64,000 bases of DNA, taken from positions 143,656-207,655 of the forward strand of contig JACRFK010000003.1 in the NCBI GenBank assembly GCA_016217925.1. Direction: 5' to 3'. The position numbers were made by a program, and so were the translations under genes. The notes under the pieces are model-generated. The model saw only the letters and a list, made by a program, of their open reading frames with translations. It was not told the origin of the DNA and did not search any database. Source of the stretch: Candidatus Kaiserbacteria bacterium (GTDB taxonomy: Bacteria; Patescibacteriota; Minisyncoccia; Phycocordibacterales; UBA2100). This document shows, one piece after another, positions 1-64,000 of the stretch; the stretch's first letter is position 1, and the number at the start of each line of letters is the position of its first letter.

Positions 1-269
1 GTCTACGAAAATATCGCGTGTGTCGTAACGGTCTTCCGGAAGCGCCGCGAGCATCGCCGCACCCGTTTTGAGCGAAAGGTCATATTCACTCGATGTCCCT
101 CCGCGCAAAATACCGACGCTCGTGCGTGCCATCCGAAAATTATACCATCCGTTTGCGTTGTCGAGTCCGGTGCCACGTAATGTCGCTACACTCCTTGGAA
201 ACCCACGGTTTCCAACGCTCGCTTTGCTCGCTGCTTTCCGTCACGGGGAACTCCCGTTCCCCGACCCCC

Positions 270-1565
270 TCACCATCCCATGGCTCGCCGCCTCCGGCTG
301 CGGTGCCAAGTGATGGCGAATCGGTGTGCTTCGCTATTGGCAAGCAATATGTCGTGCTCGTGGACGGAAATGGTGTGTCTGTCGCCGATGAGGCGCTCCG
401 GTTTGTGAAATTCATTCTTTACGACTCCGACGAGCGGCACGCTGATGCCGGCCTTGTTCAAGACTTTCTTTGCGGCATTCATCTGTCCTATGCCGCCGTC
501 GACAACAAAGACCCTCGGCAGCGGCCACTCGGGATGGCCGAGTCGTCGTTCAAGAACTTCGCGCAGAGCAGCAGTATCGTTGTTGGTGGCTGAATGAATC
601 TCGAATTTCCGGTACGCCGCGGGCAACTTCTCGCCGTTCGAAACAACCGTCATCACGGCTACCGTCTCGGAGCCCCCTGTGTGAGCCACATCGTATGCCT
701 CAATGCGGACGCCCCCGCCCGAGGAAATTTTGTTCTCACTTTTGATGAGCGACACATCGCGTATGTGTTCGAGTGCTGATATCTGCCGGCGGAGCTTTGT
801 CGCTTCTTCAAAATGCTCGCTCCTTGCGGCGGCCCGCATCTCACGCGCGAGCCGGCGTTTAAGCCCGTGAAAGTTCGCCGAGAACAGGTCTTTTATATTG
901 CGTATCGTTCGTGCGTACTCTACTTTCGATACTTCACCCGTGCAGACGCCTGGGCACAATCCTATCTGCCGGTTGAAGCACGGACGGCAAGGTTTGTTTT
1001 TGCCTTGTCCGCAGGGAATGCACTTCGAGTCACGGAACGGAAATATTCTTCGCACAGTTTTCACCGCCTCCTGCAGTTGCATTCCGTGCGGAAACGGCCC
1101 GAACGTGTACTTGACGTCCTTTTGGTCCCACTTTTGTCCTCCGAAGGAGGATCCGCCTCCGGCGGAATACAACTCGCGGCCGCGGACGAGGAGTACGCGA
1201 GGGAAATCTTCTTTTGTAATGACGACGTAGTTCCAACTCTTGTTGTCTTTTTCATCTACGTTGTACGGCGGCTGATGGCGCTTGATGAGTTCGGCTTCGA
1301 GTATGAGGGCTTCGAGCACCGAGCCTGTCGTCTGCGACGAGAGCCGGTCGGCCATCTCGACCATCCCGACGACCCGTCCGCCGCGTGCCGCAACGAGGTC
1401 GGCGGCAAAATAGCTCCGCACGCGGTCGCGCAAATTGGTCGCCTTGCCGATGTACAGAATTTTCCGTCCTTTTTTGAAGATATAAACTCCCGGCCTGTCC
1501 GGGAGCTTGAACTTCTTCAGTTCGTCCTTCGTCATCAGGACACTATACAGAAACCGCTTATCCAC
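270..1565 (-). CDS. uvrC: UvrC-like excinuclease ABC subunit C, short form (GIY-YIG nuclease, UvrC Cys cluster, RNase H-like endonuclease region)
   Basis: 431-aa ORF. N-terminal GIY-YIG motif GVYIFKKGRKILYIGKATNLRDRVRSYF. Cys cluster CIPCGQGKNKPCRPCF. Shorter than the canonical ~600-aa UvrC, probably lacking the C-terminal HhH. Confidence 0.8.
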   Translation of the reverse strand: MDKRFLYSVLMTKDELKKFKLPDRPGVYIFKKGRKILYIGKATNLRDRVRSYFAADLVAARGGRVVGMVEMADRLSSQTTGSVLEALILEAELIKRHQPPYNVDEKDNKSWNYVVITKEDFPRVLLVRGRELYSAGGGSSFGGQKWDQKDVKYTFGPFPHGMQLQEAVKTVRRIFPFRDSKCIPCGQGKNKPCRPCFNRQIGLCPGVCTGEVSKVEYARTIRNIKDLFSANFHGLKRRLAREMRAAARSEHFEEATKLRRQISALEHIRDVSLIKSENKISSGGGVRIEAYDVAHTGGSETVAVMTVVSNGEKLPAAYRKFEIHSATNNDTAALREVLERRLGHPEWPLPRVFVVDGGIGQMNAAKKVLNKAGISVPLVGVVKNEFHKPERLIGDRHTISVHEHDILLANSEAHRFAITWHRSRRRRAMGW

Positions 1566-1576
1566 CGCGAATTTGA

Positions 1577-1657
1577 CCCCGTTAGAGGCTCCGGACGCTG
1601 TGTGTATCTGGAACTATCGAACCCACGAGGTCTTTTCAGAGGCTGCCTCTAACGGGG
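1577..1657. repeat. Palindromic element, GTTAGAGG family: CCCCGTTAGAGGC, 55 nt, GCCTCTAACGGGG
   Basis: Exact 13-nt inverted arms at 1577-1589 and 1645-1657. The same arms recur at 14007-14035, and related arms at 15075-15105 and 52342-52425. Confidence 0.7.
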
Positions 1658-1685
1658 TTGACTTTTTCCCGACCCCGTTTATACT
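1658..1685 (+). promoter_or_regulatory. Sigma70-like promoter, TTGACT-16-TATACT, upstream of carA
   Basis: TTGACT at 1658-1663, 16-nt spacer, TATACT at 1680-1685. It lies about 100 nt upstream of the carA ATG and directly abuts the right arm of the palindromic element. Confidence 0.5.
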
Positions 1686-1789
1686 TACGTTTTAATGACC
1701 TCCAAGAAGTTTCCAACGACAAACACCCGCCCGGGTGTATTTTTATACCCTCACTCTCGACCCGCCTCTGGCGGGTCTTTTTCTAGCCT

Positions 1790-2860
1790 ATGAAATTGAT
1801 ACTCAAAGACGGTACGGTGTTCGAAGGGCAAAGCTTTGGTGCCCCCAAAAGTACCGCCGGCGAAGTGGTTTTTAATACCGGAATGACGGGATACGTCGAG
1901 AGCCTTTCTGACCCTTCGTACGCGGGACAAATCGTCGTCCTCACCTACCCGCTCGTGGGCAACTACGGCGTACCCGACAAGAAGTATTTTGAATCAAATA
2001 AGATGCAGATAGCGGGGCTAGTGGTCTCCGAATATTCGGAAAACTACTCACATCACGACGCAAAGGGGTCGCTCGCCGAGTGGCTCAAGTCTTCCGGCGT
2101 ACCCGCGATAACGGGCGTGGACACCCGCGCGCTCACCAAGCGCCTGCGCGAGCACGGGGTGATGTTAGGCGCGCTTAGCGTCAATCCCGCCAAGGGCGGG
2201 ACGAGGTTCACCGACCCAAATGACGAAAATCTCGTCGCCCGCGTGAGCATCAAAAAGAAAAAGACCTACGGCAACGGGCCGGTGAAAATAATCGCCGTTG
2301 ACTGCGGCATGAAAGAAAACATCGTTCGCGCGCTCACGCGACCCGAGACTACGGTCATCCGTGTACCGTGGGATTATGACTTCACCGAAGACAAGTACGA
2401 CGCGCTCTTTATTTCCAACGGCCCCGGCGACCCGACGCAATGCTGGATAACAATCGAACATATCAAGCACGCGATGTCTGCGGACAAGCCGATACTGGGG
2501 ATCTGCCTCGGTAATCAACTACTTGCACTCGCTGCAGGGGCAAAAACGTACAAGCTTAAGTACGGTCACAGAGGTCAAAACCAACCCTGCATAGATCTTG
2601 AGAACGGGCGCTGCTACATCACCTCACAAAATCACGGCTTCGCCGTGGACGGCAAAACACTCCCCGACGGATGGGGAGAATGGTTCGTGAATGCGAACGA
2701 CGGAAGCAACGAAGGTGTGCGGCACAAGACGAGGCCGTGGCGCTCGGTGCAATTCCACCCCGAAGCCTCCCCCGGACCCACCGACACCGCGTGGATATTC
2801 GATGAATTCATCGCCGCGTTGAGCAAGTCAGACCCGCACAAAAAGAAAACGTATGAATAA
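1790..2860 (+). CDS. carA: Carbamoyl-phosphate synthase small subunit (glutamine amidotransferase)
   Basis: 356 aa. CarA N-terminal domain, and GATase triad region GICLGNQLLALAAGAKTYKLKYGHRGQNQP. Confidence 0.9.
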   Translation: MKLILKDGTVFEGQSFGAPKSTAGEVVFNTGMTGYVESLSDPSYAGQIVVLTYPLVGNYGVPDKKYFESNKMQIAGLVVSEYSENYSHHDAKGSLAEWLKSSGVPAITGVDTRALTKRLREHGVMLGALSVNPAKGGTRFTDPNDENLVARVSIKKKKTYGNGPVKIIAVDCGMKENIVRALTRPETTVIRVPWDYDFTEDKYDALFISNGPGDPTQCWITIEHIKHAMSADKPILGICLGNQLLALAAGAKTYKLKYGHRGQNQPCIDLENGRCYITSQNHGFAVDGKTLPDGWGEWFVNANDGSNEGVRHKTRPWRSVQFHPEASPGPTDTAWIFDEFIAALSKSDPHKKKTYE

Positions 2861-5800
2861 AGTCCGCAAGGTGCTGCTGTTGGGTTCGGGGGGCCTTCGC
2901 ATCGGTCAGGCGGGTGAGTTTGATTACTCCGGCTCGCAGGCTATCAAGGCGCTCAAAGAGGAGGGTGTCAAAGTCGTACTGATGAATCCGAATATCGCAA
3001 CGGTGCAGACGGATGATAAGCTCGCGGACACCGTGTACTTTCTCCCCCTCACAGAACACTTCGCAACGCAGGTGATAAAGAAAGAAAAGCCCGATGCCAT
3101 ATTGCTCTCCTTCGGCGGGCAGACGGCTCTCAATCTCGGACTCTCGCTCGAAGAGCGCGGAGTCTTGAAAAAGTACAGCGTACGCGTACTCGGCACATCG
3201 GTCGCCACTATCCGCGACACCGAGGACCGCGAGCTATTTGTGCGACGTCTTTCGGAAATCGGTGTAAAGACCGCGCAAAGTCGGGCGACAGAAAATGTAC
3301 GAGACGCACTGAAAGCCGCGGGCGAGATAGGCTACCCGGTAATGATGCGTTCGGGCTTTGCACTCGGCGGTGAAGGGTCGGGAGTCGTTCACAACGAGAA
3401 GGAATTATCTGTGAAGCTAACGGAGGTGTTCAGGAACGTACCGCAGGTTCTCATCGAGGAAAACCTGAGCGGCTGGAAAGAGGTCGAATACGAAGTGGTG
3501 CGCGACCGCGCCGACAACTGCATCACGGTGTGCAATATGGAAAATCTCGATCCGATGGGCATTCATACAGGCGAGAGCATCGTCGTCGCGCCGTCGCAGA
3601 CGCTATCGAATGCCGAGTATCACGGACTTCGCGAGATAGCGATTAAAACGATACGCCACTTGGGAATTGTCGGAGAATGCAACATCCAGTATGCCCTTCA
3701 TCCGCAGACAGGTGACTACCGCGTCATCGAGGTGAACGCCCGCCTCTCGCGCTCTTCCGCGCTCGCATCGAAAGCCACAGGATATCCGCTCGCCTTCGTG
3801 GCCGCCAAGCTCGCGCTCGGATACAAGCTCACCGATATCAAGAATTCAGTCACTGGCAAAACGACTGCCTGCTTCGAGCCCGCACTCGATTACCTCGTCC
3901 TCAAAGCCCCACGCTGGGACCTGACAAAATTCGAGAACGCGGCACCTCGCATCGGTACCGAAATGAAAAGCGTCGGAGAGGTCATGGCCATTGGCCGCTC
4001 TTTCGAAGAAGTGCTGCAAAAAGCGCTTCGCATGCTCAACGTCGGCGTAGACGGATTCGTGCCCGCAAAAAACCCTTGTCCGAAAACCCGGTATTTGGAC
4101 GAAATACAGTACCCGACGACTCGTCGCATCTTTGCGCTCGCGGAAGCGCTGCACGACGGCGTCAATGTGGCCAAGCTGCACGACCTATCCAAAATTGACC
4201 CGTGGTTTCTGGAAAAGATGGGCAATATCGTCGGACTGGAACGTGAACTTAAGAGAAAGAAGTTGACCAAAGAGCTACTCGCACGCGCAAAACGCGCGGG
4301 ATTCTCCGATAAGCGCATTGGAACGTTGAAGAAAACGACTGAAGTGGCCGTCCGCTCTCTCCGCGCGCGCTTGCACGTGTTACCCGTCGTCAAACAGATA
4401 GACACACTTGCGGGTGAATTCCCCGCACAGACCAATTACCTGTACATGACCTACCACGGCACCGAAAACGATGTTGCGCGCGGAAAAAATCAGGTTGCCG
4501 TTTTGGGAAGCGGCCCGTATTGCATCGGCTCATCAGTCGAATTCGATTGGTCCTGCGTACAGGCGCTCAAAACTTTGAAGGCGGAAGGGCGCAACACCAT
4601 CATGATCAATTCCAACCCCGAGACCGTTTCGACCGATTACGACATGTCCGACCGGCTGTATTTCGAGGAACTTTCGCTTGAGCGCGTACTCGACATTGTC
4701 GATTTTGAGCGACCTCTCGGCGTCGTTATCTCAACCGGCGGCCAGATACCCAACAATCTCGCACTTCCGCTGCAGCGCAACAAGGTCAGAATTCTCGGCA
4801 CGGACCCGCAAAATATCAACCGTGCCGAAGACCGTCACGTATTCTCCAAATTGCTCGACGAGCTCGGTATTGACCAGCCCGAGTGGGCGGAACTCACCAC
4901 TCCCGCAGCAGCGGCGAAAGCGGCCGAGAAACTCGGCTACCCGGTCCTCGTGCGTCCCTCATACGTCCTCTCGGGTGCCGCGATGAAGGTGGCCTATGAT
5001 GAGAAATCTTTGCTTGAATTCCTTCAGCGCGCCGTTGACGTATCGTCCGACCACCCCGTTGTGATTTCAAAATTCATCGAGAACGCGCGCGAGATAGAAA
5101 TAGACGGCGTGGCACACAAGGGCGCGCTCGCAATCTACGCCATTACCGAACACATCGAAAATGCCGGCACGCACTCGGGCGACGCCACCGTGGTATTGCC
5201 GCCCCAGCGCACCTACCTCGAGACCATCCGGCGCGCCAAGCACATCACGAAGGATATTTTGAAGGCGCTGAAGATTACCGGCCCCTTCAATATGCAATTC
5301 ATCGCCAAAGACAATCACCTGCTTGTCATCGAGTGTAATCTGCGCGCCTCGCGCAGTTTCCCGTTCGTCTCAAAAGTGACGGGACACAATTTCATCAACC
5401 TCGCGGTACGCGCCATGCTAGGCAAAGATATCGCCGGCCACTATCGGACCGTCGAGCTTGATACCGTCGCCGTGAAATCGCCGCAATTTTCCTACGGCCG
5501 CATCAAGGGGGCCGACCCGCACACGAGCGTGGAGATGGCCTCGACTGGCGAAGTGGCGTGTTTCGGCGATTCCTATTCCGAGGCACTTCTCAAATCTATG
5601 ATGGCCGCGGGTTTCCGTTTGCCGAAGAAGAACGTACTTGTATCTCTCGGCAAAGAGGAGAATAAGATCAAGATGCTGCCGGCTGTAGCCGTGCTCGCCA
5701 ATATGGGATTCAAGCTCTACGCGACCGAGCACACGGCGGATTTTCTGCGCGAGAACAACATCCCGTGCGAGAAAGTCTATAAGATAAGTTCAAATATTGC

Positions 5801-6116
5801 GCCCAACGTCTCGGGGCTGTTCGAGGGCGGCGAGCTTGACCTCATCATCAACATCCCTACGAAGGGGCGCGAGAACACGACAGACGGCTTCACCATCCGC
5901 CGCAAGGCGATTGATATGAATATTCCGCTTATCACCAACCGCCAACTCGCCGAAGCCTTCATAACGGCGCTTGCGGAACAGAAAGCGGAGCGAAGCGGAG
6001 TCCCGCACCAAAAGCCAAAGAAGAAACACATTGGCACTTCAAAAGAGAATGGTAAGCTTTTTGGTGCTGGGAGATACGGACTGGAAGCGAAATCGTGGGA
6101 AGAATATCGTTCATAG
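2853..6116 (+). CDS. carB: Carbamoyl-phosphate synthase large subunit
   Basis: 1087 aa. Two ATP-grasp halves, oligomerisation domain and MGS-like domain. Start overlaps the carA stop by 8 nt. Confidence 0.95.
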   Translation: MNKVRKVLLLGSGGLRIGQAGEFDYSGSQAIKALKEEGVKVVLMNPNIATVQTDDKLADTVYFLPLTEHFATQVIKKEKPDAILLSFGGQTALNLGLSLEERGVLKKYSVRVLGTSVATIRDTEDRELFVRRLSEIGVKTAQSRATENVRDALKAAGEIGYPVMMRSGFALGGEGSGVVHNEKELSVKLTEVFRNVPQVLIEENLSGWKEVEYEVVRDRADNCITVCNMENLDPMGIHTGESIVVAPSQTLSNAEYHGLREIAIKTIRHLGIVGECNIQYALHPQTGDYRVIEVNARLSRSSALASKATGYPLAFVAAKLALGYKLTDIKNSVTGKTTACFEPALDYLVLKAPRWDLTKFENAAPRIGTEMKSVGEVMAIGRSFEEVLQKALRMLNVGVDGFVPAKNPCPKTRYLDEIQYPTTRRIFALAEALHDGVNVAKLHDLSKIDPWFLEKMGNIVGLERELKRKKLTKELLARAKRAGFSDKRIGTLKKTTEVAVRSLRARLHVLPVVKQIDTLAGEFPAQTNYLYMTYHGTENDVARGKNQVAVLGSGPYCIGSSVEFDWSCVQALKTLKAEGRNTIMINSNPETVSTDYDMSDRLYFEELSLERVLDIVDFERPLGVVISTGGQIPNNLALPLQRNKVRILGTDPQNINRAEDRHVFSKLLDELGIDQPEWAELTTPAAAAKAAEKLGYPVLVRPSYVLSGAAMKVAYDEKSLLEFLQRAVDVSSDHPVVISKFIENAREIEIDGVAHKGALAIYAITEHIENAGTHSGDATVVLPPQRTYLETIRRAKHITKDILKALKITGPFNMQFIAKDNHLLVIECNLRASRSFPFVSKVTGHNFINLAVRAMLGKDIAGHYRTVELDTVAVKSPQFSYGRIKGADPHTSVEMASTGEVACFGDSYSEALLKSMMAAGFRLPKKNVLVSLGKEENKIKMLPAVAVLANMGFKLYATEHTADFLRENNIPCEKVYKISSNIAPNVSGLFEGGELDLIINIPTKGRENTTDGFTIRRKAIDMNIPLITNRQLAEAFITALAEQKAERSGVPHQKPKKKHIGTSKENGKLFGAGRYGLEAKSWEEYRS

Positions 6117-6446
6117 AAAAGGAGCGGGAGGGGGGACGCGTGTTACCGACGCAATACAAAACGCAAAACTGATGAGTCCCCCTCCCTCTGCGCCTTTACG
6201 GCACAATCTCGCATTGGCGGATACCCTCAGGGTCCGCGACACAATGCGAACACGAACACAACGTACACAACTGACGCAACGCTACAACATCCCTTACTAG
6301 GGATCGCGGAGTGCGAAGTCCCCTTCGCTTCAACCGCCTCACGGATATTCCGGATTACGTCCGGAGGTCCGTGGAGTCCGCCGAAAGACTTAGCTGGGCA
6401 GCGAAGCTATCGACGGAGTGAAAGGTATGTATACATTATTTGGAGG

Positions 6447-6575
6447 ATTTCTTCAACATTCTCTTCAAATAGTACCCCGTGTGAGAGCCGTCGGTCTTTG
6501 AGACTTCTTGGGGTGTACTCTTAGCAACCAAGTGAGATGGTCGATACTTTGATAATGACACCATTTAGTTTGATG
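6447..6575 (-). pseudogene. Diverged duplicate of the uvrA 3' end (remnant ORF, 42 codons)
   Basis: Minus-strand translation is [42 protein letters not shown]. The real UvrA C-terminus, encoded at 7543-7640, is [32 protein letters not shown] 25-nt core gagccgtcggtctttgagacttctt is identical in both copies. Confidence 0.6.
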
Positions 6576-6631
6576 TAGAATATAAAAAGCAGCGCCGCTT
6601 TGCCTATGTTGGGGCAAAGCGGCGAGAGTTG

Positions 6632-7426
6632 CTACCAGAGCCTAGTAGCACCGATTTTCTTGAAGAACGCCTCTCTCGGGTCTTCCCGAGGTGGAGGTTC
6701 GCAGCCGAACGCAAATGCGACGTCTAGCCGATTCCACCAGGATTCCCGATTCACGTTGAGGCAGGTGAACATGTTATCGTAGAAGTCCGGCCCCCCGCCA
6801 CAGTATGTGTGCACTCCGATGGCTAGCACGACAAGCTGTTGCTCGGACAAAGGAAACGGGTCGTGGAACCCGGCAATTTTGGAACCGCTAAGGCCATAAC
6901 GCCCTGTCCCTATGATGCGTTCGACTTGGAACGGCATCAATTGATGACGTAGACGCGGCATGATGCCTGCGGGAAGTTTCTTGTAGCCAAAGTTATCCAC
7001 GGCAGCCTCCACGCAGGAGAAATCGGACTTGTCGTTCGAAGTCTCTTTGCATGGAATGTCTGCGCCGGGGACAATCGCTATGTAATAATCCTTCCCCGGC
7101 TCCAAGATATGCCCGCCGTTGCTCAAGTGACGTTCGAGCGCATGTTGAGCATAGCTATCAGCCCTTTCTTTTGGGGCGTATCCGGCGGCTCGGAGGAGTT
7201 CTAGCTCCTTTGCTCCGTCAAGACCGAGGCCTCTGACGGTCAACATGAGATGCCCGTGTTCGTTATATTCGAACATCGACGGACCCCAGCAGGGTTGGCG
7301 TTTGACGAACTTCTTCAATTCCGTAAGTGCCTCCTCGCCGTCGTCTGCGGCGAGAAGATCGTCAAGGGCGCCTTTCGGTCCGCGCACTCGGCGGAGCGAA
7401 AGTGTTCCGAGCATACCTTTCGGCAT
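6632..7426 (-). CDS. Hypothetical protein, 264 aa, no recognisable domain
   Basis: Intact ORF. Consensus SD AAGGAG sits 7 nt upstream of the ATG. Extended -10 promoter lies immediately after the uvrA stop. The gene sits between the duplicated uvrA 3' ends. Confidence 0.6.
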   Translation of the reverse strand: MPKGMLGTLSLRRVRGPKGALDDLLAADDGEEALTELKKFVKRQPCWGPSMFEYNEHGHLMLTVRGLGLDGAKELELLRAAGYAPKERADSYAQHALERHLSNGGHILEPGKDYYIAIVPGADIPCKETSNDKSDFSCVEAAVDNFGYKKLPAGIMPRLRHQLMPFQVERIIGTGRYGLSGSKIAGFHDPFPLSEQQLVVLAIGVHTYCGGGPDFYDNMFTCLNVNRESWWNRLDVAFAFGCEPPPREDPREAFFKKIGATRLW

Positions 7427-7500
7427 GGTCGTTCTCCTTGTTTTGATTTCAACGAGCGGTCATGAAATGCGAGCGAATCTCGAATCCCACCGCAACGGTG

Positions 7501-7530
7501 CATTATATCATGATGTCATAAAAAAGCAAG
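7501..7530 (-). promoter_or_regulatory. Sigma70-like promoter TTGCTT-N17-TGaTATAAT for the 264-aa gene
   Basis: Reverse complement reads cttgcttttttatgacatcatgatataatg. It begins right after the uvrA stop codon at 7543-7545. Confidence 0.55.
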
Positions 7531-7542
7531 AGCTTCACAAGT

Positions 7543-10287
7543 TTATTTAATCATCCTTTTCTTCAATGTGCGTTTCAAGTAGTATCCCGTATGCGAGCCG
7601 TCGGTCTTTGAGACTTCTTCGGGTGTGCCCTTTGCTACGATTTTTCCGCCTCCTGCTCCCCCTTCGGGCCCCATGTCGATGATGTAATCGGCGCATTTCA
7701 AGACGTCGAGATTGTGCTCGATAGCTATCACGGTATTGCCGCGTTCGACAAGCTTCTGGAGAATATCTACAAGCTTTGCGACGTCGTCATAGTGGAGTCC
7801 GACCGTCGGCTCGTCGAGCAGGTAGACGCTTTTTGTAATGAGCGGACGGTAGAGCTCGGACGCGATTTTCACGCGCTGCGCTTCTCCGCCGGAGAGCGTC
7901 GTCGCACTTTGACCGAGTTCCAGATATCCGAGCCCGACGTCAATAAGGCTTTGCATTCTATCGGATACCGCAGGTATATCTTCGAAAAACGCGTACGCTT
8001 CCTCGACGGTCATGGAGAGCACATCGTGAATACTCTTTTTCTTGTACTTCACTTCGAGCGTCTCCTTCATAAAGCGCTTCCCGTTGCACACATCGCAGGT
8101 CACGTACACGGTCGGCAAAAAGTGCATCTCGACTGCGACAAGCCCATTGCCTTGGCATGCCTCGCACCGTCCGCCTTTCACGTTGAAAGAGAAGCGCCCG
8201 GGCCCCCAACCGCGCGCCCGCGCCTCTTCGCTCATGGCAAACATGTCGCGGATATGTGTCCACGCCCCCGTGTAGGTCGCTGGATTGCTGCGCGGGGTGC
8301 GGCCGATTGCGGATTGGTCTATCAAAATCGCCCGCCCGAGGTACTCGGTGCCCGAGAATTCTTTTGCGTTGTAGATTTTGGCGGTGCGATATCGTTTGTC
8401 GAAACGCGCCTGCAAATTGCGGTGAAGGATTTCGTAGAGAAATGTAGACTTTCCCGAGCCGGAAACACCCGAAACAACGACAAACTTTCCGAGCGGTACA
8501 TCCACGTTGAGATTTTCGATATTGAACTTCCCCGCGCCGCGTATTTTGATCTTGCCTCGGTCGGCGGTACGTCGCGTTTCGGGAATCTCAATCCTTATTT
8601 CATCCCTCAAATATTGCAACGTCCGTGAGACGTGCGCGCCTGCCCCGTAGGAAGCTTTGCTTTCCTTCGGGGAGCCGGATTTGTTGGTTTTAGCGGTGAG
8701 CAAGTCTTCAAGCCACCCATCCACAACCACTTCCCCGCCGTGTACGCCCGCACCGGGGCCGAGGTCAACGATGTAATCCGAAGCAAAAATGGTGTCTTCG
8801 TCGTGTTCAACGACGAGAACGGTGTTGCCGAGGTCGCGTAAGTGTTTCAACGTCTCGATGAGCTTGTCGTTGTCGCGCTGATGCAAGCCGATTGTCGGCT
8901 CGTCGAGCACATAGAGCGCGCCCACAAGCCCCGAGCCGAGCTGTGAGGCAAGCCGGATGCGTTGCGCCTCACCGCCCGACAAGGTATTCGCCTTTCTATC
9001 CAGCGTCAGGTATTCGATGCCCACATTGAGCATGAACTGCAGGCGCGAAGTTATCTCCTTGATGACAACGCGGGAAATGTCTTGTTCTTTTTTCGTGAGT
9101 TTCAGTTTGTTGAAAAAGTCCATCGCATCTTCGATTGAAAGGGACGAGAGATGTACGATGTTCATGCCCGTGGCCGGACCGTCGTTACTCTCCGGTTGCT
9201 TCACGTGTCCGAGAAATACATTTAGTGTTTCCGGTCGAAGACGCGCGCCCTCACAGACGTCGCATGCCTCATCGCCAAAGAAATATTTCGTCCCCAACCC
9301 TTTGCACTCCGGGCACGCGCCGTAGGGTGAGTTGAAGGAGAAGAGGCGCGGTTCAATTTCAGGAAATGAAAAGCTGTCGTACGGACACATGAATTTGGCC
9401 GAGACGATACGGGACTCCCCCGCCGCGTCGGTAATTTTTACCAATCCTTCGCTCTCGTGCAGCGCGCGCTCGATAGCCTCCGATGCGCGCTCATGCGCGG
9501 CTTTGGCGTCGTCCGCAAATTCAGAGACGAATATTTCGTCAACGACAATATCAATGTCGTGCTTGAAATGCTTCTTGAGGTCGACGCGCTCGCGGAGTGA
9601 CTTTTCCTCACCGTCTATAACGGCCTTCTCGTACCCTTTGTTGAGCATGTCGTAAAGGAGCTGGTAGTATTCTCCTTTCCGACCAACTACCACGGGAGAC
9701 GATATCCGTATCTTCGCTCCTGAAACTCCCGCTGTCAGCTTTCCTTTTCCCCGAGAACCGACCTCTGTGCTTTTCCCCGAGGTCGGTTCTCTGTGCTTTC
9801 GAGCCGCTTCGACGATGGAAAGCACCGATTCCAGTATCTCTTCGTTGGAAAGTTTGCGGACCTCACGGCCGCAAATCGTGCAGTGCGGCTTGCCCACACG
9901 CGCGTACAGCACGCGGAGGTAGTCGTAAATCTCGGTGATGGTCGCGACCGTCGAGCGCGGGTTGTTGGAGCGGGATTTTTGGTCTATTGAAATTGCGGGT
10001 GAAAGTCCCGTTATCTCGTCCACATCGGGCTTTTGCATTTGGCGTAAAAACTGCCTTGCGTATGCGGAAAGCGATTCCACGTACTTGCGCTGGCCCTCGG
10101 CAAAAATGGTATCAAAAGCAAGCGAAGACTTCCCGCTTCCGGAAAGCCCCGTGAAAACGACCATCTTGTTGCGTGGTATCTCAACACTGATGTTCTTCAG
10201 GTTGTGTGTCCGCGCCCCTTTGATGACGATTTTACCTGCCCCGACCGTAGCGTCGGGGTCTGAACCTTGTCTTCTTGAATTTGGCAT
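7543..10287 (-). CDS. uvrA: Excinuclease ABC subunit A
   Basis: Two ABC ATPase modules with zinc-finger insertions and conserved UvrA blocks throughout. The listed ORF extends to 10473, but the conserved N-terminus begins at MPNSRRQG...[15 protein letters not shown], so the start is probably near 10287. Confidence 0.9.
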
Positions 10288-10400
10288 ATATAGTTCCGAC
10301 CCCCGCTTTGCGCTAGGGGTTAGTATGGGGGATTGTATCAGAAACAGGAAGGGACCGCGATGTGCGGCCCCACTCCACTTTTCATTCTCCGACGCGGCGA

Positions 10401-10763
10401 TCATTCCGGCGTGGACAGCGCAAGCTTGTGCCACGGGATGACGTGACTTCTTCCACGCAGGAAGACGATGCATCCTTCCTCGCCTTCGTGATAGTTGCGC
10501 CGGCGATGTTCGTAGTCCTCCCGGTCGGGCACCCTCCCGACGAGAGCGGCCGGAAAATTTTCGTGCATGTACAGCAGATAGACTTTCTCGCCGTACGGCG
10601 GTCCATCCGAGCCCGTAAGGGCACGGGGGTCCGAAGGCGGGGGCGTAAATCGATAGTCGGCCGCACTGCGATTCCTTGCTGCACGACGACCGCGACCCGA
10701 ACGTCCGGCATCCGCATAGAAGTTACCCAAACCTGTCGATCTTCTCATGACACAACCCTCCAA
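10401..10763 (-). CDS. Hypothetical small protein, about 120 aa, Arg-rich N-terminus
   Basis: GGAGGG sits 7 nt upstream of the ATG at 10763. It lies downstream of the terminator of the 335-aa gene. An extended -10 TGaTACAAT for uvrA lies beyond it. Sequence is GC-rich and shows no recognisable domain. Confidence 0.35.
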
Positions 10764-10827
10764 GTCGCTCCATGCGACTGAACCGTAAGCACCCTACAAT
10801 AAGATGAACTCCCCGTAAAGGGAGTAG

Positions 10828-10873
10828 TAAATTGAAAACGAAACGGCGGCGGACCCCACGAGGGTCCACCGCC
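10828..10873 (-). terminator. Intrinsic terminator after the 335-aa gene
   Basis: GC-rich hairpin ggcggtggaccc / gggtccgccgcc, followed on the minus strand by GTTTCGTTTTC. Confidence 0.45.
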
Positions 10874-10932
10874 AGTTGCCAGTTGATTGAAGATCAGTTT
10901 TTTGTAGCTCCCGCAAGATGGGGCGACCCCAT

Positions 10933-11940
10933 TCACAGGTCGCGCTCCCTTGCCTTAGGATTTTGCGTAACACCGCCGGAGTGTCCAATGGTGCCAAGAC
11001 GCTCATAGTCGAGAGTGTCAAGATCCACGGGAACAAACACTCCATACTTGTCGATGAACGCATCGATCAGCTGCAAGGCTTGGGTGCAGCTTGCCGTCAT
11101 CCTGTAAATCTGGAAATTGCGGGCCTCCAGATCGGCGGCATCGCCGACGAAGATGATTTGCTTCATCGGCACGAGCGGCCATTGCAACCGCCGCCACCAG
11201 GACATGAATTTCCCGCGGAATCCTTTGGGAATTTCATTCTTGGATAGAGATGCCTTTTCAGGGGCTAAAGGCCATTGCAACTGGCGTCGCCAATGGAACT
11301 TCAGCCCCACGTCGGTTCCGTTCGGCCCGCCCTGCTTCACATGAAGCCGGGCGAACCCTGCGTAGTAGATCTTGTCGTTCAGGCCAGCAGCAACAACTGC
11401 ATGTCGCATCTGCGGGTAGACGAGCAAGGCAAAGTCGCTGAACCGATTTCTCAAGACGAAATCCTCAGCGAAGATTTGAGCCCTGAAAGTCGCGGCAAGT
11501 TTCCCAGGACCCGCCGCCCACTCGATGATGCGACAAAGCATTTCGGCATCTTCGACGCGATATTCGTCGCCTTGCACCGCGGTGACACTGGCTGGTTTTC
11601 GACCCATCCAGTGCCGGAAGCTAACGCGGTAGTCGACCGACTCCTTGGCGGGACTTGTGAGCAAACACCTCCAAATATAAAGAATCTGGGATGTGAAGTG
11701 TCTGAAGAAGTCGTCGCCGGTGAAGTCGGGGGTTGCGCGAAGTCGGATGGCCTGCGAAAGGCGGTCCCGAATTGCCGTCGCCGTGATACGTTGGATCGCA
11801 ACTTTGGCGACATATTCGGGGCCGGTTAAACAAGCCGGTGTTGACGACGTTTCGTAGAACTTTGCTTGGATGGCTTCAGCGAAACCGGACGACGAAGTGA
11901 TTGGCCCTTTCGCCAGATCCCTCATTAGGTTTTGAATCAT
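10933..11940 (-). CDS. Hypothetical protein, 335 aa, with an internal tandem duplication (possible R-x4-H motif, unverified)
   Basis: No recognisable family. The protein repeat WRRQLQWPLAPEK... / WRRLQWPLVPMK is encoded by a 93-nt tandem duplication at 11177-11310. It has its own consensus promoter and terminator. Confidence 0.6.
   Translation of the reverse strand: MIQNLMRDLAKGPITSSSGFAEAIQAKFYETSSTPACLTGPEYVAKVAIQRITATAIRDRLSQAIRLRATPDFTGDDFFRHFTSQILYIWRCLLTSPAKESVDYRVSFRHWMGRKPASVTAVQGDEYRVEDAEMLCRIIEWAAGPGKLAATFRAQIFAEDFVLRNRFSDFALLVYPQMRHAVVAAGLNDKIYYAGFARLHVKQGGPNGTDVGLKFHWRRQLQWPLAPEKASLSKNEIPKGFRGKFMSWWRRLQWPLVPMKQIIFVGDAADLEARNFQIYRMTASCTQALQLIDAFIDKYGVFVPVDLDTLDYERLGTIGHSGGVTQNPKARERDL
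11177..11310. repeat. 93-nt intragenic tandem duplication, 1.4 copies
   Basis: ggccattgcaaccgccgccaccagg... is repeated as ggccattgcaactggcgtcgccaatgg... Confidence 0.6.
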
Positions 11941-12027
11941 AGCCCCTTGTTTCCTCTACTGGGGTTGCACTGATTGTGGGCTACGCACTCACGCTTACTG
12001 TTACGCTACACTACAATATTAACAGCT

Positions 12028-12059
12028 AGTATAATGCCTCTTTAAAGCTCATTTGTCAA
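12028..12059 (-). promoter_or_regulatory. Sigma70 consensus promoter, TTGACA-18-ATTATA, for the 335-aa gene
   Basis: Reverse complement reads ttgacaaatgagctttaaagaggcattatact. It lies in the 125-nt gap between the murB stop and the gene start. Confidence 0.5.
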
Positions 12060-12065
12060 CTTCGG

Positions 12066-12986
12066 TCAGAGGACAGCGGCTTCCTCGTGAAGCTCGACGC
12101 CAAATTGCGATTTGACCGCCTCTTTTACCTCTTCCGCAAGCTGTCTGACATTCTCAGCCGTGGCATTTCTTTGGTTCACGAGGTAATTTGGATGTTGGAG
12201 CGATGCTATTGCGCCGCCTACCGTCGCGCCTTTCATGCCCGCCTTTTCGATAAGCCAACCCGCGGGGACTCTTCCCTCGCGGGATTTCGTCTGCTTTTCA
12301 CGCTCGAACATTGCGACGATTTCCGCGGGCGCCGTGGGATTCATAAAGTAGGAACCAGCAGCACGCACATTCTGCAAATGCCGTCTTTCCCGCTCTGCAA
12401 TAGTTTCGTCGGCGAGTTTTGCGCTCACTGTGGGGTCAACTTTTTCAAGGCGGATAAAGACGCGTGTGATTATCCATTCCGGATGGTCTTTGAAAAAGCT
12501 GTGGCGATATGAAAAATCACATTCTTGATTCACAAAATCTTTTATCTCGCCTGTTTCGGAATTGAGTGCACGTACATTTGTCACAAAATCTTTTATCTCC
12601 GGCCCGAACGCTCCCGCATTGCCGCGCACCGCCCCCCCGATAGTGCCCGGAATACCCGCGAGCTTCTCCCATCCACCCCAGCCCTGGGCACCAAGAGCCC
12701 GCATCGCCGAGAGGAGATTCGTCCCCGCCCACGAATCCACAGCGCCATTGTTGCAAGCATACAGGTCACCGCGAAGCCTCACGACGAGCGCGTCGATTCC
12801 TTCGTCGGGTATGAGCACGTTGCTCCCGCCGCCGAGAATTACAACTCTGAGTTTATTGTCTGCCGCCCACGCGAGCGCCTCGCGGATATCCGCCTCCGTG
12901 CGCACGCTCAGCAAATATTTTGCAGGCCCCCCAATCTCAAAAGTTGTAAGGGAAGCAAGTAGGACGTTTTCTTTGACCTTCTGCAT
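12066..12986 (-). CDS. murB: UDP-N-acetylenolpyruvoylglucosamine reductase
   Basis: FAD-binding MurB N-terminus LLASLTTFEIGGPAKYLL and C-terminal domain. The start MQKVKEN lies 1 nt after the uvrB stop, so the two are probably co-transcribed. Confidence 0.85.
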   Translation of the reverse strand: MQKVKENVLLASLTTFEIGGPAKYLLSVRTEADIREALAWAADNKLRVVILGGGSNVLIPDEGIDALVVRLRGDLYACNNGAVDSWAGTNLLSAMRALGAQGWGGWEKLAGIPGTIGGAVRGNAGAFGPEIKDFVTNVRALNSETGEIKDFVNQECDFSYRHSFFKDHPEWIITRVFIRLEKVDPTVSAKLADETIAERERRHLQNVRAAGSYFMNPTAPAEIVAMFEREKQTKSREGRVPAGWLIEKAGMKGATVGGAIASLQHPNYLVNQRNATAENVRQLAEEVKEAVKSQFGVELHEEAAVL

Positions 12987-12987
12987 A

Positions 12988-15051
12988 TTATTTCTTCTTT
13001 CTGTTTTTCTCCTCCAGCTTCTGTATTTCATCACGAATAAGCGCGGCTGTCTCGAAATCAAGTTTGTCAGCCGCTTCGTGCATCTGATTGCGCTTGTCTT
13101 TTATGAGCTTCCTGATGTCCCCTCCGTATGCAGCTTTATCCATCTCCGCAAGCTCGCTCACCGCGCGCTTGCGGCTTCGCTCGATGTCGCCAACGATGTC
13201 GTGAATGCGTTTCTCTATCGTCTTCGGCGTGATGTGATGTTTTTTGTTGTACGCCTCCTGTATCGCACGCCGCCTGTTGGTCTCGCCTATCGCACGCCCC
13301 AAGGAGCCCGTCATCAGATCGGCGTAAAGAATGACGCGGCCCCTGACGTTCCTCGCCGCGCGACCGATAGTCTGGATGAGCGAAGTGTCACTGCGCAAAA
13401 ATCCCTCTTTATCAGCGTCTAGAATTGCGACCAGTTCGACTTCCGGCAGGTCCAAGCCTTCACGCAACAAGTTCACGCCGACGAGCACGTCGAAGGTTCC
13501 TTTGCGGAAATCGGTAAGGATTTCGATGCGGTCAATAGTTTTCACATCACTGTGCACGTAGCGTGCTTTTATTTTCTTCTCGACGAGGAACTGCGTGAGG
13601 TCTTCCGCCATCTTTTTGGTCAGCACCGTCACCATGGAGCGCGCACCGCTTTTCGTCACCGCTTCGGCTTCTGCAATAAAATCTTTGACCTGCCCTTCAT
13701 AATCCGTGCCACTTACGATGGGGCGGACGACAATTTGCGGATCGACGAGGCCCGTCGGGCGGATCACCTGGGAAATCGGCTCGCCGCTGTGTTCGAGCTC
13801 AAATTTGCCCGGAGTCGCCGAGGTGTAGATGGTTTGTCCTGTGCGCTCCTGAAATTCAGCAAAGTTGAGCGGACGGTTGTCGACGGCACTCGGAAGCCGG
13901 AAACCGTGTTCGACGAGCGTATCCTTGCGCGCCCGATCTCCCGCATACATACCACCGATCTGCGAGACGGTCACGTGCGATTCGTCAATGACGGTGAGGA
14001 AACCTGCCCCGTTAGAGGCGATGCCTCTAACGGGGTCCGGAAATAACTTTGCACAGGCGTGAAAGTAATCAATCAAGGTATACGGCGGCTCCCCGGGCTT
14101 TCGCCTGTCGAAATGACGCGAGTAGTTCTCGATACCGTTGCAAAATCCGAATTCGCGTATCATCCCTATGTCCTGGCGCGTGCGACGTTTGAGACGCTCA
14201 GCTTCAAGGATTTTCCCTTCGCCGTTGAATTTCTTAAGTTGTTCCGCAAGTTCAATTTCAATATCCGCAAGCGCCGCCTCCAACACATCTTTGGGGGTTA
14301 CGTACTGACGTGCGGGAAAAATAAACATTGCATCGTGCTTCGCACCCAGTTTGCGCGTCATCGCGTCCACTTCCTCGATTTTCGCGATTTTTCCGCCCGT
14401 GAGGTCGACGCGGTAGATGACGCGTTCGCTCGCGGGCATGATCTCAACGGTAGCGCCAAGCGCACGAAATGTCCCCGGCGAAAGCTCGCCCGCGGTGCGC
14501 TCGAAATAGATAGAGACGAGTTTGCGCGACAGGTGGCTGCGCGTCATCTGTTCGCCCTTCGTCAGTTTGAGATTTACTTTTTGATATTCGATAGGGCTGC
14601 CTAAACCGTAGATGCAGGAGACGGATGCGACGACGATGACGTCCTTGCGCGTGAGGAGGGCCTGTGTCGCTGCGTGCCGCAGGCGTTCGATGTCTTCATT
14701 TATCATCGCTTCCTTCTCGATATACGTATCAGTAACCGGCATGTACGCTTCCGGCTGGTAGTAATCGTAGTAGGAGACGAAATAATGCACCGCGGCGTCG
14801 GGAAAGAAATCGCGGTACTCGGCGGCGAGCTGCGCCGCGAGTGTTTTGTTGTGCGCGATGACGAGCGTCGGTCTCTGCACTTTTTCAACGACATTGGCAA
14901 TGGTGAAGGTCTTGCCGGAACCTGTAACCCCCAAAAGCGTCTGGTCACGTGTACCCGTTTTCAGACTTTTTACGAGCGCAGAAATAGCCTCCGGCTGATC
15001 GCCGCCAGGCCGATAGTCGCTTTTTAGCTTGAATACGCCGCCTGATTTCAT
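12988..15051 (-). CDS. uvrB: Excinuclease ABC subunit B
   Basis: Helicase motifs (GVTGSGKTFT, DESHVT) and a C-terminal UvrB/UvrC interaction coil. Start is taken as ATG MKSGGVF at 15049-15051. The stop of the upstream uORF overlaps this ATG. Confidence 0.9.
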   Translation of the reverse strand: MKSGGVFKLKSDYRPGGDQPEAISALVKSLKTGTRDQTLLGVTGSGKTFTIANVVEKVQRPTLVIAHNKTLAAQLAAEYRDFFPDAAVHYFVSYYDYYQPEAYMPVTDTYIEKEAMINEDIERLRHAATQALLTRKDVIVVASVSCIYGLGSPIEYQKVNLKLTKGEQMTRSHLSRKLVSIYFERTAGELSPGTFRALGATVEIMPASERVIYRVDLTGGKIAKIEEVDAMTRKLGAKHDAMFIFPARQYVTPKDVLEAALADIEIELAEQLKKFNGEGKILEAERLKRRTRQDIGMIREFGFCNGIENYSRHFDRRKPGEPPYTLIDYFHACAKLFPDPVRGIASNGAGFLTVIDESHVTVSQIGGMYAGDRARKDTLVEHGFRLPSAVDNRPLNFAEFQERTGQTIYTSATPGKFELEHSGEPISQVIRPTGLVDPQIVVRPIVSGTDYEGQVKDFIAEAEAVTKSGARSMVTVLTKKMAEDLTQFLVEKKIKARYVHSDVKTIDRIEILTDFRKGTFDVLVGVNLLREGLDLPEVELVAILDADKEGFLRSDTSLIQTIGRAARNVRGRVILYADLMTGSLGRAIGETNRRRAIQEAYNKKHHITPKTIEKRIHDIVGDIERSRKRAVSELAEMDKAAYGGDIRKLIKDKRNQMHEAADKLDFETAALIRDEIQKLEEKNRKKK
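14007..14035. repeat. Perfect 29-nt palindrome CCCCGTTAGAGGC-GAT-GCCTCTAACGGGG inside the uvrB coding sequence
   Basis: It encodes DPVRGIASNG in frame. It lies within a roughly 17-aa insertion relative to E. coli UvrB (recalled from memory), between the conserved LIDY and VIDESH blocks. Confidence 0.7.
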
Positions 15052-15149
15052 ACACAACAATGAAATGAGTCCCGCCCCGTAGGAAGCTGCGCTTTCCTAC
15101 CGGGGTCGCCGGCGGGCTTGTAGGCCGCCTTCAGTTTGAACTTACTCAT
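15048..15149 (-). CDS. uORF or leader peptide, 33 aa, MSKFKLKAAYKPAGDPGRKAQLPTGRDSFHCCV, coupled to uvrB
   Basis: The N-terminus mimics the UvrB N-terminus FKLKSDYRPGGDQ. The TGA stop overlaps the uvrB ATG as ATGA. It contains the palindrome at 15075-15105. Confidence 0.5.
   Translation of the reverse strand: MSKFKLKAAYKPAGDPGRKAQLPTGRDSFHCCV
15075..15105. repeat. Palindrome CCCCGTAGGAAGC-TGCGC-TTTCCTACCGGGG, a diverged member of the GTTAGAGG family
   Basis: Inverted arms lie within the uvrB leader uORF. Confidence 0.5.
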
Positions 15150-15174
15150 CGGGACACTGTACAGGATTGGGCCC

Positions 15175-15215
15175 ATATAAAAAAGTCGGTCGGCGCCTCG
15201 CACGAGGCGCCGACC
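15175..15215 (-). terminator. Strong intrinsic terminator: 13-bp perfect GC stem followed by TTTTTTAT
   Basis: ggtcggcgcctcg / cgaggcgccgacc. On the minus strand it is followed by gacttttttatatgg. It lies between the tyrS 3' end and the uvrB leader. Confidence 0.55.
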
Positions 15216-15515
15216 AGTGCAAGACGGAACAGCTCTCGAGCGGCTGTCCTTATTGCTGCTGCGCGACGATCCGGGCGCACGGATCACTGCATACCCAGAC
15301 TTCCTTCTTCGACCCGCCTTCGCAGGTCATCGGAACCATCTTTCCCGTTCCAATTTTGAAGCGCCGACAACAGCGCGGCGCTTGGCAATACGAAACGGGT
15401 GTTTTGTCGTCTTCTTTGGTCGCCGACATTCACGGCCTCCTTGGCCATAGTTCGAGGTTGCGTTGGAACAAACAAGAGCATCGCGCAGGTACTGTATACG
15501 CCACATTTCCGTACG

Positions 15516-15551
15516 CGAAGCGGGTACTATATCCGCTTCGTTTAAATTTTC
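15516..15551 (+). terminator. Hairpin plus T-run oriented for the plus strand (cgaagcgg, 9-nt loop, ccgcttcg, TTTAAATTTTC)
   Basis: An 8-bp stem followed by a T-rich run on the plus strand only. It lies in the tyrS 3' flank and its function is uncertain. Confidence 0.3.
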
Positions 15552-15569
15552 AATATGGGCTGCTGTGGA

Positions 15570-16817
15570 TTACTTCAACATTAAAACACACACGTGCTTT
15601 TTGCCGCGTTTCAGGAGCGCTACGCCGTTGAAGAAATCTCCGGCTGCGAGCATGCTTTCTTCGTCGGTAACGACCTCTCCGTTCAAGTTGACGGCTTTAT
15701 CCTTGAGGAAAAGACGCGCCTCGCGCTTGGAGCTGGCAAGCTTGGCCCTTACAAGCACATCTACCAGCAGCTCACCTGTGCCGACTTCCTGCGATGGAGC
15801 AGAACTTTTCAACATCGAAAACGCGGTATCGTCGAGGTCTTTGAGGCCCGCGTCGTCGAAGAGTACGCTCGAAACTCTCTCCACGGTCTCCGCCGTCTCC
15901 GCTCCGTGCGCGAGCGTCGTGACCTCACGGGCCAAGAGATGCTGCGCGTGATGTTCCTTGTGGTCACGGCGATGCATTTCCATTACGGCCTCTATCTCCA
16001 TATCAGAAAGCAGAGTGAATATCTTGAGGTGGTCAACGACACTCTCATCGCTTACTCCGAGCCAGAATTGATAAAACGCGTACTGCGAGGTTTTTTCCGC
16101 GTCGAGCCAGACCGCATTGCCCTCGCTTTTGCCGAATTTCTTGCCGCTCGCTTTGTCGGTGATGATGGGGATGGTGAGCGCGTAGGCGGTCTTATTCTCC
16201 TTGCGCCGTATGAGCTCGACTCCGGCAACGATGTTGCCCCACTGGTCTGAACCGCCTATTTGTACGTCGCATTTATGTTTCTTGAACAAGTGCCAAAAGT
16301 CATACGCTTGCAAAAGCGGATACGAAAATTCGGTGAACGAGATGCCCTCATCGCTCTTCATACGCGCCGAGATGGCGTCTTTCTTGATGAGAGAATTGAC
16401 CGTGAAATATTTTCCCGTATCGCGCAGAAATGATATGAGGTCAAGTTTACCGAGCCAGTCGTGATTGTTGACGAGTTGCACTTCGATGCCGCCGAGTATC
16501 TTCTCCGCCTGTGCTTTGAGCTTCTGCGAACGCACGGTAATCTCCTCGATGCTCAAGAGCGGCCGCTCCACATCGGGCTTCGGGTCGCCTATCATGCCGG
16601 TGCCTCCCCCGATGAGAAGGATTACCTTGTGCCCTGCGTCGGCAAAGCGGCGCAGAAGCATGTACGCGGCCAAATTGCCCACATGTATTGAATCGGCCGT
16701 CGGGTCTACGCCGAGGTAAACAGTGCGCTTTTTGCCGTCTGTTATCTCTTCAAGAGTCTCAGAAGAATGCTGATATACGTACCCTCGCTCTTTCAAGATT
16801 TCCGACAGTTTTGCCAT
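15570..16817 (-). CDS. tyrS: Tyrosine--tRNA ligase
   Basis: Class I HIGH-like region DPTADSIHVGN, KMSKS-like KFGKSEGNAVWL, and a C-terminal S4-like domain. Confidence 0.9.
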   Translation of the reverse strand: MAKLSEILKERGYVYQHSSETLEEITDGKKRTVYLGVDPTADSIHVGNLAAYMLLRRFADAGHKVILLIGGGTGMIGDPKPDVERPLLSIEEITVRSQKLKAQAEKILGGIEVQLVNNHDWLGKLDLISFLRDTGKYFTVNSLIKKDAISARMKSDEGISFTEFSYPLLQAYDFWHLFKKHKCDVQIGGSDQWGNIVAGVELIRRKENKTAYALTIPIITDKASGKKFGKSEGNAVWLDAEKTSQYAFYQFWLGVSDESVVDHLKIFTLLSDMEIEAVMEMHRRDHKEHHAQHLLAREVTTLAHGAETAETVERVSSVLFDDAGLKDLDDTAFSMLKSSAPSQEVGTGELLVDVLVRAKLASSKREARLFLKDKAVNLNGEVVTDEESMLAAGDFFNGVALLKRGKKHVCVLMLK

Positions 16818-16835
16818 GCGGAAAATATACCATAC

Positions 16836-17225
16836 CTATAGGCCGTCGCGTTTGTGCTCACGGTCCTGCACCTCATGCTCGTCCATGCCAAAATGATGCG
16901 CAAATTCGTGCCAAATCGTCTCAGCGACGACCTGGGCGACTGGAATCCCGTCCTCTTCGGCCGCGTCTTCGATGGGAACTTGATACAGGGTGATGGTGTC
17001 AGGCAAGGTGATACCTACACCGTATTCTTCTCCGCGTACCGAAAGTGGAATTCCTTTATAGAGTCCTAGCAGTATCTCGTCGTCATCGAGTCCCTCCGCT
17101 TCCCTGTCTTCCTGCGAAGGCTCGTCCTCGACGAGCAAGGCCACATTTTTTATTTTCTCCCGCACCCACTGCGGCAGCTTCTCGTAGCCTTCGGCGACCA
17201 GTTTTTCAAAATCTTCCCGATTCAT
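16836..17225 (-). CDS. Zincin-like metallopeptidase family protein with HExxHH motif
   Basis: 129 aa. Acidic N-terminal half and C-terminal TIWHEFAHHFGMDEHEV. Confidence 0.6.
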   Translation of the reverse strand: MNREDFEKLVAEGYEKLPQWVREKIKNVALLVEDEPSQEDREAEGLDDDEILLGLYKGIPLSVRGEEYGVGITLPDTITLYQVPIEDAAEEDGIPVAQVVAETIWHEFAHHFGMDEHEVQDREHKRDGL

Positions 17226-17332
17226 TTACGAACTATATCAAAAACTAAGAGAGCCGGGGCATTCGCGCCTCGGCCCTCCACTTTTGGTTTTGGTCTCAAG
17301 GTGACCATGACCTTCGAGGATGCCGTCGGCAA

Positions 17333-17677
17333 TTACGAGCCGAAGAATCTCCGCCACAGCGCGAGCTCGTCGGCAACCGGTTCTTGGAATTTCCATGCCC
17401 GGTCAGCGTACATCGCAAGCGTCGTCAGCTTGCCACCTTTCTCGTAAACCGCGAAGGTTCCGCGATTGACGTCGTCCCACCGAAGGTTGCCGTGGTAGTG
17501 GACCGTCTTCGCATTTGTGTTGACGCGCACGAGTTGGTCTTTGCCGGCAACTTGGGCTTGGACGAAGCGGACGCTGTTGTCGGCCTGTGGAGCTGGTAAG
17601 ACGGCCTTCAGACCGCCAAGGCCAAACAGGACCGCGACCAACATGAACATTGGACTCGTGAATAACCTGCGGAACAT
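17333..17677 (-). CDS. Hypothetical secreted protein
   Basis: Signal peptide MFRRLFTSPMFMLVAVLFGLGGLKA. No recognisable domain. Confidence 0.45.
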   Translation of the reverse strand: MFRRLFTSPMFMLVAVLFGLGGLKAVLPAPQADNSVRFVQAQVAGKDQLVRVNTNAKTVHYHGNLRWDDVNRGTFAVYEKGGKLTTLAMYADRAWKFQEPVADELALWRRFFGS

Positions 17678-17772
17678 GGATATCCTCCTCTCGTTCCAGT
17701 AGCGGGCCTCCCCGCTACATGCGGCGAATATACAGGGAATTGAGAGAATATTCAAACTCAAAAAATCCCTCG

Positions 17773-18303
17773 CTATTGCTTCACCAGCTCCGCAAAGCGC
17801 TTTTTTACTTTCTCGATTTTGGGCTCGATGATGAGTTGGCAGTATGGGGCGCTTGTGTTCGATTTGTAGTAGTCCTGATGATAGGACTCTGCGGGAAAGA
17901 ATTTCTTGAGCGGTAAAATCTCTGTTACAACACGGCTGCCGTCCTTCAGGCTTTCTTGTATTTCTTGAATCTTGGCTCGTGCCTCTTGTTTCTCATTTTC
18001 GTCCCCAACGAAAATGATTGAGCGGTACTGTTCTCCCACGTCCGCGCCCTGCCTGTTGGGCGTCGTCGGGTCGTGCGAGCCGAAAAATACGGTGAGCAAG
18101 TCTTCGTATGAAATCACTGCAGGGTCGTAGGTGACGCGAATGACTTCCGCGTGTCCGGTATTCCCGCTCGAAACCGCCTCGTACGACGGATTATCCATTT
18201 TGCCGCCGGCGTATCCTGATTCTACTTTCGACACCCCCTTCAGCATTTGAAAAATCGCCTCCGTACACCAGAAGCAACCCCCTCCGAAAACAGCTGTACT
18301 CAT
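17773..18303 (-). CDS. msrA: Peptide methionine sulfoxide reductase A
   Basis: GCFWC active-site motif: AVFGGGCFWCTEAIFQ. Confidence 0.9.
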   Translation of the reverse strand: MSTAVFGGGCFWCTEAIFQMLKGVSKVESGYAGGKMDNPSYEAVSSGNTGHAEVIRVTYDPAVISYEDLLTVFFGSHDPTTPNRQGADVGEQYRSIIFVGDENEKQEARAKIQEIQESLKDGSRVVTEILPLKKFFPAESYHQDYYKSNTSAPYCQLIIEPKIEKVKKRFAELVKQ

Positions 18304-18322
18304 AGTGCTATTCTAGCAAAAA

Positions 18323-18352
18323 TTGAAGTTAAGGGGCGTTTCGCGCTATAGT
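18323..18352 (+). promoter_or_regulatory. Sigma70-like promoter TTGAAG-18-TATAGT for qor
   Basis: Lies in the 66-nt divergent gap between msrA and qor. Confidence 0.45.
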
Positions 18353-18369
18353 ACGATGGTTAATCCATC

Positions 18370-19371
18370 ATGACAAAAGCCATCCGCATCCACGAGAACG
18401 GCGGGCCGGAGGTGCTGCGCTTCGAGGACTACGAGGTGCTGCCGCCGGGTCCTGGAGAAGCCCGCGTGCGTCAGACCGCAATCGGCATCAACTTTTCCGA
18501 CATCAACGTGCGTCGCGGCGGTTTCTACACAGCACGGCCGGCGCAATTTCCCCTAATCCTCGGCAACGAGGCCGCCGGCGTGGTCACTAGCGTAGGACCG
18601 GGCGTGACCGGTGTCACGCCCGGCGACCGCGTCGCCTATGCGGGCATGACGGCCGAATTTTTCGAGCGCACCGGTGCCTATGCGGAGGAGCGCAACGTCC
18701 CTGCCGAGCGGCTCCTCAAACTGCCGGCGACGCTGTCGGATCAGCAGGCTGCCGGCATGATGGCAAAAGGCTTCACGGCCTCCCTCATCATCAATCACGT
18801 CTACCGGCCGAAGGTAGGCGACACCATCTTGATCCACGCGGCGGCCTCGGGCGTCGGCCTTGTCCTTACACAGTGGGCAAAGTATCTCGGCGCAAGCGTC
18901 ATCGGCACGGTCGGCTCGTCTGAAAAGGCCCGGATCGCCAAGGCGCACGGCTGCGACCACACGGTTCTCTATCGCGAGGTGGATTTCGTCGACGCCGTGA
19001 AGGACATCGCGCCGCCAGGCGTCGCGGCGGTGTTCGACGGCGTCGGTAAGGACACGTTCGTGTCCTCCTTACGATGCGTGCGGCCCTTCGGCATGCTCGT
19101 AAACTACGGCAATGCGTCGGGGCGGGTGCCACCGATAGATCTTCTCAAACTCTCCGAAGGCGGCTCGCTCTCGGTCTGCCGCCCGGCACTGAGTACGCTC
19201 ACCGGCAATGTCGCACTCATGCGTGCGGCGGCGGCGGAACTGTTCGATCTCGTCGGCCGCGGCGTCTTCAGGATCAGAATCAGCGGCACTTATGCGCTGC
19301 GGGATGCCGCGGCGGCGCATCGTGACATCGAAGCACGGGCACATGCGGGCTCGGTGCTGCTGTTGCCGTGA
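18370..19371 (+). CDS. qor: NADPH:quinone oxidoreductase, zinc-type alcohol dehydrogenase (MDR) family
   Basis: GroES-like domain plus Rossmann fold (AAASGVGLVLTQWAKYLGASVIGTVGS). By eye about 66% GC with strongly GC-rich third positions, unlike its neighbours. Confidence 0.85.
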   Translation: MTKAIRIHENGGPEVLRFEDYEVLPPGPGEARVRQTAIGINFSDINVRRGGFYTARPAQFPLILGNEAAGVVTSVGPGVTGVTPGDRVAYAGMTAEFFERTGAYAEERNVPAERLLKLPATLSDQQAAGMMAKGFTASLIINHVYRPKVGDTILIHAAASGVGLVLTQWAKYLGASVIGTVGSSEKARIAKAHGCDHTVLYREVDFVDAVKDIAPPGVAAVFDGVGKDTFVSSLRCVRPFGMLVNYGNASGRVPPIDLLKLSEGGSLSVCRPALSTLTGNVALMRAAAAELFDLVGRGVFRIRISGTYALRDAAAAHRDIEARAHAGSVLLLP

Positions 19372-19417
19372 AGCGGCGGCGTCACCGGAGCGCTGGTTCA
19401 TTTCGCTATCGCCGTGT

Positions 19418-20875
19418 CTATTGCTTAGGCCGCATAAGCGGGAATATCTGCGCTTCGTGGGCGGGGCGGTTCTCGAGGAACGAAAAGAGGCGCTCGGAGA
19501 CGCCGAAGCCGAAAGCCGGCGGCATGCCGTGTTCCATCGCACGAATGTACTCTTCATCGAGCCGTTGCGCTTCATCATCGCCGGCGTCGCGCAGTGCCTG
19601 CTGCTCTTCGAATCGCGCCCGCTGGTCTAGTGGATCGTTCAATTCGCTGTATCCATTGCCCACTTCACTCCCCGCAATGATTATCTGAACGCGGTCCGCT
19701 TTCTCAGGGTCTTTTACCATCTGTTTTGCAAGTGGCGAAAGATAGACGGGCACGCCTCTCAAAAATGCCGGGCCGGCGATTCCTTTACGTATCTTCTTCC
19801 ACAGATGGTCTATCGCGCGTGCTTTATTGGGTGATTGGCCGAAGGTAACGCCCACGTTCTTCGCGGCCTCTATTGCCTCGTCCTCGGTGCATGAAATGGC
19901 GTCAATACCGAATTCCTTTTGAATCGCGGTACAAAAATCTATCTCCGGCCATTCCTCGGCAAAATCGACAGTGTGCTCGCCTATCTCGAAGGTATAGCGT
20001 CCGTATGTTTCTTTGACGATGTGGCGGTATAACTCCTGTAAAAACTTCATTCCCAATCTCGCATCAGCGAAAGCCTCGTAGCTCTCAAGCTGGGTGTAAT
20101 CTTGCAAATGCTCCCGCGATTGTCCCTCATTGCGGAATACCCGCCCTATTTCGAAGACTTTCGGGAAGCCCGCTATGAGCAATTCCTTTTGCCACAGCTC
20201 CCCTGCGCAAATCCGCATGTACACGTCAATATCGAGTGCGTGGTGGTGGGTTTTGAAGGGCCGAGCATCAGCGCCACCGGGAGTCGTCTCGAGCACGGGT
20301 GTTTCTACTTCGAGGAAGCCCCGCGAAAGATAGAAATCGCGCGCCGACTGCCAGAATTTCGCGCGTCGAATGAACATCTTGCGCACCTCCTCATTGAGCA
20401 ATATATCGAGGTACCGCTGCCGTAAGATGAGCTCTTCATCTTTGAGACCAAAATGCTCTGTAGGTATCGGTAGCAAGGATTTCGCGAGCATTCGCCATTT
20501 CTGCACCTTCAGCGAACGTTCTCCGCGTTTTGTCTTGAACATCGTTCCGGAGGCTTCGATAAAATCACCGGCGTCCACGGTCATCGCGAAGAGGTCGAAT
20601 ACCTTTTCATCAATATCCGCCTTTTGCAGTACGAGCTGCATGCGACCGGTACCATCAAAAATATCGGCGAACATGATGCCGCCCTGTCCTCGCAGTGACA
20701 TAACGCGTCCTCCCAGGTGGACTTTGTGCGTACTTTTTTCTAGCTCGTCAAATTGAGCGATGAGATCGGCGTTGCTTGTGTCGCGGTGTGAATCCGAGGG
20801 GTACGCTTCCATCTCGGCCGCTTTCAGGATGTCGAGTTTTTTCAGCCGCTCGGCACGGATATCTTGCTCGCTCAT
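19418..20875 (-). CDS. lysS: Lysine--tRNA ligase, class II
   Basis: OB-fold anticodon-binding domain plus class II motifs (FRNEGQSREH..., GGADARPF). The start MSEQDIRAE at 20875 overlaps the uORF stop as ATGA. Confidence 0.9.
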   Translation of the reverse strand: MSEQDIRAERLKKLDILKAAEMEAYPSDSHRDTSNADLIAQFDELEKSTHKVHLGGRVMSLRGQGGIMFADIFDGTGRMQLVLQKADIDEKVFDLFAMTVDAGDFIEASGTMFKTKRGERSLKVQKWRMLAKSLLPIPTEHFGLKDEELILRQRYLDILLNEEVRKMFIRRAKFWQSARDFYLSRGFLEVETPVLETTPGGADARPFKTHHHALDIDVYMRICAGELWQKELLIAGFPKVFEIGRVFRNEGQSREHLQDYTQLESYEAFADARLGMKFLQELYRHIVKETYGRYTFEIGEHTVDFAEEWPEIDFCTAIQKEFGIDAISCTEDEAIEAAKNVGVTFGQSPNKARAIDHLWKKIRKGIAGPAFLRGVPVYLSPLAKQMVKDPEKADRVQIIIAGSEVGNGYSELNDPLDQRARFEEQQALRDAGDDEAQRLDEEYIRAMEHGMPPAFGFGVSERLFSFLENRPAHEAQIFPLMRPKQ

Positions 20876-20976
20876 CCCGCTATTTCTATATGAATAAAGG
20901 AGATATGTAAGCAAAGTTCACCGCAGTCCATATTGGTGCAAGCGAGAAGTAATCGTTCTGAAAGGGCGGGACTCAT
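20872..20976 (-). promoter_or_regulatory. Inverted-repeat leader module with 34-aa uORF MSPALSERLLLACTNMDCGELCLHISFIHIEIAG, copy A
   Basis: Arms are catcccgctatttctata at 20873-20890 and gaaagggcgggactcat at 20960-20976. The uORF TGA overlaps the lysS ATG. Copies B and C are at 31864-31959 and 43339-43404. Confidence 0.55.
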
Positions 20977-21018
20977 GATGTCTTAATACTAGCAAATTTC
21001 CGACACAATGCAGAGCGG

Positions 21019-21222
21019 TCAATTACTGATCTCTACTTGGTGAGTGGGCGCGGTGGCGCGCGTCAGAGTGACGCCGATGCCGAGAGCCGGTAGGAACGCA
21101 AGCAGGACGAGAATGGTGATGAGAATATTCGCGGTCTCATCGGAATCGAGCAGGTACTCCGATATCTGGATCATTTTACTGAGGACCCACGGTTTCGTAT
21201 TGTCAGGTTCAGTCTCTTCCAC
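21019..21222 (-). CDS. Small hypothetical membrane protein, 67 aa
   Basis: Single TM helix ILITILVLLAFLPALGIGV. Lies immediately downstream of the RND pump on the same strand. Confidence 0.3.
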   Translation of the reverse strand: MEETEPDNTKPWVLSKMIQISEYLLDSDETANILITILVLLAFLPALGIGVTLTRATAPTHQVEISN

Positions 21223-21270
21223 CGAAAAAGAATACCAAACGCCGCTTCGAATGCACGCTCTTGGTGTTGA

Positions 21271-24200
21271 TTACCGCTTTACGTCGGGCGGCAGAGCGCC
21301 GGGCCATCGGTACACAAGGACGGGAATGAGTATCAGCGTGAGTATCATGGCGAATGAAAGCCCGAAAAGTATCGCCAAAGCGAGCGGTCCGAAAAGCCCT
21401 GATGCGAAGATGAGCGGCACCATGCCTATCACTGTCGTTATCGTCGTGAGGAAAATGGGGCGTAAGCGTGTGGTCGCTGCTTCGGTGAGAATATCGATGA
21501 ATTGCTTCCCTGCTCCCCGTTTCAAACGCTGAATGATGGCGTCCATGAGAATGATGGCATGGTTGATGATGACGCCGGCAAGCGCAATAACGCCCATGAC
21601 CGACGGGAACGAGAGTGGTTGGAGCGTAAGAGCAAGGCCCCCGAAAACACCAATGAGCGAGAGGGGCACAAGGAGTAGAAGGAAGCCGGCAAACCGGAAC
21701 GAATCGAATGCGAGTACCAATATCACGAAGGTAAGTACTATCCCCGCGATGAGCGCGTATCCCATCTCCATGAATGATTTGTTCGTCTCCTCGTTCTCGC
21801 CCCCCACCGACATACGGACACCTTCATCCATATCCGCCTCTGTGAATGCTTTGTTGAAAGCGGCAAGTACTTCGGCGGTACTGTGACCTGGAAGCACGTC
21901 AGAGGTGAGTGTAGCGACGCGTTCCCTATTTTCGTGGGTAATAGATGTGTTGCTTTGTGCGATGGATTCAGAGACGAGCGAGCCCAAGAGGACCGTCCGC
22001 CCCGTGGACGTGATAAGCGGTACCTGACGCAGACTGCTGAGCGAGGTGTAGGACGATTCGTGCGGGTCGGTCGTATTGGGATTGAGATTGAGGGAAACCA
22101 CGATGTCCACGTTCTTCTCTCCTCCCGTGAGAGAGGTGGCGGTCACACCGGAAACCGCCGTGCGTAAGGTAGAGGCGATCGCCGCGGGGGAGAGTCCGAC
22201 GAAAGCAAGTTTGCCGCGGTCGATGGAAAGGACGAATTGTGTACTGTCGTATTTGTTCGATGAATTCACCGCGGTCACACCCGGTGTTTGCTCCAATACT
22301 TTGCGCGCCTTTACGAGTGTGTTGTTGAGCGCGGTACGGTCTTTGCCGAGGAATTTGATGAGGACCGCGGCGCCGACCGGTGGCCCGCCCGAGGGTTCGC
22401 CCGCGCGGATCTCTGCGATGTGGATGTCCGCGAGCGTACTTTTTACGTCGGCGAGTATTTCGGTCGAGGTCTGTGCGCGGTCTTTGACGAGATTGATGGT
22501 GATATTTGCGAACCGCGAGTCCGCCGACACGAACCCGTCCGAACTGGAGAACGGGCTGAGTGTGCCGACCGTTGTGATGAGCGAGGAAAAACGCGGATCA
22601 TCGAATAGCTTGTCTTCCACGGCGCGTGCGGCCAAGTCCGTACGACTGAGGTCGGTCCCCTGTGGCATTTCCATGTCTACGTACAAGAATTCGCCGTCGG
22701 CTTGCGGAAAGAAAGATACGCCCAAGATACCGACTACGGGGAGCGCAAGCGCTACGATGAATCCGGCGAGCATGACCGCAAGAAAGCGGTTTTGCCCGCG
22801 GCGATCTTGGAGGAATGCCTTGAGATGGCTTGCGTACCACTCCCGCGCACGCTGCGCGTATTCTTCTTGGCGCTTCATAAGCGCGGATTCTTCCTTGGCC
22901 GCCATCATATTCGCAATCGTCGGCACGAGGCCTAGCGCAACGAAGATCGATGCGAGCAAGACGAATACGAGCGTGAACGGGATCGAAGCGATGAATTTGC
23001 CGACGATGCCGGAAATGAAGAAGAGCGGTACAAAGAACGCGACCGTTGCGATGGTACCGCCCATAAGCGGCCAGGCGTACTCGCGAAGAGCTTCGAGCGC
23101 GGCACGCCGCTTGTCGCCATAGATGCGCGTGCGTGTATGAATAGCTTCAACGATGACAATGCCTGAGTCGACAAGAATGCCGATAGCGAGGATGAGCGAG
23201 AAGAGCGAAACGATGTTGAGCGTGTTGCCGCTGTAGAGCAATCCGATGAACGCCATGAGGAAAGAGAGCGGAATGGAAAGGCCCGCGACGACCGCCTCGC
23301 GCCATCCTATTGTGATGAAAAGCGCAAGCATGACGAGGGCCACGGTCTCAAGGCCCGTTTGCGTTAGTTCTGAAAGATTCTTTTGCACTTCATCGCCCGC
23401 GTCGTATGAAACGACGACGTCGCTTCCTTGCAGTATCCCCTTTTGGAGGTCCGCGAGCTTACCTTTCACTGCCTTCGTAACAGTGGTGATGTCATACCCG
23501 CGCACCTTCAATACGCCCAAAGTCATGGCTTGTCTTGCGGGTGCGCTGCCCACGGAAATACGTGAATACGATGTGGCCTTCTGTACCCCGTCCGAGACAT
23601 TTGCAATATCTCGCATATAGATCACTTGCCCTCCGACATTGAGAATGGCGACGCTTCCGATATCCTCGACCGTGTCGAGGCTTCCCCTGAACGCGACGGC
23701 GTAAGAAATGTCGTCGACCGTGATCGAGCCTACGGGCAGCGAGGCGTTCGCAGCGGCAATGGCTCCCACTACTTGAGGGAGTGAGATGCCGAGGCGAGCG
23801 ATCTCTTCTTTACGCACAACGACTTGTATCTCGCGATCGCGTACGCCCGAGACCTCTACACGCGATACGCCCTTCACGGTCTGGATTTCGCGCTTCACTT
23901 CTTCTGCAAGCGCCGCAAATTGAGCCGGCGGGAGGTCGGCGCTTACCGATATGAGCTGTATTGGCTGGTCGACGAAATTTACTTCGGTCACTACCGGGGT
24001 CTTTGCTTCAGCCGGTAGGTCAGCCACCGCTTTGTCCACCTCGTCCTTCAGTTTTTGTATGGACCGCTGTATATCGGCTGAGGCGTTGAATTCTGCCACG
24101 ACGACTGAGATGCTTTCCCGAGACGACGAGGTGAGCTTATGCAAGTCTGGAAGATTCGCGAGATGCTCTTCTATTTTGTTGGTAACGAGCCGTTCGACAT

Positions 24201-24375
24201 CTTCCGGCGACGCTCCTGGAAGGACCACTGTGACACCGCCTACTGGTATCTGTACCTCAGGTGTTGATTCCCTTGTCATCGAAAGCATCGCCGCACCGCC
24301 AACGATAACGAGCCCTGTTATGACGAGAAGGGTGAATTGCCGCTTTTCTATAAAAAACCTCCAGAGCGGTACCAT
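21271..24375 (-). CDS. RND efflux transporter permease, AcrB/HAE family
   Basis: 1034 aa with 12 TM helices and two large periplasmic loops. Typical AcrB N-terminus. Confidence 0.9.
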   Translation of the reverse strand: MVPLWRFFIEKRQFTLLVITGLVIVGGAAMLSMTRESTPEVQIPVGGVTVVLPGASPEDVERLVTNKIEEHLANLPDLHKLTSSSRESISVVVAEFNASADIQRSIQKLKDEVDKAVADLPAEAKTPVVTEVNFVDQPIQLISVSADLPPAQFAALAEEVKREIQTVKGVSRVEVSGVRDREIQVVVRKEEIARLGISLPQVVGAIAAANASLPVGSITVDDISYAVAFRGSLDTVEDIGSVAILNVGGQVIYMRDIANVSDGVQKATSYSRISVGSAPARQAMTLGVLKVRGYDITTVTKAVKGKLADLQKGILQGSDVVVSYDAGDEVQKNLSELTQTGLETVALVMLALFITIGWREAVVAGLSIPLSFLMAFIGLLYSGNTLNIVSLFSLILAIGILVDSGIVIVEAIHTRTRIYGDKRRAALEALREYAWPLMGGTIATVAFFVPLFFISGIVGKFIASIPFTLVFVLLASIFVALGLVPTIANMMAAKEESALMKRQEEYAQRAREWYASHLKAFLQDRRGQNRFLAVMLAGFIVALALPVVGILGVSFFPQADGEFLYVDMEMPQGTDLSRTDLAARAVEDKLFDDPRFSSLITTVGTLSPFSSSDGFVSADSRFANITINLVKDRAQTSTEILADVKSTLADIHIAEIRAGEPSGGPPVGAAVLIKFLGKDRTALNNTLVKARKVLEQTPGVTAVNSSNKYDSTQFVLSIDRGKLAFVGLSPAAIASTLRTAVSGVTATSLTGGEKNVDIVVSLNLNPNTTDPHESSYTSLSSLRQVPLITSTGRTVLLGSLVSESIAQSNTSITHENRERVATLTSDVLPGHSTAEVLAAFNKAFTEADMDEGVRMSVGGENEETNKSFMEMGYALIAGIVLTFVILVLAFDSFRFAGFLLLLVPLSLIGVFGGLALTLQPLSFPSVMGVIALAGVIINHAIILMDAIIQRLKRGAGKQFIDILTEAATTRLRPIFLTTITTVIGMVPLIFASGLFGPLALAILFGLSFAMILTLILIPVLVYRWPGALPPDVKR

Positions 24376-24378
24376 GAG

Positions 24379-26073
24379 CTATGTTCCTCCCGAAGAGGAG
24401 CCGCCTTCGGCGGAGACTTCCACGTTTTCCCCCTCGCGCAAACCTCGCGCGTCGACGACGATACGCATATCAGGAGTAAGCCCGCCGGAGATGACGACGC
24501 GCTCGCCAAGCAGTGCTCCGAGCTTGACCTCATGTGCCGTAAGGACGCCGTTATCAAGAGTGAAAACGACGGAGCGTTCTGATTCGACCTTAACGGCTGA
24601 TATCGGTATCGTGATCCGAGCCGTGGTAGGTGAAGTACCCACCGAGGCACGAGCTATCGTCACCAGCACCGACTGCCCGTTGGTGAGGTCGCGAGCATTG
24701 CTAACGCTTATGCGTACCTCTATTTTTTTCGTGAGAGGATCCAGCGCAGGTGCTAGGCGCGTAACCACTCCCGTGGCCCCATCCATCGTTACCCTTTGCC
24801 CGACCGTTATGTCACGGGCGTCATTTTCTGTGACGTACGCCAGCACTTCCAATGAACCGTTGTTCGCGACCGTGAGAACGGGCGTGGTCATTTGTACATA
24901 ATCACCGCGCTTGAGAGAAAACGAGTTGATCGTCCCCGATATCGGTGCGCGTATGATGGATTTCTCAAGGTTCGCTCGTGCGGCAGCAAGGCCTCCTTGG
25001 GTTTGTTTTAGAGCGGCCCGCGCACTCGCCACATCTTCAGCCTGACCTCCGCTTATACCTTGTTCGAGATTCTTTCGTGCCACGCTGAGGGCGGCTTCCG
25101 CGGAAACAAGACCCTGCGCGGTAACTGAAAGACTCGAAAGCGTCGTCGTGAGGCTCGACCGGGCGGCAGTTGTCTCGGCGAGATATGTTGCGAGCAGAGT
25201 CGTGGAAATGGATGGCGTCGGGATCCCTTTGTTGAGCGCGTCCACGACGACATCGAGGAAATTGCGGACTTCGCGAACTTCCGATTGCGTAGTCGTGACC
25301 TCTTGCGCAAGATCGGAGTGTATTGATAGGACACTCGAGATAGACGACTCTCGCGCCAGATATTGTGTTATGGCGTCGCGCATGCGTTCTGCTTTGGTCG
25401 TCAAGCTCGAATCGGTAGACACTATGTTGAATACGGCTCCATTAAATCCTGGATTGGTGAACATCTTGTCGGTCGTGCCGCGTACAGCACTGTTTATGCT
25501 TGCGTGAGCCGAGAGGATAGCCGACACCGCTCCTGCACGTGCAGCAGTGAGTGCGGCATCTGCGTTGACAACGTTCGCTTCGAGGATCGCGCGTTGTTCC
25601 GGACGCACTCCCCCTTGAACCTTCCCAAGGTTCGCTTCTGCTCCCTCCACCAAGCCGACCGCAGAAAGTACGGCAGCACGTTCGGATGCGTTCTCAATTT
25701 CCGCCACGATAGTCCCCGCAGTAACGGTGTCCCCGAGTGTACCGGAAACCCGAACTACCTGACCGGATTTCTCTGCACGCACGGTCGCTTCTGATACCGA
25801 ACTTACCTGACCGATTATAGAAAGGGGTGACGTGTCTGCAGATAGTTCAGCGACGGTCTTCACGGTGACGACTTTCAGAGAGGTGGCCGGTAGCTCATCA
25901 ACACGTGTTCGTTGTAATAGCACAAGTGTTACAACGGCTCCTATAATAACGACCGCCGCCAAAGCGCCTTTTTTCCACCCGATTTTAGCGAGCCAGCTAT
26001 CAGCCCGCAAACTTGAGCGGATGAATAAAACGGCTCTAATTATGAGCATTTCCGGATGCATAAGAGAGCGCAC
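24379..26073 (-). CDS. RND efflux periplasmic adaptor (membrane fusion protein)
   Basis: N-terminal TM anchor, long coiled-coil region, lipoyl and beta-barrel domains. Lies directly upstream of the permease. Confidence 0.8.
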   Translation of the reverse strand: MRSLMHPEMLIIRAVLFIRSSLRADSWLAKIGWKKGALAAVVIIGAVVTLVLLQRTRVDELPATSLKVVTVKTVAELSADTSPLSIIGQVSSVSEATVRAEKSGQVVRVSGTLGDTVTAGTIVAEIENASERAAVLSAVGLVEGAEANLGKVQGGVRPEQRAILEANVVNADAALTAARAGAVSAILSAHASINSAVRGTTDKMFTNPGFNGAVFNIVSTDSSLTTKAERMRDAITQYLARESSISSVLSIHSDLAQEVTTTQSEVREVRNFLDVVVDALNKGIPTPSISTTLLATYLAETTAARSSLTTTLSSLSVTAQGLVSAEAALSVARKNLEQGISGGQAEDVASARAALKQTQGGLAAARANLEKSIIRAPISGTINSFSLKRGDYVQMTTPVLTVANNGSLEVLAYVTENDARDITVGQRVTMDGATGVVTRLAPALDPLTKKIEVRISVSNARDLTNGQSVLVTIARASVGTSPTTARITIPISAVKVESERSVVFTLDNGVLTAHEVKLGALLGERVVISGGLTPDMRIVVDARGLREGENVEVSAEGGSSSGGT

Positions 26074-26129
26074 CCTACACTATTTGCATGCCTATGTCAA
26101 TTCTTTTTGGGTTTATAGAAAAGTAAATC

Positions 26130-26160
26130 ACACCCGCGCGGTTGCCCGCGCGGGTGCATG
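26130..26160 (-). terminator. Hairpin terminator after ilvD: cacccgcgcgg-ttgc-ccgcgcgggtg
   Basis: 11-bp GC stem followed on the minus strand by tgatttacttttct. Confidence 0.4.
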
Positions 26161-26182
26161 AGTAGAAGCCGACTGCCGGCTT

Positions 26183-36639: not shown

Positions 36640-37542
36640 TTAGGCTTCGCGGGACTGGATAAGGGATGTAAGCGGCATAACCACCAACCCCTCCGCCTCA
36701 AGAATCAAGAGGCGCTCCTGCAGATAGTTCAAGTCTGCCCGTGGCACGACAACACTCACCGATACATACTTCTTATCGGCGAGCGCAGTGACCGTCGGGC
36801 TCCGAAGTGCGGGCAAGGCGGCCAACACTTCGTTAAGGTTTGTTACCGGCACATTCGCAACAAGCATGACCTTCTCCCGCGCGGCGATGACGCCGAGTAG
36901 TATTGTCTTGAACATCCCCACGGCTCTTCTGACATCGTCATCTCTGAAGGCTCCCTTATTCGCGATGAGGACGGTGCTTGTGTGCATCAGGGTTCCGATG
37001 ATGCGGAGATTGTTTGCCCGCAGGCTCTGTCCCGTTTCCGTTAGGCATACGCCATACGGATACGGATCCGGGATTTCGGATTCGATAGAACCCCGGGACG
37101 CCACTATTTCCACCTCGCAACCTATCTTCTCGAAATATGCGCGGGTCAGGCGCGGATATTCCGTGAGCACCCGGGCACCTTTTGGTATCCTAGCCGGACC
37201 ACCCGTCTGGTCCGTAACGAGAACGATTTCAGCTTTGTTCCACGTTGAACGGTTGAACAGGAGGTCCGCACACACCTCGACATCGGCGCCACTTTCGCGT
37301 ACTGAATCGAGACCGACCATGCCAAGTATGTACCTGCCCGTTTCGACCAGTTGCGGAATACGGGACTGATGAACGAACGAGGCTTTCTGAGGCCAAGTGA
37401 CACCAGTGAGCGGGATGTTGGTATCGCCTCCTCGACCGCGAAATAGTTTAATGCCGGCAACGTCGAGCAAATCCAGTGCACGCTGATGCACACTTTTAGT
37501 TGACGGAAGAAGAATGGTGGGAGGATAGAGAGTTGTGCTCAT
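36640..37542 (-). CDS. hisG: ATP phosphoribosyltransferase, long form with regulatory domain
   Basis: ETGQSLRANNL block, and the C-terminal regulatory domain. Confidence 0.7.
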   Translation of the reverse strand: MSTTLYPPTILLPSTKSVHQRALDLLDVAGIKLFRGRGGDTNIPLTGVTWPQKASFVHQSRIPQLVETGRYILGMVGLDSVRESGADVEVCADLLFNRSTWNKAEIVLVTDQTGGPARIPKGARVLTEYPRLTRAYFEKIGCEVEIVASRGSIESEIPDPYPYGVCLTETGQSLRANNLRIIGTLMHTSTVLIANKGAFRDDDVRRAVGMFKTILLGVIAAREKVMLVANVPVTNLNEVLAALPALRSPTVTALADKKYVSVSVVVPRADLNYLQERLLILEAEGLVVMPLTSLIQSREA

Positions 37543-37561
37543 TTCAGACCTCAATGTGCAC

Positions 37562-37581
37562 GTTCTGTTGTGGGACAGAAC
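37562..37581. promoter_or_regulatory. Palindrome GTTCTGT-tgtggg-ACAGAAC in the hisG 5' region, a candidate operator
   Basis: 7-nt inverted arms about 20 nt upstream of the hisG start and adjacent to the terminator of the YerC-family gene. Confidence 0.3.
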
Positions 37582-37585
37582 GCAA

Positions 37586-37605
37586 AACCCCCTCGCAAGA
37601 GGGGG
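37586..37605 (-). terminator. Terminator hairpin ccccctc-gcaa-gaggggg after the yerC-like gene
   Basis: On the minus strand it is followed by TTTTGCGTT. Confidence 0.45.
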
Positions 37606-37654
37606 CTGGTTTGATTAACGATATCGTAAGTCGTTATGAAAAAATGGAATCAAC

Positions 37655-37963
37655 TCAACCCTCTCTCGCCAGAGCTGTTGAGTGATGATGCAACTTAGCG
37701 ATAACAGAGCGATACCCGCCCTCTTTGCCGTTGAGCCACTTAGAGACCCGGGCGACCGTGGTCGAGCTGAGTCCCGTTATCTTTTCTATAGTGGAATATG
37801 GCACCTTTTTGGCGAGCATTTCCGCAGTCTGGAACCGTTTGGAGAATTCTTCTATCTCATCGGGCGTGAGCAAATCGCGCAAAAAGCGCCGCGCTTCGTC
37901 CGGCGTTTTGAGCGTGAGCAGCGCCCGTACCAACTGTTTATATTTGGGCTTATTCCAGTCCAT
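37655..37963 (-). CDS. TrpR-like YerC/YecD family protein
   Basis: 102 aa. The HTH region STIEKITGLSSTTVARVSKWL is typical of the family. Confidence 0.75.
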   Translation of the reverse strand: MDWNKPKYKQLVRALLTLKTPDEARRFLRDLLTPDEIEEFSKRFQTAEMLAKKVPYSTIEKITGLSSTTVARVSKWLNGKEGGYRSVIAKLHHHSTALAREG

Positions 37964-38072
37964 CAGGACACTTTACTCTAGTGGAGTGCTTTTGTAAACC
38001 TCCCGATTTGTCCACGCGCAGCGTGGCTACAAATCGCAGTCCCCTTGGGGGATAAAGCTGTGGATAGCGACG

Positions 38073-38582
38073 TCATCCTCTATGCCGTTCGATCTCCGTG
38101 CGAATACGTTTGAGATCGGTGCCCTGCTTCATGCGCTCAAGTTCGGGGTTGGCTTCCATCGGGACCTGGAGATGCTGCGCGACCTTCTCGAGCATGACGA
38201 GGAGCATTGTTATTTCCTCCTCCGCGCGCACGTCAATTTCGGTATCGATTTGATCTCGGATGTCCTCCATCTTGCTTTGCCGGTTCTGTGCCATGAGTAC
38301 GATTACCGAGAGCACTATCGCTTCGAGGGAGACTACCATCGTGAGGAGGTTGAACGGATACGGATCGAATATGCCGATGCCGGGTATGTCGCCGAGATTG
38401 ATGAGTATCCACAGAGCAAAAACAGCGACATTGGCGAGGAGAAAAGGCACCGTCCCAAATCTAAGCGTGAGAAATTCAGCGAGGCTATCCGTCCAAGTCC
38501 GCCGCATATACAATCGCGACTTTATTTCTTCACGGATCCTTTTTTGTCGGATTCTAGTGCCCGTTTCAGATATTTTATCCAT
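38073..38582 (-). CDS. DUF1003 family membrane protein
   Basis: FDPYPFNLL and QNRQ blocks within two TM helices, followed by a C-terminal coiled coil. Confidence 0.65.
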   Translation of the reverse strand: MDKISETGTRIRQKRIREEIKSRLYMRRTWTDSLAEFLTLRFGTVPFLLANVAVFALWILINLGDIPGIGIFDPYPFNLLTMVVSLEAIVLSVIVLMAQNRQSKMEDIRDQIDTEIDVRAEEEITMLLVMLEKVAQHLQVPMEANPELERMKQGTDLKRIRTEIERHRG

Positions 38583-38599
38583 ATCGGACCAGTATACCT

Positions 38600-38983
38600 C
38601 TATGGGAAAACATTTCTTTCAGCAACGGGGGTGACGGGTTTGTTCATGAGCGCGAGCGCGAGCGCGGTAGCTGCGATAGAGAGGTCCCGAAAAACGACGA
38701 CGAAATCTTGCCGATCGGTAATGACTATCATGAGGAGGATGGCCGTCGCCGCAAGTGAAGGCCAGAAGATATTCTTGCCCCAGAGGATCCAGAGCGCGAG
38801 CGTCACCTCAACAAGCCCAAACCCATGCAAAAGCACCATGTCGGGGACGTACCCGCGCGTGAACGCGGGAAAATAGCCGATCCAGTCGAGCGGGTTGAAC
38901 ACAGCAGCGATGGGTGGATACAAGAAAGCGAACGCTACTCCAGCGCGCAGCACGAAATTCGCGAGATGAGCTCGTTCCATCAT
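38600..38983 (-). CDS. Hypothetical membrane protein, 4 TM helices
   Basis: Hydrophobic 127-aa ORF with no family assignment. Confidence 0.45.
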   Translation of the reverse strand: MMERAHLANFVLRAGVAFAFLYPPIAAVFNPLDWIGYFPAFTRGYVPDMVLLHGFGLVEVTLALWILWGKNIFWPSLAATAILLMIVITDRQDFVVVFRDLSIAATALALALMNKPVTPVAERNVFP

Positions 38984-38992
38984 ATGCCGATA

Positions 38993-40819
38993 TTATACCC
39001 TTATAGTACCGAGGACTTTTTTGGCGATGGCAGATGCCGAGATTCCTTCGTATGCCAAGAGTTCTTCCGGTTTGCCGCTGTGCGGCATTTTTTCCACCGC
39101 AAGACAGAGTACTTTCCCGGCGGATTGCGCGAGCGCGCGAGCGACGGCCTCCCCCAGCCCCCCTTCGATATGATGGTCTTCTACCGTGATGATGGTCCCC
39201 GTTTCCTTTGCGGCCTTCCTCAACGTCTTCACATCGAGTGGCTTCACGCTGTAGAGATCGACGACACGCACATTGATACCCTCCTTTTTCAATATCGCAT
39301 GTGCGGCAAGCGCCTCGTGGAGCGTGATGCCGGCCGCGACGATGGTCGCGGCGTCCTTTGCACTCCTGCGCAGCACCTTGCTTCCACCGATGGGAAACTT
39401 TTCGTCGTTGTCATACAAAATAGGGGTTGCCTGGCGAGTTGTACGGATATAGATTACGCCTTTGTGTCCCGCGGCGGCTTCCGTCAATTTGTCGCAGGAA
39501 ACCGCATCAGACGGATACAGAACGGAACTTCCTAGTACGCTTCTGAACATCGCGATATCTTCGAGTCCCATCTGCGAAGCACCGTCTTCTCCGATGGATA
39601 CACCCGCATGAGAACCAGCACATATCATGTGCGCACCGGCGTACTGCGCCATCCGTATCTGGTCATATGCGCGCGAAAGAAAAGCCGAAAAGGTCGAGAT
39701 GAAGGGAATCTTGCCGCGCCGCCACATCCCGAGCGCGACGCCTGCCATATTCTGTTCGGCAATGAACATCTCAAAAAAATCCTTCGGATACGTGCTCTTG
39801 AAACCGTCCGCATACGTGGAATTGCTCACTTCGGCATCGAGGACCGCCATGTGCGGGTATTTCGCACGGATACGCACGAGCGCGTTGCCGTATGCCTTTC
39901 TCGTCGCGACTTTATCTTCCTTCTTGTACGAAACGGGCCCAGACGCACGCACCGGCTGCTGCTTTTGCTTTCGCGTAGATGGTTTTTTGAGCTGCGCTGT
40001 CTCTCCTCTCTCGATGCGGCCCAATTCAAGAAGCGCTTTTTCGAGCTCCTCTTTTTTTAGTGCTTTGCCGTGCCAATCCGGCTTGTTCTCAAGGAACGAG
40101 ATGCCTGCGCCCTTAAAAGTTTTTGCGATTATCATCGTGGGCTTTCCTTTGACGCGCAACGCTTTTTGAAATGCCGCTTTAATTTCTCCGAGCGAATGAC
40201 CGTCTACAACGACGATTTCCCATCCGAATGCTTTGCACTTGCGGGCGTAGGCTTGCACATCGTGCCCGTGCATCGTTTCTCTGCTCTGTCCCAGCCTGTT
40301 CACATCGATAATGCCGACGAGATTGTCGAGCTCGTAGTAAGCCGCCGATTGCATCGCTTCCCACACCGAGCCTTCGGCCATTTCGCTGTCACCTAAAAGC
40401 ACGTATGTTTTGAAGGGGAGTCTGTCGCGCTTCGCCACGAGGCTCATACCGACACCGACGGAGAGTCCCTGCCCGAGCGAGCCGGTCGGCACTTCGGTAA
40501 AAGGAAATTCCATGGTGGGGTGGCCTTCGAGCCGCGAGCCAAATTTCCGCAAGGTGTTGAGCTCCTTTTTCGGGATACCGCCGGCTACCGCCCACAGCGC
40601 ATAGAAAAGCGGTGAAGCGTGCCCTTTCGAGAAAATGAGTCGGTCATTGTTATGGTACTGCGGGTGCTTCACGTCGAAGCGGAAAAATCCGCCGAAGAAA
40701 AGCGCCGTCATCAGATCCGTCGCCGAGAGCGACGAGGTCGGATGTCCCGACCCGGCGGCGGTCGAGGAGGTGAGGATGTGATGCCGTATCAACGCCGCAA
40801 GCCGTTCCAGTGTTGGCAT
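38993..40819 (-). CDS. tkt: Transketolase
   Basis: ThDP-binding N-terminus GSGHPTSSLSATDL...SKGHASP, pyrimidine-binding domain and C-terminal domain. The likely start MPTLERLAALI avoids the gpmA overlap. Confidence 0.85.
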   Translation of the reverse strand: MPTLERLAALIRHHILTSSTAAGSGHPTSSLSATDLMTALFFGGFFRFDVKHPQYHNNDRLIFSKGHASPLFYALWAVAGGIPKKELNTLRKFGSRLEGHPTMEFPFTEVPTGSLGQGLSVGVGMSLVAKRDRLPFKTYVLLGDSEMAEGSVWEAMQSAAYYELDNLVGIIDVNRLGQSRETMHGHDVQAYARKCKAFGWEIVVVDGHSLGEIKAAFQKALRVKGKPTMIIAKTFKGAGISFLENKPDWHGKALKKEELEKALLELGRIERGETAQLKKPSTRKQKQQPVRASGPVSYKKEDKVATRKAYGNALVRIRAKYPHMAVLDAEVSNSTYADGFKSTYPKDFFEMFIAEQNMAGVALGMWRRGKIPFISTFSAFLSRAYDQIRMAQYAGAHMICAGSHAGVSIGEDGASQMGLEDIAMFRSVLGSSVLYPSDAVSCDKLTEAAAGHKGVIYIRTTRQATPILYDNDEKFPIGGSKVLRRSAKDAATIVAAGITLHEALAAHAILKKEGINVRVVDLYSVKPLDVKTLRKAAKETGTIITVEDHHIEGGLGEAVARALAQSAGKVLCLAVEKMPHSGKPEELLAYEGISASAIAKKVLGTIRV

Positions 40820-40872
40820 AAAAAGCCACAGTACCACAACCGCAGGGCAAATAAAACCGACCCTAAGAATCT

Positions 40873-41505
40873 TCAAATCCTCAGTTTTTCCGGATTCGTC
40901 GCACGTATCTCTTTGTGAGTGACCTTCCCGTCCGCATCGATTTTGTAGCAATACACTTCCCCGAAACCTATCTCGAGTTCGTGGACCTTATCATCGGCGA
41001 TATTATCAAGATGCTTCACGAGAGCCCTAAGCGAATTGCCGTGAGCGACCACGAGCACATTGTGTCCGGCGAGAAGCTGGGGGTGGATGTGTTGCTCATA
41101 GTAAGGGATAACGCGACCATGCACATCTTTCAGATTTTCACCGTTCAAAATCACGGTATCCCAACCGCGACGGATATCGTGGAACGCTTTTTCTCCCAGC
41201 TCGTCTCTCACCTGCCACTTATCCTTGCCGGTGTGTATACCGTAGTCGCGCTCGTTTAACGCGGCATGAACGTTCGCTTCAAGATCGTGCCTGTTCAACG
41301 TCTTTTTAATCTCGTGCAGCGTCTGGTGTGCGCGCTTTAGCTTTGAAACGTGTGCTTTGTGAATGTCGATATCCCGTAATGCTTCCCCCATGCGTCGTGC
41401 GTCTTCTATCCCCTCCGAGGCAAGATCAACGTCCGTGAGCCCCGTCCACTTGCCGAGCTTGTTCCACTCCGATGTGCCGTGCCTAACCAAAATGAGGTAT
41501 GCCAT
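40873..41505 (-). CDS. gpmA: 2,3-bisphosphoglycerate-dependent phosphoglycerate mutase
   Basis: LVRHGTSEWN motif with catalytic His. Confidence 0.8.
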   Translation of the reverse strand: MAYLILVRHGTSEWNKLGKWTGLTDVDLASEGIEDARRMGEALRDIDIHKAHVSKLKRAHQTLHEIKKTLNRHDLEANVHAALNERDYGIHTGKDKWQVRDELGEKAFHDIRRGWDTVILNGENLKDVHGRVIPYYEQHIHPQLLAGHNVLVVAHGNSLRALVKHLDNIADDKVHELEIGFGEVYCYKIDADGKVTHKEIRATNPEKLRI

Positions 41506-41513
41506 TTGAAGTA

Positions 41514-43411
<1,898 letters not shown>

Positions 43412-43418
43412 TTATATA

Positions 43419-44702
43419 TTAAAGTTTCAAGTTTTCCGCCTCTGCCTCCTGTGTCTTCAGTCCTACGCTCTCGGAGATAGTACGCAACCAGTCCGTCTGT
43501 AGGAGTGTGCGCGCCGCATAGACGGCGGCGGCCATCGCGGCGATGCCGCCTATTGCCAGGCCCCATCGCGGCCCGATGTATTCCCCGGTCAATCCGACGA
43601 ACGGAGCGCCCACGAGTGTCGAGCCGAAAATGGCCATGGACCACAACGACATGACGCGCCCGCGCATATGCGGCGAGGCGGCGAGCTGTATCATCGTGTT
43701 GCCGAGCGAGGTCAGGTTGATGGAGAAAAATCCGACAAACACCATGCCGACAATCGCAAGCGAAAGCGTGGGCATGCTCGCGGTCACCGCGATGGAAAGA
43801 CCGAAGAAAAATGCCGACGCGACGAATTCGTGCGGTGCGATCTGTTTGCGGCTGGCGGCAAAGAGCCCGCCTGCCACCGAGCCCGCACCCATCGCGGAGA
43901 GCAACGCCGCATAATCTGCGGCGGCACCGGCGAAGGTACCCTGCGCGAGGAGCGGCAGGCTCACCTGAAATTCGTACGATAAGGTCCCGATGACGGCCAT
44001 GGCGATAAGTACCGTCTTGATGACGGGTACCGAAGCCGCATACGAAATGCTTTCGAGAAGATGCCCGCGCGGTTTTTCTTCCCGTTCCTCCGTATGCATA
44101 TCCTTTTTGTCCATGAGGAGAAGCATGGCGATGAGTGCGATGAATGAGATCGAATTGGCAAGAAAGCAGAATGCGATACCGACCGTCGCGATGAGAGTAC
44201 CCGCTATCATCGGGCCTACCGCGCGCGCGACGTTTGCCTCGGTGGCGTTCAGCGTAACGGCATTGCGAAGATTGTCGCGCCCGACCATTTCGTGGACAAA
44301 GGTCTGACGCGTCGGATTGTCTATCACGTCGACGAGGCCAAGCGCCATGGCAAAAATAAAAAACATCCACGTCTGGATAAAATCCGTATAGACGAGGATC
44401 GCGAGCGCGAATGCGAGCACGGCAAAGCTTGATTGTGTGATAAAAAGAATGCGGCGTTTATCAAATCTGTCCACAATGATCCCTGCAAAAGGGCCGCCCA
44501 ACAGCATCGGCATAAAGCGGAACGCGAGTACCGTGCCGAGCGCGGTTCCCGAACCGGTGAGCTGCAGCACGAGCCAACTGAGGCCCACCGTCTGCATCCA
44601 ATTGCCCACATGCGAGAATCCCTGCCCTATGAAATAGAGCCGGTAGTTTGGCACCTTGAGCGACGAGAACGTTTGTGTGCTGAATTCTTTTAGTGCTTCC
44701 AT
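43419..44702 (-). CDS. MFS transporter
   Basis: 427 aa with 12 predicted TM helices. Confidence 0.8.
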   Translation of the reverse strand: MEALKEFSTQTFSSLKVPNYRLYFIGQGFSHVGNWMQTVGLSWLVLQLTGSGTALGTVLAFRFMPMLLGGPFAGIIVDRFDKRRILFITQSSFAVLAFALAILVYTDFIQTWMFFIFAMALGLVDVIDNPTRQTFVHEMVGRDNLRNAVTLNATEANVARAVGPMIAGTLIATVGIAFCFLANSISFIALIAMLLLMDKKDMHTEEREEKPRGHLLESISYAASVPVIKTVLIAMAVIGTLSYEFQVSLPLLAQGTFAGAAADYAALLSAMGAGSVAGGLFAASRKQIAPHEFVASAFFFGLSIAVTASMPTLSLAIVGMVFVGFFSINLTSLGNTMIQLAASPHMRGRVMSLWSMAIFGSTLVGAPFVGLTGEYIGPRWGLAIGGIAAMAAAVYAARTLLQTDWLRTISESVGLKTQEAEAENLKL

Positions 44703-44817
44703 ATAATAGAGGGGTCAGGATACCCCATGAGATAGGGCCGAAAACGACGTTGCAACTTCTCACCCTTCGTCATCTCACGGGGTAAACCTGATTGTATCGC
44801 ACCTCCCGCGGGTGCGA

Positions 44818-45099
44818 TCACGCTTTTGGGGTGGGATTACTGTCGTCTTCGTCAAGGGGTCCGATGATGCCGAGGATCCATTTTTCTATCTTTTCGAGCG
44901 CGGCGTGGATCTTTGGGTAGCGCACAGTGTGCACTATCGCCCATGCGCGGAAACGCGGAGAAGAGATAGAGATGAGGATGAGGCCGATAGCGAAGAAAAG
45001 GAATCCTTGAAGGATCGGGAGCGCAAAGCCAAGGAGCCCAAGCAGGATAAAGACGATGGCAGCCAGAACTACAAGAACGCGTTTGAACTCTCTGTTCAT
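44818..45099 (-). CDS. YbaN/DUF454 family inner membrane protein
   Basis: GLLGFALPILQG...SSPRFRAW, which matches the YbaN SSPRF block. Confidence 0.55.
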   Translation of the reverse strand: MNREFKRVLVVLAAIVFILLGLLGFALPILQGFLFFAIGLILISISSPRFRAWAIVHTVRYPKIHAALEKIEKWILGIIGPLDEDDSNPTPKA

Positions 45100-45351
45100 T
45101 CCGCTGAGTGTACACCAGAGTTTCCGCGCGGTCAGCTACCGTTCATCGGCTTTATAGATACACTTGATACACTGGGTCTGTTTGTCACGGGTCTTGATGT
45201 ACTTGTTACCGCATGCGCACACGGGGACGTGCGTCAAAAAAGGTTTTTCTACCCATTTACCATGCCTCTGAAATGTCTTCGAGGGAAGGTTCATGCCTGC
45301 AACAATACCACGTCTTGAGACAAAAATCAAATGGCATGCTATATATTCGTA

Positions 45352-46599
45352 ATGTCGGCTGGAAAAACGAAATACGATGTCATTGTGATAGGCGGCGGAG
45401 CTTCCGGAATGATGGCCGCAGGCCGCGCTGCGGAGCGCGGCAAATCCGTCGTGCTGCTCGAGAAAAATCCCGCGGTCGGTAAGAAACTGGATATCACGGG
45501 TGGCGGTCGCTGCAACATCACCAACGCCGAATTCGACCGGCATGCCTTCGCCAAGCACTACGGCGCTTCGGAGCAATTTCTTTATTCTCCCCTCTCCCAA
45601 TTCGGCGTGCAGGACACTTTTGATTTCTTTACGAAGCGCGGGCTTCCGCTCGTCGTCGAGGCACGCAAGCGCGCCTTTCCTGAATCGCAGAAATCTCCCG
45701 ACGTGACGCGTGTGATGAAAAAATACCTGGCCGATGCGGGGGTGACCGTCCTCACTCACTCAGCGGTGCTCGGTCTGACTTGTATTGGTAATCGCATCAC
45801 TGAAGTACTGACAAAGAAGGGCGTGTTTGCGGCTGATGCATTCGTCATTGCGACGGGCGGCGTATCGCATCCCGAGACCGGTTCGACGGGCGACGGTTTC
45901 AGGTGGCTCGCGGAGCTCGGACACACGGTCCATCCCCCCACTCCAACCATCGTGCCTCTCAAGACGGCCGAAAAATGGGTGAAATCGCTTGCAGGCATTT
46001 CGCTCGCGGCTATGAAAATCACATTTTTTGCCGACGGCAAGCGAGCGTTTTCCAAAAAAGGCGGACTGCTCTTCACGCACTTTGGGCTTTCAGGACCGCT
46101 CATATTGAACAGTGCAAGCGCTGTTGCGGAATTGTTTAAAGAGGCAGACGTAACCGCGACCATCGACCTTTATCCTGATATGGATTTCGCCGCGCTTGAA
46201 AAATTAGTCATCACGAAAATCGAGGCCAACAAGAACAAAGATTTTAAGAATGTCCTTGCGGATATACTGCCGCCCGGCATGGCAAAAGCGATTCCCCAAC
46301 TTTTCACGCTGTCCGAAGCCGGGGTCAAAGCTCATAGCCTGACCAAAGAGGAACGTAAGCGACTAATTCATATTCTGAAAGCCGCGCCACTCACGATAAC
46401 GGGCCTCATGGGATTCGACAGGGCGGTCATCTCTGACGGCGGCGTGCCGCTCACCGAAGTGGACACGCGCACGATGCGCTCGCTCAAAATCAACAATCTC
46501 TATCTCACGGGCGACATACTCCACATCAACCGCCCGTCGGGCGGCTACTCGCTGCAGCTGTGCTGGACCACCGGCTTCGTCGCAGGCAACAGCATTTAA
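45352..46599 (+). CDS. FAD-dependent oxidoreductase, HI0933/aminoacetone oxidase-like family
   Basis: N-terminal dinucleotide-binding fold YDVIVIGGGASGMMAAGRAAERG, and the GGGRCNITN motif. Confidence 0.8.
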   Translation: MSAGKTKYDVIVIGGGASGMMAAGRAAERGKSVVLLEKNPAVGKKLDITGGGRCNITNAEFDRHAFAKHYGASEQFLYSPLSQFGVQDTFDFFTKRGLPLVVEARKRAFPESQKSPDVTRVMKKYLADAGVTVLTHSAVLGLTCIGNRITEVLTKKGVFAADAFVIATGGVSHPETGSTGDGFRWLAELGHTVHPPTPTIVPLKTAEKWVKSLAGISLAAMKITFFADGKRAFSKKGGLLFTHFGLSGPLILNSASAVAELFKEADVTATIDLYPDMDFAALEKLVITKIEANKNKDFKNVLADILPPGMAKAIPQLFTLSEAGVKAHSLTKEERKRLIHILKAAPLTITGLMGFDRAVISDGGVPLTEVDTRTMRSLKINNLYLTGDILHINRPSGGYSLQLCWTTGFVAGNSI

Positions 46600-46607
46600 A
46601 AGTCCCC

Positions 46608-46637
46608 GAAGCACAGAGAACCGACCTATGTGCTTTT
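46608..46637. repeat. Hairpin repeat (REP-like bidirectional terminator), copy 1, inverted orientation
   Basis: gaagcacaGAGAACCGACCTAtgtgctttt. Stem aaaagcaca/tgtgctttt with a 13-nt loop. Lies between the convergent oxidoreductase and collagen-like genes. Confidence 0.6.
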
Positions 46638-46646
46638 CCAGTTGGT

Positions 46647-47426
46647 TTACCGAACTTCAAGAGGCCACGCTAGAGGTAAGGTAAATGGTAAAGGAATTTC
46701 CTCCAGTGGAAGTATGGCCCCAACACCAGAAAGCTCATTTCTACATCCGGAAGAATCCAAAGTGGAGAGTGGCTGTTGTCCAGTAACTGTTTCTCCGTTA
46801 TTACTCTTGAAGAGTCTGCCGTCCACGACTCCACCTGCTTGCGGATTCATACCACCGCTTTGTCTGTATGGTATACCACTACAGTTCTGCTGAAGAAAAT
46901 ATAGGGAGAAACCTGGTCCAACATCAACCCTTGCAGTAGGAGCAGGATTTTGTTCAAAAGATAGAAATATTTCTTGAGAAGGAAAATAAGTAACAAAGTC
47001 GATAGCCCTCGAGTCGGCATTGACTAGGGTGCCAAGATCTTGTCCGCTTGCGTCATAAAGGTGAAGTGTGCTACCGGAATTACCTTTATCACCCGTGTCA
47101 CCTTTGGGACCCTGTTCGCCTGTGTCTCCTTTGTCGCCTTGGATTCCCTGTGATCCGGCATCACCCTTATCACCCTTTGGGCCCGTGGGCCCCTGAATAC
47201 CCTGCGGTCCTTGAGGTCCGGATACGTTCCACGAAAGTGGCTTGTCCTTCCCATGACATTTCTTAAAGAGAAAACCATCACCGATTACATATACCAATCC
47301 CGCCCCGTTTACACAGGCAGATATTGAAGTTCCGGCGGCTAGAGAAAAGCTCCAGAATCCTAGAGAAATTATGGTAATCGCCAATATCAAAATAGAGGTT
47401 CCTACCCATGCAGTGTTCGTTTTCAT
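46647..47426 (-). CDS. Collagen-like triple-helix repeat protein with signal peptide and a C-terminal globular domain
   Basis: About 20 uninterrupted G-X-Y triplets: GPQGPQGIQGPTGPKGDKGDAGSQGIQGDKGDTGEQGPKGDTGDKGNSGS. N-terminal signal/TM segment. Local GC about 45%. Confidence 0.7.
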   Translation of the reverse strand: MKTNTAWVGTSILILAITIISLGFWSFSLAAGTSISACVNGAGLVYVIGDGFLFKKCHGKDKPLSWNVSGPQGPQGIQGPTGPKGDKGDAGSQGIQGDKGDTGEQGPKGDTGDKGNSGSTLHLYDASGQDLGTLVNADSRAIDFVTYFPSQEIFLSFEQNPAPTARVDVGPGFSLYFLQQNCSGIPYRQSGGMNPQAGGVVDGRLFKSNNGETVTGQQPLSTLDSSGCRNELSGVGAILPLEEIPLPFTLPLAWPLEVR

Positions 47427-47484
47427 AGTAGACCAACAATACGCTCATTAGGGCGGCTAGCAAGCCACACATTCCAGAGGTTTA

Positions 47485-47515
47485 AAAAGCACATAGGTCG
47501 GTTCTCTGTGCTTTT
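47485..47515. repeat. Hairpin repeat, copy 2
   Basis: aaaagcacaTAGGTCGGTTCTCtgtgctttt. Lies between the PKD gene stop and the collagen-like gene start. Confidence 0.6.
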
Positions 47516-47532
47516 CGGCCCTTTCCCGTCTT

Positions 47533-48306
47533 TTATCTCGATGTGTCGACCAGTAGAACGCCTGTCGCAAGTACGAGGGCGATTCTCGCGTCGGAGATGA
47601 TGACGGTGTAGGTGCCGTTTTCTAATTTGACGCCTGCGTCAGCAACCGTCGCGGACCAACGACCGCCCACGACCAAAAATCCTCCCGAATACCGCCACAC
47701 GTAGTCCTGTGAAGCCTTGTCTATCGGCGAAGGCACGGTCACGCGGCCTTTCTTTATCCGCACTTCGATATCGGCGTTCTGGACTGTGCCCGAAAGCGTC
47801 GGATTAGCGGAATTCGTCGTAAGGGATTTTTGGTCAATCGTCGCAAAAGCGCTACCTGCCGTCGGTTTATAAACGGTAAATGTTACCCATTTCCCTGTTC
47901 CCTGCCATTCCGAACTGTTCCCCGCGCCTTTTCCAATCAGTTGAGCAGAGTAAACGCCCGGCATCGTGTACGCGTGAGTGACGCGGCACAACGAATCAGT
48001 GGGTCCTGCGAGAGGAGTACAAGTCATTGTGCCGAAGCCGGTCCCATCGCCAAAGTCGACAGCGAATGTCCCGGCGAGAGCGGCGGTGCGCTGTTGAAAT
48101 ACAACACTCAGTGGCGCAAGTCCCGATATAGGCGACGCTGTAAATGTTGGTGAAGGCGTGACGACGCTCTCGGTTTGCAGTTGTTGCAACTTGGCTAGGA
48201 TCGACTGTATTTGGGCTTGCAAATCGCTCACCATATCAGCCGACGCAACGACCGGTGATGCGAGGAGAAGTACACTGAGACTGGCGAATGCAAGCTTTCG
48301 AATCAT
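47533..48306 (-). CDS. Secreted protein with PKD-like domain
   Basis: Signal peptide MIRKLAFASLSVLLLASPVVASA. PKD-type motifs PLSVVFQ and FAVDFGDGTG. Confidence 0.65.
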   Translation of the reverse strand: MIRKLAFASLSVLLLASPVVASADMVSDLQAQIQSILAKLQQLQTESVVTPSPTFTASPISGLAPLSVVFQQRTAALAGTFAVDFGDGTGFGTMTCTPLAGPTDSLCRVTHAYTMPGVYSAQLIGKGAGNSSEWQGTGKWVTFTVYKPTAGSAFATIDQKSLTTNSANPTLSGTVQNADIEVRIKKGRVTVPSPIDKASQDYVWRYSGGFLVVGGRWSATVADAGVKLENGTYTVIISDARIALVLATGVLLVDTSR

Positions 48307-48383
48307 GAATGAAATGACGCTAAGGTAATATGAAAATGCTAACACCAGTTTCCCAATTGTCTATGACGTTCGGTGTTGTTCGA

Positions 48384-48413
48384 AAAAGCACATAGGTCGG
48401 TTCTCTGTGTTTT
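48384..48413. repeat. Hairpin repeat, copy 3, with a slightly degenerate 3' arm
   Basis: aaaagcacaTAGGTCGGTTCTCtgtgtttt. Overlaps the obg stop codon. Confidence 0.55.
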
Positions 48414-49380
48414 ACAAACCTTTTTCGTCCTTAATTTTGTTGAGTATCTTTTTTACCTGTTCGAGACTCTCGGTTTCGAGTATTGATATCGCAAGAGGTT
48501 TGAGGCCGGCTTTTTTCAACGCCGCCAGTTTTTCTTCCACTTCCTCGGGCGTGAGCATGTCGGACTTTGTGAGGAATACGTGCTCGACTTTTTTTGTGAG
48601 CTCCGGGTTGTACGTCTCCAATTCTTTGCGGATGATTTTATGATCGCGCACGACGTCGTCGGATTCGGCGTCTATCAAATGGAACAGCACTTTCGTGCGT
48701 TCAATGTGCTTGAGGAATTTGACGCCAAGCCCCTTACCGCCCGAAGCGCCTTCGATGATGCCCGGGATGTCGGCGAGAATGACGCCGTAATACGAGCCGA
48801 GGTGCGGCTCCAGTGTCGTGAAAGGATAATTCGCGACGCGACTCTTGGCGGCGGTGAGCTCATTCAAGAGGCTCGATTTACCTGCATTGGGTAGCCCCAC
48901 GAATCCGACATCGGCGATGAGACGCAGTTCGAGCTTGTATGTCGCTTCATCGCCCTTTGTGCCGTCCTCATGTTCCATCGGCGTCGTGTTGGTCGCCGAG
49001 CGGAACTTGAAATTGCCCCTGCCGCCTACCCCACCGCCTGCCGCAAGGACACGCTGCCCGACCTCCGCTATTTCCTGTTTGAATCCGGTCCCCAGATTGG
49101 TGACCGTGGTCCCCGTCGGCACTTTCAGCACCATGTCCTCGCCTCTCCGGCCGTCGAGAAATTGCCCGCGGCCGTCCCTTCCGCGTTCGGCCTCCACTTC
49201 CTGCCTGCTCGCAAATACCATCAGCGCATTGATATCGCCGGTCCCTTCGAAGTACACGCTGCCGCCGGTACCGCCGTCTGCGCCCGTAGGGCCCCGTGAA
49301 AGCTTGACCTTATTGAAAGCAACGGCGCCATTGCCGCCGTCGCCCGCTTTGACCTTGATTGTCAGCTCATCTATAAGCAT
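48412..49380 (-). CDS. obg: GTPase Obg/CgtA
   Basis: Gly-rich Obg fold at the N-terminus, G1 GLPNAGKSSLL, and a G domain. Confidence 0.9.
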   Translation of the reverse strand: MLIDELTIKVKAGDGGNGAVAFNKVKLSRGPTGADGGTGGSVYFEGTGDINALMVFASRQEVEAERGRDGRGQFLDGRRGEDMVLKVPTGTTVTNLGTGFKQEIAEVGQRVLAAGGGVGGRGNFKFRSATNTTPMEHEDGTKGDEATYKLELRLIADVGFVGLPNAGKSSLLNELTAAKSRVANYPFTTLEPHLGSYYGVILADIPGIIEGASGGKGLGVKFLKHIERTKVLFHLIDAESDDVVRDHKIIRKELETYNPELTKKVEHVFLTKSDMLTPEEVEEKLAALKKAGLKPLAISILETESLEQVKKILNKIKDEKGL

Positions 49381-49427
49381 TGAGGCATGCTACCATAATC
49401 GACTCTATTTGATGTATTCTGTGTTGG

Positions 49428-50564
49428 ATGTTCGAATTTAAGATTCTCAAACGTTCAAAAAAGTCGCGGGCCCGGCTCGGCGTGATAACAACGCCGCACG
49501 GTGAAATTGAAACTCCCGCATTCGTACCCGTCGCCACGCGCGCGACCGTCCGCACGCTTGAAAGTGACGAGGTCGCGGCCGCCGGCTCGCAAGTCCTCAT
49601 CTGCAACACGTATCACCTCCACACTGCGCCCGGCGAAAAAAACGTGAAGCGTGCGGGCGGCCTCCACCATTTCATGCAGTGGAAGAGGCCGCTCATGACG
49701 GATTCCGGAGGATTCCAGGTATTCAGTCTGGGATTCGGCAAAGACCACGGCGTCGGAAAGATATTGAAGGAAGAGCCCGAGCGGCGCATACCGGAGGGTA
49801 CACAGCCCACGCATATCAAGATTACAGACGACGGAGTGCATTTCCGCTCGCCGATAGACGGTACCGAGCTGTATCTCAGCCCCAAAGAATCCATCCGCAT
49901 TCAGGAAGCGCTCGGCGCAGACATCATGTTTGCTTTCGACGAATGCCCCTCGCCTCTTGCCGATGAGGACTATTTGCACACATCGCTCGAGCGGACGCAT
50001 CGCTGGGCGGCCCAGTGTCTCAAAGTCCGCAAGACCTCTCAGGCGCTGTACGGCATCGTCCAAGGAGGAGGCTTCAAGAACATGCGTATCGAAAGCGCGC
50101 GCCTCATCGGCGCGCTGCCTTTCGAGGGATTCGGCGTCGGCGGAGAATTCGGCTACGACAAGCGCTCGCTGCAAAAAATGCTGGAGCATGTGCACGATGA
50201 ACTTCCGGAAAACAAGCCGCGCCACGTGCTCGGCGTTGGGCACCCGGAAGATTTCCCATACATCGCGGGCGCGGGCGGCGACACCTTCGATTGCATCGCG
50301 CCGACGCACTACGCGCGCCGCGGGACGATATTTACATCCAAAGGCAGGCTCCAAATCCGCAACCAACGCCATCTCACAGACCAAAAACCGCTGGACCCCA
50401 CCTGCTCGTGTGACATATGTAAAACATACTCACGCGCTTACATCTCACACCTCATGCGAGCATACGAACTGACAGGCATGAAGCTCGCTTCGTATCACAA
50501 CCTTCACTTCTTCAACGCGCAGGCCACCCTTTTGCGCAAGCGCATCCAAAACGGCGAAATCTAG
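49428..50564 (+). CDS. tgt: Queuine tRNA-ribosyltransferase
   Basis: ITTPHGEIETPAFVPVATRATV N-terminus, and the C-terminal zinc site CxCxxC...H (CSCDICKTYSRAYISH). Confidence 0.9.
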   Translation: MFEFKILKRSKKSRARLGVITTPHGEIETPAFVPVATRATVRTLESDEVAAAGSQVLICNTYHLHTAPGEKNVKRAGGLHHFMQWKRPLMTDSGGFQVFSLGFGKDHGVGKILKEEPERRIPEGTQPTHIKITDDGVHFRSPIDGTELYLSPKESIRIQEALGADIMFAFDECPSPLADEDYLHTSLERTHRWAAQCLKVRKTSQALYGIVQGGGFKNMRIESARLIGALPFEGFGVGGEFGYDKRSLQKMLEHVHDELPENKPRHVLGVGHPEDFPYIAGAGGDTFDCIAPTHYARRGTIFTSKGRLQIRNQRHLTDQKPLDPTCSCDICKTYSRAYISHLMRAYELTGMKLASYHNLHFFNAQATLLRKRIQNGEI

Positions 50565-51349
50565 AGCCTGCCGTTGCGCTCCCATCGCACAATATTGGAG
50601 ACGACTCCATACCGCGCCTCGTTCGTCCACTCACTCAAACTGAAAAAATCGCCTGCGCCCGCATCCTGTTTCTGCGCAGGTACGTCCTCCCCGGCAAGTA
50701 TCCGTTTGGCGATATCAATATACTTTTTGCGCGTCTCATAATTCAACTCGCGGAACATATCTGCCGGAGGCTTCGTCGTGTCGGCCTGTACGCGGGCGAT
50801 GATATCTCCCGTATCTACTCCGTTCGTCACATAGTGGATGGTGTTGCCGATTTTTTCCGTATCGCGCCGGAGCACGGCGAATTGATTCGCTACGGCTCCG
50901 CGATAATGCGGAGAGAACCCCATATGAAGGTTGACCACTTTTTTGGCTGTTTGTATAACGGGGTGCCTTAGGACGGAACCACCGAGAACCATAATGAGGT
51001 CGGGCGAGAGGCGTTCTAGAATTGCACGCGTCTCCTCCGAGTTGATATCCTCGACTTCGAGCGTCTCGGGGTCGTATCCGGGCGATGATTCGAACGGCGA
51101 ACTCTCCCTGAAATACCGTATGACCGCCCCTGTCTCACGGCGCAACCGCAGCAGTATGCCGAACCATAATTCGCGCCAAAAGGTACCCGCGCGCGCAGCC
51201 GTCATCGCACTACGAAAACGCCCGGCGAGCCTCCGGGGTTTCGGTTTTTCGAAGAGTACGAGGTCAACTCCGCGCCCCGTCTCTTTATGAAGGGCATTGA
51301 CGAACGCTTTCTCCGAATCGCCGTAGATGGTAATAAATACAATGCCCAT
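50561..51349 (-). CDS. Formyltransferase family protein (Fmt/PurN-like N-terminal domain)
   Basis: LHMGFSPHYRG resembles the formyl transferase catalytic block HxSLLPxxRG. Start taken at MGIVFITIYG. Confidence 0.55.
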   Translation of the reverse strand: MGIVFITIYGDSEKAFVNALHKETGRGVDLVLFEKPKPRRLAGRFRSAMTAARAGTFWRELWFGILLRLRRETGAVIRYFRESSPFESSPGYDPETLEVEDINSEETRAILERLSPDLIMVLGGSVLRHPVIQTAKKVVNLHMGFSPHYRGAVANQFAVLRRDTEKIGNTIHYVTNGVDTGDIIARVQADTTKPPADMFRELNYETRKKYIDIAKRILAGEDVPAQKQDAGAGDFFSLSEWTNEARYGVVSNIVRWERNGRL

Positions 51350-51606
51350 AGTACCGAAAATTGTATTCACTGATTCTACCATCCCTCAGCGGAGTTGAGG
51401 CGTGGACCGTCCGGAGTTACAATTGCGCCATGCGGGATGTGGAGCACGCAGAGTGGCTGGAGGACGAAAAGGCCCGTAAGGCGGCTGCAAAAGCGAACCA
51501 TAAGTCGCTGCCCATTCCGCCCAAGAAGGCTGACGAAAAAAAGAAGGAAGGACCTGCCGACGATATGGAAGAGCGTGTGTGGTGGCGCGGCGAGACGTAA
51601 TCGCCT

Positions 51607-52017
51607 TTAGATAAAAAAGCGGAAAAAATATACGGCCGCGGTAGCTCCTACGCCGTTGTCCAGAATATCTTTGTAGGTGTCCGCCATGCTGTGATGCGCG
51701 GGATAATAACCGTGGGCTATGCCGTAGAAGACATCAAAACCGTACTCTAAAAATTCCCAGCCCAGCCCGATGAGCATCACGAGAGAAAATACGAACAGGC
51801 GGTCCGTGCGGCGAATGACGTTGGGATAGAGGAAAAACAGCACCAGCCACGCGCCGAATATTATGTGCACCGGGATGTCTATGTCGGGCCAGGCGTAATA
51901 CAAAGGCAGTGAAATATCCGGGCGGCTCATAAATGCCCACACATGGATGAGTAGGAAAACCGCGGCGAGCGTGATTAGCGCTCCGCCATGCCGCGACAAA
52001 AACAATTTAGAATTCAT
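51607..52017 (-). CDS. Hypothetical membrane protein, 4 TM helices
   Basis: 136-aa hydrophobic ORF. Confidence 0.45.
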   Translation of the reverse strand: MNSKLFLSRHGGALITLAAVFLLIHVWAFMSRPDISLPLYYAWPDIDIPVHIIFGAWLVLFFLYPNVIRRTDRLFVFSLVMLIGLGWEFLEYGFDVFYGIAHGYYPAHHSMADTYKDILDNGVGATAAVYFFRFFI

Positions 52018-52033
52018 AGGTAGAAGAATCCTA

Positions 52034-52279
52034 TCACGGCCGTATCAGCGCCAATTTCTCTTGTCGCGTGAGGCGTTTTATCCCGGCTTCCCGCGCACGG
52101 GCTTTTGCAAGCGAGCGGAAACGTTCGAAATGCACGAGGACAACCGGCCGGCGGATTTTGGTGTAGTGCGCGCCCGCTTTCGCGCCGTTGTGTTGCCTAA
52201 GCCTTTTCTCCAGGTCATTCGTGCAGCCGACGTAGAGCGTTGTGTCGGCACATTCCAGAATATAGGTAAAATGATACAT
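52034..52279 (-). CDS. GIY-YIG nuclease family protein, small stand-alone form
   Basis: 81 aa. YHFTYILECADTTLYVGCTNDLEKRLRQH. Confidence 0.75.
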   Translation of the reverse strand: MYHFTYILECADTTLYVGCTNDLEKRLRQHNGAKAGAHYTKIRRPVVLVHFERFRSLAKARAREAGIKRLTRQEKLALIRP

Positions 52280-52341
52280 GTAGTGGTAGTCTACTACTTC
52301 AGCAATATATGAATACCGACGAAGCCGAATTCCCCATGCGT

Positions 52342-52425
52342 CCCGTTAGAAATCGCGGACGACTCGTAAAACATCCCACTAGGCAGAGCCCAGGGATTCC
52401 GGTTCCGCGTCCTATTTCTAACGGG
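52342..52425. repeat. Palindromic element, GTTAGA family: CCCGTTAGAAATCGCGGA, about 45 nt, TCCGCGTCCTATTTCTAACGGG
   Basis: Roughly 20-nt inverted arms. The right arm ends exactly at the rluB ATG at 52426. It has the same architecture as the element at 1577-1657. Confidence 0.6.
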
Positions 52426-53103
52426 ATGCGGATAAATAAGTACCTCGCGCGAGAGAAGTACTGCACGCGGCGCGAGGCGGATGAGTTCATCAAAAAAGGG
52501 CTCGTTTCTATCAATGGCCGCCCGGCGGTCCTCGGTGACAAAGTGAAAAAGGACGACAAGGTCGAGGTGAAATGGCGGCAGACCAAACACCGGTACTTCG
52601 CATACAACAAGCCGCGCGGCATTATTACGCACTCGGCACAGGAGGGAGAAGAGGAGATCAAAGAGATATTGCCGGTAGAAGGCGTATTCCCCGTCGGACG
52701 CCTCGACAAGGATTCGTACGGACTCATTATTCTCACAGACGACGGCCGCATCACCGACGCACTTCTCAATCCCGAACGTGCCCATGAAAAAGAATACGAG
52801 GTAAGGACCACAGATGCATTGCCCGCGAATTTCAAGGCGAAAATGGAAAAAGGCGTCGACATCGGCGGCTATGTGACGAAGCCGTGCAAAGTCGAGATTC
52901 TCGGCGACCGCAAGTTTGCCATCACACTTACGGAGGGCAAGAAGCACCAAATACGCCGCATGTGCGGATTTTTCGGCGCGAGCACATCCAATCTGGAGAG
53001 GAAACGCATTATGAACATCACGCTCGGCGGCCTGAAGCCCGGCGAGTATCGGACGATACAGGGCGCGGAATTGGAAACGTTTATGAAGAGTCTCGGGTTC
53101 TAG
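52426..53103 (+). CDS. RluB/RsuA-family pseudouridine synthase
   Basis: S4 domain MRINKYLAREKYCTRREADEFIKKGLVSINGR, followed by a catalytic domain with the conserved Asp region. The listed ORF extends in frame to 52309 through the palindromic element. Confidence 0.8.
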   Translation: MRINKYLAREKYCTRREADEFIKKGLVSINGRPAVLGDKVKKDDKVEVKWRQTKHRYFAYNKPRGIITHSAQEGEEEIKEILPVEGVFPVGRLDKDSYGLIILTDDGRITDALLNPERAHEKEYEVRTTDALPANFKAKMEKGVDIGGYVTKPCKVEILGDRKFAITLTEGKKHQIRRMCGFFGASTSNLERKRIMNITLGGLKPGEYRTIQGAELETFMKSLGF

Positions 53104-53291
53104 GGACCTCCGCTGCAGGGCAGACTTCTCAGCGGTCGCTGGCCGATGGCTGCTGCCATCGGCACCTTCGGCACTCACGTGCCTGCGGTCCGCGCTCTCA
53201 GTCTCGCCCGTCCGGGGTCGGCAGACGACGCGGCTGCGAAGACCGCTAAAAAGCCCGCCCCTTGCTCCAGTTAATGGTTTACGGACGTGCC

Positions 53292-54140
53292 CTAGAGTAA
53301 ATGTATCTCTCTGCCCGGGAGGTGCGCTTCGGCTTCGAGAACAATTTTCTCCATTTCGGTAACCGCTTCTATGGGATACGCGCCGCGCGCGGTTTCTTCG
53401 GAGAGCATGACCGCATCCGAGCCGAGCCCGATAGCGTATGCGACGTCGGTAACTTCCGCACGCGTCGGCTCCGGATTCGTAAGCATTGAGAGCATCATCT
53501 GCGTCGCCGTGATGACCGGTTTACCCGCGCGATTGCATTTTTCGATGAGCTCGCGCTCGATAAAAGGTATCTGCTCGATGGGGACTTCGTGACCAAGGTC
53601 GCCCCTGCCTATCATGACGGCGTCCGAGGCCGCGATAATTTCATCGGCGCGCTCCACCGCACACTTGCGTTCTATCTTTGCAATGACGCATGCACTCCCG
53701 CCGGCCGCACGTATTGCACTCCGCGCTTCTTCCACATCTTCCTTCCGGCCCACGTACGAGACACAGACGTACTCCACACCCTTCGAGAGACCGAAGCGCA
53801 GGTCATCCATATCCTTTTTCGTAAGCAAGGCCTGCCCGTCGTGGTGATTCGCCGCATCAAAATGATGTTCTGTATCGGTTTGTTTGCGCGGACCCGAGAG
53901 GTCAAGGATGATGGGGATACGCACTCCCGCATCAGCCGAGACCGCACGGAGCGCATCTATGTAAGAAGCATGTTCCTCATGCGTGCCCCACGACAAATTC
54001 AGGCGCATCACATCCATGTGATGCCGCACCATCTCGCGCAGTATTTCCGGAGTCCCGCTTTTCGGGCCGATGGTCGCGACTATCTGTGAGCGTGATGCTG
54101 CCATAGGTACCATTATCGGGGCGTGAGGAGAAAATACCAA
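53292..54140 (-). CDS. pyk: Pyruvate kinase, short form (barrel domain only)
   Basis: Matches PK motifs [15 protein letters not shown] and [10 protein letters not shown]. At 282 aa it lacks the usual C-terminal domain. The start may be [14 protein letters not shown] at 54104. Confidence 0.7.
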
Positions 54141-55390
54141 TCGGAGACGTTGGCATCCAGACGGCCCGTCAGAATCTCATCCCCCGTCGCCTCAAAGACG
54201 GGAATCGTGTCGAGGCGCGCGCGATACGGTGCCAGGTCTATCTTCTTTTCTTCGATGCGCTGTATGGTGCCGCCATCCACGATGGCCCCCGCCTCATCGC
54301 TGTTGTCGCTGCCGTCCGACGCGGCTGCGACGAAGACGTCGTCGGGCCCGAGAGCGCGCAGCGCCTCCATCGCAAGGAATTGGCAGCGGCCTCCCGTCCC
54401 GTGGTCTTCGGGTATTTGGAGCTGGACTTCTCCGCCCGCAAGGACGACGCGCCCCGCCGCGGACTGTCCGAATATTTTTGCGAGCGCCGGTCCGGGAAAT
54501 TCATACAGCGGCTTATCGAGAATGAGAGCTTCATAGCCGAGCGAGCGCGCCGCGTCGGCCATCTTTTGGATAGAGTCTTCGTTGGAAATGAGGACGATGT
54601 TGGTGACCTTCTCGAAGTATTTCGGGTCTTTCGGAGTTTCGCGCAACACGAACTTGTCTTCCAGTTTGTAACGCTTCAATATTTCCTGCGCGTCCGCATT
54701 GGTGGATGTGTCCGGGTACGTCGGGCCGGAGGCGACTTCTTCGGGGTTGCCGCCCACGATGTCGGAAAATACAAGCCCGATGACCGTCGCCGGATAGAGC
54801 GCCTCGGCGAGCCCTCCGCCTTTCAAATCGGCTATGTGCTTGCGCACGGTGTTCAGTTCCCGTATGGTCGCGCCGACGTGCTCGAAATCCTCGAACAGCT
54901 TGATATTTTGGTCGCACTCCGCGCTCGACGAGCACAGGAGTGACGAGCCTCCGCCTGCAACGATGACGAAGACGAGGTCGTCCTCCCCCGCTTCTTCCGC
55001 CACCCCCATCACGACCTTGGTCGCTTCCACATTCGCGTCCGACGGCATCGGATGCGTGCCGACGAATGCTTCAATAGCCGAAGGGCACGTGGTGAGTATC
55101 GTCCTGTCTATCACGACTGTCTTCTTGAGACGCGTGCTGAGTATTTTGTAGAGCTCATATGTGGCAGAGCACGCCCCTTTGCCGAAACCGACCAAATACA
55201 CATTTTTGAAGGGCCGCATATCAAATGTGCGGCCGCGAATGTTGATGACGTCGCCCGTTACCGAAATATTCTCTTGTATCACGCGCTCGGTGAGCACCGC
55301 GTCATATCCGGCCTCCAATATTTCGAGCGCATCCCTGCGCGGCTTATCAGTCGCAAGCTTTTCGTAATTGATGATGCGATTGGGCCTCAT
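54113..55390 (-). CDS. Glycerate kinase, MOFRL family (GckA/TtuD-like)
   Basis: DUF4147 N-terminal domain plus MOFRL domain, with [22 protein letters not shown]. Confidence 0.7.
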
Positions 55391-56382
55391 ACGCCCTTCG
55401 CGCCGGAAACATATTCGGTGATGGCACCCACGGCGCGCGATACGCGGTCAGTGTCCGCTTCCTTAGAGTGAAATGCGATGTGCGGCGTCACGATGACATT
55501 GGGCATATCCATGAGCATGTGGTCGCCGACGAGCGGTCGCAGGTCGTGGTCCGGCGAGACCCGCATTTTGATGATGGCTCCTTCCTTGTGCAGCTCGCGT
55601 TCGCCTTCGAGCACGTCGAGTCCGGCGCCGGCCACCTTGCCGCTTCGAAGCGCATCAACAAACGCGACCGTGTCCACCACCTCGCCGCGCGCCGTGTTGA
55701 CGAGAATGACCCCTTGCTTCATGCGCGCAAAGACTTCCGCGTTAATAAGGTGATGCGTCTCCTTCATGTAAGGCACGTGGAGTGTGATGACATCCGCCTG
55801 CGCCGCAAGGTCGAGAAGCGGGACATAGGTGAATCCGAGCTCCGCCGCACGCGCGGAATCGGGATGCACATCGAATGCGATGATTTTCATTCCGAAACCG
55901 CGCGCAATTTCCGCCACATGCATACCGATGCGCCCCGTCCCCACGATGCCGAGTGTTTTACCCTGCAAATCAAAACCCTGAAAAGCGCGCACATCAAACG
56001 TGCCGCTTTCGCGCACTTCCTGCGATGCGAAATTAATGTGTCGCGACAGGTTGAGCATGAGGCCGAAGGTAAATTCAGCTACGGAGCTGACTCCGTAGCC
56101 GGGGACGTTCGCCACCTTGATGCCCTTCTCCTTCGCATACGTCATGTCTATGTGGTCGGTTCCGGTGGATTCCGCGACGACGAGCTTCACGCCCGGCATT
56201 GCGTCAATCACCGCTTTTGAGACATCGCAGTCCACAAAGACCGCGATAGCCTCCGCTCCCGCGGCAAGCGCGGCATTCTGGAGCGAAAGCGGCTCCTGGA
56301 TAAAAACGACTTCGTGCCCCGTGAGGGCGGCAGTAAAAAGGCCTTCGGTATCCGCAAACGAACTAAACCGCACAATTTTCAT
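55387..56382 (-). CDS. D-isomer-specific 2-hydroxyacid dehydrogenase (hydroxypyruvate/glycerate dehydrogenase or PGDH-like)
   Basis: NAD-binding GIVGTGRIGMHVAEIARGFGMKII, and catalytic His/Glu/Arg blocks. Confidence 0.85.
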   Translation of the reverse strand: MKIVRFSSFADTEGLFTAALTGHEVVFIQEPLSLQNAALAAGAEAIAVFVDCDVSKAVIDAMPGVKLVVAESTGTDHIDMTYAKEKGIKVANVPGYGVSSVAEFTFGLMLNLSRHINFASQEVRESGTFDVRAFQGFDLQGKTLGIVGTGRIGMHVAEIARGFGMKIIAFDVHPDSARAAELGFTYVPLLDLAAQADVITLHVPYMKETHHLINAEVFARMKQGVILVNTARGEVVDTVAFVDALRSGKVAGAGLDVLEGERELHKEGAIIKMRVSPDHDLRPLVGDHMLMDMPNVIVTPHIAFHSKEADTDRVSRAVGAITEYVSGAKGV

Positions 56383-56434
56383 GTCCGCATTATAACCCGT
56401 GGCTGGGGCGAAGTAGATGAGGTTGTAAAATGCT

Positions 56435-56698
56435 CTAGGCGCCGTGCACTTTGTTCCACACCGTAGAAAGTATAAACCCCACAGCGTAGCCGATGCAGGC
56501 TGCGACGACGATGACCGTAAGCGACGCTACGGCGTCAAACGGCAAGAAGGCAGGACCGGACTGCACCATGTGCGCCCACATGGAGAAATTTACAAGCGGC
56601 TGCGCCCAGCCGAGGAGAATAAGAACCGAAAAGACGACATGGAACCCGCCGAGCATTATGGCACCTACGAGTCCCGCTTTGTGTGCATTTGTATTCAT
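56435..56698 (-). CDS. Small hypothetical membrane protein, 87 aa, 2-3 TM helices
   Basis: Hydrophobic ORF with no family assignment. Confidence 0.45.
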   Translation of the reverse strand: MNTNAHKAGLVGAIMLGGFHVVFSVLILLGWAQPLVNFSMWAHMVQSGPAFLPFDAVASLTVIVVAACIGYAVGFILSTVWNKVHGA

Positions 56699-56795
56699 AA
56701 AAATAGCAAAACTGTTAAAAGGTTGCTAATGCACTAAGCCTACCCCCGCAGCGTTTCCTGTCCAGCGCCCCCCGTCGCACAAAAATCATTCTAAC

Positions 56796-56821
56796 GTTTT
56801 GCAAAACGTTAGAACGTTGTG
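56796..56821. promoter_or_regulatory. Perfect 26-nt palindrome TTCTAACGTTTTGCAAAACGTTAGAA, a candidate operator
   Basis: Exact dyad symmetry. The half-site contains CGTTAGAA, which recurs in the GTTAGA palindromic family. It lies about 100 nt upstream of the 56698 gene start. Confidence 0.4.
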
Positions 56822-56898
56822 GGGGTACTGGGGGGATTGGGTAGAGATGCCTCAACAGCCAGTGAAGCGTTTGGCGGGCCTGCCTGCGCAGGCAGGGC

Positions 56899-57201
56899 TT
56901 AGGCCAGGAGGTCGAGGGTGAACGTAACGGTGTCGCCCGCTTGGATGCCTTCGGCTCTCCGCACCTTGGCCTTGAGCGGCAGGATGTAGGTGCCCGAACG
57001 CTTGTCGGGAAAAATAGATGTTTCCCACGTCGTTTTCCCTATGCGGACTTTTACACGCACGGCGCCGAATCCCCTGCGCGGCCCCGTATACTTTTTGCGT
57101 ATCTCTTCCGAGTGCTTTTTGTCCACGTAAGCAAAACGCCAAGCACCTTGCGCGCCCGGCCACAGCACGACTTCCGAGCGGAGCTTGTACGTTTTCGCCA
57201 T
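56899..57201 (-). CDS. DUF1905 domain protein
   Basis: 100 aa. WRFAYV...RVKVRIGKTTWETSIFPDKRSGTYILPLKAKVRRAEG. Confidence 0.6.
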   Translation of the reverse strand: MAKTYKLRSEVVLWPGAQGAWRFAYVDKKHSEEIRKKYTGPRRGFGAVRVKVRIGKTTWETSIFPDKRSGTYILPLKAKVRRAEGIQAGDTVTFTLDLLA

Positions 57202-57209
57202 AGGAACAA

Positions 57210-58667
57210 TTATTTCTCAAGGTCGAGGGTGTCGTCAATCCTGATTTTACCCACGAATTCGGGGACGTGGGAGACGAGTATCATCGCGCCGTCGTATTCA
57301 TCGAGCGCTTTTGCAATGACAGGCAAGTGGCGGAAGTTGATGTGATTGGTCGGCTCGTCGAGGATGAGCAGGCCCGGCTTCATAAGAACCAAACGCGCGA
57401 ATGCGACGAGCCCTTTCTGCCCTTCCGAAAGATGTCCGATTTTCGTCTGGATGAGATCGCCTGTGATGAGGAATCCAGCCGCGACGTGACGCATGTCACT
57501 TTCAACTTCTTTCTCCATGACCCCCGCCAGCTCCTCGTACACGGTGGAATTGAAATCGAGGTTGGAAAAATCCTGACGGTAGTAGCCCACTTTCACACCC
57601 TTGGTGATGATGGCTCCGGCCGCAGTGCCATTCGCCAGCGATTCGAGCAGTGTGGATTTGCCGATGCCATTCGGCCCTTTTAGCAGCAGGTGCTGATTCT
57701 TGCGGAGCGAAAGCTCTTTTTTCTTGATGACCGGTTTGTAATTCTTGATGGTCTTGAACGAAGTGATATGCAAAAGCTCGCCCGATAGGTTGGGCTGACA
57801 CGGGATATGAAATGATTTGATGGTCTTGTCCTCCTTGCGTACTTCCACCTTGGCTTCTTCCGCCTCCGCGGCTGCCTCGCGCATGCGCTTGGCGACGAGA
57901 CGCAGCTGTCCACCCTTCATCGCAAAGTAATTCGCTTTCTCTTTTTTGGCGATGATAATTTTTTCCATCTGCGCGTTTTTCATCGCCTCTTTCTCTACGC
58001 GCGCGCTGATTTCCAAGACGACGTCGGAATAGTTGCCCACGTACTGTTCCACTTTGTGCGTGTGCACATCGAGGTAGAGCACGCCGTGTGTGAATGCATT
58101 GAGGAAATCCGCGTCGTGCGAAATGACGATGACGGTCTTTTCGTACTCCACGAGGAATTTCGTGAGATGCGCGATGCCCGCTTTGTCGAGATTATTCGTC
58201 GGCTCGTCGAGCAAAAGTAGGTCCGGCTTCTGAATGAGCGCAGAGGCGAGCAGAAGCCGCGCCTGCTGCCCGCCGGAGAATGTGCTCATTACCCTGTCAT
58301 GAAGTTTTTCGTGATGCTTTAGATTGACGACTTCGAGCACGTCGTCAATGCGCGGGTCTATGTCGTACATTTTTTTAGGGAATACCTTCTGGAAAAATTC
58401 GCGCACGGTGAGCTTGAGCTCATCGCGCGGTATGACCTGTTGCGAAAGGGCGATGGAAAGACCTTTTTCTATATGTATATCGCCCTCTTCGGGCTTGAGC
58501 GCGCCGGTGATGAGCCCAAAAAGTGTGCTTTTGCCGGCTCCATTTTGGCCCATCAGGGTAATCTTCGCGCCGCGGCGTATGGGGAAAGAGACCCCATCAA
58601 GGATTTGTTTGTGGTGGCCGTGCTCAAATGAGACGTCCTCGAACCGGACTATCGTATCTTCAGCCAT
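57210..58667 (-). CDS. ABC-F family ATPase (two ABC domains, no TMD)
   Basis: Two Walker A motifs ([18 protein letters not shown]), two LSGG signatures, and an inter-domain linker. Confidence 0.85.
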
Positions 58668-58679
58668 TCAGGTGACACA

Positions 58680-59081
58680 CTATACCTGAGGCTGCGCACA
58701 ATGCGAACAGCGCTTGGCCGCGAGCGGTATTTCGCTCAGGCACTCGGTGCATTTTTTCGTAGTCGGATCCTCGGAAGGACCTTTGCGGGCGCGGCCTACG
58801 AGCAGATTCATCGGCTTCACAACAAAAAAGAATATCGTGGAAGCGACGAGGATGAACGAAATGACCGAATTGATGAAATGTCCGTACTTGAATTCGCCTC
58901 CGTTGAATGTGAAAGAGAGCCCGCCCATATCGGGGACGCGGGCCACGGCCGAAATGAAGGGTGTGATGAAATCGGCCACGAGCGCATTCACGATTGCGGT
59001 AAATGCGGCGCCGACAACGACGCCGACCGCGAGGTCGACGACGTTGCCGCGCAGCAAGAATTGTTTGAATTCCCTTAGCAT
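58680..59081 (-). CDS. mscL: Large-conductance mechanosensitive channel with a C-terminal CxxC-x10-CxxC zinc-ribbon extension
   Basis: MscL signature [16 protein letters not shown]. The extra C-terminus is [25 protein letters not shown]. Confidence 0.8.
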
Positions 59082-59087
59082 ACCCGG

Positions 59088-59564
59088 TTATTTTATCACG
59101 ACACTCTCGATGACCATCGCCTCGAGCGGCCGGTCCGAGGGGCCTGTCAAAGCGGACTCGATAGCATGCACGACTTCCATTCCCGCAACGACGCGTCCGA
59201 AAGTGGTGTGTTTGCCGTCGAGAAAATTGTTGTCGGCGGTGTTGATGAAGAACTGGCTGCCGTTGGTATCGGGGCCGGAGTTTGCCATCGAGATAGTGCC
59301 GATGATGTTGTGATTGTTGTCGCGTATCTCGTCGGCAAATTTGTATCCCGGGCCGCCCGTGCCCCAGCGCGAGCTCAGCGATTCGTCTTTGGTAAACGGG
59401 TCGCCGCCCTGAATCATGAAATCCTTGATGACGCGGTGAAATTTGGTCCCGTCGTAAAATCCCGCTTTGGCGAGCTTCACGAAATTGGCGACCGTGTTCG
59501 GCGCATCGGCTTCGAAAAAATCTATAGTAATGTCGCCCTTGTTGGTGTGGAGTGTTGCTTGCAT
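59088..59564 (-). CDS. ppiB: Peptidyl-prolyl cis-trans isomerase, cyclophilin type
   Basis: FHRVIKDFMIQGGDP and the cyclophilin fold. Confidence 0.9.
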   Translation of the reverse strand: MQATLHTNKGDITIDFFEADAPNTVANFVKLAKAGFYDGTKFHRVIKDFMIQGGDPFTKDESLSSRWGTGGPGYKFADEIRDNNHNIIGTISMANSGPDTNGSQFFINTADNNFLDGKHTTFGRVVAGMEVVHAIESALTGPSDRPLEAMVIESVVIK

Positions 59565-59574
59565 GTGAGCCGTT

Positions 59575-59877
59575 CTATTTCTGATTCTTCTTCGCGTCGC
59601 GCACTCCTTCGCGGACGCCCGCTGCTATGCCTTTGCCGAGCTTGGAAATGTGGGAAGCCGCTCCCCGCAAGGTCTTGTGCGCGTGGATGGCATCGGCGAC
59701 GACGGTGCGCGCGGCTGTGCGCGCGGCACCCTTCACCTGGACAGGATCTTTGATGATGCGAATTGCGTGCTTGGAAACTTTCTTCGCCTGGACGCCCGTA
59801 ATGCGCGCGAGCTCAGCCCCTTCTTGCGCAATTTTCTTCATCTCGCCATGTATCGTCTTTTTCATATTGTACGGCAC
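59575..59877 (-). CDS. Hypothetical small basic protein, 100 aa
   Basis: Ala/Lys-rich with no family assignment. Confidence 0.35.
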   Translation of the reverse strand: MPYNMKKTIHGEMKKIAQEGAELARITGVQAKKVSKHAIRIIKDPVQVKGAARTAARTVVADAIHAHKTLRGAASHISKLGKGIAAGVREGVRDAKKNQK

Positions 59878-59885
59878 GTACGCGC

Positions 59886-60758
59886 CTATCGGCTGATTGT
59901 AACATCATGCGCGCCGTCGCGCACAATTCCTTGAAAATCCTTGAACATCCGCTCGGCCGTTGCCCGACCACCGGCGCCAGGACCCTCCGCAACTTTTTCT
60001 CCGTTGATACATATGCAGTTGTTGACGCCCGAGGGGAACCACGATTTATCTTCAAAACTGAGGAACCCGGCGCGTATTCCCTCCTTGCTCAAGACGACGG
60101 CACATCGCGTGTTCTCTTTGTAGGCTTCCGTTTGCACATCTTCCGGAGTGAATACCTTTTCGTACATGCCGGAATGATTGGCGAGTATCGCCGTCTTGTA
60201 CGCGACGTCCTTGAGTTCGTTTTGAAAAACTTCCCGGAGATTGCGTGGACCCTGGTCGGTAAAACCGCGGCTTACTACATCACGGAATATATCGTCTTCT
60301 GCGCGTTTTTGAGACAACGCTCCCGACACGTAGTTAAGGGTCCCGTTGATTACCGCCTTGATTTCCGTAATTGCGCCCCGGTAATCGCTGACGGCGGGAA
60401 GGATACCGGAATTGCCGCCGACGGTCGCCGAGTACCGTATCCGCTCTTTGAACTCCTGAACGAGCTCGAAGTGATGCGCCAGTACGGCCTTCTCACAGGT
60501 CACGATGCGCGCGCCAAGCGCAAGAGACTCCACGTAGTAGTGAAGCATCTCGCTTCCGTCGCCGCGGCTAGGCACGGAAATAAACAGTACCGAGCCGGCA
60601 TCTACGTATTTCGCGAAATTTTCGTTGCCATCTATGAAAGAACCTTTTGAATAAACTCCTGAGCTCCGTACGACGAGCTCTACGGGGATACCGTTCTCAG
60701 CAAGAACCTTCTCCACTTCTTTGCCCACATTCCCGCTCCCTATCAGAATTATTTTCAT
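59886..60758 (-). CDS. hom: Homoserine dehydrogenase, short form
   Basis: NAD-binding MKIILIGSGNVG, then SATVGGNSGILPAV, INGTLNYV and GPGAGGRATAERMFKDF, which match Hom catalytic blocks. Confidence 0.6.
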   Translation of the reverse strand: MKIILIGSGNVGKEVEKVLAENGIPVELVVRSSGVYSKGSFIDGNENFAKYVDAGSVLFISVPSRGDGSEMLHYYVESLALGARIVTCEKAVLAHHFELVQEFKERIRYSATVGGNSGILPAVSDYRGAITEIKAVINGTLNYVSGALSQKRAEDDIFRDVVSRGFTDQGPRNLREVFQNELKDVAYKTAILANHSGMYEKVFTPEDVQTEAYKENTRCAVVLSKEGIRAGFLSFEDKSWFPSGVNNCICINGEKVAEGPGAGGRATAERMFKDFQGIVRDGAHDVTISR

Positions 60759-60809
60759 GCAAGGTGGAAGTGCGGTACGCCTGGAGACCCGGGAGGCGGA
60801 GCAATCACA

Positions 60810-61964
60810 TCAACGCCACTCCTTTGCCATGTCCCACTTTATCTTCATCATCGAACCGACTGCGAGAAGGATGAGTACGAATTTTGCGATACCACCAACG
60901 AGGGGGATGAATCCGAGGACGGTGTAGATGGCGACGCCGAGTAGTATCGTCTGCCATGCGACTTGGTATTCGGCAGGCTTGAAGATCCATTTGTGGACCA
61001 CGCTTCCCACGATGACGGCGGCGAGCGGTGACGCCACGAGCAGAAGTATCCCGAATGCGAGGAAACCGAGTATGCCGAGCGGAACGCCGATGAGGGTCAC
61101 GAGCAACATTACCGATACGACAGGTAGGACGATAAGCACGATAAGCCCGCGGCCCGTTTCGAGAAGCGGCTGCGTGATGGCGTTACTGACGAGCGCTTCC
61201 GCATAGCGACGGAAGAAAAGTCCGAGCGCGAGCGCGAAGACGAGCAACGCGAGGAACTTGCCGAGGAAGAGGAGCGACAGGAGCGCGATGATGCCTTTGC
61301 CGGAGATTGCCGGCGTCGCAGTTTTTTGCTGTTCGTAGGTCGTCTTCCCTTTGACGACCGCACCCGCTTCTATCGTTGCCTCCTTTTGCGCCGAGTAATC
61401 GAGATTGCCGTCAATGACTGCATCTTTACCGAGCGTGAGTTTCTGACCTTTGAACGAAACGTTGCCGTGTACCGGCGCGTTGATAACGACCTCGCCGCCG
61501 GCAAGTTGCATGTCGCCGCCGACGGGAGCGTCCACACGAAGCATACCGCCGCCCCACAGCACGTCGCCACCGATTCCGGCGCCGGCAATGGTCGTTTGCC
61601 CGCCTCCCACTACCACATCATTTCCGACTCTGCCGTTCAAGAAAATATTGCCGCCGCCGACGCGCACGTCGTCGCCGATCTCCGCGGTAACGGTGATAGA
61701 GCCGCCTCCTATCGCAAGGTCCTGCGACACCGGACCACTCACGATAATGGTGCCGCCGGCGATGCCGAGGTCGCCGTTCACCTTTCCGGAACTCGAAACA
61801 TTTCCGCCTGCCAAATACAGGTCGTTCTTTACTGTCTCCGATGAGGAGAATGAGGGTGATTCGCCTACACGAACCTCGGCCGCGAGAACCACTGCGGGGA
61901 TAATAAGCGCACTTATTAGTAAACTTGCTCCCGAGACCGCGAGAGATTTATTCATATGCCCCAA
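60810..61964 (-). CDS. Membrane protein with signal peptide, bactofilin-like (polymer-forming cytoskeletal) beta-helical repeats and a C-terminal multi-TM domain
   Basis: Repeats GDLGIAGGTIIVSGPVSQDLAIGGGSITV...IGDDVRVGGGNIFLNG are followed by 5-6 TM helices. Confidence 0.55.
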   Translation of the reverse strand: MGHMNKSLAVSGASLLISALIIPAVVLAAEVRVGESPSFSSSETVKNDLYLAGGNVSSSGKVNGDLGIAGGTIIVSGPVSQDLAIGGGSITVTAEIGDDVRVGGGNIFLNGRVGNDVVVGGGQTTIAGAGIGGDVLWGGGMLRVDAPVGGDMQLAGGEVVINAPVHGNVSFKGQKLTLGKDAVIDGNLDYSAQKEATIEAGAVVKGKTTYEQQKTATPAISGKGIIALLSLLFLGKFLALLVFALALGLFFRRYAEALVSNAITQPLLETGRGLIVLIVLPVVSVMLLVTLIGVPLGILGFLAFGILLLVASPLAAVIVGSVVHKWIFKPAEYQVAWQTILLGVAIYTVLGFIPLVGGIAKFVLILLAVGSMMKIKWDMAKEWR

Positions 61965-62019
61965 CTATACACCCCGCCTTTTGCCGCGCCAGTCAGGGTG
62001 GCCGCCATACGTTTAGAGC

Positions 62020-62310
62020 TCAAGAGAAAAAACAATGCCGACCGGCGGGAATGCGGCGACGATCTGTAGGGCCGAAACGAAGAGCGCCTCCTTTGGCGCC
62101 TTCGGCAGCCATTTGATTGCAAAAAAAAGGAATCATCAGCGCTTCCAGGACCAACCAGAGCTGGAAGAGATGCGCGGGCGTGCCCTCGTCCGCGTTCGGG
62201 TCGGGAGCGGCGACGCCGAACATCGCAACGTACGTAAGAATAAATGCCAACATGCCGAGCGAAAGCGCTATCGGTATCCACGCCCCCGGCTTTTTTAATG
62301 TCGAAATCAT
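62020..62310 (-). CDS. Small hypothetical membrane protein containing a T8 homopolymer (possible frameshift site)
   Basis: An A8 run at 62118-62125 on the plus strand lies inside the ORF. The -1 frame continues as a more hydrophobic, membrane-like sequence AIKWLPKAPKEALFVSALQIVAAFPPVGIVFSLEL. Confidence 0.3.
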   Translation of the reverse strand: MISTLKKPGAWIPIALSLGMLAFILTYVAMFGVAAPDPNADEGTPAHLFQLWLVLEALMIPFFCNQMAAEGAKGGALRFGPTDRRRIPAGRHCFFS

Positions 62311-62315
62311 ACACC

Positions 62316-62807
62316 TTATGAGCCTTTTTTGGATTTTATATCCACGGCATTTTGCAAAATCCGTTCAAACATCGCAGATGCAATGGCGACTACACCAAAG
62401 ACAACGATCATAAGAAGACCCATAAAAACACCGCCCGCAATGTCATCGCCGGGCCGAACTATAAATAGGTAGGCTTCTGCCGCCACAACAAAACTAACAA
62501 GGGTTGTCGCGCAGTATGTTATGGTCCGCAAAGTTTTCACGGCGGGTTGTGAGAATACATTATTCTGTCCGATGTAGGTCAATAGCTTGAATGCCTGATA
62601 GAGCGCCACGAAAAACGCGATGGACGCCGTATACGCCCACGCCAAAAAAGGATCTTTGAAATAAATCTCAAAGAGCGTGGCGTGCACATTCCTGCCCTCA
62701 ATCTGAGGTTCCCAAAGCAAAAATGCAAGAGCGCCGATGCCTACGAGCACAATGACTATTTGAAGAATTATTGTTGAGCTATTTTTCATGTGATTTAGCG
62801 AAATCAT
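62316..62807 (-). CDS. Hypothetical membrane protein, 4 TM helices, DUF2975-like
   Basis: Hydrophobic 163-aa ORF. Confidence 0.45.
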   Translation of the reverse strand: MISLNHMKNSSTIILQIVIVLVGIGALAFLLWEPQIEGRNVHATLFEIYFKDPFLAWAYTASIAFFVALYQAFKLLTYIGQNNVFSQPAVKTLRTITYCATTLVSFVVAAEAYLFIVRPGDDIAGGVFMGLLMIVVFGVVAIASAMFERILQNAVDIKSKKGS

Positions 62808-62935
62808 GTCGGCGCAACGTCCATTGAGCGCCGACTCTTACACATCTATATATTACATCCGAAGTCAGTGATTATCGTTTATGGGGCTGCGTTGAAATTT
62901 ACTAATTTCGACGTGATTTTTACGCTTAAAAATCA

Positions 62936-63190
62936 TCAACGGTGAGTACAGCCGGCCCAGCAGCAGGGGCGGCGCATTCCACCTTTTAGTTTCGAGATTC
63001 CCTTCTTGATGCGGATATCCCTCGTTTCCGCCTTTTTGCCCGAAGTGACCCAGCAAATCCACTCATTGCGCGCGAGCGGCGTGATGTCTTCCCACACCGC
63101 CCGCGCCTTCGGCGCAGAAATAATGGCCTTCCGAAAATCCTCCGGCATTGTATGTACGGTGCCATCGGCGAGTCCCTTTTCTTTTCCCAT
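62936..63190 (-). CDS. YdeI/OmpD-associated family protein
   Basis: MPEDFRKAIISAPKARAVWEDITPLARNEWICWVTSGKKAETRDIRIKKGISKL. Confidence 0.6.
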   Translation of the reverse strand: MGKEKGLADGTVHTMPEDFRKAIISAPKARAVWEDITPLARNEWICWVTSGKKAETRDIRIKKGISKLKGGMRRPCCWAGCTHR

Positions 63191-63203
63191 ACCGACAATC
63201 CGT

Positions 63204-63695
63204 CTAACGCACCCCCGTGGCTGGCGGAACGCATGTCCACTTTCCACTGCGACATTCGGGAATTGTTGGTGATTCACAAGCAAGCCCCGGTTCACCGCAC
63301 GCACCCTCGCGCAACTGCGCATCCGTCGGGAAATTCAAGGTATTTGTTTCTAGAAAGACGCGAGCGTCCGCATCGCGGCAATACCACGCTCCTCTGCGGC
63401 ATACGACGCTTCCACCATCCGGGCATGCAGGCCGTTCACTCGGACACTCCTCTCGAAGCACACCGCCCGCGCCACATGCGCGAATGCAGGCGTCGAACCC
63501 GGCGGACCCGCTCCCGCCATATTGATTGCGGCACCCGGCCTCACAAGCCGCGCGTGTTGAAACCGCAGCATCCTGCGCTTCGCGCGCATTTTGAGATTTT
63601 GGTTCGGTTGTGGTTTTGTCCGGCATGTACGCGAAATAATAACCAATGCCCGCGACTCCGATGACAAGAACGGCAATAGCAATGTATGCCTTCAT
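63204..63695 (-). CDS. Cys-rich secreted or membrane-anchored hypothetical protein
   Basis: Signal anchor MKAYIAIAVLVIGVAGIGYYFAY, then about 16 Cys in 130 aa. Coding-like codon usage. Confidence 0.5.
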   Translation of the reverse strand: MKAYIAIAVLVIGVAGIGYYFAYMPDKTTTEPKSQNAREAQDAAVSTRAACEAGCRNQYGGSGSAGFDACIRACGAGGVLREECPSERPACPDGGSVVCRRGAWYCRDADARVFLETNTLNFPTDAQLREGACGEPGLACESPTIPECRSGKWTCVPPATGVR

Positions 63696-63805
63696 GCACA
63701 TACTCTATACCAGCATGTGATGAGCGCAAGCAGCCGACTCTCGCCTGCGTAGAGGCTTACACTCAGGAGCAATCATCAGGCGCACTAGCCTGAGATTCCC
63801 ATCGG

Positions 63806-63850
63806 ATGTAAGAAAGTCGGGAGTCCGCGGTTCGATTCCCGCGCCCGCTA
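63806..63850 (+). other. tRNA-like or tmRNA-like 3' fragment (T-arm plus acceptor-side sequence), not a complete gene
   Basis: ggatgtaagaaagtcgggagtccgcggttcgattcccgcgcccgcta aligns with the 3' tRNA-like end of E. coli ssrA, GGATGTAGGAATTTCGGACGCGGGTTCAACTCCCGCCAGCTCC (recalled from memory). No 5' acceptor partner or tag ORF was found upstream. Confidence 0.3.
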
Positions 63851-63868
63851 GTTCTCACTCCGTTCAAA

Positions 63869-63939
63869 CTGGGGGACTTGGAATCGAACCAAGATAAACG
63901 CCTCCAAAGGGCGCTGTCCTACCGTTAGACGATCCCCCA
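63869..63939 (-). tRNA. tRNA-Gln, anticodon TTG
   Basis: Reverse complement is TGGGGGATCGTCTAACGGTAGGACAGCGCCCTTTGGAGGCGTTTATCTTGGTTCGATTCCAAGTCCCCCAG. It has a U1-A72 pair, D-arm GTCT/GGAC, anticodon loop CTTTGGA, T-arm CTTGG-TTCGATT-CCAAG and a G73 discriminator. CCA is not encoded. Confidence 0.8.
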
Positions 63940-64000
63940 AACTACCGAACACCGCTAAAGATAACAGGATATCGGTCTGTTATAAAGGGGCTACTGCTTC

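Follow-up and report, generated by a model that had tools for sequence, protein, structure and literature searches.

The recurrent palindrome of the 64-kb window (the whole stretch of 64,000 nucleotides analysed here, ~55% G+C) represents a real family of very small mobile hairpin elements, apparently undescribed so far, that occurs in CPR/Patescibacteria and their phages. UvrB of the window (12991-15051, minus strand) is 100% identical to a protein that NCBI assigns to Candidatus Kaiserbacteria, which places the window in a CPR/Patescibacteria genome. The element is probably a non-autonomous DNA transposon (MITE) in which the two 13-bp ends form a hairpin by pairing, and in its behaviour it is a MITE with habits like those of the Rickettsia palindromic elements (RPEs). 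Four features by which MITEs are recognised were found: terminal inverted repeats, a duplication of fixed length, small, non-coding and multi-copy elements, and presence/absence polymorphism. An earlier note, made from the window alone, had proposed an RPE- or MITE-like dispersed palindromic family that is tolerated at start codons and promoters, and this view held on every test that the note proposed.

Copies of the element in the window

Three intact copies and up to three decayed ones were identified in the window. They are listed below with their host genes and target-site duplications; the strand is given where one applies.

1573-1576: left target-site duplication of copy 1, TTGA, 4 bp (read from the sequence)
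1577-1657: intact copy 1, 81 bp (fold and pattern match)
1658-1661: right target-site duplication of copy 1, TTGA (read from the sequence)
12988-15051, minus strand: uvrB, host gene of copy 2
14007-14035: intact minimal copy 2, 29 bp, in frame within uvrB
15075-15105: doubtful degenerate family-like hairpin (core CCCCGTAGGAAG, imperfect arms)
20876-20970, minus strand: decayed copy at the start codon (ATG 20875) of an aminoacyl-tRNA synthetase (aaRS) gene (comparison with loci L001 and L203)
44723-44782: probably a variant or decayed copy, CCCATGAGATAG ... TCATCTCACGGG (both arms altered at core position 6)
52309-53103, plus strand: rluB, true start ATG 52309 (orthologue N-termini)
52337-52340: left target-site duplication of copy 3, TGCG (alignment with empty sites)
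52341-52426: intact copy 3, 86 bp, in frame within rluB
52427-52430: right target-site duplication of copy 3, TGCG (alignment with empty sites)

The two pairs of 13-nt inverted arms from which the earlier note started, one with a 55-nt spacer at 1577-1657 adjoining the carA -35 box and the other with a 3-nt spacer at 14007-14035 within uvrB, are present exactly as it described them. Copy 1 lies between the carA leader promoter and the divergent uvrC and consists of the exact 13-nt arms CCCCGTTAGAGGC/GCCTCTAACGGGG (1577-1589 and 1645-1657) around a 55-nt interior, with the closing pair C1577/G1657 and the inner triplet GGC/GCC. Its right TTGA provides the first bases of the -35 box TTGACT (1658-1663) of the carA leader promoter, which is followed by a 16-nt spacer and the -10 box TATACT at 1680-1685. 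Copy 2 has the same arms, CCCCGTTAGAGGC/GCCTCTAACGGGG, at 14007-14019 and 14023-14035, folding into a 13-bp stem capped by a 3-nt loop. Its translation, PVRGIASNG, falls in a variable UvrB loop directly before helicase motif II (DESH), and the target-site duplication of this copy is no longer present.

In copy 3, 60 nt separate the 12-nt arms CCCGTTAGAAAT/ATTTCTAACGGG (52342-52425), with the closing pair T52341/A52426 and the inner triplet AAT/ATT; the copy reported by the earlier note is real, although the spacer of about 45 nt given there is wrong. Nor does this copy end at the rluB start codon, as had been thought. It is intragenic: the start is ATG 52309, the orthologues begin MNTDKAEFPMRINKYLA, and the element follows RluB codon 11 in frame, adding 30 residues. 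The CGGA/CGCGGA boxes described as part of the element architecture do occur in window copies 1 and 3 and in L001, but they are a trait of a local subfamily and not of the family as a whole.

In the decayed copy at the aaRS start codon, the CCCG...CGGG ends and the ATGAGT/ATGAGC duplication are kept while the arms are mutated, and the upstream ATG opens a frame of 33 codons whose TGA overlaps the real ATG. The copy at 44723-44782 is intergenic, with an MFS transporter gene ~20 nt downstream. The hairpin at 15075-15105 has the functional uvrB start on one side and a vestigial duplicate of the uvrB 5' end on the other; it had been counted as a diverged copy and is indeed weakly family-like, but with its imperfect arms and a folding z score of -0.95 its membership is doubtful. 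For the three intact copies, the folding proposed as a check is strong (z from -4.5 to -6.3 relative to shuffles).

The paired pattern CCCGTTAGA(9-69 nt)TCTAACGGG gave six strand matches in the window (three sites, both strands) against 0.00 in 100 shuffles, and no match in ~1.4 Mb of UvrB loci from unrelated bacteria used as a negative control. Together with the metagenome scan described below, this places the frequency of the palindrome far above chance, the first point on which the earlier proposal could have failed.

Structure of the family

The family sample comprised at least 120 stretches from one metagenome scan with the paired pattern, which together with the window and two Kaiserbacteria loci yielded at least 121-129 non-redundant copies. 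The structure of the element is 5'-Y-CCCGTTAGA-NNN ... N'N'N'-TCTAACGGG-R-3', i.e., a 13-bp stem made of nine invariant bases, three variable complementary bases and a Y/R closing pair. Among the matches listed, the 13-bp ends YCCCGTTAGANNN form terminal inverted repeats that are paired in nearly all copies, and the arm is almost always exactly 12 nt long, plus the closing pair. The core 9-mer CCCGTTAGA was found in 150 of the 152 perfect family hairpins among the loci listed.

The inner part of the stem varies in both arms together. Among the matches listed, pairing is seen at position 10 in 97% of copies, at position 11 in 88% and at position 12 in 81%, with three to four pair types at each position and at least 18 different triplets, whereas positions 13-16 are paired in ~20%, which is the chance level. 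Just outside the arms stand a Y (left) and an R (right), and these two bases are complementary in 91% of these copies. The interior (3-116 nt among the matches listed) shows no conservation across the family, and the element ranges in size from 27 to ~140 bp, or 24-134 bp between the core ends. A 59-nt subfamily form occurs among these matches at at least five sites with different flanks on four contigs, and a 38-nt internal-deletion derivative of it at at least four further sites on three contigs. Minimal forms of 27-29 bp, with a 12-13-bp stem and a 3-nt loop as in uvrB, recur in other genes.

In searches against Rfam, tRNA-Gln was the one match in the window that reached the gathering score, and copies 1 and 3 had no match even at E <= 1.

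Target-site duplication and empty sites

The element inserts at R|TNNA|Y sites, of which the central 4 bp then stand on both sides of the copy as a target-site duplication. Among the matches listed, a perfect 4-bp direct repeat is present in 74 of 121 copies, compared with 10.5 +/- 2.9 when flanks were combined with shuffled partners; the register in which positions -5..-2 equal +2..+5 reaches 72-84% identity, and other registers are at background. In 72 of the 74 copies with a perfect repeat the bases at -1 and +1 are complementary, and 15 of the 74 are incompatible with any 5-bp model, so that the duplication is 4 bp long and the Y/R pair is part of the element. The target consensus R|TNNA|Y is itself palindromic among the matches listed, where the 74 copies include TTTA/TAAA (30), TGAA/TTCA (20), TTGA/TCAA (10) and a few CNNG targets; TTAA was found in one of the 74. 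Neither the 4-bp duplication nor the covarying inner stem triplet had appeared in the earlier note.

Are the copies insertions that relatives can lack? Empty sites in relatives prove insertion, and the polymorphism that the earlier note asked for was found at rluB, at uvrB, at the carA -35 box and at an aaRS start. The rluB site is empty in L204 and L206 (90% and 84% protein identity), which read GAATTCCCC followed directly by ATGCGGATAAAT, while the window has a clean gain of 90 bp (the 86-bp element plus the TGCG duplication) in the arrangement A-TGCG-[T CCCG...CGGG A]-TGCG-G. Given the N-terminus of the RluB orthologues, MNTDKAEFPMRINKYLA, and this in-frame 90-bp insertion, the real gene therefore extends over 52309-53103. 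At uvrB, the closest homologues, P0002 and P0003 (90-91% identity), read YFPKDFLTV at the empty site, and the insertion site appears as YFPKDFLTVIDESH in these homologues versus YFHACAKLFPDPVRGIASNGAGFLTVIDESH in the window. The carA promoter TTGAC-N-TATACT and its leader are conserved in L002, without the element. The aaRS start is represented by three states: an intact copy between ATGAGT and ATGAGC in L001, the decayed copy in the window and an empty site in L203.

Positions at which copies survive

Among the matches listed, long open frames contain 28 of 121 copies, 27 of these 28 having a length divisible by 3. All ten of the host frames that were tested proved to be real genes, among them those for GyrA, IF-2, RtcB, a LipA/LplA fusion and ComEC. 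The coding copies listed use two reading frames, PVR..SNG in 16 copies and x-PLE/D..LTG in 12, with the L001 uvrB copy included in the count, and none uses the third frame, which contains TAG. The existence of two stop-free frames explains the similar peptides (PVR..SNG) that had been noticed earlier where copies are translated, and it adds PLE/D..LTG from the second open frame. Removal of intragenic copies by RNA splicing or excision was rejected, since nearly all of them keep the frame and are free of stops.

A second group of copies, 24 of 121 (20%) among the matches listed, abuts the start codon of a long ORF, where the closing R and the duplicated TG-- rebuild ATG or GTG. MurG in L143, for instance, begins M-NPVR...SNGV-KILFTGGGTGGH. 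The upstream ATG is retained in 19 of the start-codon copies listed, and in 15 of these 19 its frame is open up to the right arm. The rate of open frames among the matches listed is 13/17 for start-codon copies versus 58/127 for other copies (p = 0.02). Such a frame ends in one of three ways: an in-frame fusion, a GGA-TGA overlapping the real ATG, or a TAA in the right arm.

Promoters form a third setting. Among the matches listed, a -10 box follows at 16-18 bp after 9 of 42 TT[GT]A[CT] flanks, compared with 6.6% in controls (the same motif elsewhere), and copy 1 is one of these nine TTGA-type flanks. Where a copy lies inside a -35 hexamer, the duplicated TTGA leaves the promoter intact. The Kaiserbacteria promoters seen here (uvrB, uvrC and aaRS) lie ~7 nt from the ATG, which makes the corresponding mRNAs probably leaderless; insertions at start codons and promoters of leaderless mRNAs should therefore, we infer, be nearly neutral.

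The surviving copies are shown to sit where an insertion does no harm: within proteins, where they keep the frame and fall in surface or N-terminal parts; between codon 1 and codon 2 of genes; and inside -35 hexamers. Targeting, and not survivorship alone, could also account for the enrichment seen at -35 boxes and start codons. Prepilin G|FTLIE sites were also considered as the origin of the common GTTTAC flank and were rejected, with 3 of the 121 copies listed fitting.

Conservation of the uvrB hairpin

The uvrB hairpin is common to the window, L001 and L002. Between the window and L002, 12 of 12 codons are identical in DNA, while the gene-wide codon identity at conserved UvrB residues is 43% (0.43^12 ~ 4e-5). 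In L001 the hairpin carries a symmetric compensatory change, G>C/C>G, and the palindrome stays perfect. This conservation appears to point to a constraint beyond selfish persistence, and selection, gene conversion or self-correction may each account for it. The codons flanking the hairpin are nearly identical in the window and L001, which suggests a recombination patch.

Distribution among hosts and phages

The G+C content of the element-bearing loci ranges from 30 to 62%, and the core is invariant throughout among the loci listed. In locus L143 (35% G+C), the best named relatives of the CTP synthase come from Nealsonbacteria, Parcubacteria and Patescibacteria, while 16 named CPR loci of other lineages contained no copies. 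This places the family in at least two Parcubacteria lineages, without its being universal in CPR.

A scan of viral contigs revealed ~15 genuine copies; about three quarters of the viral matches were unrelated terminator-like hairpins with 10-bp stems, at approximately chance frequency. One Mu-like phage contig carries at least five copies and encodes a MuA-like transposase, a MuB-like AAA protein, Mu F and a capsid protein. In a second viral contig, with portal and capsid genes, the copies abut gene starts.

Mechanism and possible transposase

A duplication of fixed length and variable sequence at a palindromic target is the trace that staggered cuts by a dimeric DDE transposase would leave, and thus points to such an enzyme; neither HUH/Y1 enzymes nor tyrosine or serine recombinases leave a trace of this sort. 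Acting in trans, a DDE transposase would make a 4-bp staggered cut. The two ends would probably be brought together by extrusion of a hairpin or cruciform, because at 27-140 bp the elements are not long enough to form a loop; each stem could then mimic a duplex end, and complementarity of the arms would be needed over the protein footprint. Cruciform synapsis would explain why positions 10-12 vary only in both arms and why the pairing breaks off abruptly beyond position 12. The paired stem changes might alternatively come from template-switch correction of quasi-palindromes. With classical DDE transposases there is no need for one end to be complementary to the other, and the standard two-end MITE model predicts neither the covarying triplet nor the sharp 12/13-bp boundary.

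The IS1380/piggyBac lineage would fit best as the enzyme type, given the 4-bp duplication, the CC(C) ends and the 13-bp repeat. An autonomous element with CCCGTTAGA ends was looked for among arms 150-8000 bp apart, orphan arms, generic inverted repeats of 600-3500 bp and recurrent ORF clusters; none was found in the ~0.9 Mb of element-bearing loci, a small search space, and no transposase adjoined a copy in these loci. A tblastn screen of ~1.46 Mb with the ISEcp1 transposase gave a single co-occurrence: the element-bearing locus L167 encodes a full-length IS1380-family transposase (NF033539, 295.7 bits). The gene and the copy are 4.3 kb apart. The ends of the IS1380 element lie partly beyond the locus, which breaks off 156 nt upstream of the transposase ATG, and no matching inverted repeats were found in the DNA covered. 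IS1380 relatives in viral contigs were also inspected and set aside, being ISEcp1-like elements without informative ends. An IS1380/piggyBac-like enzyme is accordingly best treated as a candidate mobiliser, a lead to be followed.

It is possible, although we consider it unlikely, that the family represents an undescribed mode of transposition in Patescibacteria and their phages, with a 13-bp hairpin or cruciform stem as substrate, a 4-bp staggered cut, insertion directed to leaderless genes at their start codons and -35 boxes, and co-option of some copies. If so, the upstream frames coupled through ATGA, the peptide insertions in GyrA, IF-2, UvrB and RluB, and the uvrB hairpin that is constant at synonymous sites would be examples of co-option.

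Alternative explanations

Could the copies be kept by their hosts instead of persisting as transposons? A structured element selected by the host, either a protein-bound DNA or RNA hairpin or a coupling or regulatory module at leaderless starts, might have spread once by transposition and now be maintained. A core of 9 nt that is invariant over loci of 30-62% G+C among those listed would be expected of such an element, as would the 12 of 12 identical codons of the uvrB hairpin against a background of 0.43, the 20% of copies listed that lie exactly at start codons with frames open to a stop/start overlap, and the phage copies at gene starts. However, the copies are polymorphic and decay, the window aaRS copy having lost its arms with the gene intact; their interiors are unconserved; they occur in either orientation and in coding regions, promoters and elsewhere; and neither an Rfam match, even at E <= 1, nor a copy in the 16 named CPR control loci was found. 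We judge host selection as the primary explanation to be improbable. Movement of a single-stranded hairpin by an HUH/Y1 enzyme, in the manner of REP/REPIN-RAYT or of an IS200/IS605 derivative cutting near a short target such as TTAC, would account for the covarying stem with its sharp boundary, for the many TTTAC or TTGAC flanks, and for the nucleotide conservation and compensatory change in the uvrB hairpin; moreover, L001 carries a Y1_Tnp gene (PF01797). That gene, however, is bordered by another hairpin, AAATATGGACACG; tblastn with the L001 Y1 transposase found no Y1 gene in the window, and a GTAG-type 5' box is lacking. The duplication, which differs from copy to copy (TTTA, TGAA, TTGA, CGAG, TGCG), also speaks against HUH transposition, which leaves none, and the palindromic target consensus is what a dimer with staggered cuts would be expected to prefer. 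An origin of this kind is distinctly unlikely.

Two further possibilities weigh far less. The arms contain GTTRRR and YYYAAC (GTTAGA/TCTAAC), structure is retained more than interior sequence, and the interior varies in length, all of which recalls integron attC-like sites or other sites of tyrosine recombinases. The attC consensus is R''(RYYYAAC)...R'(GTTRRRY). The order of the boxes is mirrored here, with GTT...AAC in place of AAC...GTT; the flanking repeats vary and hence provide no fixed crossover core; no cassette arrays and no integrase adjoin the copies, which are single and lie within genes. We regard this reading as very improbable. That a G+C-rich palindrome recurs by chance, or that these are ordinary terminator hairpins, can be practically discounted: many viral matches are indeed 10-bp stems followed by T-runs and have no duplication, but the metagenome matches have 12-bp arms and duplications, six matches in the window stand against an expectation of 0.00, and the empty sites in relatives refute this explanation for the window copies. 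The non-autonomous DNA transposon with self-pairing ends is the reading that we prefer.

Implications

The family places selfish DNA inside essential genes (gyrA, infB, uvrB, rluB and rtcB) of the tiny genomes of Patescibacteria; mobile palindromes inside genes are best known from Rickettsia. For annotation the copies pose a risk, in that gene callers set starts wrongly (rluB was called after the element) and insertions of 30 residues resemble lineage-specific features. A handle on the synapsis of very short transposons comes from the strictness of the 13-bp stem, from its covarying triplet and from the functional-looking 27-bp forms, and copies shared with phages could serve as a marker that links CPR phages to their hosts.

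Comparison with known systems

Literature searches found no account of repeats of this kind in Patescibacteria, string searches for CCCGTTAGA and TCTAACGGG returned primers only, and a 2024 review of prokaryotic MITEs makes no mention of Patescibacteria (PMC10969869). RPEs are small palindromic repeats of reduced genomes that lie in frame in unrelated housekeeping genes and also between genes (PMC10969869). The present family resembles them in its in-frame insertion into unrelated genes (GyrA, IF-2, RtcB, UvrB, RluB), by which a peptide is added and the protein is kept. RPEs, however, measure ~100-150 bp and form about ten families with conserved interiors and a conserved peptide, whereas here the 13-bp stem alone is conserved in elements of 27 to ~140 bp. 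The family also differs in its clear 4-bp duplication, its use of two reading frames and its Patescibacteria and phage hosts; to our knowledge, no regular target-site duplication has been reported for RPEs. The review describes RPEs of roughly 150 bp, much larger than the present element. The relation is one of behavioural analogy and not of membership.

The piggyBac/IS1380 transposons offer a likeness of another kind: piggyBac makes a 4-bp TTAA duplication and has CCCTT-type ends, and IS1380 is its prokaryotic relative (PMC10813416). The family shares with them a 4-bp duplication at a T..A palindromic target and a 13-bp repeat beginning with CCC. As general background, the IS1380 family as classified in ISfinder has a duplication of 4 bp or 4-5 bp and CC(C) ends. 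The piggyBac ends, CCCTAGAAAG, can be compared with CCCGTTAGAAAT here, although the similarity needs a 2-nt offset and may be a coincidence, and the TTAA target of piggyBac is rare in the family (1/74 among the matches listed). REPs and REPINs are likewise short hairpin repeats whose structure is kept by paired changes, and they are very abundant, with a single-copy RAYT enzyme acting in trans; REPs, however, are extragenic, have a GTAG-type box and lack a target duplication, whereas the present copies have a 4-bp duplication and are often intragenic. The family is neither a REP/REPIN, nor an attC site, nor a known RNA family.

The likeness to bacterial MITEs such as the Neisseria Correia elements, ERIC, RUP and Nezha covers several features: all are non-autonomous and multi-copy, with terminal repeats, a duplication and internal-deletion variants, often lie near promoters and gene starts, and form RNA hairpins. 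The present family is set apart from them by its far shorter ends, its minimal form of 27-29 bp and its covarying inner triplet. Moreover, the core described here is not confined to one genus but spans very different base compositions and at least two named Parcubacteria lineages.

Family copies at uvrB and the carA leader

The codons flanking the intact 29-bp hairpin in uvrB (14007-14035) differ at one position in 42 nt between the window (13990-14080) and the related Kaiserbacteria locus L001 (10970-11060), whereas across the whole gene ~50% of the codons for conserved residues are identical. Such near-identity beside the hairpin, set against the gene-wide codon divergence, suggests that a recombination patch brought the uvrB insertion from lineage to lineage.

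Window 15050-15151, minus strand: region called the 'uvrB leader uORF', with an N-terminus match to UvrB relatives
Window 1658-1793: carA promoter and leader, with a near-consensus promoter and a 32-codon ORF

The upstream frame that the earlier note described as the uvrB leader uORF is a vestigial second copy of the 5' end of uvrB. Its product, MSKFKLKAAYKPAGD, matches the UvrB N-termini of two related loci (L203 and L001), and on the minus strand this N-terminus is followed by the degenerate hairpin (15075-15105) and then by a second, functional UvrB N-terminus, MKSGGVFKLKSDYRPGGDQ. The duplication around the degenerate hairpin spans ~45 nt, and the stop of the uORF overlaps the true uvrB start (ATGA).

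Ahead of carA, the promoter consists of TTGACT, 16 nt and TATACT, and the leader ORF starts with an ATG at 1695, ~9 nt past the -10 box. A terminator-like hairpin with a T-run lies inside this ORF (1760-1783), its TGA overlaps the carA ATG (1790), and the related Kaiserbacteria locus L002 keeps the promoter and the beginning of the leader. The upstream ORF resembles a leader for attenuation or coupling of carAB.

Family copies in prepilin genes and phage contigs

L104 8182-8253: family copy in a prepilin gene, metagenome locus
L160 2373-2492: family copy in a prepilin gene, metagenome locus
L192 4020-4085: family copy in a prepilin gene, metagenome locus

In these three type IV prepilin genes the position of the copy coincides exactly with the cleavage motif G|FTLIE. 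TTTA is duplicated and the junction reads ...LTG-FTLIEL, so that the added peptide belongs to the leader cut off by prepilin peptidase.

At least five genuine copies were found in one Mu-like transposable phage contig (IMGVR_UViG_3300038429_000794; L215, L250 and L268), which encodes a MuA-like transposase, a MuB-like AAA protein, Mu F and capsid. In a second phage contig (L244), copies coincide exactly with the start codons of two genes, one of them the portal gene. The hairpin family could tie phages to Patescibacteria hosts.

Other palindromes in the window

46609-46637; 47485-47513, minus strand; 48381-48409, minus strand; 9752-9791: second small repeat, AAGCACAGAGAACCGACCTATGTGCTTTT
56788-56814: perfect 26-bp palindrome, TTCTAACGTTTTG|CAAAACGTTAGAA, intergenic

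The AAGCACAGAGAACCGACCTATGTGCTTTT repeat, with a 7-bp stem and a 13-nt loop, could represent a further family of repeated hairpins or a terminator common to these sites; the window has five exact matches to GAGAACCGACCT, one pair forming the palindrome at 9752-9791. The 26-bp palindrome, flanked by C-rich and G-rich runs, does not belong to the family; its TCTAACG/CGTTAGA order is reversed relative to the family element and CCC/GGG ends are absent. It may be an operator.

Transposase genes

L167 10033-11355, minus strand: full-length IS1380-family transposase (NF033539, 295.7 bits)
L001 6252-6962: Y1 (IS200-like, PF01797) transposase gene

The metagenome contig with the IS1380 transposase also has a family copy, at 5689-5754. 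At a distance of 196 nt beyond the transposase stop is CCCGATATAGAAAAAA, a sequence that begins with CCCG; the other end lies outside the DNA examined. The Y1 gene sits between its own hairpins, AAATATGGACACG/CGTGTCCATATTT, which are unrelated to the CCCGTTAGA family; gene and hairpins together resemble a RAYT with its REPs, here in a Kaiserbacteria relative.

What the first reader, a model, noticed from the sequence alone, without database searches (positions are those of the whole stretch)
6447..7545. Diverged duplicate of the uvrA 3' end brackets a single-gene insertion next to uvrA
On the minus strand the order is uvrA, then a 264-aa unknown gene, then a 42-codon remnant ending [30 protein letters not shown]. 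The remnant copies the last 27-30 aa of UvrA, with a 25/25-nt identical core gagccgtcggtctttgagacttctt.

Direct repeats of a gene's 3' end flanking about 1 kb of foreign DNA are the signature of site-specific integration that reconstitutes the target gene end, as seen in att-type islands. Alternatively they could be the last trace of a second uvrA paralogue.

The divergence (about 75% identity outside the core) indicates an old event. The cargo has been reduced to one gene with its own strong promoter.
Basis: seen in the sequence. Interest (0 to 1): 0.6.

Follow-up and report, generated by a model that had tools for sequence, protein, structure and literature searches.

The report
Stranded old uvrA end beside inserted gene
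A small gene from a related bacterium was spliced in just behind the DNA-repair gene uvrA together with a substitute gene end, leaving the original end stranded; relatives show this happening repeatedly at the same spot, with no integrase found in any insert.

Summary
An 81-nt direct repeat (6448-6528 / 7558-7638, 83% identical, exact 25-nt run) brackets a 264-aa gene downstream of uvrA in a Candidatus Kaiserbacteria (CPR) genome.

The 42-codon remnant is the original uvrA 3' end. Its tail (KKSSK*), the TGTATACAT after its stop and the spacer to carB are colinear with an empty-site relative (L081). The live uvrA end came in with the insert from another lineage (pN/pS 0.14; 0.11 pooled over five such remnants).

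The att/integrase mechanism is not supported:
- No recombinase domain was found in any tested insert ORF or in 20 other window ORFs.
- Remnant 5' limits vary from about -42 to -170 nt.
- No exact core is shared between events.
- carB 3' ends leave mirror-image remnants.
- Some remnants have almost no cargo.

The uvrA2-relic alternative is rejected.

The best explanation is integrase-independent insertion of relatives' DNA, anchored by homology in uvrA and closed by an illegitimate join, at a permissive junction between convergent genes. One relative (L020) carries an array of three uvrA remnants and one carB remnant. The cargo has an unknown function and no fold match. Interest is moderate.

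The parts
7543..10473 (-). uvrA, intact. The annotated ORF start is probably about 60 codons too far upstream.
   Evidence: ORF; ABC_tran, UvrA_inter domains.
7543..7638 (-). Live uvrA 3' end, made of repeat copy 7558-7638 plus a new tail RMIK* (7543-7557). It is xenologous to the remnant and was brought in with the insert.
   Evidence: The tail and the downstream sequence differ from the empty-site relative L081; pS 0.53, pN 0.07.
7595..7619 (.). Exact 25-nt run shared with 6485-6509 (codons EEVSKTDGS). It could be the crossover interval of a homologous exchange, or simply conservation.
   Evidence: a run of at least 25 nt occurs in 1.5% of comparable orthologous pairs.
7502..7529 (-). Putative promoter of the cargo gene: TTGCTT, 16 nt, TGaTATAAT. 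An AAGGAGAA ribosome-binding site follows at about 7432-7439.
   Evidence: Read from the sequence. Not listed by the consensus scan. The RBS/start region is conserved with L161, L163 and L164.
6632..7426 (-). Cargo gene p264 (264 aa; NCBI HY971_00960, hypothetical protein). It consists of a conserved N-terminal ~50-aa module plus an uncharacterised alpha/beta domain. It is not a recombinase by any test run.
6593..6624 (-). Intrinsic terminator of p264: 12-bp stem followed by a T-rich tail.
6529..6592 (-). Right-hand end of the inserted DNA, of unknown origin. The junction with resident DNA lies between 6529 and 6528.
   Evidence: homology to uvrA stops at 6528-6531.
6436..6528 (-). Stranded original uvrA 3' end: the last 30 codons and the stop, with tail KKSSK*. 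It lies inside the mechanical 42-codon ORF 6436..6564.
   Evidence: The same tail and the same TGTATACAT after the stop are found in the empty-site relative L081 and in the L083 remnant.
6117..6435 (.). Resident uvrA-carB intergenic spacer, colinear with the spacer of the empty-site relative.
   Evidence: 6248-6175 and 6140-6076 match L081 1832-1905 and 1918-1981 at 83-88%; no Rfam hit.
2853..6116 (+). carB, the convergent neighbour, intact.
   Evidence: (conserved convergent partner of uvrA in 62 loci).

Best explanation
The 42-codon ORF is the original 3' end of uvrA, stranded when at least 1.03 kb of DNA from another Kaiserbacteria lineage was recombined into the uvrA|carB junction.

**What came in.** The incoming piece carried that lineage's own uvrA 3' end, followed by a self-contained gene with its own promoter, 264-aa ORF and terminator.

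**How it joined (inferred).** On the uvrA side it joined by homologous recombination. The exchange happened either somewhere upstream in uvrA or inside the 25-nt identical run. On the carB side it was closed by an illegitimate join 93 nt before the resident stop codon. The resident end (VAK...KKSSK*) and its native spacer were therefore pushed downstream intact, and both essential genes kept complete reading frames. No element-encoded recombinase is involved.

**Why here (inferred).** Two conserved genes meet tail to tail at this site, and in many relatives their stop codons overlap. An insertion there is tolerated only if it brings a substitute gene end. Only short duplicates are expected to survive repeat-mediated deletion.

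**Shown versus inferred.**
- Shown: the remnant is native; the two copies are xenologous; insertions recur with different cargo; remnant limits vary; carB leaves mirror-image remnants; no recombinase domain was found in any ORF scanned.
- Inferred: uptake of relatives' DNA (for example by natural transformation), and the exact type of join (homology-facilitated illegitimate recombination, or single crossover of a circularised fragment).
For: 1. **The remnant is native.** L081 (UvrA C-terminal half 96% identical) has no insert, and its uvrA ends ...LKKSSK* TGTATACATCTCCG. The window remnant ends ...LKKSSK* TGTATACATACC, and 6427-6076 is colinear with L081's spacer.
2. **The two copies come from different alleles.** Sd 9.5 of 18 synonymous sites against Nd 4.5 of 63 non-synonymous sites, pN/pS 0.14. 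Five independent remnants (window, L083, L127, L020 r2, L039) give pN/pS 0.06-0.14. Pooled P = 4e-13 against in-situ duplication with a neutrally decaying copy.
3. **The site is used repeatedly, with different cargo.**
   - L083: a different 1.2-kb insert, plus the KKSSK* remnant, plus a carB 3' remnant inside the insert.
   - L127: a 2.6-kb insert with MNT/HepT and MazF.
   - L020: five single-gene units separated by three uvrA remnants, each with its own tail, and one carB remnant.
   - L039: a remnant 46 nt after the stop, without cargo.
4. **The spacer length varies widely.** In 62 loci the uvrA-carB spacer runs from -4 nt (overlapping stops, 11 loci) to 3.8 kb.
5. **carB leaves the same kind of remnant.** carB 3' remnants occur in L011, L020, L022, L083, L096 and L116.
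6. **No recombinase signal.** Every insert ORF and window ORF scanned against Pfam lacks an integrase or transposase domain.
7. **No fixed boundary and no shared core**.
8. **uvrA itself is recombinationally mosaic.** L081 and L083 are 92-97% identical upstream of -600 nt and 75-89% identical after it.
9. **Experimental precedent.** In E. coli, DNA carrying only a gene-end homology integrated mostly with a 109-950 bp partial duplication of that gene end (PMC3240628).
Against: - No donor genome was found. p264 is unique at high identity among about 15 billion proteins, so neither junction can be read against its source.
- The homologous left crossover could not be located in the window's uvrA, because the relatives are too distant.
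- The illegitimate join is inferred only from the variable boundaries.
- A 25-nt exact run is somewhat unusual (1.5% of comparable pairs). It would also fit a crossover site used by a recombinase acting in trans.
- Natural competence and RecA activity in this organism were not examined.
- Only 64 kb of a contig of at least 376 kb was visible, so an integrase elsewhere in the genome is not excluded.
Confidence: 0.62

Rival explanations
1. Site-specific (att-type) integration. An integrative element whose attP mimics the last ~27 codons of uvrA was inserted by a tyrosine or serine recombinase. It was later reduced to one gene (a CIME-like relic), or it was mobilised in trans by an integrase encoded elsewhere.
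For: The target gene is reconstituted by an element-borne end, and an empty site exists in L081. An exact 25-nt core sits inside diverged arms. The same gene end is hit repeatedly, and tandem remnants build up as they do in tRNA-targeting island arrays. Three remnants (window, L020 r2, L039) begin within a few codons of K-G-T-P-E-E-V.
Against: - No recombinase domain in any of the roughly 20 insert ORFs scanned, or in 20 other window ORFs.
- Remnant limits range from about -42 to -170 nt.
- The longest shared run lies at a different place in each event and is only 11 nt in L083.
- carB ends are duplicated symmetrically.
- One 'insert' is only 46 nt long (L039).
- The degenerate uvrA-end pattern has no match in 2.9 million viral contigs.
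Confidence: 0.2
2. Local tandem duplication of the uvrA end (a long target-site duplication or replication slippage) at the moment an unrelated gene was inserted, followed by divergence of the two copies in place.
For: In L020, r2 and r3 are almost identical over 84 nt including the terminator. In the window, the obg terminator is duplicated exactly around a 270-aa gene. Some events therefore do look like local duplication or intraspecific exchange.
Against: For the window pair, pS is 0.53 but pN only 0.07. The probability of so few non-synonymous differences, if one copy decayed neutrally, is 0.006; pooled over five remnants it is 4e-13. The live end also has a different tail and a different downstream sequence from the native type.
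Confidence: 0.04
3. Relic of a second uvrA paralogue (uvrA2) that has decayed to its last 30 codons.
For: None beyond the repeat itself.
Against: Only UvrA residues 945-972 match; there is no further similarity in 6117-7542 and no other uvrA-like frame in the window. The remnant's tail and downstream spacer are orthologous to the single uvrA end of L081.
Confidence: 0.01
4. Metagenome assembly chimera that joins two co-occurring strains at the shared uvrA-end sequence.
For: The genome is a metagenome-assembled genome, and the two copies look like alleles from different strains or species.
Against: The same architecture appears in five independent assemblies from different projects, each with a different boundary and different cargo. 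A chimeric path would need real sequence linking the p264 terminator region to the middle of a uvrA end. The remnant is not preceded by any further uvrA sequence.
Confidence: 0.04

Closest known systems
Minimal mobile elements of Neisseria (Saunders & Snyder 2002; Snyder et al. 2007; definition as quoted in PMC3787668)
   Same: Gene content varies between the same two conserved flanking genes among close relatives. No mobility genes are present. Spread is attributed to uptake of DNA and homologous recombination in the flanks.
   Different: Here many events are imprecise and leave a stranded, truncated copy of the flanking gene's 3' end. The flanks are a convergent pair whose stops abut or overlap. 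The organisms are uncultivated CPR bacteria in which transformation is only presumed.
Homology-facilitated illegitimate recombination and single-crossover partial duplication (E. coli lacZ-end experiments, PMC3240628; HFIR in Acinetobacter and pneumococcus, from my own knowledge)
   Same: There is one homologous anchor in a gene end plus a non-homologous closure. In the E. coli experiment most products carried a 109-950 bp duplication of the homologous gene-end segment, of variable length. This is the same anatomy as the 40-170 nt remnants seen here.
   Different: The natural events here use donor DNA about 20% diverged and leave much shorter duplications. The type of join is inferred from comparative anatomy, not observed.
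Integrase-mediated islands that insert into protein-coding genes and restore the gene end (for example dusA-specific integrases, PMC4482086, listed; tRNA/tmRNA islands and their CIME relics, from my own knowledge)
   Same: The insert carries a substitute for the displaced part of the target gene. Direct repeats derived from the target flank the insert. Tandem remnants can accumulate.
   Different: There is no integrase, no constant core or boundary, symmetric use of the neighbouring gene's end, and cargo as small as 0-1 genes.
Morons of lambdoid phages and PeSL cassettes of T4-type phages (from my own knowledge)
   Same: Single genes with their own promoter and terminator sit between conserved genes. 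Repeated terminator or promoter sequences can serve as portable homology, as with L020 r2/r3 and the window's obg terminator pair.
   Different: The context is chromosomal and cellular. The repeat is a piece of a housekeeping gene's coding end, not a dedicated regulatory cassette.

Membership tests
att-type integrative island / CIME (recombinase-mediated) | Integrase or other recombinase gene inside or next to the element | tested here: not met
   p264 has no Pfam, PADLOC or PHROG hit and no fold match. About 20 insert ORFs in relatives have no recombinase domain. Twenty further window ORFs are housekeeping or unassigned. The rest of the genome was not visible.
att-type integrative island / CIME (recombinase-mediated) | Identical core at a constant position in attL/attR across independent insertions | tested here: not met
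   Longest exact runs: window 25 nt (EEVSKTDGS), L083 11 nt, L127 17 nt (CADYII), L020 r2 27 and 22 nt (YYLKKMLKKGKK*), L039 16 nt. They lie at different positions.
att-type integrative island / CIME (recombinase-mediated) | Target gene end reconstituted by the insert; empty site in relatives | tested here: met
   The live end has a new tail RMIK*; L081 is an empty site with the native KKSSK* end.
Minimal mobile element (flank-homology-driven variable region) | Different gene content between the same conserved flanking genes in close relatives | tested here: met
   The uvrA-carB spacer runs from -4 nt to 3.8 kb in 62 loci. Cargo includes p264, MNT/HepT, MazF, HicB-like, NYN, NUDIX, IlvD and unknowns.
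Minimal mobile element (flank-homology-driven variable region) | No associated mobility genes | tested here: met
Minimal mobile element (flank-homology-driven variable region) | Exchange by homologous recombination in the flanks after DNA uptake | tested here: inconclusive
   The evidence is indirect: xenologous uvrA ends and mosaic identity along uvrA between L081 and L083. Uptake and competence cannot be tested here.
HFIR / single-crossover partial duplication | One homologous junction and one illegitimate junction (or a circular single crossover), giving a variable-length duplicate of the anchor | tested here: inconclusive
   Variable-length duplicates of about 40-170 nt are seen and match the experimental products in PMC3240628. 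Without the donor sequence, microhomology at 6528/6529 cannot be read.
Integron gene cassette | intI integrase, attI site and attC recombination sites | tested here: not met
   There is no integrase. The repeats are uvrA coding ends, not attC-like imperfect palindromes of a shared family.
uvrA2 paralogue relic | Decayed uvrA-like frame extending beyond the last 30 codons | tested here: not met
   tblastn of full UvrA against 6117-7542 matches only residues 945-972.

The most novel reading that the evidence does not exclude
In Kaiserbacteria, and perhaps in CPR bacteria generally, the 3' ends and terminators of conserved convergent genes act as reusable docking sites. Single-gene units accrete there one after another without any element-encoded integrase. 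The result is integron-like arrays whose 'growth rings' are stranded gene ends. L020 shows this: five units, three uvrA ends with three different tails, and one carB end. The window adds hints at obg and uvrC. Such accretion could be driven by a dedicated but unrecognised trans-acting nuclease or recombinase, or by a transformation-coupled pathway specific to these reduced genomes.
Probability: 0.12. Interest if true: 0.7.

Novelty: new variant of a known kind. Interest (0 to 1): 0.4.

Why it matters
CPR/Patescibacteria are uncultivated, have tiny genomes and carry few recognisable mobile elements, so how they gain genes is poorly documented.

This locus gives a readable record of gene gain. 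Each event leaves a stranded gene end whose synonymous divergence shows that the donor was another lineage, and the order of the remnants gives the order of events. If general, scanning for stranded 3' ends would be a simple, annotation-free way to map recombination-driven gene gain and its hot spots in uncultivated bacteria.

It would also flag small ORFs such as 6436..6564 as relics rather than genes. For this window alone the practical result is modest: one orphan cargo gene of unknown function and a corrected reading of a 42-codon ORF.

Tried and rejected
- **Phage or element carrying the uvrA end.** A degenerate 41-nt pattern had 0 hits in viral contigs.
- **Donor of the insert.** No relative among 160 uvrA loci encodes p264 or shares the sequence 6529-7557.
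- **Left crossover inside the window's uvrA.** Sliding identity against L081, L082 and L083 was uninformative because these relatives are about 15-20% diverged.
- **Chimeric remnant.** I tested whether the remnant is donor DNA left of the core and native DNA right of it, as a Campbell-type crossover predicts. The segments are too short to decide.
- **Contexts of p264-family genes (L161-L164).** They sit between housekeeping genes, but none shows a stranded neighbour-gene end.
- **Apparent ~600-nt 'insertion' in uvrA of many relatives.** The match spans 1728 nt against 1101 nt in the locus tables. This is most likely an extra alignment piece from the first ABC domain, not an intein or an insertion: L020's UvrA is 890 aa and shows no extra segment when read against the window protein.
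- **Hidden RNA gene.** Rfam found nothing in 5900-7700.
- **Literature.** No paper on integration at the end of uvrA was found.
Full report
**1. Observation**

On the minus strand the order is:
- uvrA (7543..10473);
- a 264-aa ORF (6632..7426);
- a 42-codon ORF (6436..6564) ending [30 protein letters not shown];
- after a 319-nt spacer, the stop codon of the convergent carB (2853..6116, + strand).

An 81-nt direct repeat (6448-6528 / 7558-7638) is 83% identical. It contains an exact 25-nt run (6485-6509 / 7595-7619) that occurs nowhere else in the window; none is expected by chance. A run this long is moderately unusual for homologous uvrA ends of this divergence. Among 852 pairs of orthologous ends that are 78-88% identical, 1.5% have a run of at least 25 nt.

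The organism is a Candidatus Kaiserbacteria bacterium (CPR). The 264-aa protein is NCBI HY971_00960, 'hypothetical protein', on a 376-kb contig.

**2. Which copy is the original?**

I fetched 160 uvrA loci of relatives. The closest, L081 (UvrA C-terminal half 96% identical), has no insert. Its uvrA ends ...LKKSSK* followed by TGTATACATCTCCG, and carB's stop lies 253 nt further on.

The window remnant ends ...LKKSSK* followed by TGTATACATACC. The window spacer (6427-6076) is colinear with L081's spacer at 76-88% identity.

The live uvrA end has a different tail (KKRMIK*) and runs straight into the p264 promoter region, which has no counterpart in any relative.

The remnant is therefore the resident, ancestral 3' end with its native downstream DNA. 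The live end arrived with the insert. The minimal foreign segment is 6529-7557 (1029 nt).

**3. The two copies are alleles from different lineages**

Over the 27 shared codons there are 9.5 synonymous differences on 18 synonymous sites. There are only 4.5 non-synonymous differences on 63 non-synonymous sites (pS 0.53, pN 0.07, ratio 0.14).

If the repeat had arisen in place and one copy had then drifted neutrally, about 65% of the differences should be non-synonymous. The probability of seeing so few is 0.006.

The same holds for four further remnants found in relatives (ratios 0.06-0.12). Pooled, P = 4e-13. The divergence was therefore acquired while both copies were working uvrA ends in separate lineages.

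The three non-synonymous changes of the window remnant (G->S and E->Q in the otherwise invariant GTPEE, and T->M) are the only sign of decay after insertion.

**4. The site is used again and again, with different cargo and different boundaries**

- **L083** (94% identical to the window's UvrA half, same metagenome as L081) has a different 1.2-kb insert. It is followed by the orthologous KKSSK*-TGTATACAT remnant, which starts about 20 nt further upstream (GGGKIVAK...). The insert also contains a remnant of the last ~35 codons of carB.
- **L127** has a 2.6-kb insert with an MNT/HepT pair and a MazF toxin, followed by a 57-codon remnant.
- **L039** has a remnant 46 nt after the live stop, with no gene in between.
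- **L020** has 3.8 kb between uvrA and carB. It holds five single-gene units (a membrane protein, NYN, NUDIX, a small membrane protein, a secreted protein), separated by three uvrA remnants and one carB remnant. The three uvrA remnants start at different codons. The first has its own tail (GKRS*), while the second and third share the tail GKK* and an almost identical terminator. This reads as three successive additions from the uvrA side and one from the carB side, each stranding the gene end that was current at the time.

Across 62 loci with convergent uvrA and carB, the spacer ranges from -4 nt (overlapping stop codons, 11 loci) to 3.8 kb. carB 3' remnants also occur in L011, L022, L096 and L116.

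**5. Tests of the att/integrase reading**

- No recombinase domain was found in p264, in about 20 ORFs of the relatives' inserts, or in 20 further ORFs of the window, most of which are housekeeping genes such as uvrC, murB, tyrS, eno and tgt.
- The remnants' 5' limits lie between about -42 and -170 nt from the stop.
- The longest exact run between the live end and the remnant is at a different place in each event: window 25 nt, L083 11 nt, L127 17 nt, L020 r2 27 and 22 nt, L039 16 nt.
- The neighbouring gene's end is duplicated in the same way.
- A degenerate pattern for the uvrA end finds nothing in 2.9 million viral contigs.

These results do not fit one recombinase acting on one att core. 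A recombinase acting in trans from outside the window cannot be excluded.

The alternative 'relic of a second uvrA' is excluded. Only UvrA residues 945-972 match, and nothing extends beyond 6531.

**6. Most likely mechanism**

DNA from a related lineage containing 'uvrA 3' part - cargo' entered the cell and recombined. Homology in uvrA provided one junction. The other junction was a non-homologous join that happened to fall inside the resident uvrA end.

Such a product is viable because the donor supplies a complete gene end and carB is untouched. Joins further upstream would create long direct repeats that are easily lost again. Joins in the spacer leave no remnant and look like plain gene-content variation, as seen in L011, L021, L022, L088, L125 and L131.

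Supporting observations:
- uvrA is visibly mosaic between L081 and L083: 92-97% identity upstream of -600 nt, 75-89% after it.
- In an E. coli experiment, DNA with homology only to a gene end integrated mostly with a 109-950 bp duplication of that gene end. The authors attributed this to a single crossover with a circularised, partly deleted molecule (PMC3240628).

For the window, the 25-nt exact run would suit such a homologous single crossover. For L083, L039 and L127 the runs are too short, so an upstream anchor plus an illegitimate join fits better.

The steps 'uptake of foreign DNA' and 'type of join' are inferred, not shown.

**7. The cargo**

p264 is a real, foldable protein (AlphaFold2 pLDDT 78, pTM 0.71). 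It belongs to an unannotated family: 108 representatives at E <= 1e-3, and no Pfam hit in the ten members scanned.

It has two parts:
- An N-terminal ~50-residue module (MxKGMLGxLPLSAVRGPK..LD..LAG.DG....ELKKF.R..PCW). This module occurs at 50-70% identity on proteins with unrelated C-terminal parts.
- A domain with the motif N.HGH.V.T..GL.LTG.EE..RL..AGY.

There is no match to solved or viral structures and none to defence or phage families.

The ribosome-binding site and first codons are nearly identical at the DNA level to family members in other genomes. Those members sit singly or in tandem between housekeeping genes. Nothing suggests that p264 promotes its own insertion, and the other events carry unrelated cargo.

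**8. Comparison with known systems, and verdict**

Functionally the locus behaves like a 'minimal mobile element' site of Neisseria (definition in PMC3787668). It carries the added scar of stranded gene ends, as produced experimentally by homology-anchored integration. It resembles integrase-driven islands only in outcome.

It is a new variant of a known kind: a documented, recurrent, apparently integrase-free gene-gain hot spot in CPR bacteria, in which stranded 3' ends record donor divergence and event order.

Interest is moderate (0.4).

Noticed in passing
window 47484-47546 and 48383-48445: A second bracketed single-gene insertion in the same window. The last ~10 codons plus the terminator of the GTPase gene at 48412..49380 (-), which I take to be obg (identified by eye, not scanned), recur after the unrelated 270-aa gene 47533..48345 (-). 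The repeat is 63 nt and 79% identical, and the terminator hairpin is exact. The two proteins are not paralogues.
   Followed up: partly
window 146-181 (minus strand), about 90 nt downstream of the uvrC stop at 270: A possible stranded uvrC 3' end. ITWHRTRQRKRMV* lies downstream of the live end ITWHRSRRRRAMGW*: 8 of 12 residues match, E 1.6e-4 in a single 6-kb search, which is weak after correction for 135 tests. There is no cargo in between, as in L039.
   Followed up: partly
L020 7761-11550: An array of five single-gene units between uvrA and carB. They are separated by three uvrA-end remnants (8464-8506 with tail GKRS*; 9347-9456; 10052-10116) and one carB-end remnant (10554-10628). The second and third uvrA remnants share stop and terminator almost exactly.
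   Followed up: yes
L083 2430-2586 (minus strand): The insert behind uvrA carries a remnant of another lineage's carB 3' end (..ISLITNRQL/EGFITALHEQKGNGLKAKAWSEYQ). The incoming DNA was therefore a piece of a homologous uvrA-carB junction.
   Followed up: yes
L001, L003, L008, L026, L032, L089, L095, L113, L123, L124, L129: In 11 relatives the convergent uvrA and carB reading frames overlap by 4 nt at their stop codons. This is probably the ancestral state. It explains why any insertion here must bring a substitute gene end.
   Followed up: partly
window 7280-7440; L161 4083-5650; L163 584-716: p264 shares an N-terminal ~50-aa module and an almost identical RBS/start region (AAGGAGAACGACCATGCC.AAAGGTATGCTCGGAA) with genes whose C-terminal parts are unrelated. 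In L161, two such genes lie in tandem, each followed by a conserved ~150-nt 3' flank. This is a modular gene family of unknown function in CPR genomes.
   Followed up: partly
window 6126-6187: A long G/C-rich inverted repeat (GGGAGGGGGGAC ... GTCCCCCTCCC) lies directly after the carB stop. It is conserved at 88% with L081. It is probably the carB terminator or a structured element. Rfam gives no hit.
   Followed up: no
L101 5151-5198: A 16-residue copy (81% identical) of the C-terminal ETAALLRDELKTLEAG of the 775-aa gene at 2674-5001 lies 149 nt downstream of that gene. It is another candidate stranded gene end. By eye the motif resembles the UVR motif of UvrB/UvrC; no domain scan was run.
   Followed up: no
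window 10285-10473: The mechanical uvrA ORF (976 aa) probably starts too far upstream. Relatives such as L020 (890 aa) begin near the window's MPNSRRQG..., so the first ~60 codons are likely not translated.
   Followed up: no

Follow-up and report, generated by a model that had tools for sequence, protein, structure and literature searches.

The gene under study, ORF264, lies on the minus strand between two copies of the uvrA 3' end. The window, i.e. the whole stretch of DNA that was analyzed, comprises 64,000 nucleotides of a Candidatus Kaiserbacteria contig. On one side of ORF264 stands the functional uvrA gene, for which an independent gene call in a second assembly (L123) gives a protein of 953 aa. 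On the other side, beyond a displaced remnant of uvrA, carB converges on uvrA (Table 1). The original prediction had placed a 264-aa ORF here without giving its strand, and this ORF is indeed present, running from ATG to stop. The strings GTGRYGLSGSKIAGFHDPFPL and HTYCGGGPDFYDN and the Trp/Cys-containing C-terminus that had been pointed out are all found in its translation. In the NCBI record the gene (HY971_00960) is annotated as hypothetical.

Table 1. Features at the uvrA/carB locus (window coordinates)
Feature	Position	Strand	Remarks
carB	2853..6116	+	Pfam; converges on uvrA; other flank of the hotspot; synteny with relatives
uvrA 3'-end remnant, copy B	6436..6528	-	93 nt, displaced; tail KKSSK-stop
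Distal insert stretch, 64 nt	6529..6592	-	TATATT box; matches only L123 among the fetched loci
Intrinsic-terminator-like hairpin and T-run	6583..6624	-	12-bp stem, 9 G-C pairs; starts 8 nt past the ORF264 stop; terminator also given as 6593-6624
ORF264 (HY971_00960)	6632..7426	-	264 aa; protein of a DGR-target family; no DGR in the window
C-terminal extension	6632..6703	-	23 residues and stop, after 'AFAFG'; absent from typical members (alignment A1)
Variable-region equivalent, residues ~193-241	6704..6850	-	VR coordinates of L120-L122 mapped via the blastp alignment and alignment A7
C-terminal domain, residues 148-241	6704..6985	-	final part is the variable-region equivalent
Middle domain with NEHGH motif, residues ~50-147	6986..7279	-	alignment A1; HMM E 8e-39
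N-module, residues 1-47	7286..7426	-	alignments A2, A3; M-KGMLG-L-L--VRGP...DG...L-ELKKF-KR-PCW
Shine-Dalgarno AAGGAG	7434..7439	-	7 nt before the ORF264 ATG; read from the sequence
Candidate ORF264 promoter	7502..7529	-	-35 TTGCTT at 7524-7529, 16-nt spacer, extended -10; read from the sequence
uvrA, functional copy	7543..10473	-	Pfam UvrA_inter, ABC_tran; listed ORF has a 5' extension
uvrA 3'-end repeat, copy A	7558..7638	-	direct repeat; part of the working gene

The expression signals are largely as described before. The Shine-Dalgarno sequence is found at the predicted distance from the start codon, and the statement that most genes of the window lack such a sequence roughly holds: in a crude count, a 5-mer core lies near any candidate start in 10 of the 48 long ORFs. 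An SD-like sequence is also visible upstream of homologs of ORF264, as an in-frame 'RRTTM' or 'KLTM'. The candidate promoter that had been reported just after the uvrA stop is present, starting 13 nt past the stop codon (7543-7545), but its spacer is 16 nt and not 17 nt long. The extended -10 element TGaTATAAT occupies 7502-7510, with the TATAAT hexamer at 7502-7507 and the TG one base upstream. This site was not listed by the promoter scan, because TTGCTT shares just three of the six positions of TTGACA. ORF264 would be expressed from this predicted promoter of its own, and its description as well-expressed is founded on such sequence signals. A cis-regulatory RNA in the 5' UTR was considered and dropped, as the UTR has no Rfam match and a fold z-score of 0.02.

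The original prediction was also right that no recognizable domain is present: ORF264 has no match in Pfam, NCBIfam, PHROGs, PADLOC or PDB sequences, and neither the protein by itself nor any of three profiles gave a significant match when compared to the PDB sequences.

A Patescibacteria family of DGR targets

ORF264 had been described as an orphan. In a word-indexed homolog search it is its own sole match. An exhaustive phmmer search of 1.84 billion representatives, however, finds 108 homologs at E<=1e-3, nearly all from Patescibacteria, which form a coherent family, so the gene can no longer be called an orphan. The homologs fall into two classes. The first comprises ~80 proteins of 170-240 aa that match residues ~50-250 of ORF264 and share the consensus FERNEHGH-V-TI-GL-LTG--EI-RL ... 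HRL--G--Y-IAL-P--EI ... GY--P-AGI-PRIRE--SD-QM--MG---I--LH-PI-D--G---VL ... W---GAFAF (alignment A1). The second comprises ~25 proteins that match residues 1-50 alone, with 50-70% identity, their C-termini being unrelated (alignments A2 and A3). Since one class matches the core and the other only the N-module, ORF264 is, as judged from these alignments, a modular protein in which a 47-residue N-module is followed by a middle NEHGH domain and a C-terminal domain.

ORF264 aligns over the full core to 78 homologs (79-sequence alignment A1), and the family HMM covers its whole core (E 8e-39). It is a divergent member, with about 30% identity, and its variable-region equivalent aligns poorly. In the middle domain H59 and G71 are invariant, while N55, G58, G66, E74, Y102, H106 and L108 are nearly so; over the NEHGH family N55, H59, E74, Y102, H106, Y148 and H188 are conserved (alignment A1). 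No curated domain describes the family: Pfam and NCBIfam are negative for the 79 members, and Pfam is negative for 62 N-module proteins. The 90%-identity cluster of ORF264 consists of one sequence, a single variant on record. Its closest relative, L003, which is cut by a contig end, shares 65% amino-acid identity. Over the 88 codons that can be compared dN/dS is 0.41, which suggests that ORF264 is under some, only moderate, constraint.

When one genome of each species was scanned for the N-module, 51 loci emerged. They come almost entirely from Patescibacteria MAGs, including Parcubacteria, Paceibacteria, Kaiser-, Taylor-, Wolfe- and Zambryskiibacteria, and some are labeled otherwise. Within the Patescibacteria the module is fused to many unrelated C-termini. 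IMG/VR viral contigs hold no relatives of the family, which fits cellular DGRs, and a phage origin was dropped on this ground. A homing endonuclease was likewise dropped, as no nuclease motif or model is found and the context of the family is that of DGRs.

A diversity-generating retroelement (DGR) rewrites the 3' end of a target gene, its variable region (VR), with cDNA that a reverse transcriptase has copied from a template repeat (TR). Errors arise at adenines during this copying, while the TR itself stays unchanged. The survey of distribution and gene neighborhoods that had been proposed with the original prediction reveals this arrangement in the relatives of ORF264. Neighboring ORFs were clustered in the 33 of the 51 N-module loci that have usable flanks. 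In 15 of the 33, a short copy of the gene's own 3' end lies ~270 nt downstream, and the same 15 loci have a gene for a protein of ~330-380 aa ~800 nt downstream; in four N-module loci, moreover, a small gene is encoded on the other strand. The large downstream gene encodes a reverse transcriptase (Pfam RVT_1, E 1e-25) and the small gene is bAvd. When the last ~130 nt of the N-module genes are compared to the downstream copy, the mismatches lie almost only at adenines of that copy (for example 12/12 in L010, 11/11 in L022, 17/17 in L019, 19/19 in L020, 15/15 in L032, 16/16 in L040 and 13/13 in L009). Such a bias is the hallmark by which a DGR is defined.

The same can be observed in the NEHGH family proper. 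Three loci (L120-L122) were obtained for close relatives of a typical member, and here the VR/TR mismatches coincide with TR adenines in 18/20, 12/12 and 23/23 cases, respectively. An RVT_1 gene was called downstream in two of the three; genes of typical members are followed by a TR and a reverse transcriptase. ORF264 is connected to these proteins by blastp, with E 2e-19 to the L122 target (34% identity over 170 aa) and E 1e-18 to P0109, the L120 target. In the linked homologs the VR corresponds to the last ~45 residues of the C-terminal domain. Between the VR/stop and the terminator, a ~60-nt post-VR element with a short hairpin is found in L120, L121, L122, L010 and L022. The family consists of variable (target) proteins of Patescibacteria DGRs. 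A reverse transcriptase within 3.5 kb is lacking for about half of the N-module genes, and the family members P0055 and P0111 also lack an adjacent one; unlinked copies are therefore common.

DGR target proteins are, as far as is known, ligand-binding proteins. A Patescibacteria-restricted DGR clade was reportedly first surveyed by Paul et al. in 2017. Such a clade ('clade 2'), whose targets lack recognizable domains, was described by Roux et al. 2021 (PMC8144416). According to the same study, Patescibacteria DGR targets are abundant, while their function, location and fold are unknown, and the uncharacterized VR domains of the CPR were expected by its authors to be new C-type-lectin variants (PMC8144416). 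By its homology, ORF264 can be assigned to this known but undescribed class.

The uvrA end as an insertion hotspot

The last 27 codons of uvrA occur twice (6448-6528 and 7558-7638, 81 nt, 83% identity, 1110 nt apart), and the location of ORF264 between duplicated uvrA ends is thus as originally described. A 25-nt stretch is identical in both copies. Elsewhere they differ, at 14 of the 81 positions in total, and mostly synonymously (dN 0.079, dS 0.947, dN/dS 0.083). Because of this low ratio, both copies must have evolved as working uvrA ends in different lineages before they were joined. An in-place duplication followed by decay was rejected, as it would not give a pattern dominated by synonymous changes. 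Copy B carries G-to-S and E-to-Q substitutions in VAKGTPEEV, at positions that are invariant in all listed relatives, as is expected once the copy was no longer translated. Its tail (KKSSK-stop) is shared with L072 and with the remnant in L067, and the KRTL of copy A is also common to the closest relatives. Both likenesses would follow from a crossover within the core that the copies share. A sliding-identity analysis resolved no breakpoint within uvrA, the relatives being too distant (~80%).

The insert measures about 1.1 kb, and ORF264 is its sole substantial ORF that matches any protein family. It is reproduced base for base in the independent Logan assembly of SRR12113407 (L123) and is therefore no assembly artifact. 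In seven of the nine closest uvrA relatives that were compared (L072, L096, L103, L116, L117, L084 and L089), the site is empty: carA-carB converges on uvrA across a short spacer, at 76-82% nucleotide identity. In L072 one uvrA 3' end matches both copies of the window, and the spacer beyond it matches 6076-6253, so the remnant lies in the ancestral position. A housekeeping family syntenic with uvrA, which the original prediction had named as the alternative, was not found: no family member is encoded in any of 66 related uvrA loci, and a donor lineage with ORF264 at uvrA was not found among these. The ORF264 insert at the uvrA end is of foreign origin, and the view of the gene as acquired cargo has thus held up.

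Some observations can be added on the other loci of the family. Flanking duplications are absent in 41 of the 43 other family loci with usable flanks, the exceptions being a 49-nt pair in L012 and a weak 26-nt pair in L015. Among the fetched family loci a uvrA fragment was seen only in L037, 5.7 kb from the N-module gene.

The spacer between uvrA and carB has taken up other cargo as well. In L067 (and identically in L113), a 1.2-kb insert with an unrelated 261-aa ORF lies between duplicated uvrA ends. L058 has a 2.6-kb insert in the same situation, with a PemK/MazF toxin, a HepT-MNT pair and one unknown gene. No recombinase gene was found in any of the three inserts, as judged for L058 and L067 from Pfam scans of their other ORFs. 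The remnants are 81, ~115 and at least 165 nt long, so the crossover position is not the same across the independent inserts. In L067, a carB 3' end of ~95 nt has been copied into the insert as well, and it is closer to the carB of other lineages than to that of L067 itself; this implies that a donor's chromosomal carB-cargo-uvrA segment came in. The uvrA end is an insertion hotspot that has been used repeatedly, with no integrase in the inserts. The position of ORF264 at uvrA is an effect of this hotspot and does not point to a functional link to repair.

In the favored reading, ORF264 entered the spacer between the convergent uvrA and carB as a 1.0-kb cassette of promoter, gene and terminator. 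The uvrA 3' end of another allele arrived with this cassette, and one of the two copies was left as the 93-nt remnant. The likely route is recombination for which the uvrA homology served as the anchor and which ended in an illegitimate join, or else a small circle, excised between such repeats, may have integrated by recombining at the uvrA homology. The simplest reading is the former, i.e. a uvrA-anchored event in which the second junction was illegitimate. Among the Patescibacteria, the Saccharibacteria are known to be naturally competent (PMC10633639), and transformation can lead to homology-facilitated illegitimate recombination (PMC3410848, PMC8116780).

Alternatively, the insert could be an integrase-dependent, cis-mobilizable cassette, in which the uvrA 3' end would serve as attB, the 81-nt repeats as attL and attR, and the recombinase would act in trans. 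Integrative elements classically leave direct repeats of the 3' end of a gene, and the gene itself is made whole again by the copy that they bring in. The identical 25-nt core and the three independent inserts at the same gene end can be read in this way too, as can two N-module genes that lie downstream of a tRNA gene, at 126 nt from tRNA-His in the close relative L003 and at about 280 nt from tRNA-Asn in L004, which is more distant. Yet none of the three inserts carries a recombinase gene, both the duplicated lengths and the left boundaries vary between the events, and the two copies in L067 lack a long identical core. Moreover, the foreign carB fragment of L067 belongs to a donor chromosomal segment rather than to an attP-bearing element. 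A dedicated integrase is thus considered unlikely, and recombination anchored in uvrA is retained as the simplest reading.

Diversification state and putative function of ORF264

The window contains neither a reverse transcriptase nor an Avd gene: when three reverse transcriptases and an Avd of related loci served as tblastn queries, the best E-value was 1.6 (noise). A TR is also absent from the window, as the 3' 400 nt of ORF264 have no second copy in the 64 kb (sensitive blastn). The ~60-nt post-VR element is missing at ORF264, where the terminator directly follows the stop codon. In addition, 23 codons follow the variable-region equivalent, while none do so in typical members. The variable-region equivalent itself is strongly diverged from the family consensus and contains an insertion; its NNC-codon or adenine-depletion signal is not distinctive. 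Because the DGR parts are absent from the window, the post-VR element is lacking and 23 extra codons are present, ORF264 would no longer be diversified. Over the 64 kb of the 376-kb contig that were searched for a DGR, it is quite probably a stranded copy with a fixed sequence.

To obtain a view of the fold, an AlphaFold model was built from the 79-sequence alignment (pLDDT 81, pTM 0.75); a single-sequence model (pLDDT 35) was of no use. In the model, two N-terminal helices (residues 18-26 and 30-43) make up the N-module and are followed by a predicted alpha/beta core, with the variable-region equivalent on the last three or four strands. The Foldseek search that had been suggested with the original prediction was run with the pLDDT 81 model and gave no match in PDB or BFVD, including the solved DGR variable proteins, whose C-type-lectin fold is the one expected of DGR variable regions. 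Weak and scattered NTF2-like matches (TM <=0.17) were disregarded. On the strength of homology and of this model, ORF264 may bind a ligand through the surface formed by its variable-region equivalent. It would then be a constitutively expressed binding protein of putatively fixed specificity.

Other readings of the protein have to be weighed against this one. ORF264 could still be an active remote target, whose residues ~193-241 are diversified by a reverse transcriptase and a TR elsewhere in the genome. The DGR linkage of the family, the frequency of unlinked copies among the N-module genes and the coverage of 64 kb of a 376-kb contig all leave room for such an arrangement. It sits poorly, however, with the missing TR in the window, the loss of a conserved post-VR element, the codons added past a strongly diverged variable-region equivalent with an insertion, and the single sequence variant on record; continued diversification is accordingly rated as quite improbable. 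An enzyme or effector, such as a His/Glu hydrolase, a toxin or a repair-linked factor, in which the DGR-type C-terminal domain merely provides targeting, is more doubtful still. The residues conserved throughout the NEHGH family (N55, H59, E74, Y102, H106, Y148 and H188) are compatible with a catalytic role, toxin-antitoxin genes are among the other cargo of the hotspot, and fusions of DGR-diversified sensors to effector domains are known from other bacteria (PMC10907252). Against it, no enzyme, toxin or defense model matches, no structural match was obtained, the insert holds no immunity or antitoxin partner gene, and the related DGR targets L004, L010 and L022 do not share the NEHGH and H106 positions. 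PADLOC, Pfam and PHROGs gave no match to a toxin or defense model, and there is one gene in the insert rather than a two-gene module. The suggestion of a novel Cys/His enzyme, toxin or repair factor, made in the original prediction, is therefore not upheld: the family is one of DGR targets, and unrelated cargo occupies the same spot in other genomes. Finally, the length of the N-module, its two predicted helices and a superficial resemblance to the Arc repressor could point to a ribbon-helix-helix DNA-binding domain and hence to a transcription regulator. Here the hhalign probability is only 9.9%, on which ground this assignment was rejected. None of 21 modules is matched by a ribbon-helix-helix model of Pfam, even with a threshold of E<=10, and a PDB profile search gave neither a ribbon-helix-helix protein nor another significant match. 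A regulator of this type can hardly be credited.

The reading that is favored, and held to be somewhat probable as a whole, is that ORF264 is a stranded and no longer diversified target of the DGR family that arrived at uvrA by recombination. A more far-reaching proposal can be offered as a speculation only. The NEHGH/N-module family might represent a VR scaffold other than the C-type lectin, and the N-module might be a new docking or localization domain of Patescibacteria DGR targets. Copies such as ORF264 might be frozen and selected for a useful specificity, for instance in the recognition of host cells or phages. RecA-dependent recombination might carry them between lineages as cassettes of promoter, gene and terminator, with hotspots at conserved genes, the uvrA/carB spacer among them, as points of entry.

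The analysis defines a family by its N-module, middle NEHGH domain and variable-region domain, none of which matches a Pfam or NCBIfam model. With a confident model that lacks a detectable structural relative, it becomes testable whether all DGR variable regions are C-type lectins. ORF264 would offer a natural target gene that has been separated from its retroelement and fixed, and whose expressed product could serve in a search for the ligand undisturbed by hypervariation. Three independent integrase-free inserts at one uvrA end provide evidence, at the level of sequence, on the uptake of cargo by ultra-small, probably competent bacteria.

Comparison with known systems

Homology-facilitated illegitimate recombination, described in Acinetobacter (discussed in PMC3410848 and PMC8116780), resembles the events at uvrA in that a one-sided homologous anchor and a variable illegitimate junction bring in foreign cargo. 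Both the differing lengths of the remnants and the carB fragment that L067 received from a donor are accounted for in this way. In contrast to the described process, only end products are seen here, with neither a donor sequence nor a junction microhomology defined. Genomic islands that enter the 3' end of a conserved gene or tRNA and bring a replacement end, integrase-less cis-mobilizable elements included, likewise leave the target gene intact, together with a displaced remnant and direct repeats of its 3' end. Unlike in these islands, a recombinase is lacking, the repeat boundaries are variable and one insert contains a donor chromosomal flank.

Among the solved DGR variable proteins are Mtd of the Bordetella phage BPP-1 and TvpA of Treponema, both with a C-type-lectin fold. 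There too, the variable region is found at the C-terminal end of a compact, substitution-tolerant domain. For ORF264, by contrast, neither sequence comparison nor Foldseek detected a similar PDB chain.

The closest comparison is that to the DGR targets of the Patescibacteria. ORF264 is homologous to them over its whole core and is likewise small, devoid of a curated domain, encoded by a cell rather than a virus, and without an evident signal peptide or transmembrane segment. Unlike the linked targets, it has no TR, reverse transcriptase or Avd in the window and no post-VR element, it carries a C-terminal extension, and it sits alone in a foreign insert. The kind of protein to which ORF264 belongs, the variable proteins of Patescibacteria DGRs, is already known; what is new is a DGR-less copy at the uvrA/carB hotspot.

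Genes around uvrA and cargo at its end

In the window, uvrC, uvrA and uvrB all lie inside 15 kb (270-15060), where they are interleaved with carA, carB, murB and a 335-aa ORF (10933-11940) without a match in a Pfam search. The uvrA ORF as listed encodes 976 aa, with an N-terminal extension (10288-10473) unlike UvrA. An independent gene call on a second assembly of this locus (L123) yields a uvrA of 953 aa and a separate 115-aa ORF upstream (L123 3282-3629).

In a close relative (L067 1382-2751; uvrA 82% nucleotide identity), the same uvrA end carries a 1.2-kb insert unlike the one that holds ORF264; locus L113 is identical. This insert contains a 261-aa ORF, unrelated to ORF264 (the 264-aa gene of the window) and without a match in a Pfam search, a uvrA remnant of ~115 nt ending …KRTLKKSSK*, and a foreign copy of a carB 3' end (~95 nt). 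At a further locus, L058 (55-2803), duplicated uvrA ends enclose a 2.6-kb insert. Its cargo is a PemK/MazF toxin, a pair made up of a HepT-like RNase and an MNT nucleotidyltransferase, and a further unassigned ORF (~270-358 aa). The HepT/MNT pair is bracketed by a 44-nt direct repeat (782-825 / 1526-1569, 93% identical).

Variants and genomic settings of the family

The top-scoring homologue of ORF264, P0002 (509 aa), contains two tandem N-modules (residues 1-48 and 66-115), followed by the NEHGH core and an additional C-terminal region of ~200 aa. Some genomes, represented by the loci L016 (2941-3663, 5992-6681), L034 and L047, hold either paired paralogues of the diversity-generating retroelement (DGR) type or a single gene near-identical to DGR-linked ones. 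Since no reverse transcriptase is present within 3.5 kb of these genes, unlinked copies seem to be common.

Two N-module genes are found downstream of tRNA genes. One is ORF264's closest relative, which begins 126 nt downstream of a tRNA-His gene (L003 2451-2660); its promoter is its own and near-consensus, and its 5' UTR is homologous to that of ORF264. In L004 (5651-6001), an N-module gene follows tRNA-Asn at ~280 nt. Apart from the ORF264 locus, flanking direct repeats occur at only two N-module loci, L015 (a weak 26-nt pair) and L012 (a 49-nt pair, 1358-1406 / 3134-3180, 88% identical). The L012 copies lie directly 3' of the stop codons of two adjacent ~275-aa genes, possibly tandem paralogues whose 3' ends resemble each other.

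A conserved element downstream of the variable region

DGR-linked targets at five loci share a conserved element of ~60 nt, located between the variable region (VR)/stop codon and the terminator.

Regions with the post-VR element
Locus	Coordinates
L120	6690-6790
L121	6653-6760
L122	5488-5600
L010	2244-2350
L022	1091-1200

The element contains a short hairpin of the type GGTC-TTTCA-GACC, and it may represent the target-recognition structure of the Patescibacteria DGR clade.

Follow-up and report, generated by a model that had tools for sequence, protein, structure and literature searches.

A 29-bp palindrome inside uvrB of a Candidatus Kaiserbacteria bacterium as a probable copy of a non-autonomous, MITE-like element

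Palindromic repeats located in coding sequences have hitherto been treated as a peculiarity of Rickettsia. In the summary of Ogata et al. (2000 and 2002) given in PMC10969869, the RPEs are about 150 bp long, fall into ten families and are confined to this genus. Here we describe the same behaviour in a far smaller element, a palindrome located in the uvrB gene of a Candidatus Kaiserbacteria bacterium, within a 64-kb stretch of DNA referred to below as the window. As RPEs are portrayed in that summary, they share with the family of the uvrB palindrome a palindromic structure, many copies per genome, a large proportion of copies lying in frame in unrelated housekeeping genes and read through as an extra peptide, and the lack of a transposase of their own. 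The family differs from them in its size (29-87 bp), in its clear 4-bp target duplication and in having a single 13-bp end sequence common to five or more phyla. The preliminary description of this DNA had called the insertion RPE-style. The term is apt for a dispersed family with target-site duplications that often lies in frame in housekeeping genes, but the uvrB palindrome, which acts like an RPE, falls outside the RPE families, as judged by size and host descriptions.

Other described systems resemble the family in part. MITEs (Correia, QMITE, Chunjie and others; PMC10969869) also present terminal inverted repeats, flanking target repeats, no coding capacity, size variants and repeats that decay with age. 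The smallest MITE size quoted in this review is 39 bp, for QMITE1 fragments, and the family differs in that it reaches 29 bp, is GC-rich instead of AT-rich, shows a strong length bias that keeps the reading frame, is conserved across phyla and has no known parent IS. REP/BIME sequences, associated with RAYTs, are likewise short (20-40 bp) hairpin-forming palindromes with many copies. They are, however, extragenic, tagged with GTAG or CGTC (the tag as given in PMC3733652), tied to a Y1 transposase gene and devoid of target duplication, and none of these four features fits the uvrB-palindrome family. Palindromic elements derived from IS200/IS605 (PATE type) use a fixed tetra- or pentanucleotide and produce no target duplication, whereas the tetranucleotide duplicated in our family is variable. 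By analogy only, inteins are also selfish in-frame insertions in essential genes, often those of DNA replication or repair; they encode splicing and often homing functions and leave the protein, while the uvrB element encodes nothing and appears to be retained in it. The IS1380 family and piggyBac-type transposons generate a 4-bp target duplication favouring T...A and have ends beginning with CC(C), in resemblance to the uvrB-palindrome family. In contrast, none of their transposases was found near any copy, and the target of the family is YNNR, not TTAA.

The palindrome in uvrB and its host loop

The product of the window uvrB was 100% identical to a Candidatus Kaiserbacteria protein named excinuclease ABC subunit UvrB. 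The palindrome that it contains (Table 1) reads CCCCGTTAGAGGC GAT GCCTCTAACGGGG, with the two 13-nt arms 100% complementary to each other and 3 nt between them, and its ends are CCCCGTTAG... and ...CTAACGGGG. It had been presented as a perfect 29-nt palindrome, which applies to the arms; because the central triplet is not self-complementary, the sequence is strictly a palindrome of the 13+3+13 hairpin type. By our own arithmetic, chance would produce about 0.007 perfect 13-bp stems with a 2-8 nt loop in 64 kb, and the window contained only two such stems, the uvrB palindrome and another resembling the tyrS terminator. The predicted folding energy of the uvrB palindrome was -16 kcal/mol as DNA (z = -7.3) and -27.7 kcal/mol as RNA (z = -5.6). 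On the coding strand it is read in frame as GA/C CCC GTT AGA GGC ATC GCC TCT AAC GGG G/CA, where the slashes mark the ends of the element, giving D P V R G I A S N G A. This codon reading of the minus-strand ORF confirmed that uvrB carries an in-frame palindrome encoding DPVRGIASNG.

Table 1. Features of the window that relate to the uvrB palindrome and to the second member of its family
Feature	Position	Strand	Remarks
uvrB host gene	12988..15060	-	ORF; start of database protein at 15051
20-codon loop HACAKLFPDPVRGIASNGAG	14002..14061	-	Between DYF and FLTVIDESH (helicase motif II)
Minimal 29-bp element	14007..14035	.	13-bp terminal inverted repeats CCCCGTTAGAGGC / GCCTCTAACGGGG with 3-nt spacer
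Left flank CGGA (coding strand)	14036..14039	-	Fits YNNR; presumed left duplication copy, since diverged
Right flank CAGG (coding strand)	14003..14006	-	Fits YNNR; presumed right duplication copy
Patch grouping the window with the L002 lineage, against its own clade	14003..14073 (minimal)	-	Likely recombination tract carrying the insert
Second family member	1577..1657	.	Same two 13-bp arms around a 55-nt structured core
TTGA, left target-site duplication copy (4 bp) of the second member	1573..1576	+	
TTGA, right duplication copy of the second member	1658..1661	+	Also begins the carA -35-like hexamer TTGACT

When UvrB was aligned with solved UvrB chains (best match 9gy7_E), a 17-residue gap appeared exactly between LIDYF and FL..IDESH, in agreement with the earlier claim that the segment between LIDY and VIDESH is about 17 aa longer. 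Of the 17 additional residues, the element and its duplication (29 nt plus 4 nt, that is, 33 nt) supply only 11, while the remaining six or so are, from the sequence comparison, an older loop expansion; the 20-codon loop of the window accordingly comprises about 9 codons of older loop and 11 codons of element and duplication. This older loop is present without the palindrome in relatives such as P0050 (KSCGGKEG). Loop length is in fact variable among the UvrBs of Kaiserbacteria (PKD, PKNADGTPN, SPPAGG, KSCGGKEG and others). The preliminary description had also proposed a lineage-specific insertion and had pointed to close relatives as the place to look for a loop of the same length. The orthologue comparison upheld the proposal, since the nearest UvrB homologues (88-93% identical) showed the short loop YFPKDFLTV and lacked the insert. 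A protein search with the 75-aa loop region for further insert-bearing UvrBs returned only short fragments, all of them without the insert. The AlphaFold model of UvrB had a mean pLDDT of 66, with residues 336-349 below 50 and low values in their neighbours, and was too poor for placing the loop, for which a surface position had been presumed.

A dispersed family with 4-bp target-site duplications

Four copies of palindromic elements were present in the window (1577-1657, 8643-8673, 14007-14035 and 15075-15105), all of them in or beside uvrC, uvrA and uvrB. The copy in uvrA and the one upstream of uvrB belong to a sequence family that differs from that of the uvrB palindrome. In contrast, the element at 1577-1657, which is intergenic and lies between the uvrC start and the carA promoter, contains the identical arm 13-mers, for which the chance expectation was about 0.002 per arm. 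With the Rfam 15 covariance models, nothing except one tRNA scored above threshold anywhere in the window, and no match over 1577-1657 was obtained at a permissive threshold.

Exact-arm scans returned at least 120 matches in a collection of species-representative genomes and at least 120 in a metagenome collection; because these scans accepted exact arms only, part of the uniformity seen across the family stems from the search itself. The hosts among the matches listed were Patescibacteria, Omnitrophota, Planctomycetota, Nitrospirota and Betaproteobacteria, with a host GC content of 37 to 68%, and one MAG carried the element at 10 loci or more. All 250 copies analysed were bounded by the same arms, had a total length of 29-87 bp and contained no transposase gene of their own. 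Exact 4-bp direct repeats flanked 140 of them, compared to 5 of 250 in a control that used tetramers displaced by 4 nt, while 5-bp repeats were found in none of the 126 copies checked at that width. The repeat consensus was YNNR, which the flanks fitted in 93% of cases versus 32% in the control, and the duplicated tetranucleotide was variable (TCAA, TGAA, TAAA, TCCA, CAAG and others). The flanks of the uvrB copy, CGGA and CAGG, differ at two of four positions and do not form an intact duplication.

The length of the element was biased towards keeping the reading frame. The spacer was a multiple of three in about 90% of the short forms and 75% of the long forms, with a sharp peak at 3 nt (about 68 of 126 copies), and the spacer triplet varied between copies, even inside one MAG. 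About 40% of the copies (55 of 122 short and 41 of 126 long) were located inside ORFs of at least 150 aa, and all but one of these had a length divisible by three. In the 96 host ORFs that read through it, the element would be translated as PVRG-x-ASNG or PLEA-x-PLTG. The intragenic hosts are ordinary housekeeping proteins, including DnaE, UvrD, UvrA, LigA, SecA and GatB; two of the UvrD hosts also contain inteins. Orthologue alignments revealed clean filled and empty sites in ComEC, DnaE, UvrD and UvrB. One site in TsaD was occupied in two genomes, once by a 29-nt and once by a 50-nt form, each with its own perfect duplication (TTGA and TAGA). In the cores of the long forms, paired positions changed on both sides and G-T pairs were almost absent. 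Four features by which MITEs are recognised were present in the family: terminal inverted repeats, target duplication, a small size without a transposase gene, and occurrence at many unrelated sites with empty counterparts.

In about 1.7 Mb of flanks fetched around the copies, we found neither a transposase nor a full-length parent element bearing these ends. Pairs of arms lying 100-5000 bp apart with matching flanks proved to be only separate or tandem small elements, and clustering of the ORFs from all fetched loci showed that the shared proteins were housekeeping proteins. A Xer-like tyrosine recombinase was located 0.1-6 kb from the element in 7 loci; the mutual identity of these proteins was only 29-47% and they were judged to be ordinary XerC/D. 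Two other candidates were rejected. The motif GTTAGAG resembles the GTTRRRY of integron attC sites, but the arm order is the reverse of that in attC, and the GATGAG flanks that had suggested a hammerhead ribozyme were tandem heptamers in one MAG. The exact-pattern scan of IMG/VR gave 0 matches, and BLAST with a 58-nt consensus yielded no phage match and, in plasmids, only chance matches of 26 nt. A full-text literature search for the arm sequence retrieved unrelated primer matches only, and in the literature on palindromic elements and MITEs in CPR, Patescibacteria and groundwater we found no publication describing the family.

Spread of the insert among Kaiserbacteria

The sequence patch that holds the insert had a discordant phylogeny. 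Eight informative sites in the 18 nt beside it joined the window to L002, a related contig, against the window's own clade, and the breakpoints of this patch were placed within about 13994-14003 and 14073-14094. The insert-bearing patch, about 90 nt long, was shared by three distinct clades of Kaiserbacteria, a distribution that suggests spread by recombination. Between the window and L001, all 29 nt of the element were identical, while only 43% of the codons for the same amino acid were identical elsewhere in uvrB; at that level, such identity has a chance of about 1e-4. The L002 copy presented a compensated change, from G:C to C:G, that retained the two-fold symmetry. Neither this change nor the identity with L001 is predicted by simple neutral decay, and both point to constraint, to self-correction of the palindrome or to recent transfer.

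Origin of the palindrome and competing explanations

We propose that the uvrB palindrome represents one copy of a mobile element that is MITE-like and non-autonomous and whose smallest form consists of two 13-bp terminal inverted repeats and a 3-nt spacer, a reading to which we assign a probability of about 0.78. It builds on the family membership, the duplications, the in-frame read-through, the filled and empty orthologue sites and the discordant phylogeny of the patch. Judging from the behaviour of its members, the family would insert at YNNR tetranucleotides and duplicate them, suggesting that an enzyme provided in trans makes a cut with a 4-nt stagger. One copy would have entered the variable UvrB loop, immediately ahead of helicase motif II, in an ancestor of certain Kaiserbacteria. 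As 29 + 4 = 33 nt, the insertion preserves the reading frame; moreover, the arms are free of stops in two of the three frames and the palindrome reads identically in both orientations, so uvrB stays open and gains the 11 residues (D)PVRGIASNGA. The insert-bearing segment of about 90 nt may later have been exchanged among Kaiserbacteria lineages by short-tract homologous recombination. The element most likely has no function in UvrB and would be a tolerated passenger.

Against this reading stand the failure to find a transposase or full-length parent in the fetched flanks, the broken duplication around the uvrB copy, and the identity with L001 and compensated L002 change that simple neutral decay does not predict. 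The stiffness of DNA also counts against a mobile element of this size, as a duplex of 29 bp lacks the length needed for looping into the usual paired-end transposition complex. If its two ends cannot meet by looping, the 29-bp forms might be immobile, and only longer forms (50-80 bp or more) would transpose, the copies with a 3-nt spacer, including that of uvrB, having arisen in place by loss of the core. The variation of the spacer triplet, even in one MAG, which a master-copy model does not predict, and the single TsaD site where two genomes carry forms of different length (29 and 50 nt) are in line with this possibility. We nevertheless regard it as unlikely, since the different TsaD duplications point to separate insertions, the 3-nt class forms a sharp peak instead of a spread of remnant sizes and, to our knowledge, no mechanism is known that removes a hairpin loop while leaving both arms exact. 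It is markedly less probable that the palindrome is of the REP type and that a Y1 (HUH) transposase of the RAYT or IS200-IS605 kind mobilised it in single-stranded form. Its 29-nt, near-perfect hairpin does fall inside the REP size range of 20-40 bp, L002 carries a PF01797 Y1_Tnp gene some 3 kb away from uvrB, and changes on both sides of the paired core positions of long forms, with almost no G-T, are expected of DNA hairpins on both strands. Y1 transposases such as those of IS608 and ISDra2, however, insert beside a fixed tetranucleotide and produce no duplication, unlike the variable 4-bp direct repeats that flank most copies. The ends of the element also lack a GTAG or CGTC tag, roughly two fifths of the copies are intragenic and not extragenic, no element copies lie beside the Y1 gene of L002, and tblastn with the L002 Y1_Tnp protein found no Y1 gene in the window (nothing better than E = 2).

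The position of all four window palindromic copies in or beside uvrC, uvrA and uvrB could also suggest a functional cis-element of nucleotide-excision-repair genes, for example a hairpin in the mRNA that adjusts uvr expression or an operator bound by a dimeric regulator, for which mobility would be secondary or absent. Such a role would be consistent with a nucleotide conservation between the window and L001 that exceeds what the protein requires, and with the compensated L002 change that preserves the two-fold symmetry. It is very improbable given that the same arms recur at over 240 further sites, within unrelated genes and among phyla whose host GC ranges from 37 to 68%, and that other copies show variable 4-bp duplications and clean empty orthologue sites. 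In addition, the nearest UvrB relatives have no palindrome, and two of the four window copies, in uvrA and upstream of uvrB, come from another sequence family. As for an ordinary lineage-specific expansion of the UvrB loop, palindromic by accident and generated by local slippage or template switching, the variable loop length among Kaiserbacteria UvrBs would agree with it, but we consider it refuted by the recurrence of the 13-mer of both arms elsewhere in the window, against a chance expectation of some 0.002 per arm, and at hundreds of unrelated loci.

Beyond the proposal that the uvrB palindrome is a copy of a mobile element, we tentatively raise a broader idea, which we hold to be somewhat less probable than its opposite: that the copies represent an undescribed multi-phylum family of transposable elements, at 29 bp the smallest observed so far, and seemingly shaped for survival inside genes by a length that with the duplication is a multiple of three, by arms free of stops in two frames in both orientations and by loop peptides rich in Pro, Gly, Ser and Asn. 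Such elements may move as a DNA hairpin or cruciform, not as a looped duplex, and may spread between lineages together with their flanks by recombination inside conserved genes. One end sequence is common to Patescibacteria, Omnitrophota, Planctomycetota, Nitrospirota and Proteobacteria from groundwater and sediments. Should this be confirmed, the family would set a new lower size limit for mobile DNA, and one would have to ask how an element of only 29 bp can be recognised and mobilised. Organisms with reduced genomes would have in it a concrete source of the loop insertions in their essential proteins. The family could also serve as a marker for tracing DNA exchange among co-occurring phyla, and the PVRG-x-ASNG and PLEA-x-PLTG peptides as an annotation marker for such insertions. 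In the UvrB of the window, the predicted peptides that carry insert-derived residues include LFPDPVR and GIASNGAGFLTVIDESHVTVSQIGGMYAGDR.

The uvrB palindrome among UvrB homologues

The product of the ORF that hosts the palindrome was 100% identical to a Candidatus Kaiserbacteria excinuclease ABC subunit UvrB (376-kb contig), and the element, read along the coding strand, gives D-P-V-R-G-I-A-S-N-G-A. Predicted folding energies were -16 kcal/mol for DNA (z = -7.3) and -27.7 kcal/mol for RNA (z = -5.6). Alignment with solved UvrB chains left a 17-residue gap bordered precisely by LIDYF on one side and by FL..IDESH (helicase motif II) on the other; the AlphaFold model (mean pLDDT 66) was too weak to call this loop exposed. 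The preliminary description of a 29-nt palindrome, in frame, encoding DPVRGIASNG in a segment about 17 residues longer, was correct.

Coordinates of palindromic elements and associated features (window positions, or fetched loci with L-numbers)
Feature	Location	Strand	Sequence or remark
uvrB host ORF	12988..15060	minus	
uvrB palindrome	14007-14035		CCCCGTTAGAGGC-GAT-GCCTCTAACGGGG; 13-nt arms fully complementary, spacer 3 nt
Exact 13-mers near carA	1577-1589; 1645-1657	+; -	55-nt core
carA promoter-like site	1658-1685		TTGACT, 16 nt, TATACT
uvrA	7543..10473	minus	
UvrA insert	8629-8673	minus	contains CCCCGTAGGAAGC ttt GCTTTCCTTCGGGG; right flank GGGGCAGG
Hairpin upstream of uvrB	15075-15105		CCCCGTAGGAAGC
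Long intergenic palindrome	56768-56835		core TTCTAACGTTTT gc AAAACGTTAGAA
Y1_Tnp gene (PF01797)	L002:6278-6922		
Variant or longer elements	L047:4704-4927; L057:6197-6260; L092:3840-3964		arms CCCCGTTAGAAGC(C)
ComEC carrying an intact 50-nt element	L013:4062-5576		PVRGRGTLRALAASNGV
ComEC carrying a diverged remnant	L062:5448-6920		RQGSKTLSFPVAFSA
UvrD/PcrA with intein	L061:142-3525; L122:1754-4915		
Element within CCGCCGATGRA context	L015, L037, L059, L064, L070, L086, L090, L105, L112		

Comparison of the best 120 homologues revealed that the insert is lineage-specific. The nearest proteins (P0002-P0005, 88-93% identical) had the short YFPKDFLTV, as did most Kaiserbacteria, and only P0006 (FHACAKLFPDPLRGVASKGVGFLTV) and P0038 (FKKCGELFADPVRGIASNGAGFLTV) had the insert in common with the window; a second protein search for insert-bearing UvrBs returned fragments only. 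Since P0050 (DYFKSCGGKEGFLTV) and similar relatives presented a loop of 8 residues with no palindrome, the 17 extra residues have two sources: about 6 derive from an older expansion, and the other 11 codons correspond to the 29-nt element plus 4 nt.

The insertion point and its degenerate flanks (CGGA ... CAGG or TAGG) were the same in the window and in the loci encoding P0038 (L001) and P0006 (L002), indicating one insertion event ancestral to the three copies. In a loop-masked tree, the three insert-bearing proteins were placed in three different clades, with insert-free nearest members. At 8 positions within the 18 nt directly upstream of the insert, the window grouped with L002 against its own clade, and clade-typical sites were back ~60 nt upstream and ~40 nt downstream. 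The simplest reading is that a ~90-nt patch carrying the insert moved between lineages via homologous recombination. The 29 nt did not differ at all between the window and L001, whereas elsewhere in the gene just 43% of codons for the same amino acid were identical (chance of ten identical codons, about 2e-4). In L002, a G-to-C change was matched by a C-to-G change, so that the palindrome stayed perfect, and L003, encoding P0053, had an apparent decayed copy at the same place. This combination of conservation, compensated change and decay suggests a hairpin constraint, a palindrome that corrects itself, or a recent transfer. The insert is probably carried by UvrB as a neutral passenger.

A dispersed family with duplicated targets

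The palindrome in uvrB belongs to a widespread family of elements. Its earlier interpretation as an in-frame coding insertion in the style of Rickettsia palindromic elements was essentially right, given the insert-free nearest homologues and the dispersed family, and the finding is larger than was then supposed. In the window, the exact 13-mer recurred in both orientations in the stretch from the uvrC start to the carA promoter, enclosing a core, and TTGA flanks this element on either side; the matching L001 region was ~79 nt shorter and did not contain it. The -35 box of the sole promoter-like site upstream of carA begins exactly at the right TTGA copy, so the insertion rebuilt this box rather than displacing it.

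Species-representative genomes, one for each species, gave at least 120 matches when scanned for the two exact arms separated by 0-30 nt. Among the matches listed were Patescibacteria (Saccharibacteria, Kaiser-, Yanofsky-, Nomura-, Giovannonibacteria and others), Omnitrophota, Planctomycetota, Nitrospirota, Beta- and Gammaproteobacteria, and MAGs labelled Streptomycetaceae whose neighbour genes look proteobacterial. A single MAG accounted for 10 or more loci. Metagenomes scanned for spacers of 31-61 nt also gave at least 120 matches, and the GC content of host loci ranged from 37 to 68%. Exact 4-bp direct repeats flanked 140 out of 250 pooled copies, compared to 5 out of 250 for tetramers displaced by 4 nt, while none of 126 copies inspected for 5-bp repeats had one. 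The consensus YNNR fitted 93% of flanks versus 32% in the control, the most frequent duplications being TCAA/TTGA, TGAA/TTCA and TAAA/TTTA. Such repeats are what transposition leaves behind when the target is cut with a 4-nt stagger.

Variant arms and longer elements of 125-224 bp were also seen, so the family is broader than exact-arm scans show; the L092 variant had a 5-bp flank repeat, TATGA. In high-GC proteobacterial MAGs, the 29-bp element recurred inside CCGCCGATGRA [element] TGRACGCCGAT, which suggests nesting inside another repeat.

Reading frames and copies inside host genes

Spacer lengths had two peaks, one at 3 nt, which gives the 29-bp element, and one at 24 nt, which gives a 50-bp element whose core is conserved. 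They were divisible by three in ~90% of short and ~75% of long forms. Because 26 + 4 = 30, insertion with such a spacer preserves the reading frame. Stop codons in the arms (TAG or TAA) were confined to one frame, and the palindrome reads the same whichever its orientation. Long-form cores (36-45 nt) comprised a pair of short inner hairpins. When 24 distinct copies were aligned, the first of these showed pairing-preserving changes on both sides at 7 out of 7 pairs, with G-T pairs very scarce. Such paired changes suit DNA hairpins formable on either strand, could alternatively come from palindrome-correcting template switching, and fit RNA structure less well.

Copies were considered intragenic when the ORF had 150 aa or more and extended 30 aa or more beyond the element in both directions; 55 out of 122 short and 41 out of 126 long copies qualified. 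All but one had lengths divisible by three, and the peptide read was PVRG-x-ASNG or PLEA-x-PLTG. The 96 host ORFs matched 170 Pfam families. According to Pfam the hosts are ordinary proteins, among them DnaE, UvrD (two, both with inteins), UvrA, LigA, RarA, DinB, HsdM and ComEC, as well as ClpB, SecA, RNase J, TsaD, GatB, YchF, MurD-like ligase, MurG, glycosyltransferases and others. Proteins of DNA replication and repair appear over-represented, making up about a fifth of the hosts. The two UvrD/PcrA helicases combined an intein (Intein_splicing, Hint) with an in-frame element, at differing positions.

DnaE presented three separate insertion sites in three genomes. TsaD was hit at one site by the 29-nt form in one genome and the 50-nt form in another, each with its own perfect duplication (TTGA, TAGA), indicating independent insertions. 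An 18-residue insertion in the ComEC of L062 was absent from its L013 orthologue, and at a second site the intact element of L013 faced a diverged remnant in L062, so copies decay into ordinary protein sequence.

Mobilisation, known elements and other palindromes of the window

At the sequence level, these comparisons establish an element with inverted-repeat ends that duplicates a variable YNNR target, is read through in frame, inserts independently and decays in place. An enzyme supplied in trans would make the 4-nt staggered cut. As a duplex of only 29 bp cannot bend so that its two ends meet, they are probably recognised next to each other on a hairpin or cruciform, or else by a dimer that covers the palindrome in full. 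IS1380/piggyBac-type elements, with 4-bp T...A duplications and CCC ends, appear to resemble the family. No transposase and no parent element with these ends was found in ~1.7 Mb of fetched flanks, and searches of plasmid, phage and viral collections and of Rfam found nothing.

By structure, MITEs are small elements that end in inverted repeats and lie between direct repeats (PMC10969869); the element has this structure, but a known parent IS is missing. Rickettsia palindromic elements, ~150 bp long in ten families, often lie in frame in genes (PMC10969869); our element behaves alike, yet is not one of them. The extragenic location, GTAG or CGTC tag and associated Y1 gene of REP/RAYT systems are absent from it, and REP/RAYT lack the target duplication that it has. 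A Y1 transposase is an unlikely mover: Y1 enzymes are not known to duplicate their targets, as happens with the element, and the window has no Y1 gene. One Y1_Tnp gene lies in L002, ~3 kb upstream of the uvrB bearing the variant palindrome CCCCCTTAGAGGC, with no element copies flanking it. We found no open-access text printing the arm sequence or describing such a family in these phyla. This mobile element, very small, widespread and coding-tolerant, appears to be undescribed so far.

UvrA of the window carries an in-frame 15-residue insert, which its L001, L002 and L004 orthologues do not have. Within it lies an imperfect palindrome that belongs to a second family of sequences; the right flank is the same as that of the uvrB element. 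The 13-mer of this second family recurs ahead of uvrB, in an imperfect hairpin located 15-45 nt upstream of its start, and was found in 0 out of 247 fetched loci. Four copies of palindromic elements were seen in the 64-kb window, all of them in or beside uvrC, uvrA and uvrB, genes that cluster within 15 kb (1577-15105); the elements may have hopped locally or may favour DNA-repair genes, or the pattern may be due to chance. Elsewhere in the window, a long imperfect intergenic palindrome carries the motif TCTAACG / CGTTAGA of the uvrB element's family, with its arms in the opposite order.

Follow-up and report, generated by a model that had tools for sequence, protein, structure and literature searches.

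The uvrB gene of this Candidatus Kaiserbacteria genome is interrupted near its 5' end by a 107-nt cassette that is missing from close relatives, and comparison with these insertion-free relatives identifies the small ORF in front of uvrB as the gene's own original start, severed by the insertion. We consider it likely that this cassette is recurrently gained and lost and is "self-repairing", with UvrB produced by termination–reinitiation. A literature search for such an arrangement returned no paper describing it.

Cassette anatomy at the uvrB 5' end

In the window, i.e. the whole 64-kb stretch of DNA that was analyzed, uvrB occupies positions 12988..15051 on the minus strand and encodes 687 aa as now expressed, a call based on the ORF list, a profile match, and the NCBI start. 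The product is full-length against the UvrB profile NF003673 (956 bits, residues 7–681 on profile positions 2–652), and the ATG at 15051 is also the start in the NCBI annotation (P0001, 100% identical); an exact-sequence lookup of the window UvrB protein returned no record. A TTG at 15060 was rejected as the true start, as this in-frame codon is not conserved in other cassettes while the ATG is invariant. Upstream, a unit comprising tyrS and a small Cys-rich ORF is closed by a terminator-like hairpin (15177..15216, minus strand) with a 13-bp stem including 10 G-C pairs and a 4-nt loop, followed by ACTTTTTTAT. The terminator described in the first-pass annotation was thus recovered, its 13-bp stem and T6 run lying at 15216-15187, as was the proposal that uvrB forms its own unit, the gene being promoter-proximal and downstream of this terminator.

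The 33-codon ORF reported in front of uvrB was confirmed on the minus strand (15048..15149, ATG at 15149; MSKFKLKAAYKPAGDPGRKAQLPTGRDSFHCCV), and its TGA (15050-15048) overlaps the uvrB ATG (15051-15049) as gtATGAaa, as seen both in the sequence and in the ORF list, forming a 4-nt ATGA stop/start overlap at 15048..15051 (minus strand). The 33-aa and 79-aa upstream ORFs had no match in NCBIfam, because such sequences are too short. The first 15 codons of the window ORF, which we refer to as the stump (15105..15149, minus strand; MSKFKLKAAYKPAGD, last codon GAC), had been described as resembling the UvrB start, and this likeness is not due to chance, since the stump matches the N-terminus of the insertion-free protein P0002 in 15 of its 15 residues. 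In the corresponding locus (L081), the closest insertion-free relative with a UvrB 91% identical to that of the window, MSKFKLKAAYKPAGD runs directly into QPEAIS (CAA CCG GAG). The polarity assumed by the first-pass annotation is therefore reversed: the upstream copy is the ancestral uvrB start, and the downstream copy is the newcomer. The two N-terminal copies are homologous, as had been claimed, although their DNA identity is 64% over the 36 nt of the F..D block instead of 65–70%, and their start-to-start distance is 98 nt and not 89 nt.

The cassette itself (14998..15104, minus strand) sits between uvrB codons 15 (GAC) and 16 (CAG), within the highly conserved P-x-G-D-Q block, which we take to be the helicase Q motif of UvrB, and its anatomy can be read directly as three parts, H, S, and N. 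H (15075..15104, minus strand) is a hairpin, CCCGGTAGGAA-AGCGCAGC-TTCCTACGGGG, with 11-nt arms, one G.G mismatch, and an RNA free energy of -18.3 kcal/mol. The spacer S (15052..15074, minus strand) consists of CGGGACTCATTTCAT, 7 variable nt, and a T; it is A/U-rich in G+C-rich surroundings and encodes a conserved upstream-ORF tail, ..DSFHxx(V/I), so that the complete upstream ORF comprises the stump and 18 codons through hairpin and spacer. N (14998..15051, minus strand) is a replacement start made of an ATG and 17 codons (MKSGGVFKLKSDYRPGGD), which re-creates a predicted complete UvrB N-terminus and rejoins the gene at CAG (Q19); its length is 18 codons in every cassette read. At 107 nt the cassette is out of frame with uvrB, its long-hairpin form reaches up to ~200 nt, and it encodes no protein. 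The distance from the stump to the new ATG is 53 nt, or ~150 nt in the long-hairpin form, across all 12 filled loci.

Filled and empty sites among relatives

The first-pass annotation had suggested looking for the same leader in related genomes, and the cassette, at the identical codon boundary, was indeed read in another 11 loci, which come from other assemblies and represent 10 distinct sequences. Eight filled loci were reached via proteins with a long N-terminus (the window, L082, L084, L085, L086, L136, L138, and L139), all eight of which have the cassette, and four more via a DNA pattern (L104, with the same sequence as L085, L109, L119, and L132), in a metagenome pattern scan whose other 44 matches, out of 48 loci, were due to chance. 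Conversely, the cassette is missing from all three loci with a short N-terminus that were read (L081, L083, and L137). This presence or absence is directly visible between close relatives. The tyrS–uvrB spacer of L081 is 85–93% identical to that of the window per 100-nt window, and its gene reads ATG..GGGGAC followed immediately by CAACCG, without the 107 nt. Similarly, the empty locus L137 and the filled locus L136 share 97.5% identity over 600 nt downstream and have identical flanks, and L138 is filled with a hairpin of a different type from that of L136. More broadly, 19 of the 117 UvrBs with a readable N-terminus are of the long type, in at least 10 scattered places on a neighbor-joining tree, and pairs with and without the cassette have UvrBs that are 98.3–99.8% identical in a 644-aa core. 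As a negative control, the relatives among the matches listed in a contig scan with UvrB, at ≤65% identity, each had a single N-terminal motif.

In our reading, the cassette is an insertion/deletion polymorphism within Candidatus Kaiserbacteria, with repeated gains at one and the same nucleotide position, the ability to insert again into its own N copy, and losses that probably come from recombination of the old N-terminal repeat with the new one. L132 carries a tandem double cassette (stump-H1-S-N-H2-S-N-gene) with two identical S–N copies, and its single-cassette counterpart is L085/L104. The proteins P0111 and P0116 (MSTFKIKSDYRPAGDQ) have a short N-terminus while nested among filled relatives, and this N-terminus is an apparent chimera of their own clade's stump (MSTFKI..) and N (..KSDYRPAGD). 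Stumps go with their own lineage, the window stump with P0002 for example, and cassette and host gene can differ in their divergence: between L082 and L119 the cassettes are 92.5% identical and the host genes 77.7%, with stumps only ~64% identical through mostly synonymous differences, whereas L136 and L138 display the opposite pattern (cassette 72.5%, host 90.5%).

From these comparisons, we infer that the cassette may be truly mobile rather than passed on by allele exchange. Between lineages, however, S and N are on average no more conserved than the host gene, so that a balanced polymorphism of long standing, reshuffled through recombination, is a possible alternative. In L139 and L086, stump and N have lineage-specific residues in common (STH, PDGD) that are encoded by different codons, a pattern not readily explained by recent insertion. 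A model in which homologous recombination imported the cassette and left a sharp breakpoint there was rejected, the sliding identity between the window and L081 having no clear break.

Frame, hairpin, and the predicted route to UvrB

The frame of the upstream ORF is open through H and S at 13 of 13 junctions, and the junction reads AUGA at 12 of these, the one exception being a stop that ends 2 nt before the AUG. The translational-coupling geometry that had been proposed for the overlap is therefore real and conserved. At least six indels distinguish the loci (15, 33, 6, 12, 6, and ~96 nt), among them 12 nt gained and 6 nt lost within S, losses of 15 and 33 nt from stumps, and hairpin length changes, and all are multiples of 3, for which the probability by chance is about (1/3)^6. 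The long hairpin form adds 32 codons with zero stops, and in L085 the stump ORF was called as a 65-aa gene by JGI gene calling. Taken together, these indels and the stop-free 32-codon expansion suggest that the upstream frame is maintained by selection. What is maintained does not seem to be a peptide mimicking UvrB, as had been suggested: the shortened stumps of L084 and L136 have lost 5 and 11 UvrB-like codons, i.e. most of these residues, by in-frame deletions that keep the frame, and the "mimic" residues are therefore dispensable. The ATGA is itself part of a conserved cassette sequence, tATGA, so that the overlap could be a passenger, and selection is argued from frame conservation only.

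Hairpin H is conserved as a structure. Across 9 cassettes, covariation was directly observed as 5 compensatory pairs, with 91.5% of cells paired against 33–52% in slid controls, and free energies range from -16 to -21.5 kcal/mol for every hairpin type; these compensatory changes and free energies point to selection on the hairpin. Its base, CCCG..CGGG, is conserved while the interior varies from 3-nt loops to ~115 nt, i.e. terminal inverted repeats with a variable interior. Hairpins of 30, 36, and ~156 nt were read, and three hairpin types share an identical junction. The first-pass annotation had assigned a GTTAGA hairpin with 13-bp arms to the upstream ORF, whereas H, at 15104-15075, has 11-nt arms with one mismatch; the perfect 13-bp-arm GTTAGA palindrome is a separate element inside uvrB (14007-14035), of which H is at best a diverged relative. 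The related GTTAGAG palindrome family (CCCCGTTAGAGGC...) has 4 other copies in the window, and one palindrome of this family lies in frame within the same uvrB, likewise directly after GAC. No further copy of H or S was found, with one each in the window and uvrB as the only site in ~174 kb of Kaiserbacteria DNA.

Several regulatory roles for this leader were also considered. An Rfam search of the region gave nothing at gathering or E-value thresholds, and hallmarks of attenuation were not found, with no U-run after H, no conserved alternative pairing, and H-encoded peptide residues that vary freely. The leader does not fit the attenuation type (trpL, ermCL), for which alternative terminator/antiterminator structures or regulatory codons would be expected. 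Masking of the start codon by pairing of S with ATGAAAT can be drawn in the window, L082, and L119, but the partners differ elsewhere and the pairing is absent from L084 and L109, so that it was retained as weak support.

Transcription appears to begin at the old start. A -10-like hexamer, TACAGT (15156..15161, minus strand), is separated by exactly 6 nt from the ancestral ATG that follows it at 15149. Of the 14 distinct loci read, 12 have TA(C/G)AGT 6 nt before the ancestral ATG or GTG, and 8 of them have an extended TGn; the exceptions are L081, where the spacing is 8 nt, and L109, which has no clear hexamer. Based on this conserved box, we infer that the uvrB transcript would be leaderless from the ancestral start, and leaderless leader peptides have been documented in Deinococcus (PMC4007540). 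Within the window, Shine-Dalgarno-like motifs are found at 10.6% of candidate starts and 10.9% of internal codons, while an enrichment is seen for -10-like motifs 5–8 nt upstream (present at 13 of 53 ORFs, vs 2.4% per internal codon). Judging from these counts, Shine-Dalgarno-independent initiation seems common in this genome. Ribosomes would start at the old ATG, proceed through the 15 codons of the stump and 18 codons of the cassette, terminate at the UGA overlapping the new AUG, and then reinitiate to produce UvrB, whose predicted N-terminal peptide is MKSGGVFK.. and not MSKFKLKAAYKPAGDQ... Overlaps of 4 nt are the classic termination–reinitiation geometry (PMC10666635, PMC12548453), and the uvrB arrangement shares with such pairs and with leaderless leaders the 4-nt overlap and a downstream start without Shine-Dalgarno motif (PMC10666635, PMC12548453, PMC4007540): no GGAG, GAGG, or AGGA precedes the new ATG in the window, including in S. 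As in leaderless leader peptides, the upstream ORF opens at the inferred mRNA 5' end. Unlike in coupled pairs, this ORF is neither a gene nor an evolved sensor but the severed start of the very gene whose expression it would assist, and an insertion carries the arrangement.

Reinitiation is thus the predicted route to UvrB, and the cassette could also be real with UvrB translated independently, by direct ribosome loading on the spacer or from an internal promoter, leaving the stump ORF as an inert relic and the overlap as a by-product of tATGA. As Shine-Dalgarno-less starts seem common, the A/U-rich spacer, set in its G+C-rich context, might itself recruit ribosomes, and the ATGA is intrinsic to the cassette. 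We nevertheless regard this possibility as unlikely. An inert relic would not predict a frame kept through at least six independent indels, nor one left open over the 32-codon hairpin expansion. A promoter inside S was looked for and rejected, as the spacer lacks a -10-like TAnnnT at the right distance (the -12..-7 hexamers being TCATTG, TCATAT, and TCACAT), and, as weak evidence, the predicted structures of 8 of 10 cassettes have the new AUG base-paired.

Origin, precedents, and implications

For the origin of the cassette, we tentatively put forward, as possible but not yet probable, that it is an undescribed site-specific and non-autonomous mobile element of ~100 nt, which targets one uvrB PxGDQ codon boundary and is mobilized in trans. 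The spare start codon and N-terminus would then neutralize the insertion damage, and the built-in stop/start overlap would hijack the host's leaderless start. The candidate mobilizer would be a hairpin-recognizing single-strand DNA recombinase, acting 3' of GGNGAC beside a small CCNGCNGG target palindrome. No transposase or integrase was found among the 20 unassigned ORFs of the window. A diversity-generating retroelement (TR/VR) was rejected, as the repeat differences involve all bases, not just template adenines, and no RT is encoded by neighboring genes.

Elements that integrate at the 5' end of a gene and provide a replacement 5' end include SXT/R391 in prfC. The dusA-specific islands similarly resemble the cassette in using one fixed insertion position in a conserved housekeeping gene, leaving the original 5' end upstream as a remnant, and bringing a new 5' coding sequence such that the protein stays functional (PMC4482086). 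The dusA and prfC elements, however, measure tens of kilobases and come with an integrase gene and a promoter of their own, whereas the cassette is 107 nt (up to ~200), encodes no protein, leaves the old promoter and start in service, and links the two frames by a stop/start overlap. Given the matching remnant and replacement 5' ends, the cassette could be, instead of mobile in its own right, the collapsed scar of such a large integrative element, with its interior deleted and the scar spread by homologous recombination, and the inverted repeat H, whose loops span 3 to ~115 nt, could then be the residue between the element ends. This origin appears improbable to us: in none of the 12 filled loci that were read was a large element seen between the stump and S–N, neighboring gene tables and Pfam scans gave no integrase, and a scan of viral contigs for S–N returned nothing relevant, with one chance match. 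In addition, the three hairpin types have one identical junction, and the second insertion in L132, with an S–N identical to the resident copy, suggests small-scale events.

The first-pass annotation had instead proposed that the uvrB 5' end was duplicated in tandem long ago and diverged in place, the upstream copy becoming a regulatory leader that mimics UvrB. Homologous N-terminal copies 98 nt apart and a conserved stop/start overlap are compatible with this proposal, and so is L119, where stump and N are 89% identical, as expected from local duplication or gene conversion. Even so, we find this scenario very hard to sustain, as the downstream copy came on a 107-nt cassette for which nearly identical strains differ in presence, and the upstream copy equals the N-terminus that is functional in relatives without the insertion. 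Furthermore, the spacer, hairpin base, and N are common to lineages with differing stumps, and two stumps have lost the UvrB-like codons noted above. In the window, N and the local stump disagree at 5 of 12 residues, and the stump itself shows no change from P0002. For this reason, a target-site duplication, with N copied from the stump, was likewise rejected for the window. Finally, we give hardly any credence to recoding, in which the 107 nt would be skipped by translational bypassing (GAC to GAY) or RNA excision and the original N-terminus still joined: the take-off and landing codons match (GGC GAC/GGC GAT), a stable hairpin begins right after the take-off codon, and most stumps are intact, but the arrangement would depart from the bypassing type (T4 gene 60/byp) as no stop codon follows GAC and conservation of the gap frame extends as far as the AUGA, a feature that bypassing does not need, while N is complete, with its own ATG and under purifying selection, the stumps of L084 and L136 are truncated, and neither a group I/II intron signature nor an Rfam match was found.

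Small palindromic repeats that insert into genes, such as REP/RAYT and MITE-type elements, offer another comparison for the proposed mobile cassette. Like these, H is short and imperfectly palindromic, its base being conserved and its top variable. The Rickettsia palindromic elements are in-frame insertions in genes (PMC1166351, PMC1458961). Within the ~174 kb of Kaiserbacteria DNA, H was seen only at the uvrB site, and, unlike such elements, the cassette is out of frame and carries a 77-nt non-palindromic payload, S+N. We know of no palindromic repeat family that carries a payload of this kind.

If the proposed reading is correct, a tiny selfish or neutral insertion can live in an essential and highly conserved part of a repair gene, its damage being offset by the spare start codon and translational relay that it brings along. 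The system would also provide a natural comparative test case for termination–reinitiation from leaderless mRNA, in hosts of the Candidate Phyla Radiation that cannot be grown alone and apparently have few Shine-Dalgarno sites. In practice, gene callers will miss the stump ORF or label it as a hypothetical protein, and the presence or absence of the cassette would be usable as a strain-level marker. Overall, the cassette would be the structural reason behind the two N-terminal forms of UvrB in Kaiserbacteria.

The original uvrB start and the cassette that displaced it

On the minus strand of the window, the end of tyrS (16817-15570) is followed by a hairpin and T6 run of terminator type (15216-15177), a TACAGT hexamer (15161-15156) and, six bases further, an ATG at 15149 that opens a 33-codon ORF (MSKFKLKAAYKPAGDPGRKAQLPTGRDSFHCCV). 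The TGA of this upstream ORF (uORF; 15050-15048) overlaps the uvrB ATG (15051-15049), and the first-pass annotation of a UvrB-like uORF in this geometry stands, as both the ORF and the overlap are read in the sequence. The gene downstream is a full-length uvrB (NF003673, 956 bits, the profile beginning at residue 7, the F of VFKLKSDY), and the identical ATG is annotated by NCBI on a 100% identical protein from a 376-kb Candidatus Kaiserbacteria contig.

The same annotation had taken the uORF for a leader peptide that mimics the UvrB N-terminus after an old duplication. The nearest of 120 close UvrB homologues, P0002 (91%; N-terminus MSKFKLKAAYKPAGDQPEAISALV), starts with the first 15 uORF residues and then continues as the window UvrB from residue 19 onward. 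Its locus, L081, is 85-93% identical to the window (per 100-nt interval) across the whole tyrS-uvrB spacer and runs uninterrupted from ATG...GGGGAC into CAACCGGAG, whereas the window carries 107 extra bases between GAC (15107-15105) and CAG (14997-14995). Almost certainly, the uORF represents the original start of uvrB, cut off from the gene (hereafter the stump), plus sequence of an inserted cassette. This cassette consists, on the minus strand, of a hairpin H (CCCGGTAGGAA-AGCGCAGC-TTCCTACGGGG; 15104-15075; -18.3 kcal/mol), a spacer S (CGGGACTCATTTCAT, seven variable bases and T; 15074-15052), and a block N (15051-14998) whose ATG and 17 codons restore a full N-terminus, MKSGGVFKLKSDYRPGGD. 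Since the 107-nt length is not divisible by three, the old frame is out of register with N and ends on the TGA within ATGA.

Two features of the surroundings were also recorded. A small Cys-rich ORF (59 aa, MSATKEDDKTPVSYCQAPRCCRRFKIGTGKMVPMTCEGGSKKEVWVCSDPCARIVAQQQ; 15429-15250, minus strand) without a Pfam match lies between tyrS and the terminator-like hairpin; its DNA is 92-93% identical to L081, above the flanking genes, and small genes are called at the corresponding position in L084, L085 and L086. In the window murB directly follows uvrB, and in relatives the interval between the two is variable and is occupied by genes for a histidine kinase or a methyltransferase, by a small ORF, or by genes for a GIY-YIG protein or a deaminase (L081:5011-6624, L082:2174-2803, L085:5087-5296, L086:6027-6326, and the P0045 locus).

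Distribution and likely gain and loss among relatives

UvrB proteins of the clade have either three or six residues ahead of the conserved F, the long form occurring in 19 of the 117 whose N-terminus could be read. The order stump-H-S-N was found in all eight long-form loci with readable DNA (the window, L082, L084, L085, L086, L136, L138 and L139), and the cassette was absent from all three short-form loci read (L081, L083 and L137). A metagenome scan, using part of S plus TATGA as query, added L109, L119, L132 and L104, the last identical in sequence to L085; its remaining 44 matches were due to chance. In a separate genome-contig scan with UvrB, the more distant Patescibacteria and the members of other phyla among the matches listed each have a single N-terminal motif and no S-like sequence. 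With the cassette present in 11 further independent loci, an assembly artefact is ruled out. The metagenome contigs of L082 and L136 break off shortly before the stump start, leaving 13 nt (L082:1-13) and 23 nt (L136:1-23) ahead of it; a sample that contained both filled and empty alleles may have broken the assembly there.

In a neighbour-joining tree of UvrB cores, long-form proteins fall in at least 10 separate places, usually as sisters to short-form proteins, with core identities within such pairs of up to 99.8% (P0071/P0084; 99.5% for P0066/P0087). The empty locus L137 has flanks identical to those of the filled L136, and the two agree at 97.5% of the 600 nt that follow. A third locus of this tight clade, L138, is filled as well, with another type of hairpin and another spacer. 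Each stump resembles the ancestral N-terminus of its own lineage and not other stumps. The stumps of L082 and L119 are about 64% identical, differing mostly at synonymous positions. Between these two loci S+N is 92.5% identical vs 77.7% for the host gene, and the opposite discordance is seen between L136 and L138 (cassette 72.5%, host 90.5%). Hairpin types also cut across clades: type 1 (GGTAGGAA/TTCCTAC) occurs in the window, L082, L109, L119 and L139, with a variant form in L136; type 2 (GGTACCACAAGNCC..GGNCTTGGCTACG) in L084, L086, L138 and the second cassette of L132; and type 3, a 17-bp stem around about 115 nt, in L085, L104 and L132. The tandem locus L132 (3111-3471) reads stump-H(type 3)-S-N-H(type 2)-S-N-gene; its S-N copies are identical, so the second cassette entered at the GAC/CAG boundary of the first N, and L085 and L104 represent the corresponding single-cassette state.

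P0111 and P0116, read as proteins, are nested among filled relatives, and their N-terminus MSTFKIKSDYRPAGDQ reads as a crossover between the clade's stump (MSTFKIESDYKPAGD) and N (..FKLKSDYRPAGD), which suggests cassette loss. The YRP hallmark of the cassette appears in the short-form N-termini of P0111, P0116, P0019, P0007 and P0009, which look like chimeras formed by deletion between the stump and N repeats. Stumps have lost 15 nt in L136 and 33 nt in L084, and given this decay intact stumps are probably young. The L119 stump and N block are 89% identical over 36 nt (50-75% in other loci), which suggests gene conversion between the two repeats.

A long-standing cassette polymorphism reshuffled by recombination is a possible alternative: average S+N identity is similar to host identity, and in L139 and L086 stump and N share lineage-specific residues, albeit with different codons. 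Overall, the evidence points to repeated gain and loss more than to a single ancient event, and the cassette is likely a recurrently gained and lost unit in Kaiserbacteria.

Hairpins, related palindromes and known elements

Every hairpin type folds stably (-16 to -21.5 kcal/mol). In an alignment of H from nine short cassettes, a small sample of two sequence types, 91.5% of cells pair vs 33-52% with slid partners, five pairs show compensatory double changes, and the observed covariation score was reached by none of 500 shuffles. The H-encoded peptide varies freely (GRKAQLPT, GTTSPLGLA, ...); the S-encoded tail is conserved (DSFHxxV/I), and the single change in L138, from CAT to CAC, is synonymous. 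The role of H may lie in the DNA, during insertion or excision, or in the RNA, where it would pace or protect the proposed relay described below.

H resembles a palindrome family of the window, CCCCGTTAGAGGC..GCCTCTAACGGGG, with copies at 1578-1656, 14007-14035 and 52342-52425 and a looser, 68-nt form at 56768-56835. The copy at 14007-14035 is a perfect palindrome with 13-nt arms (CCCCGTTAGAGGC-GAT-GCCTCTAACGGGG), in frame within minus-strand uvrB and, as H is, directly after a GAC codon. The 13-bp GTTAGA hairpin that had been placed inside the uORF is probably this copy. The insertion to which it belongs is 17 aa long (..FHACAKLFPDPVRGIASNGAG) and immediately precedes the FLTVIDESH motif; of the 113 close UvrBs readable there, only P0001 (identical to the window UvrB), P0006 and P0038, scattered on the tree, have it. 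It is a second polymorphic palindromic insertion in uvrB. Other family members have ends CCCGTTAGAGGC/GCCTCTAACGGG or CCCGTTAGAAAT/ATTTCTAACGGG and interiors of 55-60 nt; one copy lies between carA and uvrC with TTGAC on both flanks, and one inside a 409-codon ORF without a Pfam match. No transposase was found among the 20 unassigned ORFs of the window.

Islands at prfC integrate at the 5' end of the gene, replace it and leave a remnant. In its logic the cassette is closest to these and to the dusA 5'-end islands, which likewise replace that end and leave a remnant (PMC4482086). It is about 400 times smaller than either, has no recombinase, and would reuse the old start via the stop/start overlap, whereas those islands bring a promoter. 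It also recalls palindromic repeats within genes such as Rickettsia palindromic elements but, unlike these, carries a 77-nt non-palindromic payload. A typical integrative island was rejected (no integrase or cargo among neighbouring genes and window ORFs), as were a bypass or intron, since no stop follows the take-off codon and the frame of the gap is conserved, and a DGR pair, since the repeat differences involve all bases. No Rfam family matches the leader region, no phage or viral contig in a viral-contig scan carries S-N, and a literature search of incomplete coverage found no description of such a cassette.

A probable stop/start relay fed by a putative leaderless start

The old frame is open through H and S at every one of the 13 junctions between stump and new start, two of which (L086 and L136) were read by eye. 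Its TGA overlaps the new ATG at 12 of them, and the L082 frame closes on an earlier TGA, 2 nt short of that ATG. N is exactly 18 codons in every case. At least six independent length changes separate the variants, namely +6 nt (hairpin type 1 to type 2), about +96 nt (type 3), +12 and -6 nt (S of L136 and L084), and -15 and -33 nt (stumps of L136 and L084), all multiples of three (chance about 0.0014), and no stop interrupts the 32 codons that type 3 adds. Both routes by which loci were found are independent of the uORF frame. These patterns speak for selection on the link between the two frames. L132 forms a relay chain with two stop/start overlaps, from a 65-codon stump ORF through a 38-codon ORF beginning at the first N to uvrB. 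No GGAG, GAGG or AGGA lies within 17 nt upstream of the window's new ATG; the new ATG is predicted to be base-paired in eight of 10 cassettes with varying partners, which would lend weak support to a relay.

Ahead of the ancestral ATG/GTG, TA(C/G)AGT stands at exactly 6 nt in 12 of the 14 distinct loci read (8 nt in L081, no clear hexamer in L109), preceded by an extended TGn in eight loci. From this arrangement we infer that transcription would be leaderless from the ancestral uvrB start; leaderless transcripts encoding leader peptides are documented in Deinococcus (PMC4007540). Across the window, SD-like motifs are as frequent before candidate starts (10.6%) as before internal ATG/GTG codons (10.9%), TAnnnT occurs 5-8 nt upstream of 13 of 53 long ORFs vs 2.4% per internal codon, and many genes have TATAGT- or TATAAT-like boxes directly before ATG, a pattern suggesting that this Kaiserbacteria genome makes wide use of leaderless or SD-independent initiation. 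Examples of such -10-like boxes, including TATAGTGTCCTG and TATAATGCGGAC followed by ATG, are found at the gene starts 1535, 16817, 17225, 20917, 31866, 43411, 56526 and 58667. A recurrent start context, TATAGAAAGAGCGGG before ATG (31867-31953, 43343-43398; TATAGAAATAGCGGG before ATG at 20917), reads as promoter-like sequence. At two sites this context makes up an arm of an extended inverted repeat (CCCGCTCTTTCTATAC ... GAAAGGGCGGG) that spans the gap to the stop of the preceding gene (TGAATCCCGCCC). Within the far arm lies GGGCGGGATTCAT, the 13-mer with which the cassette spacer begins in L082 and L109.

A 4-nt overlap is a geometry experimentally linked to termination-reinitiation (PMC10666635, PMC12548453). 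Expression of the displaced gene would follow the usual scheme of a termination-reinitiation pair, with a leaderless uORF supplying the ribosomes, and UvrB probably comes from ribosomes that translate the stump ORF of a leaderless mRNA and then reinitiate.
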